DNA from: Promethearchaeota archaeon | GTDB lineage: Archaea > Asgardarchaeota > Thorarchaeia > Thorarchaeales > Thorarchaeaceae | Direction of reading: 5' to 3' | DNA length: 10,771 bases | Assembly (NCBI GenBank): GCA_048939765.1 | Contig: JBHLPF010000039.1 | Location: forward strand, 16,033-26,803 | Shown: positions 1 through 10,771 of the stretch, piece by piece | Numbering within the stretch: position 1 is the stretch's first letter | Layout of the letters: the number at the start of each line of letters is the position of its first letter | Position numbers and translations under genes: made by a program | Notes under the pieces: model-generated | The model's input: only the letters and a program-made list of their open reading frames with translations | Told to the model about the DNA's origin: nothing | Databases searched by the model: none

Positions 1-1
1 G

Positions 2-245
2 ATAGACATACTTGGAACTGGAGTGTGTTCAAAGGGAACAAAAAGTAGGTGAGGTCTACAACTACCCAGAAGATCGGGGAAAGATGTGTCCTGTCTCTTT
101 TCATTCTCTCATTCCCTGGATAATGGTCATACAATCGGGTGGAAACTACTCCTTCAATGATGATGGCAATAGTGTGACTCTTGGCTGTCCAGACCATACG
201 CGTCAAGTAGTGCATAAGGTCACCAGAGAAACTGTCGATGATTGA
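2..245 (+). CDS. TIGR04076-like small Cys-containing protein, 5'-partial, with an apparent 1-nt frameshift near position 38
   Basis: ORF 12..245 has KVGE...CPVSFHSLIP..IQSGG...CPD...V.HKVTR, resembling TIGR04076 proteins. Frame 2 from base 2 reads IDILGTGVCSKG, which joins naturally to QKVGEVY in frame 3 if one A at about 38 is removed. Confidence 0.6.
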
Positions 246-304
246 ATGCAATCTCTATCCCTAGGTCGGAATGAATTTATCTGGGATAATGTGTTTCATT
301 AGGT

Positions 305-643
305 ATGGTAGGGCATTCGCCATCTGAATGGGACAACGAACCCGCAGGTCAAGAATCAGATGATAGTGACTATGAGGCAGATACCACCAACTATGATGAT
401 CTTGTTTGGCTTACAAAGAAGGCTGCCCGGTCGAAGCTTGAGAAATGGCGAAAGGAGCGAGCACAATCAGATGGGACGGAACCTACCAACGATGAAATTG
501 ATGTCGAGAAGACTTGTCGGACCTGCTATTTCTGTTCGTCACGCAGAGAATTCAACAAGGTATTGTATGTACGATGTACGAAGGAGAAACCTGAGTGGGT
601 CGTTGCACAGGATAACCTTCCCTGTTGGAAACTGTTTGAGTGA
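305..643 (+). CDS. Hypothetical protein with acidic N-terminus and C-terminal Cys cluster (CxxCxxC...C...C), possibly metal-binding
   Basis: 112-aa ORF with ATG start and TATA-like TTTATC about 25 nt upstream (277-282). Contains the motif CRTCYFC..RC..LPCW. Confidence 0.7.
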   Translation: MVGHSPSEWDNEPAGQESDDSDYEADTTNYDDLVWLTKKAARSKLEKWRKERAQSDGTEPTNDEIDVEKTCRTCYFCSSRREFNKVLYVRCTKEKPEWVVAQDNLPCWKLFE

Positions 644-678
644 AACTATATCTGAATTTGGCTTAGGAGATACTCCTC

Positions 679-1050
679 ATGAATTCTGAATCCAACTACA
701 ATATTGATACTAAGATTCATTTTGGTCCTTTGGAGATGATAGACCTTCCGAAGATCATAGGCGAATGCGAAAAACGCTGGCAGAATCTTGGACTATGTCT
801 AGTGAATGACAGCGTTATCCGACTCGGAGTCATCAAAGGAGAGTTCCACTGGCATAAACACGACTTGGAGGACGAGTTCTTCTATGTGATAGATGGCCGT
901 CTTATTGTTGACCTAGAAGATCAAACAGTCGAGCTTGGTCCACAGCAGGGATTCCTAGTACCGCGGGGAGTCAACCATCGCACAAGAGCACCCAAAAGAA
1001 CCGCAATTCTGATGGTCGAGGGTAGCACGGTCACACCCACAGGAGATTAG
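679..1050 (+). CDS. Cupin domain protein
   Basis: Both cupin motifs are present (GEFHWHKHDLEDEFFYVIDG and VPRGVNHRT). AGGAG lies upstream. Confidence 0.92.
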   Translation: MNSESNYNIDTKIHFGPLEMIDLPKIIGECEKRWQNLGLCLVNDSVIRLGVIKGEFHWHKHDLEDEFFYVIDGRLIVDLEDQTVELGPQQGFLVPRGVNHRTRAPKRTAILMVEGSTVTPTGD

Positions 1051-1052
1051 TC

Positions 1053-1922
1053 ATGGTGTATGATATAAGGCCTCTAAGAGAAACGGACAAAGACGACATC
1101 TTGGAAATAGCAAAACACACTTGGGAAGGACATGACTATCTTCCATATTCATTTGAGTCATGGCTGAAGGACAAGAATTCACACACTGCTGCAATTGAAC
1201 AGGATGGGCACGTCATTGCTCTAGCGAACCTCAGGGTCATTGAGGATGGCACGACAGGTTGGATGGAAGGTCTTCGAGTTCATCCAGATTATAGGGGAAT
1301 GGGACTTGCTAAGAAACTCACCAACCATGTGGTGCAGACTGCCATCAGTTTGAAGATGGAACGAATCCGCTATACTACGGCTACTGACAACCTAGAATCC
1401 TTGCATCTTGGAGATTCAGTTGACATGTCTAGGAAGTTCAATCTCGCGGTCTTTTGGTTTGAGGATCCTGCTCAGGTGTCATGGAGATCATCAAATGAGG
1501 AGATCGTGTCAATTGATGCGAAGAGCCTTGCACCATTACTAGCTGAAACGAAACTGCTGCCCTGTGGAGTTATTGTATTGGACTGGAAAGCACTAGATGC
1601 AACCCCTGAATCACTAGAAAAGATCGGCCAATCCGCTCCGTTCTGGGTGACATTACAGCATGGAATTATGACAGCTCTATCTATGGGATTCTCACGTGAC
1701 GCTTCAGGAGGGAAGCAATGGCAGTTCACAATATATGCCAAAAACGAAAACATGTTCCTCGACCATCTCTCTCACCAACTCGTCTTGGCAACTAAAAAGA
1801 AGTGCAAATCAATCTTCTGCGCCTATCAGGAAGAATTCTCTCCTGTTATGCGTTCTCTCGAATGGACCAAGATCGAAAACGAAGAGGATTGGGCACTAAC
1901 CCTTTTAGAGAGAGTTCTGTGA
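1053..1922 (+). CDS. GNAT family N-acetyltransferase (N-terminal GNAT domain plus C-terminal extension)
   Basis: WMEGLRVHPDYRGMGLAKKL is the acetyl-CoA binding motif A. The start is 2 nt after the cupin stop, so they are probably co-transcribed. Confidence 0.92.
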   Translation: MVYDIRPLRETDKDDILEIAKHTWEGHDYLPYSFESWLKDKNSHTAAIEQDGHVIALANLRVIEDGTTGWMEGLRVHPDYRGMGLAKKLTNHVVQTAISLKMERIRYTTATDNLESLHLGDSVDMSRKFNLAVFWFEDPAQVSWRSSNEEIVSIDAKSLAPLLAETKLLPCGVIVLDWKALDATPESLEKIGQSAPFWVTLQHGIMTALSMGFSRDASGGKQWQFTIYAKNENMFLDHLSHQLVLATKKKCKSIFCAYQEEFSPVMRSLEWTKIENEEDWALTLLERVL

Positions 1923-2054
1923 AAAGGCACCCACCTAAATATCATCAACTATTGTTAATTCATTATAGACAGAATCTCTTCCTGTGGTGAGATTATGGGG
2001 TTGTCCAAATCGGCTTCCATATTTCCAGTTTTGTTCAAACATTCTAATCACTAG

Positions 2055-2071
2055 AATGGGTCAGACCCATT
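2055..2071. repeat. Perfect 8-bp inverted repeat AATGGGTC-A-GACCCATT between convergent genes
   Basis: Read directly from the sequence; function unknown. Confidence 0.5.
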
Positions 2072-2151
2072 GAAGGTGAAGTGATGGCATTGACGATTCT
2101 AGCGAGAGTCCTTTAGACTATATTGTAATATTATCAGATTTAGGGGAAATT

Positions 2152-2700
2152 TCAATGGGTCTGGTTAGTTGGTGCAACTTCTCTCCGAATTCTTTCTTCA
2201 GTTCTTCCAATGCGTTCTATGATTCGTTTTAGAGTCTTCAGCATTCCTTCAAGATTATCATCGAAATTACTATGTGACAGAATTCTCTCAACGGTGAGAA
2301 GAGCCTTCTCCGCCTCGTGAATTAGACCATATGCAGTTTCAGGATATTCGGTCACTCGATCCTCCTTTAAAACGAATTGTATCAAATCCAGAAGTTCCTT
2401 AGTCCCGTAGACTTTCATATCAATTGCTCTTTTCGGACACGCTGCCACACAAACACCACAGCCTCTGCACCTCTCTTGTCGCACATAGATAGTCTTGTCC
2501 ACTATAATAGGTGCTTCCCAAGGACAAAGGTCTGTACATAGCCCACACAAAATACACCCATGTGTTCCTGCGTTTCTGACTTCTATTACTGACAATAGAG
2601 CAACTTCTGTTGGATTCAATTCCTCATCCATTTGGAGTACAGAATCTGTATTGCTCACAGAACCATCACTCTTCTTTACACCAATATCCTCGGATTGCAC
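2152..2700 (-). CDS. 2x[4Fe-4S] ferredoxin-domain protein with C-terminal helical region
   Basis: Two CxxCxxCxxxCP motifs: CILCGLCTDLCPWEA and CRGCGVCVAACPKRAI. Confidence 0.88.
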   Translation of the reverse strand: MQSEDIGVKKSDGSVSNTDSVLQMDEELNPTEVALLSVIEVRNAGTHGCILCGLCTDLCPWEAPIIVDKTIYVRQERCRGCGVCVAACPKRAIDMKVYGTKELLDLIQFVLKEDRVTEYPETAYGLIHEAEKALLTVERILSHSNFDDNLEGMLKTLKRIIERIGRTEERIRREVAPTNQTH

Positions 2701-2996
2701 CCACGGTTCTTCAGTTCTCTCTCAACCTTGAGTAGATGGACCATTGAAACACTTATTGCATTCTTCAAGGAAACACGCATCAACTTGAGGTCACTATCGG
2801 TATGGTCGGATAGTTTCCTAGGAAGAATTACGTTGAATGCATGTGTCCGCCACATTGACATGTCATTTGCCCATTCAGATTGTTTACGTACCGAATGTAT
2901 ACTGTTGTCATGAATAACTGACTGGTTCAGTGAATTGTCAACCTTGTCCATTCCATCACTAATGGATAGTACATCTCTGTCATTACTTGACGCCAA
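2676..2996 (-). CDS. Hypothetical protein, probably co-transcribed with the ferredoxin-domain gene
   Basis: 106-aa ORF with TTG start that overlaps the downstream gene start. A minus-strand AAAAGTTATAAA TATA/BRE-like element lies about 30-40 nt upstream. Confidence 0.55.
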   Translation of the reverse strand: MASSNDRDVLSISDGMDKVDNSLNQSVIHDNSIHSVRKQSEWANDMSMWRTHAFNVILPRKLSDHTDSDLKLMRVSLKNAISVSMVHLLKVERELKNRGCNPRILV

Positions 2997-2999
2997 TCA

Positions 3000-3240
3000 C
3001 ATCACCAATTCCAATATGGCAACATAGATTTATAACTTTTTGCTATTTGAACACAAAAAATATGCCACGAAATTACATATTAAAAAGTTTCACTTTCGAA
3101 ATTAAAATGTGCAATTCATGTTACAACTAATAAACGCAAATGCTAGTTGCAGTCGTTATCGATTAAAAAAGGTGTCAAAAATGAGGGCTATCAGGAAAGT
3201 TTATGACAGTCTTCGACAAGATTTCAGTGAAGAGGGATAT
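3000..3240. promoter_or_regulatory. AT-rich divergent promoter region
   Basis: AT-rich intergenic stretch between divergent genes, with TATA-like elements at about 3029-3035 (minus) and 3199-3204 (plus, AAAGTTTATG). Confidence 0.55.
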
Positions 3241-3242
3241 TC

Positions 3243-4259
3243 TTGGTTCAGATACTAGATGATTCACTCAATATCAAGCTGCTACAACTGATATGCTCAG
3301 GCACCGGAGTGGATATCAACATCAGCGAACTCTCTGAGAAACTGAAAAAACACAGGAACACAGTGGCTACAAGAGTGGAGAATCTGTTCTCCAATAGAAT
3401 CATCGATAACCCCTTTCATCCATTCCTAAGAGTCTTTTCAGAATACCCTCTCCTTGTTCTTGAAAAAGCAAATCTGCCTCGCAACCAACAAACAAACACA
3501 TGGATTGAGAAGAATCCGCATATCTGGGCTGCATTTTTTGTAAAAGATGAGGATTACAATACCCTGCTAATAGAACTCCATGAGGATCTTCATGCGTATC
3601 AAGTGTGGAGGGATTCCATCCTTCAGGGGGAGTATGTTTCTTCTGAAGCCATCTATCTCAGTACCAAAGCAATAATCAAGAATGACCTTGCCGCCTCGGT
3701 TGAACTCCTGAAATCTGATTTTCATAAATCCCCGCAAATTAAGATGAACGGTCTTACAATAGATCAAACATATCTGGATTTAATTGAAGCACTCATGCTG
3801 GGCAAAGGTGTCTGGACAAATCCAAACTCATTAGCGCGGGAACTTAACGTTCACCGCATGACTGTTCAACGAAGGCTTGAACTTCTTCTTCAAGAGAAGA
3901 TAATCTCAAAGCCTGTGTCCCGTTTTCCACGAATGTGGGCTCCACCTGGATACTTCATTGTTCTCTCACTGATTGAGCTGAAGAAGCAAAAGGATCGCAT
4001 ATCAAAAATCCTCACAGAAGACCCCCACACATCTCTTATAGTAAAAGCTGGCGCAGGAAAGTACAATCTAGTAGCTATAAGCTGCTTTTCAAGGCTCAGA
4101 GATCATCTCACTTGGGAAGAAGAATACGACCAAAGATTCTCAGGATCCATTGGAGCAGTCAAGAATCTGTATCTCTCTCCTTCAATGACCTTCTCGATAC
4201 ATCAGCAGTACGTGCCACTCGAATTTCTAAAAAAGCAGCTGAAGAATATTCATGCGTAG
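3243..4259 (+). CDS. Lrp/AsnC-like transcriptional regulator with two tandem wHTH + ligand-binding modules
   Basis: Two HTH motifs (NISELSEKLKKHRNTVATRVENL and NPNSLARELNVHRMTVQRRLELL), each followed by a RAM-like alpha/beta segment (..EDYNTLL.., ..GKYNLVA..). Confidence 0.8.
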   Translation: MVQILDDSLNIKLLQLICSGTGVDINISELSEKLKKHRNTVATRVENLFSNRIIDNPFHPFLRVFSEYPLLVLEKANLPRNQQTNTWIEKNPHIWAAFFVKDEDYNTLLIELHEDLHAYQVWRDSILQGEYVSSEAIYLSTKAIIKNDLAASVELLKSDFHKSPQIKMNGLTIDQTYLDLIEALMLGKGVWTNPNSLARELNVHRMTVQRRLELLLQEKIISKPVSRFPRMWAPPGYFIVLSLIELKKQKDRISKILTEDPHTSLIVKAGAGKYNLVAISCFSRLRDHLTWEEEYDQRFSGSIGAVKNLYLSPSMTFSIHQQYVPLEFLKKQLKNIHA

Positions 4260-4356
4260 AATCTGATTAAAAACCTACAATCTTGGATAGAAGTGGCTCT
4301 ACGGAAAGGCATGCCTGGAATAGACCATGTGAAATGTGACGCCTTTCACAGTTAGT

Positions 4357-6348
4357 TTATGACTCTCCTCTTCGACTGTATATGGCCATAACAAGTATTA
4401 TTGCTGCAAGCGCAACAACTACGCCAATGACTATTGCAGCAAAGTCCCCCCCAACTTCCTGGATGTTTCTGGTCGAAAGGTAATGAATGTCCTGTTCCGA
4501 CAGTTCGACAAGAATGTAGTCGTCATAGAGCAATCTCACCTCATCAGGTTCTCCCGTCACTTCAAGAGTCAGAGTAGTCGTGCCATTTATCCACACGACT
4601 TCATCGCTCAGAACTTCATGCGTAGTATCAAGGACCCTGATAGGCACCTGTTGTGAGTAGGAATATGGATTATACGCCTCATTCTCATCCTCAATAGTCA
4701 CCATCAGTGTGTCCTCTGTTTCATTATAGATCACATTAGTGAATGAATAGTCTGGTAAGCGGGGGTTGTCAAACCATGGTAGAAAGAACCAATCTAGAGA
4801 CCTCCCACATACCACTTCCAGAGCAGTCTGTAGCCCTGCCAATGTGCCAACTCTGAAGTAATTCTGCTTCAAGAAGAGCGAGAGGCCCTCGATAAACTTC
4901 TCGTGACCTATCTCGACACGCAGCTTCTCAAGCACGAGTGGGGTCTTTACATATTCAATGTATGTCACCAGCTCAGACATATCGTAGTTTGACTGGTTTA
5001 TTGCAGTGTCTATCCCATTTTCCACATAGAAGGTCCTCACGTTGTCTAGATATCGATCATATTGGAAATACTCCCAGCTTACATGATAGCACTCACCAAA
5101 GTAGTTGTGAGACCAGCAGGTCATTCCCTCGTCAAGGAATCCCCAGTCGATACTGTCCACTCCGACAAGCTGAGACCACCATTGATGAACCACCTCGTGA
5201 ACGACCACCAATTCAAGATAATTGGGCGGCCGCTCCCCTGCCCTCACGAGCTGAAGTATGCCATTTGTCATGTACACTTGGCAAGGATACTCCATGCCAC
5301 CATAGAATGCGAACTGCTCCACAACATTGAGAGTTGAATAGGGATAGATGCCATAGGTCGTGTTGAAAAGCAATAGGGTCTCACTTGCCCAGTTCAGGAC
5401 ATCATCTTCCCACTCTGCCTGAGAGTCTGGGATGTAAAAGCTTGATACATTGACAGACCCTACCATCAATGACTCCACAACATAGTATCGAGAGGCTGAG
5501 AATGTGGCCTCGCGTACCGGCAGGCTGGGACTGAAATGGTAGGTGGTATTGCTTCCACCGCTATAGCTATCAATCAATTGACCCGTTGCTGCTACCACCA
5601 TGTCACTAGGGACTTCGACCAAGAAGTCATAGAATGCCATGTCAAGGTAGAAGGGGTCTCCGAAATCGACATACCCATCTGTGTTCCAGCCATCATACTC
5701 ATCGTAGACGCACGGCATGGGATAGCAGCTGGCAAATGTGAATATTCTCGATTCGTTAGTGTCACTGCCCTGCGAGTTGGCTCTGTCTAGACCATCAGGC
5801 AGAGTGGTTTCGAATGAGATTTGAAACGAAGTAGTGCCACCTGCTTCAACAGGCGCTAGAAGATTGACCCACATTATCTCGTCTTCCGACACGACATCGT
5901 AAGACAAAGGAACCTTGATGGTATCGATCGTGGTCACATTGAATATCTCAAGAGTCCCTTGTCTACTAGTGTAATTCATGCCGGAAGGATAGAGATGGAA
6001 CGGAATACTTGAGAATGCAATTGGCTCGTCATTGTGATACTCAATGGACAGATTGCCAGTGACAGTTGACCGAGTATCATCCAGCGTGACAGACAGATTG
6101 ACATGAGAGAAACTAGTCCCTGTGAAATTCCCCCTTGAGAACTGGTTGTAGTCATTGAGGTCAGCTTGGCTCAGCAATGCCTGAGTGTCTGTTCCCAGAT
6201 CTCTCCGAAGGCTTGGTAGTGTCGAACTTGGAAGCGCGATAGAAAAACCAGTGGACACAATCATGAGAGCTACCGAGAAGATAAGGAGTCTCTTCAAATT
6301 ACACCAACCACCTATCACTATATCCTGAGTAATCAGCCCAAAACGCAT
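4357..6348 (-). CDS. Membrane-anchored M1 family (gluzincin) metallo-aminopeptidase; the true start may be TTG at about 6297
   Basis: GGMEY exopeptidase motif and HEVVH-x18-E (FLDEG) zinc site. N-terminal signal peptide (KRLLIFSVALMIV...) and C-terminal TM helix with basic tail. GGTGG RBS-like sequence precedes the TTG. Confidence 0.92.
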   Translation of the reverse strand: MRFGLITQDIVIGGWCNLKRLLIFSVALMIVSTGFSIALPSSTLPSLRRDLGTDTQALLSQADLNDYNQFSRGNFTGTSFSHVNLSVTLDDTRSTVTGNLSIEYHNDEPIAFSSIPFHLYPSGMNYTSRQGTLEIFNVTTIDTIKVPLSYDVVSEDEIMWVNLLAPVEAGGTTSFQISFETTLPDGLDRANSQGSDTNESRIFTFASCYPMPCVYDEYDGWNTDGYVDFGDPFYLDMAFYDFLVEVPSDMVVAATGQLIDSYSGGSNTTYHFSPSLPVREATFSASRYYVVESLMVGSVNVSSFYIPDSQAEWEDDVLNWASETLLLFNTTYGIYPYSTLNVVEQFAFYGGMEYPCQVYMTNGILQLVRAGERPPNYLELVVVHEVVHQWWSQLVGVDSIDWGFLDEGMTCWSHNYFGECYHVSWEYFQYDRYLDNVRTFYVENGIDTAINQSNYDMSELVTYIEYVKTPLVLEKLRVEIGHEKFIEGLSLFLKQNYFRVGTLAGLQTALEVVCGRSLDWFFLPWFDNPRLPDYSFTNVIYNETEDTLMVTIEDENEAYNPYSYSQQVPIRVLDTTHEVLSDEVVWINGTTTLTLEVTGEPDEVRLLYDDYILVELSEQDIHYLSTRNIQEVGGDFAAIVIGVVVALAAIILVMAIYSRRGES

Positions 6349-6442
6349 TAAAACTACCGTCTTGAGCAGTCAATTGGCAAATGTGAGAATATCGCCTGTA
6401 TCTGTTTATGCCGTTCTCCCTTTGGCTATAATTGACAGCCAG

Positions 6443-6463
6443 GAAGAAGTGGCGCCGCCGGGA
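6443..6463. repeat. Copy of tRNA-Asn 3' end (att-like), repeat R4
   Basis: GAAGAAGTGGCGCCGCCGG (6443-6461) is a 19-nt exact match to 10232-10250, covering tRNA positions 65-76 plus the 3' trailer. Confidence 0.92.
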
Positions 6464-6471
6464 TTATCATT

Positions 6472-7905
6472 CTAGCCGAAACCTAGGCTTGCCACCAAAT
6501 CATCAATGATATGTTTGATTGGATCTGCAAAATACATCAAAAGGAAGATGATAATGAAGATGGATATCATAATCACCCATCTCATATAGTATTCCCTGCG
6601 TAAATCTGAGAAGTTGCGTGCCAGCTCTGCAAGGTCCCTTGCCCGTGTCCGATAGTACCATGCAATGCCTCGATTGGTGATAGAATAGGACCCCTCTCGC
6701 TCGGTGATGAGCCCGCTCCTCTCGGCTTGTCTTATATTCTTCATAATGCCCCTCTGTTTTATGTTGTGGAACCCTATCACGGCTTGAACATCGTAGTACC
6801 GGTGACCGACGCTCACTCCTCTTAGAAAATCCTGTTCAATGGCATCTGCTCGCTTGGGGCCAGTTGCGAGTCTTCCAAGAACCCAATACGTCATGAGGTC
6901 CTCATACACCTCGTTTGCGCCAAGACGAATTGTGTCTACATCAATCTCGTCACCTGCAGCTCTCAGTTCCTTGAAGGTAGAGAAACCCTCCCAGAGTATT
7001 ATCGCGGATATTGCGAACGCTACCAGCTTATCTACAAAGTAATATCCGAAAATTGAGAAGGTGAGGCCGATTATAACCCCGAAGGCAACCTTGATGTGCG
7101 AGGTGTCTTCTTTGGCATCTCCAATTAGAGCCAGATTCCCTGAACTTCGCCCCACCATCACCTTCAACCAGATGAGGCCCTTGTTGATCACGATGGACAA
7201 GAACTCCACATAATATGCTTGAACCGACCATTGCACCGGCTCATTCGAAAGCAAACCAGCAATTGAACCCACTGCGAGTAGTGCCCCAGCGATCATCATA
7301 GTCATTATGATCGCTAGAGTGCCAAGCCTGTCTCGATTGTACTTGATGCTGAATGCAATTATGCCTACGACTAGAAGATCGGTCAGATTCTCAACGCCTT
7401 CGTTCAATATAGCGTCACTTCGAATTGACAGGCCAATCCAAATCTTCACAGAAGCCAGAAGAAGCAGAGCAAATGTAGAGATAATAAGTACAGTGCGTTC
7501 CGTAAGGAAACGCCTCATCCAGTACCCCTCATGGACTATCTCGAGCCTGCCGTATCGAATCGTTTCACGTCCACGATGACTGAGGCTGTATAGACCCTCA
7601 GATTCCTGGATTAGGTCGTCATTCAAACCATGCTGGATGGCCTCATCTATGTCAATGGACGTCATAGTGGGTCGACGAAGCCTGAACGCAAATATGCCAT
7701 CTAGATGGTCATAGAGGCCCTCTCGTGTGTTGAATCCTTCGTGAATCGCACATAGTATTGCATAGAGAAGTGAAACAGCTGGCTCACTCCGTAGAATGCT
7801 TTTAACTGGGTAACTGTGTCGTGCCTGCCTAATCTCTTGATGGCTGAAACTCCAGAGCTCCCTAAATGGGTCAGTGGAATCTTCAATCACTGGCGGATTA
7901 GCCAC
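6472..7905 (-). CDS. Cation diffusion facilitator (CDF)-like transporter domain flanked by wHTH-like domains
   Basis: CDF-type TM pattern (LLLASVKIWIGLSIRSDAILNEGVENLTDLL; GRSSGNLALIGDAKEDTSH; FVDKLVAFAISAIILWEG). Two wHTH wing-like segments (LIQESEGLYSLSHRG and GLITEREGSYSITNRG). Confidence 0.8.
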   Translation of the reverse strand: MANPPVIEDSTDPFRELWSFSHQEIRQARHSYPVKSILRSEPAVSLLYAILCAIHEGFNTREGLYDHLDGIFAFRLRRPTMTSIDIDEAIQHGLNDDLIQESEGLYSLSHRGRETIRYGRLEIVHEGYWMRRFLTERTVLIISTFALLLLASVKIWIGLSIRSDAILNEGVENLTDLLVVGIIAFSIKYNRDRLGTLAIIMTMMIAGALLAVGSIAGLLSNEPVQWSVQAYYVEFLSIVINKGLIWLKVMVGRSSGNLALIGDAKEDTSHIKVAFGVIIGLTFSIFGYYFVDKLVAFAISAIILWEGFSTFKELRAAGDEIDVDTIRLGANEVYEDLMTYWVLGRLATGPKRADAIEQDFLRGVSVGHRYYDVQAVIGFHNIKQRGIMKNIRQAERSGLITEREGSYSITNRGIAWYYRTRARDLAELARNFSDLRREYYMRWVIMISIFIIIFLLMYFADPIKHIIDDLVASLGFG

Positions 7906-7969
7906 TTTAAGGCCTCCATTCCAAGCGAATTGATGAATGATGCATAGATGCTTTGCTAAGTATCTTATG

Positions 7970-7992
7970 CACAGTTACAATGCGTAACTGTG
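7970..7992. promoter_or_regulatory. Perfect 9-bp inverted repeat CACAGTTAC-N5-GTAACTGTG, candidate operator upstream of the CDF-like gene
   Basis: Read directly from the sequence; about 65-87 nt upstream of the 7905 start. Confidence 0.5.
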
Positions 7993-8015
7993 AACTTTCA
8001 TTATGCATGAACGTC

Positions 8016-8040
8016 AGAATTAGATGGGGCCGTCGGGAGT
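8016..8040. repeat. Degenerate copy of tRNA-Asn 3' end, repeat R3
   Basis: AGAATTAGATGGGGCCGTCGGGAGT. Its core TGGGGCCGTCGGGA matches the consensus at 12/14 positions, and it is very similar to R1 at 9485-9509 (22/25). Confidence 0.75.
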
Positions 8041-8060
8041 TACAGAACTAGCAATGTCAG

Positions 8061-8711
8061 CTAATCATCTTGCTCAAGAGAAGATCGATTTTGCTCATCA
8101 GTCAATTCTCTTAACCTACGAATATACTCCATTGGGTTGTTTCGTTTCAAATCATCAAGCTCTTTCAGTCGTTCAAAGGGAATGCTGCCTGCTCTGCCCA
8201 TGTACGATTCTCTTATATTTCTCTCAAAGGTGACTCTAGGTTCATTTCTAGGTGAAGATCTTCGAGAAAGCACTAGAATCACTATGTAGAACAGATACAC
8301 CATGGATATACCCACGATTGCAGGAAGCGTCTGATTCACTGGTAATGACATGAGATACACAGCTACAGGTATCAGTATGACAAAGGGAATCAAACTAACA
8401 AGAATGCCTGCGACTTTGAGCGTACGAGGGCTAAATCTCAGAAAAAATCCAAATCTCCGTACACTATCAAGTACAGATTGCAGCGTATCAGTTGAAATCA
8501 ATAAGTCAATCTCTGACTCAGAGAAAGATATGACGGGCTTCCCTCTCTCATTTTGAATCTCGAATGAGTCCTCATAGTCTGATAGTCCCCCAACGGACTG
8601 AAACCGCATGACTCTCCACTCAACGTATCTGGGGCTCTCTCTGATCACACTCTCTATTGTTTCACATTTGCTGTCTCGATAGTATTGCTCTGGAATTGTC
8701 TTTCTCTCCAC
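8061..8711 (-). CDS. Hypothetical membrane protein (2 TM helices)
   Basis: 216-aa ORF with GTG start and two hydrophobic stretches. A minus-strand TTTATC lies about 32 nt upstream. Confidence 0.72.
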   Translation of the reverse strand: MERKTIPEQYYRDSKCETIESVIRESPRYVEWRVMRFQSVGGLSDYEDSFEIQNERGKPVISFSESEIDLLISTDTLQSVLDSVRRFGFFLRFSPRTLKVAGILVSLIPFVILIPVAVYLMSLPVNQTLPAIVGISMVYLFYIVILVLSRRSSPRNEPRVTFERNIRESYMGRAGSIPFERLKELDDLKRNNPMEYIRRLRELTDEQNRSSLEQDD

Positions 8712-8791
8712 CCTATCTACTTATGATTACCCTCAGAAAGAGATAAACTTCCGCATTTTGGAATCTTGGAGAAGCATGTCATTGGATGCAA

Positions 8792-8812
8792 AAGGAGTGG
8801 CGCCGCCGGGAG
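8792..8812. repeat. Copy of tRNA-Asn 3' end, repeat R2
   Basis: AAGGAGTGGCGCCGCCGGGAG. AGTGGCGCCGCCGG is identical to the tRNA end, and AGTGGCGCCGCCGGGA is identical to R4. Confidence 0.9.
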
Positions 8813-8887
8813 CTAACTGCTTTTCAAAGAGTTTATCCTCTTTTGCACTAAAGAACTATCGAATCGGCTTTAGGAGGGCCATAAAGA

Positions 8888-9439
8888 ATGCTGACTTTTA
8901 CTGAGCAAGGAGTTGATGCCGACAGCATAAGACGCCACCATGCGTTGTTTCCTGATGTTTGGAAGAAGACGAAATCCTGGTGGCATGGCTCCCCGAGAAA
9001 CATTCTTGCGAAGACATGGAATTGCGGTCAGCAGATTATTGCGGTTAGTTCGTGGGTGATAGGCAGGATTTCGGTGTCCTGTGCAATCGAGTATAATACA
9101 GAGAACAAATCGTGCAAGGCAACAGTCAGCATGGATTATCTTGGCTTTCCGAATATTGAAGGCAAATTCGCCCAAGCTCTGCGTATTGTTTTGACATCGT
9201 CGAATCAATTGGGCGAATCGCTGCTAGCACCTGACGACGAAATCCACACAATCAAGGAGAGGAGAACGAGTCGGCTAGTCTTGGGTATGATTTTCTTAAT
9301 CATAGGATTCATCCTCACAGCTATCCCATTAGCTGCTATCCTCTCTTACCCGGTAACACCTGCCGCATATCAGACTCTCGCTCTTGGCATCACCCTAGAT
9401 GTGGTGGGACTGGGCCTTTTAGCAACTTCAAAACGATGA
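8888..9439 (+). CDS. Hypothetical membrane protein (2 C-terminal TM helices)
   Basis: 183-aa ORF with AGGAGG upstream (about 8872) and two hydrophobic segments at the C-terminus. Confidence 0.7.
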   Translation: MLTFTEQGVDADSIRRHHALFPDVWKKTKSWWHGSPRNILAKTWNCGQQIIAVSSWVIGRISVSCAIEYNTENKSCKATVSMDYLGFPNIEGKFAQALRIVLTSSNQLGESLLAPDDEIHTIKERRTSRLVLGMIFLIIGFILTAIPLAAILSYPVTPAAYQTLALGITLDVVGLGLLATSKR

Positions 9440-9484
9440 CAAATGAAATGGGCTCTGTAGATAGAGGTGAGTCTGGCGAAGAAT

Positions 9485-9509
9485 AGAAGTAGATGGCGCC
9501 GTCCGGAGT
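9485..9509. repeat. Degenerate copy of tRNA-Asn 3' end, repeat R1
   Basis: AGAAGTAGATGGCGCCGTCCGGAGT. Its core TGGCGCCGTCCGGA matches the consensus at 12/14 positions. Confidence 0.8.
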
Positions 9510-9513
9510 AGAT

Positions 9514-10182
9514 TCAGAGATGTTTGCAAATATAGACTTGAGAATCATCATCAACTACAAATTCACCTTTTCTTTGGAAGAATCCCATTAACACCTCTTC
9601 ATGATGTTTATTCATATCTGTCGCATACTCTTCCTTCAATTCTCTTTGGAAACAACGCAAAATCTCTTCAAAATCAGCAAAATTGAGTTGTCCTTTGATT
9701 TGTTTCTTACTAAAAGAAAAATGGTTTGAAAGGATCTTCTCGAATTTGTTGTAAAAGGAAACTGATCTGACATTTTCCTCAACTAACAAATCAACTATTC
9801 TTTGATACTCACTAGTGGGAGAACTACAAATTAGAAGAGCTGTTCCATCATCTTCTAGATGTTTGGATATATTCTTGACTGCATTGGGTAGATTTCCTAG
9901 ATACATATAACCCACTCCAATTGTAAGAATCAGATCATACTTCCTTCCCAAATCAAAGTCTTCCATATCTTCAACAAGAAAGGTAACATTCCCATGCACA
10001 TTTCTTTGTTGGGCATCTCGAATCGTTTTCGCATCAATATCTATTGCAGTCAATTCCCGTACTCTATCTGCAAGAGCAAACGTTATTCTTCCTGTTCCGC
10101 ATCCTAATTCTAGAATGGATTTGTCTTTGATATCAACCAACTCAGTAATGTCCCTAATGCCCTTCTCAGTTTGTGAATTCAT
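9514..10182 (-). CDS. Class I SAM-dependent methyltransferase
   Basis: Motif I ILELGCGTGR, motif II TAIDID, and DMEDFDLGRKYDLI. Visibly more AT-rich than its neighbours. Confidence 0.92.
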   Translation of the reverse strand: MNSQTEKGIRDITELVDIKDKSILELGCGTGRITFALADRVRELTAIDIDAKTIRDAQQRNVHGNVTFLVEDMEDFDLGRKYDLILTIGVGYMYLGNLPNAVKNISKHLEDDGTALLICSSPTSEYQRIVDLLVEENVRSVSFYNKFEKILSNHFSFSKKQIKGQLNFADFEEILRCFQRELKEEYATDMNKHHEEVLMGFFQRKGEFVVDDDSQVYICKHL

Positions 10183-10196
10183 CTCTAATGGCGATT

Positions 10197-10215
10197 ATGG
10201 ACTAGTCCATTATAA
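10197..10215 (-). promoter_or_regulatory. TATA-like TTATAA next to a perfect 14-bp palindrome ATGGACTAGTCCAT, upstream of the methyltransferase
   Basis: Palindrome at 10197-10210; TTATAA at 10210-10215, about 30 nt upstream of the ATG at 10182. Confidence 0.55.
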
Positions 10216-10255
10216 CTAATATGAAATTACAGAAGAAGTGGCGCCGCCGGCAGGG

Positions 10256-10285
10256 GCTTCGATTGACCTCGTACATAGGACAACC
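10256..10285 (-). other. tRNA intron 4 (30 nt, T-loop position 59/60)
   Basis: Perfect central helix TTCG/CGAA with bulges AG^G and GC^C; inner helix GTTG/CAAT. Confidence 0.88.
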
Positions 10286-10307
10286 CTCGAACCTGCGACC
10301 AACAACT

Positions 10308-10336
10308 GTCTGGCTCTCGATCACCTGACCGAAAGG
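10308..10336 (-). other. tRNA intron 3 (29 nt, canonical position 37/38)
   Basis: Central helix CTGT/CCAG (3 of 4 pairs) with bulges TA^C and AC^A; hairpin CTTTCGGTC/GATCGAGAG. Confidence 0.85.
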
Positions 10337-10345
10337 TAACAGGCT

Positions 10346-10376
10346 TTAGCGGCATGACGCAGTAGCGTACATTGCT
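10346..10376 (-). other. tRNA intron 2 (31 nt, position 28/29)
   Basis: Perfect central helix AGCG/CGCT with bulges AC^A and AA^A; internal hairpin ACGC/GCGT. Confidence 0.85.
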
Positions 10377-10382
10377 GTCGCT

Positions 10383-10413
10383 TTCGGTATACTGTTCCCG
10401 AGGAAACAGGATT
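10383..10413 (-). other. tRNA intron 1 (31 nt, position about 22/23)
   Basis: Internal hairpin CTGTTTC/GGAACAG; relaxed BHB with central helix AGGT/ACCG. An alternative register GGTA/TACC exists, so the exact junction is less certain. Confidence 0.75.
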
Positions 10414-10460
10414 CTACCTACTGAGCCACGGCGGCTGTTCGGCTTGGGTCGCGGGTTTCA

Positions 10461-10468
10461 ATATTAAC
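10461..10468 (-). promoter_or_regulatory. Putative TATA box of the tRNA gene
   Basis: Minus-strand GTTAATAT about 26-33 nt upstream of tRNA position 1. Confidence 0.55.
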
Positions 10469-10551
10469 ATTGCTGTTTGGGGTCACTGAAACATGGCTCA
10501 ATTGAAAACACTGAAATCACTCGAGCACACATTTCTTGATTGGAGATCTGG

Positions 10552-10771
10552 TTGAGCGGCCGGAGAAGAAATCCCGTCTTTGGAGCAGCGATTGTTGGTC
10601 TTCTTATCTTGACTACGGGAATTACCCTCTACTACTTCTTACTCCCAGGTATGCCTGCATTGGAACCAATACCCGCCGTGCCAGCAAGTGAAACTCCCCC
10701 GGATGACTATGTATCAGTTGAAACCATCAACGCTGGAAATCTTGTACTGAATGCCACCGCCAATGCCACAG
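10552..10771 (+). CDS. 3'-partial secreted or membrane-anchored protein (not in the ORF track)
   Basis: The frame is open from TTG at 10552 to the window end: MSGRRRNPVFGAAIVGLLILTTGITLYYFLLPGMPALEP... It has a basic N-terminus followed by a hydrophobic helix, and GGAGA upstream. Confidence 0.7.
   Translation, partial: MSGRRRNPVFGAAIVGLLILTTGITLYYFLLPGMPALEPIPAVPASETPPDDYVSVETINAGNLVLNATANAT

Follow-up and report, generated by a model that had tools for sequence, protein, structure and literature searches.

A Thorarchaeota tRNA-Asn gene borders an array of single-gene units that appear to be exchanged among relatives at copies of the tRNA 3' end

We analysed a window of 10,771 nt (the whole stretch considered here) from a Promethearchaeota archaeon (Thorarchaeaceae; assembly GCA_048939765.1, contig JBHLPF010000039.1, positions 16,033-26,803), whose own genome assembly (G000) comprises 3.37 Mb and is 88.5% complete. 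The minus strand of the window carries a four-intron tRNA-Asn(GTT) gene (10239..10435), which in its unspliced form is missed by both ARAGORN and Rfam. Excision of the introns of 31, 31, 29 and 30 nt from 10435-10239 (-) joins the exons (10435-10413, 10381-10374, 10342-10337, 10307-10286 and 10255-10239) into a 76-nt sequence that ARAGORN identifies as tRNA-Asn(gtt). The 3' end of this gene recurs as a repeat of 23 bp, which consists of tRNA positions 62-76 (the last 15 nt), lying wholly within the 17-nt last exon, and a pyrimidine-rich trailer of 8 nt. Copy 1 (10231..10253, AGAAGAAG-TGGCGCCGCCGG-CAG) is the tRNA's own 3' end with its trailer. Copies 2 (9486..9508) and 4 (8017..8039) have cores with 2 mismatches each, TGGCGCCGTCCG at 9494 and TGGGGCCGTCGG at 8025, respectively. 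Copy 3 (8790..8812) combines an exact core at 8798 with the trailer variant AAAGGAG, which accompanies the same unit, encoding a 216-aa protein, in the relative G015 too. Copy 5 (6442..6464) has an exact core, at 6450, as well as an exact 7-nt trailer, and its positions 6443-6461 are identical to 10232-10250 of the tRNA copy in 19/19 nt. Finally, a decayed copy 6 (4285..4308, at about 4294; GGATAGAAG-TGGCTCTACGG-AAAG) marks the distal end of the array. All six copies are on the plus strand. The preliminary description of this DNA had noticed that the tRNA 3' end recurs in one orientation, and the counts bear this out: TGGCGCCGCCGG, with at most 2 mismatches, is found five times in the window, always on the plus strand (6450, 8025, 8798, 9494 and 10239), compared to 0.16 matches expected by chance, and none of 200 shuffles reaches five. 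Moreover, the motif is specific to the locus, as the exact 12-mer occurs three times in the whole 3.37-Mb assembly, each time inside the window.

Five compact units follow behind the tRNA, each consisting of one gene preceded by about 55-140 nt and followed by 2-30 nt. Unit 1 (9514..10182, minus strand) encodes a 222-aa class I SAM-dependent methyltransferase (Pfam Methyltransf_25/31), unit 2 (8888..9439, plus strand and thus opposite to the tRNA) a 183-aa predicted membrane protein without family, and unit 3 (8061..8711, minus strand) a 216-aa two-helix membrane protein, whose family is the commonest cargo at the locus in relatives (17 loci) and single-copy in the own genome. Unit 4 (6472..7905, minus strand) encodes a 477-aa cation-diffusion-facilitator (CDF) transporter with a C-terminal winged-helix segment (Pfam Cation_efflux), and unit 5 (4357..6348, minus strand) a 663-aa M1-family peptidase (Pfam Peptidase_M1). 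As had been proposed, each repeat-to-repeat interval contains one ORF, and none of the cargo ORFs of the window is an integrase according to Pfam. The minus-strand ORFs do stop close before the next core, at distances of 8, 24 and 10 nt rather than the 6, 22 and 8 nt given previously. The array end, however, had been set at 6443, and this has to be revised, since the decayed copy, at about 4285-4304, closes the fifth unit. The M1 peptidase is also a repeat-bounded unit, of 2.17 kb, in G089 and G071. Left of the decayed repeat (about 4294), genes for an HTH protein, a ferredoxin and a GNAT protein form a flank that is common to G002 and G004. The best explanation for the window is a cassette island of variable content in a Thorarchaeota chromosome, of which it covers the end next to the tRNA.

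For comparison we used 20 related genomes together with metagenome contigs, and presence and absence were counted over 86 genomes of the family. Single ORFs occupy 44 of 53 repeat-bounded intervals (median size 936 bp), with 28 units co-oriented and 16 opposite. The same units recur in relatives in other orders and combinations, and their homology stops at the repeats: alignments between units span repeat to repeat (e.g., 1-757/757 versus 1-756/756), the flanks diverge at the core, and the boundaries of the units, which are intact and tightly trimmed single genes, are identical in different genera. The methyltransferase unit is the first in G000, the third in G020 and the fourth or later in G082, the order of the CDF and M1 peptidase units is reversed between G000 and G089/G002, and the CDF unit is missing from G015, exactly from one repeat to the next. 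Thus, the earlier suggestion that the cassettes are independently exchangeable is upheld; three observations had been named beforehand as speaking against it, namely fixed synteny, breakpoints unrelated to the repeats and a motif scattered beyond the locus, and none of them was made. Units common to two genera are 86-88% identical, compared to 65-71% over a syntenic 20-kb core segment. Because the identity of the units across genera far exceeds that of the core DNA, we conclude that the units have moved horizontally. Taken by itself, the reading of the locus as a cassette array with horizontal exchange is very probably correct.

Individual units illustrate this. The methyltransferase unit is 86-87% identical, repeat to repeat, in G020 and G072 (another genus). 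It is found in only 6 of the 86 family genomes, with a recognisable repeat beside five of the six copies and the sixth (G072) inside a repeat-bounded unit, and it is pseudogenised in one relative. For the CDF transporter the identity is 95% with G002 and 86% with G089 (another genus). Within its genus the proximal methyltransferase unit is restricted to G000, and the distal CDF unit is common to six congeners, a pattern that fits accretion next to the tRNA. Multi-gene blocks also travel jointly, as exemplified by OsmC-CDF-radical SAM-M1 peptidase in G002.

In a sequence logo built from 61 copies other than the tRNA's own (20 genomes), information is confined to -8 to +15 around the core. The 23-bp block, which has a uniform extent and sharp edges across these copies, is the sole conserved cis element of the array. 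It is asymmetric, without dyad symmetry, and its trailer side moves with one neighbouring unit, its KAG side with the other. No hairpin was detected in 75-nt windows around 74 copies on both strands (mean z = +0.18 versus shuffles, 4.7% of windows below z -2). Unlike insertion sequences and MITEs, the units have no terminal inverted repeats, the longest inverted match between unit ends averaging 5.1 nt versus 4.8 nt after shuffling, and no Y1 transposase was found in the own genome.

In at least 11 relatives (G003, G013, G089, G080, G085, G022, G024, G052, G100, L292 and L343) the same tRNA-Asn end is abutted by the gene of a giant protein family, which is convergent to the tRNA 3' end and separated from it by 5-100 nt, or by about 600 nt with a partner gene in between. 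The protein has 600-930 aa, a long acidic N-terminal region and no Pfam or PDB sequence match. For its C-terminal 343 aa, AF2 predicts a structure (pLDDT 88.5, pTM 0.85) with two alpha-beta-beta-alpha-beta-beta-alpha halves, each with a LAGLIDADG helix closed by an acidic residue, and these residues are retained (D76 is invariant, D171 present in at least 90% of members). A Foldseek search with this region gave 44 matches at E<=0.001; those listed are LAGLIDADG-fold proteins, with I-Tsp061I, PI-SceI and I-DmoI at the top (probability 1.0) and WhiA, which has the fold and is catalytically inactive, also present. Judged from the predicted structure, we are confident that the giant neighbour has a LAGLIDADG homing-endonuclease fold. 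It resembles the monomeric two-motif archaeal enzymes I-DmoI and I-Tsp061I in this predicted fold and in the two helices ending in a conserved acidic residue, but its gene lies at tRNA 3' ends instead of in introns or inteins, and the protein is free-standing, with a partner of about 200 aa and often a preceding HerA-like ATPase. The family was found neither in the window nor in the own genome (88.5% complete). The tRNA 3' end is readable in 9 of the 11 nuclease-linked loci, and each of these alleles departs from the 23-bp consensus in its core or its trailer, and for G003 and G100 no recognisable tRNA 3' end was found; array-linked tRNA alleles retain CCA-CTTCTTY. Strict consensus repeats amount to 5/21 in the arrays of nuclease-carrying genomes versus 8/21 in nuclease-free loci.

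Because at least 11 relatives have the gene of this LAGLIDADG-fold protein beside this tRNA end, we tentatively favour nuclease-triggered copying between arrays, by analogy with the WHO elements of yeasts, as a quite possible mechanism. Mobile endonuclease ORFs of fungal mitochondria are comparable homing elements. At FBA1 of Torulaspora and Lachancea yeasts, the displaced 3' fragment of the gene is the recombination site of WHO elements, and WHO events replace the 3' end of the host gene, leave the old end downstream and build clusters (Coughlan et al., 2020; PMC7282813). In Thorarchaeota, the enzyme would be a tRNA-end-specific LAGLIDADG nuclease, with no integrase involved, and the double-strand break that it makes would be healed with another array as the template, as for WHO at FBA1. 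Cargo genes would hitchhike on the repair, and the nuclease gene would be lost later. New units would enter beside the tRNA and displace the older units away from it, the repeat copies would be former tRNA 3' ends acting as short homology landing pads, and recombination between copies would remove or swap units. The own genome would be a nuclease-free, currently passive carrier.

Both systems have a LAGLIDADG-type gene beside a conserved host gene (here in at least 11 relatives and with a putative nuclease role), a displaced fragment of the host-gene 3' end downstream of each inserted unit, and nuclease-linked alleles that differ at the target (here among the readable alleles, cleavage being putative). 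However, nearly all units described here consist of cargo alone, in contrast to WHO units with their nuclease genes or pseudogenes, and the host gene is here a tRNA, with a fragment of only 23 bp. Moreover, where the nuclease gene is present at the tRNA, the array is inverted and located on the opposite side, upstream of the tRNA promoter. This counts against the nuclease model, since a WHO-like process predicts a position downstream of the nuclease gene. The absence of the nuclease family from the own genome and of a nuclease gene from its five units, as from almost all units elsewhere, also counts against it, as does the reversed CDF/M1 peptidase order, which requires two independent proximal acquisitions. 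As consensus repeats persist in nuclease-carrying genomes, cleavage would require more than the repeat, or else the enzyme would be kept in check. The LAGLIDADG fold of the non-catalytic WhiA and the frequent HerA-like ATPase suggest that the family may serve another kind of system.

The main rival, which we consider rather unlikely, is site-specific recombination like that of integrons or CIMEs, in which a unit would excise as a circle with one 23-bp site and reinsert at the tRNA or at any copy, catalysed by a recombinase that has its gene elsewhere, on a virus or plasmid left out of the bin, or that belongs to an unrecognised family. It agrees with the uniform, sharp-edged block in 61 copies and with the separate movement of its trailer and KAG sides, as for a crossover inside the core, and it is the simplest account of the reversed unit order and the single-unit indel; mobile elements are, moreover, frequently absent from metagenome-assembled genomes. 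However, the trans-acting recombinase that had been invoked for the array is not supported: the own genome (88.5% complete) has no match to PF00589 or PF16795 (tyrosine recombinase), to Resolvase (serine recombinase), to Y1_Tnp or to Cas1. Tyrosine recombinases occur in only 29 of the 86 family genomes, in none of them on an array contig, and are not found in the array-rich G020, G089, G071 and G072 (91-93% complete). Using tblastn, 21 Thorarchaeota integrases gave no match in 47 array loci (378 kb) or in the own genome, none of 87 IMG/VR matches is a plausible attP, and the site has neither dyad symmetry nor a hairpin. One distant TnpB is encoded on another contig. Integrons combine IntI, attI and arrays of attC cassettes, sedentary chromosomal integrons are also known, and archaeal integrons have reportedly been described by Ghaly et al. 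in 2022. The locus resembles an integron in the way it works but is made of different components, with one-gene units exchanged at repeats without a detected integrase. As in integrons, mostly single-gene units of about 0.3-2 kb are split by a short recombination-associated sequence, order and content differ between relatives, and the cargo comprises accessory enzymes and membrane proteins. In contrast to integrons, neither IntI nor another tyrosine recombinase is found in the genome or the 47 array loci, the spacer is an unstructured 23-bp copy of a tRNA 3' end instead of a folded attC, the platform is a tRNA gene instead of attI with its Pc promoter, and the units occur in both orientations with upstream regions of their own (55-140 nt) that putatively act as promoters.

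It is also unlikely that the host manages without a dedicated enzyme, its RadA-based homologous recombination finding the necessary homology in the tRNA, in shared units and in the 23-bp copies once DNA has been taken up or exchanged between cells, with deletions arising from recombination between repeat copies. Most array-bearing genomes have no detected mobility enzyme, multi-gene blocks such as that in G002 move together, and between G000 and G002 the tRNA locus (84% identical) is more diverged than the genome background (93%), as for allelic replacement. This account, however, leaves unexplained where the 23-bp copy flanking each new gene comes from and why homology ends so regularly at the copies and not at arbitrary positions, and 23 bp is short for efficient unassisted recombination. 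Very improbable, finally, is that the units are immobile fossils, each the single gene left over from an ordinary integrase-bearing element after serial integration at the tRNA and decay. Known tRNA-anchored accretion islands include additive flexible genomic islands and CIME/ICE accretion. The tycheposons of Prochlorococcus carry integrases and replication genes, have sites of about 40 nt and number 1-2 per genome, and their islands show tandem accretion, partial-tRNA repeats and degenerate remnants (bioRxiv 10.1101/2020.12.28.424599). Such islands share with our locus the partial-tRNA direct repeats between successive insertions beside a tRNA, the outward displacement of older insertions (putative at our locus) and the adaptive cargo, and the decayed repeats at 8025, 9494 and about 4294 and the pseudogenised methyltransferase unit would suit a fossil. 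Here, in contrast, the units are single cargo genes with a 23-bp site, intact, tightly trimmed and with identical boundaries across genera, and no integrase or remnant of one was found in the 47 loci. The excess of cross-genus identity, which indicates recent transfer as units, and the shuffled order largely refute this reading.

Asgard archaea have large, transfer-rich genomes. The locus provides a concrete and recurrent route of gene uptake, by which genera exchange units of one gene and add them, precise to the base pair, to a row at a tRNA gene; the recombinases characteristic of integrons and of integrative elements were not found at the locus. In the literature searched we found no published description of such an array. 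The 23-bp site and the giant putative nuclease are simple test objects. If nuclease-plus-repair is the correct reading, a principle of gene capture known to date only from selfish elements at a single yeast gene would operate here for cargo, and the introns of tRNA genes would be linked to the defence of the tRNA gene. Whether integrase-free capture builds much of the accessory genome of Thorarchaeota, through putative nucleases for tRNA and gene 3' ends combined with copying, is doubtful. Breaks at the 3' ends of tRNAs and other conserved genes would then be healed from the arrays of other cells, the displaced 23-bp gene ends would be universal landing pads, and the tRNA introns, which are unusually many and variable, would be immunity scars; if true, this would directly support the long-standing notion that introns shield tRNA genes from invaders. 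Across the family, tRNA-Asn genes have 0 to 4 introns, one of which sits 2 nt from the repeat boundary, and the G082 homologue is intron-less with the same mature tRNA sequence type.

The window is the final 10.8 kb of contig C68 in a metagenome-assembled genome of Thorarchaeota (Asgard; termed G000; 108 contigs totalling 3.37 Mb, completeness 88.5%). Neither ARAGORN nor Rfam calls a tRNA in its unspliced sequence. When four segments of 31, 31, 29 and 30 nt are taken out of minus strand positions 10435-10239, which begin with GCCGCCGTGGCTCAG and end with CCGGCGGCGCCA, the remaining 76 nt form a tRNA-Asn(GTT) with a full cloverleaf in ARAGORN, whose final exon is 17 nt long. The related genome G082 has a gene of the same mature sequence type without introns. 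Within one family the intron count of this gene ranges from 0 (G082, 76 nt) up to 4 (G000, 197 nt), as seen in the fetched loci L035, L020, L017 and L018, and 13 of 27 distinct tRNA-Asn alleles have an approximately 30-nt T-loop intron at 59/60. The promoter and 5' exon of the tRNA are present a second time, with an intron-like continuation, in L035 (G082, around 3880-3960) and in L353 (G052, around 2398). These extra copies lie 5' of a radical-SAM gene, immediately ahead of the intact tRNA; the tRNA gene has therefore undergone replacement or duplication from the 5' side as well. The G000 assembly ends about 335 nt 5' of tRNA-Asn, where relatives carry a ZIP transporter or a second array, and an ORF at 10540-10771 (+), 100 nt past the tRNA promoter, is truncated by the contig end.

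The preliminary description had reported that copies of the tRNA 3' end recur downstream in one orientation. This is borne out, since TGGCGCCGCCGG is found five times in the window with up to two mismatches, always on the + strand, where 0.16 copies are expected by chance and none of 200 shuffles gave five or more. Nor is the motif scattered genome-wide: the exact 12-mer core occurs three times in the entire assembly, every time inside the window, and the reversed control not at all. A decayed sixth copy around 4285-4304, between an HTH gene and an M1 peptidase, aligns with intact copies in G089 and G071 that bound the same M1-peptidase unit. The array therefore counts five units, which, outward from the tRNA, are a methyltransferase, a 183-aa membrane protein on the opposite strand, a 216-aa membrane protein, a CDF transporter and, last, the M1 peptidase. 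Beyond it lie HTH, ferredoxin and GNAT genes, a flank common to congeners. A logo built from 61 non-tRNA copies in 20 genomes defines a conserved block of 23 bp, corresponding in tRNA sense to positions 62-76 plus 8 nt of trailer. Its information content is high in the 12-nt core, moderate in 8 purines (aAgAAGAAG) on one side and KAG on the other, and nil further out. No hairpin was found in the block (mean z +0.18) and no terminal inverted repeats on the units. The CCA-CTTCTTC trailer also follows at least eight other G000 tRNA genes, so that this portion of the repeat looks like generic tRNA 3' flank. These genes encode CCA followed by a pyrimidine-rich CTTCTTC or TTTCTTC trailer (e.g., C37:117610, C37:122916, C64:38807 and C64:54595), which may be a termination or processing signal that they share.

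A DNA search across 40 relatives recovers the units as separate modules. The fetched loci, which come from at least three genera and from estuarine-sediment metagenome contigs, hold 2-6 mapped repeats per array, and a scan of genome collections finds multi-copy repeat loci in Thorarchaeota records only. As proposed, the intervals (median size 936 bp) are mostly single-gene: 44 of 53 contain exactly one ORF, oriented along the tRNA in 28 cases and against it in 16, with the stop codon a few nt from one repeat and 55-140 nt ahead of the start. The expectation that unit order and content vary with breakpoints at the repeats also holds. Common units align repeat to repeat and the flanking sequence parts at the core; the methyltransferase unit, which opens the array in G000, comes third in G020 and fourth or later in G082, and the CDF/M1-peptidase order of G000 is the reverse of that in G089 and G002. 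In G015 one repeat links the M1-peptidase side straight to the 216-aa unit, hence the CDF unit is absent. The single-contig congener G004 keeps the HTH, ferredoxin and GNAT flank, but with neither tRNA-Asn nor repeat within 14 kb.

A syntenic 20-kb core segment of G000 is 93% identical to congener G002 but just 65-71% identical to four genomes of another genus. The methyltransferase, CDF, M1-peptidase and radical-SAM units show 85-88% identity between the two genera; judged by these values, units pass horizontally between genera. Six of 86 family genomes carry the methyltransferase, G000 being the only one in its genus, which marks the proximal unit as the most recent. A recognisable repeat adjoins five of the six copies, the one in G072 sitting in a repeat-bounded unit. 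The distal CDF unit, on the other hand, is common to six congeners, and this pattern of proximal unique and distal shared units fits accretion beside the tRNA. One methyltransferase copy (G084:C139:2321-2967, locus L238) has become a pseudogene, with four TGA codons in frame and an adjacent decayed repeat, showing that units decay in place.

We then asked what moves the units, for which a recombinase acting in trans had been invoked. None was detected: the G000 genome has no match to Phage_integrase, Phage_integr_3, Resolvase, Y1_Tnp or Cas1, and its single TnpB is on a contig other than that of the array. Tblastn of 21 Thorarchaeota integrases against 47 array loci (378 kb) and the G000 genome gave no match, and none of about 65 array ORFs scanned singly with Pfam, which comprise enzymes, transporters and unknowns, is a recombinase. 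A tyrosine recombinase of any kind is present in only 29 of 86 family genomes, never on an array contig, and absent from array-rich genomes of 91-93% completeness. With a Phage_integrase-family match in so few genomes, most of the family seems to lack a XerA-type chromosome dimer resolvase. IMG/VR contains no plausible attP: the 87 matches to a 15-mer are all single and lie mostly on GC-rich contigs; the purine run in a Thorarchaeota-like context is missing from every one. The two commonest cargos were rejected as mobility engines, the 216-aa protein as a single-copy, very diverged, two-helix membrane protein and a 65-97-aa zinc-ribbon protein (DUF6487-like) as too small. A PLD-like (Nuc-type) protein with a zinc ribbon and a single HKD is encoded at L026 12792-13778, L254 654-1640 and L264 8286-9263, where 3-36 nt separate the end of its gene from the tRNA-proximal repeat, and at L343 2805-3725, where it precedes the giant gene described below by about 280 nt and no array repeat is visible.

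Many relatives have the tRNA flipped relative to the array, with inverted repeats located upstream of its promoter. A plain inversion of the tRNA segment was rejected as the source of this layout, since the hybrid site predicted 5' of the promoter is absent in G000 and G020. At flipped loci a convergent gene of 600-930 aa abuts the tRNA 3' end. This giant protein has no Pfam or PDB sequence-profile match; its conserved motifs ..SDCHL and ..LIPEDGxF pointed to LAGLIDADG. An AlphaFold model of its C-terminal 343 aa, using 26 sequences (pLDDT 88.5), retrieves I-Tsp061I, PI-SceI, PI-PfuI and I-DmoI at probability 1.0 in a fold search, and both helix-terminal aspartates are kept in the family. The family confidently shows the LAGLIDADG fold, which can be non-catalytic, and is a predicted nuclease. 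The family is recognised by fold search only, because it is too diverged for LAGLIDADG_3 and sequence profiles; Pfam LAGLIDADG_3 matches across the Thorarchaeota family come mainly from long intein-like frames, and no array contig has one. The giant protein is found at tRNA-Asn in G003, G013, G089, G080, G085, G022, G024, G052 and G100 and on contigs L292 and L343, and a more distant member adjoins another multi-intron tRNA. It occurs in 52 of 85 relatives, often as fragments and in multiple copies, as many as 10 in one genome and many of them interrupted by stop codons; the G000 genome has none. A partner of about 200 aa accompanies it, often together with a HerA/DUF87-like ATPase of about 900 aa, forming a conserved three-gene module at tRNA 3' ends (L019 9936-15298, L026 14098-18937, L346 and L347).

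The static anatomy is compatible with two mechanisms. One is a crossover inside the 12-nt core by a site-specific recombinase. Alternatively, as in the yeast WHO elements at FBA1, the model for break repair with a displaced gene end (PMC7282813), a break at the tRNA end would be repaired off another array, the displaced tRNA end serving as downstream homology. Since no recombinase is detectable and the nuclease family sits at the exact site in relatives, we lean towards the WHO-like scheme, tentatively and at somewhat less than even confidence. The 3' end is readable in 9 of 11 nuclease-linked tRNA-Asn alleles, and all differ from the 23-bp consensus, by a new trailer (TTAACCAT among the variants), CCGATGG, CCGGTGG or GCTA; array-linked alleles retain CCA-CTTCTTY. 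The T-loop intron, which lies 2 nt away from the repeat boundary, is enriched among disrupted-trailer alleles (7 of 13 versus 1 of 14), counts that are not independent because the alleles are related. Against the scheme, nuclease-bearing genomes still contain consensus repeats (5 of 21 strict in their arrays versus 8 of 21 in nuclease-free loci), arrays at nuclease-linked loci are inverted and not downstream of the nuclease gene as it predicts, and the fold is possibly non-catalytic. A literature search found no published description of these archaeal tRNA-end arrays, whose nearest described systems are tycheposons, integrons and WHO elements.

Further arrays of tRNA-end repeats, of the kind the preliminary description proposed to scan for, do exist in G000. 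In C36:121-12430 (L047), copies of AATCCCGGCGAGCGCACCA with a CTTCTTCTTCA-type trailer are located at C36:146, 1681 and 5451, plus a partial one near 12410; one of the C36 copies has a trailer beginning TTTCTTC. Copies of ..GGCGGGGGCGCCA lie at the ends of contigs C12 (C12:3 and 1407) and C34 (C34:12). Finally, a repeat of about 30-45 nt (..GGGCATTTCCCCAATACTCTATCTCACCGCC..) is present five times in C94:59478-64235, spaced by about 1.5 kb, and may be another gene-end array.

Follow-up and report, generated by a model that had tools for sequence, protein, structure and literature searches.

A tRNA-Asn(GTT) gene with four BHB introns in a Thorarchaeota genome and the intron map of its orthologues

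Introduction

In 2021, three introns per gene was the stated maximum for archaeal tRNAs (PMC8450103). For Pyrobaculum calidifontis, 71 introns in 46 tRNA genes have been described (Sugahara et al., 2007/2008, as cited in PMC4090602 and PMC8450103). More recently, attention has turned to Asgard archaea. In complete genomes of Atabeyarchaeia and Freyarchaeia, 92-95% of tRNA genes are interrupted, and more than half are interrupted several times (2024, PMC11291895). A census of 90 Asgard genomes reported up to five inserts per gene, with a mean of 0.91 inserts per gene in 'other Asgard families'; many inserts lie in the D arm and are missed by tRNAscan-SE (Goswami et al., 2026, bioRxiv 10.64898/2026.10.13.758758). 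Asgard archaea possess an (alpha-beta)2 splicing endonuclease (EndA) with an L1 loop, and such EndA has been reported to cut relaxed motifs (PMC5829648).

Here we describe a tRNA-Asn gene with four introns in a 10,771-nt window (the whole stretch of contig DNA that was analysed) from a Thorarchaeota genome. The original prediction had placed four introns at or beyond the archaeal maximum. That view is outdated, as multi-intron Asgard genes were published in 2024 and genes with up to five inserts in 2026. It also fails within the gene's own family, where 13 of 60 tRNA-Asn genes carry four introns and two carry five. Heavily interrupted Asgard tRNA genes are already in print, and this gene adds one more.

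The locus resembles the Asgard genes of 2024 and 2026 in that each gene holds several protein-spliced introns, which are short (~20-30 nt) and often lie at non-canonical sites, the D arm among them. Further common traits are introns that annotation tools miss, up to five introns per gene, patchy gain and loss, and an (alpha-beta)2 EndA. It differs in coming from Thorarchaeota, a class named in neither main text. With the Thermoproteales genes, as described in PMC4090602 and PMC8450103, it shares BHB, HBh' and relaxed motifs, non-canonical sites including T-loop 59/60, close-set introns and a heterotetrameric EndA with a crenarchaeal-type loop. Thermoproteales belong to another phylum and have at most three introns per gene (PMC8450103), compared with four here and five in relatives. 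According to the same descriptions, related introns recur across genes in Thermoproteales, whereas the four introns of the present gene have no copy in their own genome. The red alga Cyanidioschyzon merolae likewise has several short introns at non-canonical positions in one tRNA gene, but in a eukaryotic nuclear genome and with a different endonuclease complex (PMC3728597).

Results

Gene layout and spliced product

The tRNA-Asn(GTT) gene occupies 197 nt on the minus strand (window 10435-10239). Its exons of 22, 6, 9, 22 and 17 nt are separated by introns of 31, 31, 29 and 30 nt at tRNA positions 22/23, 28/29, 37/38 and 59/60. The features are as follows, in the direction of transcription.

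10414..10435, minus strand: exon 1, tRNA positions 1-22 (acceptor 5' strand, D-stem 5' strand, D loop, G22)
10383..10413, minus strand: intron 1, 31 nt, at 22/23 in the D arm; relaxed motif
10377..10382, minus strand: exon 2, the 6-nt micro-exon AGCGAC, positions 23-28
10346..10376, minus strand: intron 2, 31 nt, at 28/29; HBh' type
10337..10345, minus strand: exon 3, the 9-nt micro-exon AGCCTGTTA, positions 29-37, including the anticodon GTT
10308..10336, minus strand: intron 3, 29 nt, at the canonical 37/38 site
10286..10307, minus strand: exon 4, positions 38-59 (anticodon-stem 3' strand, variable loop, T-stem 5' strand, T loop to G59)
10256..10285, minus strand: intron 4, 30 nt, at 59/60 in the T loop; strict hBHBh' motif
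10239..10255, minus strand: exon 5, positions 60-76 (C60, T-stem 3' strand, acceptor 3' strand, G73, CCA)

When the exons were joined, ARAGORN returned a perfect 76-nt tRNA-Asn(GTT) cloverleaf with discriminator G73 and an encoded CCA end; of the 34 tRNA genes that ARAGORN found in the source genome, 32 likewise encode CCA. A cloverleaf emerging on intron removal is far beyond chance. The exon/intron partition originally proposed was reproduced exactly, with the minus strand, previously unstated, now assigned; the 6-nt and 9-nt micro-exons are real, and every base in them is part of some splicing-motif element.

The junctions are also fixed from outside the gene. Locus L013, in a congeneric genome, is an uninterrupted 76-nt gene that deviates from the spliced product at a single D-loop base and at one T-stem pair, where the change is compensatory: C50:G64 of the source gene is G:C or U:A in the intronless genes L013 and L080. 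As these two genes match the spliced product over all junctions, the four junctions are determined independently of the motifs. Relative to these compact genes the source gene has four inserts, non-canonical sites included, and exon 1 has the same or almost the same sequence in orthologues. The cloverleaf, the intronless orthologues and the motifs described below bear out a genuine four-intron tRNA-Asn with BHB and relaxed-BHB introns.

Intron sites across the family

We used the 197-nt gene to search 41 related genomes and then an intronless orthologue to search 86 genomes of the same family, and found a tRNA-Asn orthologue in most of them. The compact copy was aligned to about 75 retrieved loci by a spliced-alignment script. 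Counts refer to 60 orthologues from 60 genomes and 16 genera of one Thorarchaeota family, in which six sites recur with 0-5 introns per gene. The numbers of orthologues with an intron at each site, and of genes with each number of introns, are given below.

Site 22/23: 21 of 60 orthologues
Site 28/29: 21 of 60 orthologues
Site 37/38: 47 of 60 orthologues
Site 43/44: 21 of 60 orthologues
Site 50/51: 10 of 60 orthologues
Site 59/60: 33 of 60 orthologues
No intron: 4 genes of 60
One intron: 7 genes of 60
Two introns: 18 genes of 60
Three introns: 16 genes of 60
Four introns: 13 genes of 60
Five introns: 2 genes of 60

The full range of 0-5 introns occurs within the genus of the source gene. Intron lengths are uniform at 26-34 nt, mostly 29-31 nt, at all six sites. 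The 22/23 intron of the source gene is 84% identical to those of two congeners and is absent from L013 and others. Its 28/29 intron shows 65-88% identity to most of the 20 other introns at that site (range 42-88%), and its 37/38 intron reaches 93% identity across genera; no relative's intron resembles its 59/60 intron above background. Introns at 37/38 and 28/29 are clearly homologous family-wide, unlike those at 59/60, which in 33 genomes are no more similar to one another than to introns of other sites (mean identity 0.54). This pattern suggests that 59/60 introns were gained repeatedly and independently or turn over very fast.

The two sites that are absent from the source gene, 43/44 and 50/51, carry introns of a single sequence family. 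Mean identity between these sites is 0.67 (maximum 0.83), which equals the level within each site, compared with 0.49-0.59 for other pairs of sites. Two genomes carry both introns, 7 nt apart. Examples of loci with this family are L139 (genome G073) and L114 (G077). The 3' end GGCT of this family pairs with AGUU (38-41) or GGUC (45-48) by means of G-U pairs. Judged by these similarities, the family looks like a case of intragenic intron copying or sliding.

Searching the source genome with blastn-short for second copies of its four introns gave only chance-level matches of 10-16 nt, which places these introns outside any within-genome intron family. The idea that the introns mark targets of integration or of a nuclease was dropped, as the junction-spanning mature-tRNA fragments amounted to one generic D-arm 13-mer.

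Two kinds of partial copy were seen in relatives. At locus L018 (G003:C16, about 176999-177080, plus strand), the 5' portion resembles tRNA-Asn and has the same 22/23 intron, the anticodon loop reads CTGTCAA, and both the T arm and the acceptor 3' strand are missing; a truncated pseudogene that arose by copying of DNA is the probable explanation. In L125 (G052) and L126 (G056), an exon-1-like fragment of 20 nt occurs some 150 nt upstream of a four-intron tRNA-Asn, before the promoter, and may be the remnant of a duplication or integration event.

Splicing enzymes of the source genome

The source genome carries two genes of the EndA family (PF01974), in the regions C71:38118-38372 and C37:124367-124627. 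One of the two encodes a protein with the Tyr/His/Lys residues whose alignment to the catalytic subunit in the Aeropyrum pernix heterotetramer (3P1Z_B, E=1e-44) is full-length and takes in the crenarchaeal-type loop region; the second paralogue is without the catalytic His. As judged from their sequences, the pair fits an (alpha-beta)2 enzyme with a crenarchaeal-type (L1) loop. A broad-specificity EndA had been anticipated, and an enzyme of that type is indeed encoded, the function of the loop being taken from PMC5829648. The ligase RtcB is also present (PF01139, 593 bits, open frame of 483 aa). A neighbouring M1 peptidase shows 74-87% identity to proteins of Candidatus Thorarchaeota MAGs, which places the DNA in the Asgard lineage.

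Splicing motifs of the four introns

Motifs were read in the BHB register, i.e., a four-pair central helix between exon p-5..p-2 and intron n-5..n-2, with 3-nt bulges cut after the second base. Intron 4 has a strict motif: the central helix UUCG/CGAA has all four pairs, the bulges are A58-G59-g and g-c-C60, the inner helix has 4 pairs and the outer helix is the 5-bp T stem. Intron 2 is of the HBh' type, with a perfect 4-bp central helix AGCG/CGCU, a 3-bp inner helix and no outer helix. Exon-2 bases 23-26 form this central helix, and bases 27-28 lie in the 5' bulge. Sequence alone would permit this intron anywhere from 28/29 to 31/32, and we placed it at 28/29 because the motif fixes the site. 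Introns 1 and 3 are relaxed, each with three of four central pairs. Intron 1 has the central helix GGU/ACC plus an A.G mismatch, a 5' bulge A21-G22-a, an inner 7-bp hairpin and a 2-bp outer helix. Intron 3 has CUG/CAG plus a U.C mismatch and a 9-bp inner hairpin; its outer helix is the anticodon stem, and the inner U.C mismatch is conserved in orthologues.

The orthologues show that these helices are maintained. Central pairs 2-4 were kept in 89-100% of distinct motif variants at 22/23, 28/29 and 59/60, and central pairs 1-3 in 100% of those at 37/38. At the first pair of the 22/23 motif, D-loop base 17 and intron base n-2 co-vary, giving C:G, U:A, A:U and G:C. These four pair types are direct evidence that the helix is under selection. 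Self-splicing introns of group I or II had no match in Rfam even at E<=10, and the inserts are just 29-31 nt long.

The weaker motif at 22/23 raises the question of whether some inserts in an otherwise functional gene leave by another route or at shifted sites. Intron 1 has three central pairs and a 2-bp outer helix that overlaps the intron-2 helix, and among the many D-arm inserts of Asgard genes without a canonical motif, none has been shown to be spliced (bioRxiv 10.64898/2026.10.13.758758). We nevertheless regard such a route as very unlikely, given that intronless and one-intron orthologues fix the 22/23 junction, the co-variation with base 17 maintains precisely this central helix, and its pair probability in the unconstrained fold is the highest of the four (0.82). 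In addition, EndA of the same type is reported to cut relaxed motifs (PMC5829648). Removal of all four introns by EndA is thus our preferred reading.

Precursor fold and order of splicing

The minimum-free-energy fold of the precursor contained the acceptor stem, the T stem and the hairpin of each intron. In the unconstrained fold, the central-helix pair probabilities of introns 1 to 4 were 0.82, 0.19, 0.00 and 0.09; three central helices are disfavoured there, so that motif formation would need enzyme-assisted refolding. Forcing all four central helices yielded one nested structure at -69.5 kcal/mol, 8.4 above the minimum of -77.9 kcal/mol. As this single structure holds all four, the motifs are compatible with one another.

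The overlapping or adjacent micro-exon bases of introns 1-3 had been taken as a hint of ordered splicing. The conflicts themselves exist. Introns 1 and 2 abut at A23: this base ends the 3' bulge of intron 1 and also belongs to the first pair of the intron-2 central helix. That helix is in turn in competition with the 2-bp outer helix of intron 1. A27 and C28 lie in the 5' bulge of intron 2 and also in the top two anticodon-stem pairs of the intron-3 outer helix. In its strictest form the suggestion would be an obligatory fixed order in which each removal creates the next motif, as described with tRNAscan-SE 2.0 for close-set introns where one must leave before the next motif forms (PMC8450103). 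We consider this strict form unlikely, since the single nested structure accommodates all four central helices and no motif relies on a helix that arises solely after another intron has been removed. Nearly every subset of sites also occurs among the orthologues, which indicates that each intron is spliceable without the others. The fold does not require a fixed order. Ordered splicing as such is plausible, and introns 1 and 2, which abut, are likely for steric reasons to be processed in succession.

Putative expression signals and neighbourhood

Three putative expression signals flank the gene.

10468..10476, minus strand: BRE-like element ACAGCAATG, directly upstream of the TATA-like box; presumed function
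10460..10467, minus strand: TATA-like box TTAATATT, at -32 to -25 from the mature 5' end
10223..10238, minus strand: T-rich trailer CTTCTTCTGTAATTTC, probable oligo-T termination region

The combined ACAGCAATG-TTAATATT element at -41 to -25 is kept upstream in the loci of 17 relatives, whatever their intron number, and the TATA-like box is nearly invariant in orthologous loci, the intronless L013 included. The position of the box points to a very short 5' leader. T-rich trailers follow tRNA-Asn in most orthologues, and oligo-T termination in the present trailer is probable. A scan for sigma-70 promoters and hairpin terminators, not meaningful for an archaeon, gave no hairpin terminator.

A gene for a SAM-dependent methyltransferase (window 9514-10182, minus strand) lies just downstream of tRNA-Asn. 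It was found beside tRNA-Asn in none of the 19 loci of relatives (L002-L020), including that of a relative whose four-intron gene is 80% identical. Since this neighbour is not shared, tRNA-Asn appears to sit in a variable neighbourhood.

Detection by annotation tools and copy number

The unspliced DNA received no call from ARAGORN, with or without intron mode, and no Rfam match at gathering scores or at E<=10. The suspicion that standard annotators would pass over the gene therefore proved correct for both ARAGORN and the Rfam tRNA model (RF00005). With RF00005, the intronless orthologues L013 and L080 scored 70-71 bits (L013, 70 bits) and a copy with the canonical intron alone 58 bits. Both tools missed L005, a one-intron version with the insert in the D arm, and a four-intron orthologue was likewise missed.

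We looked for a second tRNA-Asn in the 88.5%-complete source genome by ARAGORN, RF00005, BLAST and a 13-mer search and found none, so at this completeness the four-intron gene is the sole tRNA-Asn found. ARAGORN reported 34 tRNA genes and RF00005 30, several amino acids being absent. ARAGORN and the Rfam tRNA model thus leave the source genome without any tRNA-Asn, which makes inferences on completeness or codon usage drawn from tRNAs unreliable for such MAGs.

A heuristic tRNA census of the source genome, based on acceptor stem, CCA and T arm, recovered the known tRNAs and indicated five to six more genes with a T-loop intron; the procedure gives false positives and is blind to T-stem introns and to genes lacking CCA. 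The candidates, with T-loop inserts of about 30 nt, lie on the following contigs of the source genome (G000), and ARAGORN is silent on them or mis-calls them.

C12:2486-2592, plus strand: tRNA-like, T-loop insert (heuristic scan)
C12:23305-23452, minus strand: tRNA-like, T-loop insert (heuristic scan)
C37:32775-32906, plus strand: tRNA-like, T-loop insert (heuristic scan)
C64:54482-54597, plus strand: tRNA-like, T-loop insert (heuristic scan)
C78:52249-52355, plus strand: tRNA-like, T-loop insert (heuristic scan)
C76:4262-4368, plus strand: tRNA-Phe, mis-called by ARAGORN (heuristic scan)

A gene with four inserts could also be a decaying tRNA-Asn pseudogene, the working gene lying in the unassembled 11% of the genome. 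The incomplete assembly, the two imperfect motifs out of four, and the truncated tRNA-Asn-like copy in one relative (L018) would agree with decay. Its exons are intact and fold perfectly, however, with the compensatory T-stem change kept; the promoter element is conserved, and the motif helices are maintained with co-variation. Moreover, four-intron versions exist in 13 independent genomes, and most genomes show this single locus. We rejected the pseudogene reading on the intact exons, the conserved promoter and the maintained, co-varying motifs, and consider it hardly credible.

Discussion

We conclude that the locus is very probably a functional single-copy tRNA-Asn(GTT) gene with its own promoter, whose four BHB introns would be cut by (alpha-beta)2 EndA and whose exons would be joined by RtcB. 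The BRE/TATA-type promoter would give an almost leaderless precursor of about 197 nt with an encoded CCA end. The two-subunit crenarchaeal-type (alpha-beta)2 EndA is predicted to cut the BHB motifs at 22/23, 28/29, 37/38 and 59/60, and RtcB would then have to join five exons, two of them just 6 and 9 nt long. Introns 3 and 4 would be independent substrates, introns 1 and 2, abutting at A23, would probably be handled in turn, and once intron 2 is gone, the intron-3 outer helix would grow from 3 contiguous pairs to 5. Weighing against this conclusion are the 88.5% completeness of the genome, which leaves room for a second tRNA-Asn gene on unassembled DNA, the three of four central pairs in introns 1 and 3, and the unconstrained fold, which disfavours the central helices of introns 2 to 4. 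As far as the genes and motifs indicate, splicing would follow the ordinary archaeal EndA/RtcB pathway, with an unusually crowded precursor as its substrate.

With its clean and fully resolved structure, the gene exemplifies how extreme the layout of a tRNA gene can be in a prokaryote closely related to eukaryotes. What is new beyond the papers of 2024 and 2026 is a family-wide map for a single gene, tRNA-Asn, with six sites and 0-5 introns, the whole range occurring in one genus.

More tentatively, tRNA-Asn of Thorarchaeota could be a live natural experiment in intron turnover, including intragenic copying or sliding between 43/44 and 50/51; we hold this as a possibility on the doubtful side. 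If true, it would provide a concrete case of the 'route of arrival' that the 2026 Asgard census could not find, and the four-intron gene described here would be one snapshot of that turnover. The presence/absence map, with its six sites, 0-5 introns and intronless alleles within a genus, offers material for cleavage assays of Asgard EndA and serves the study of intron gain and loss.
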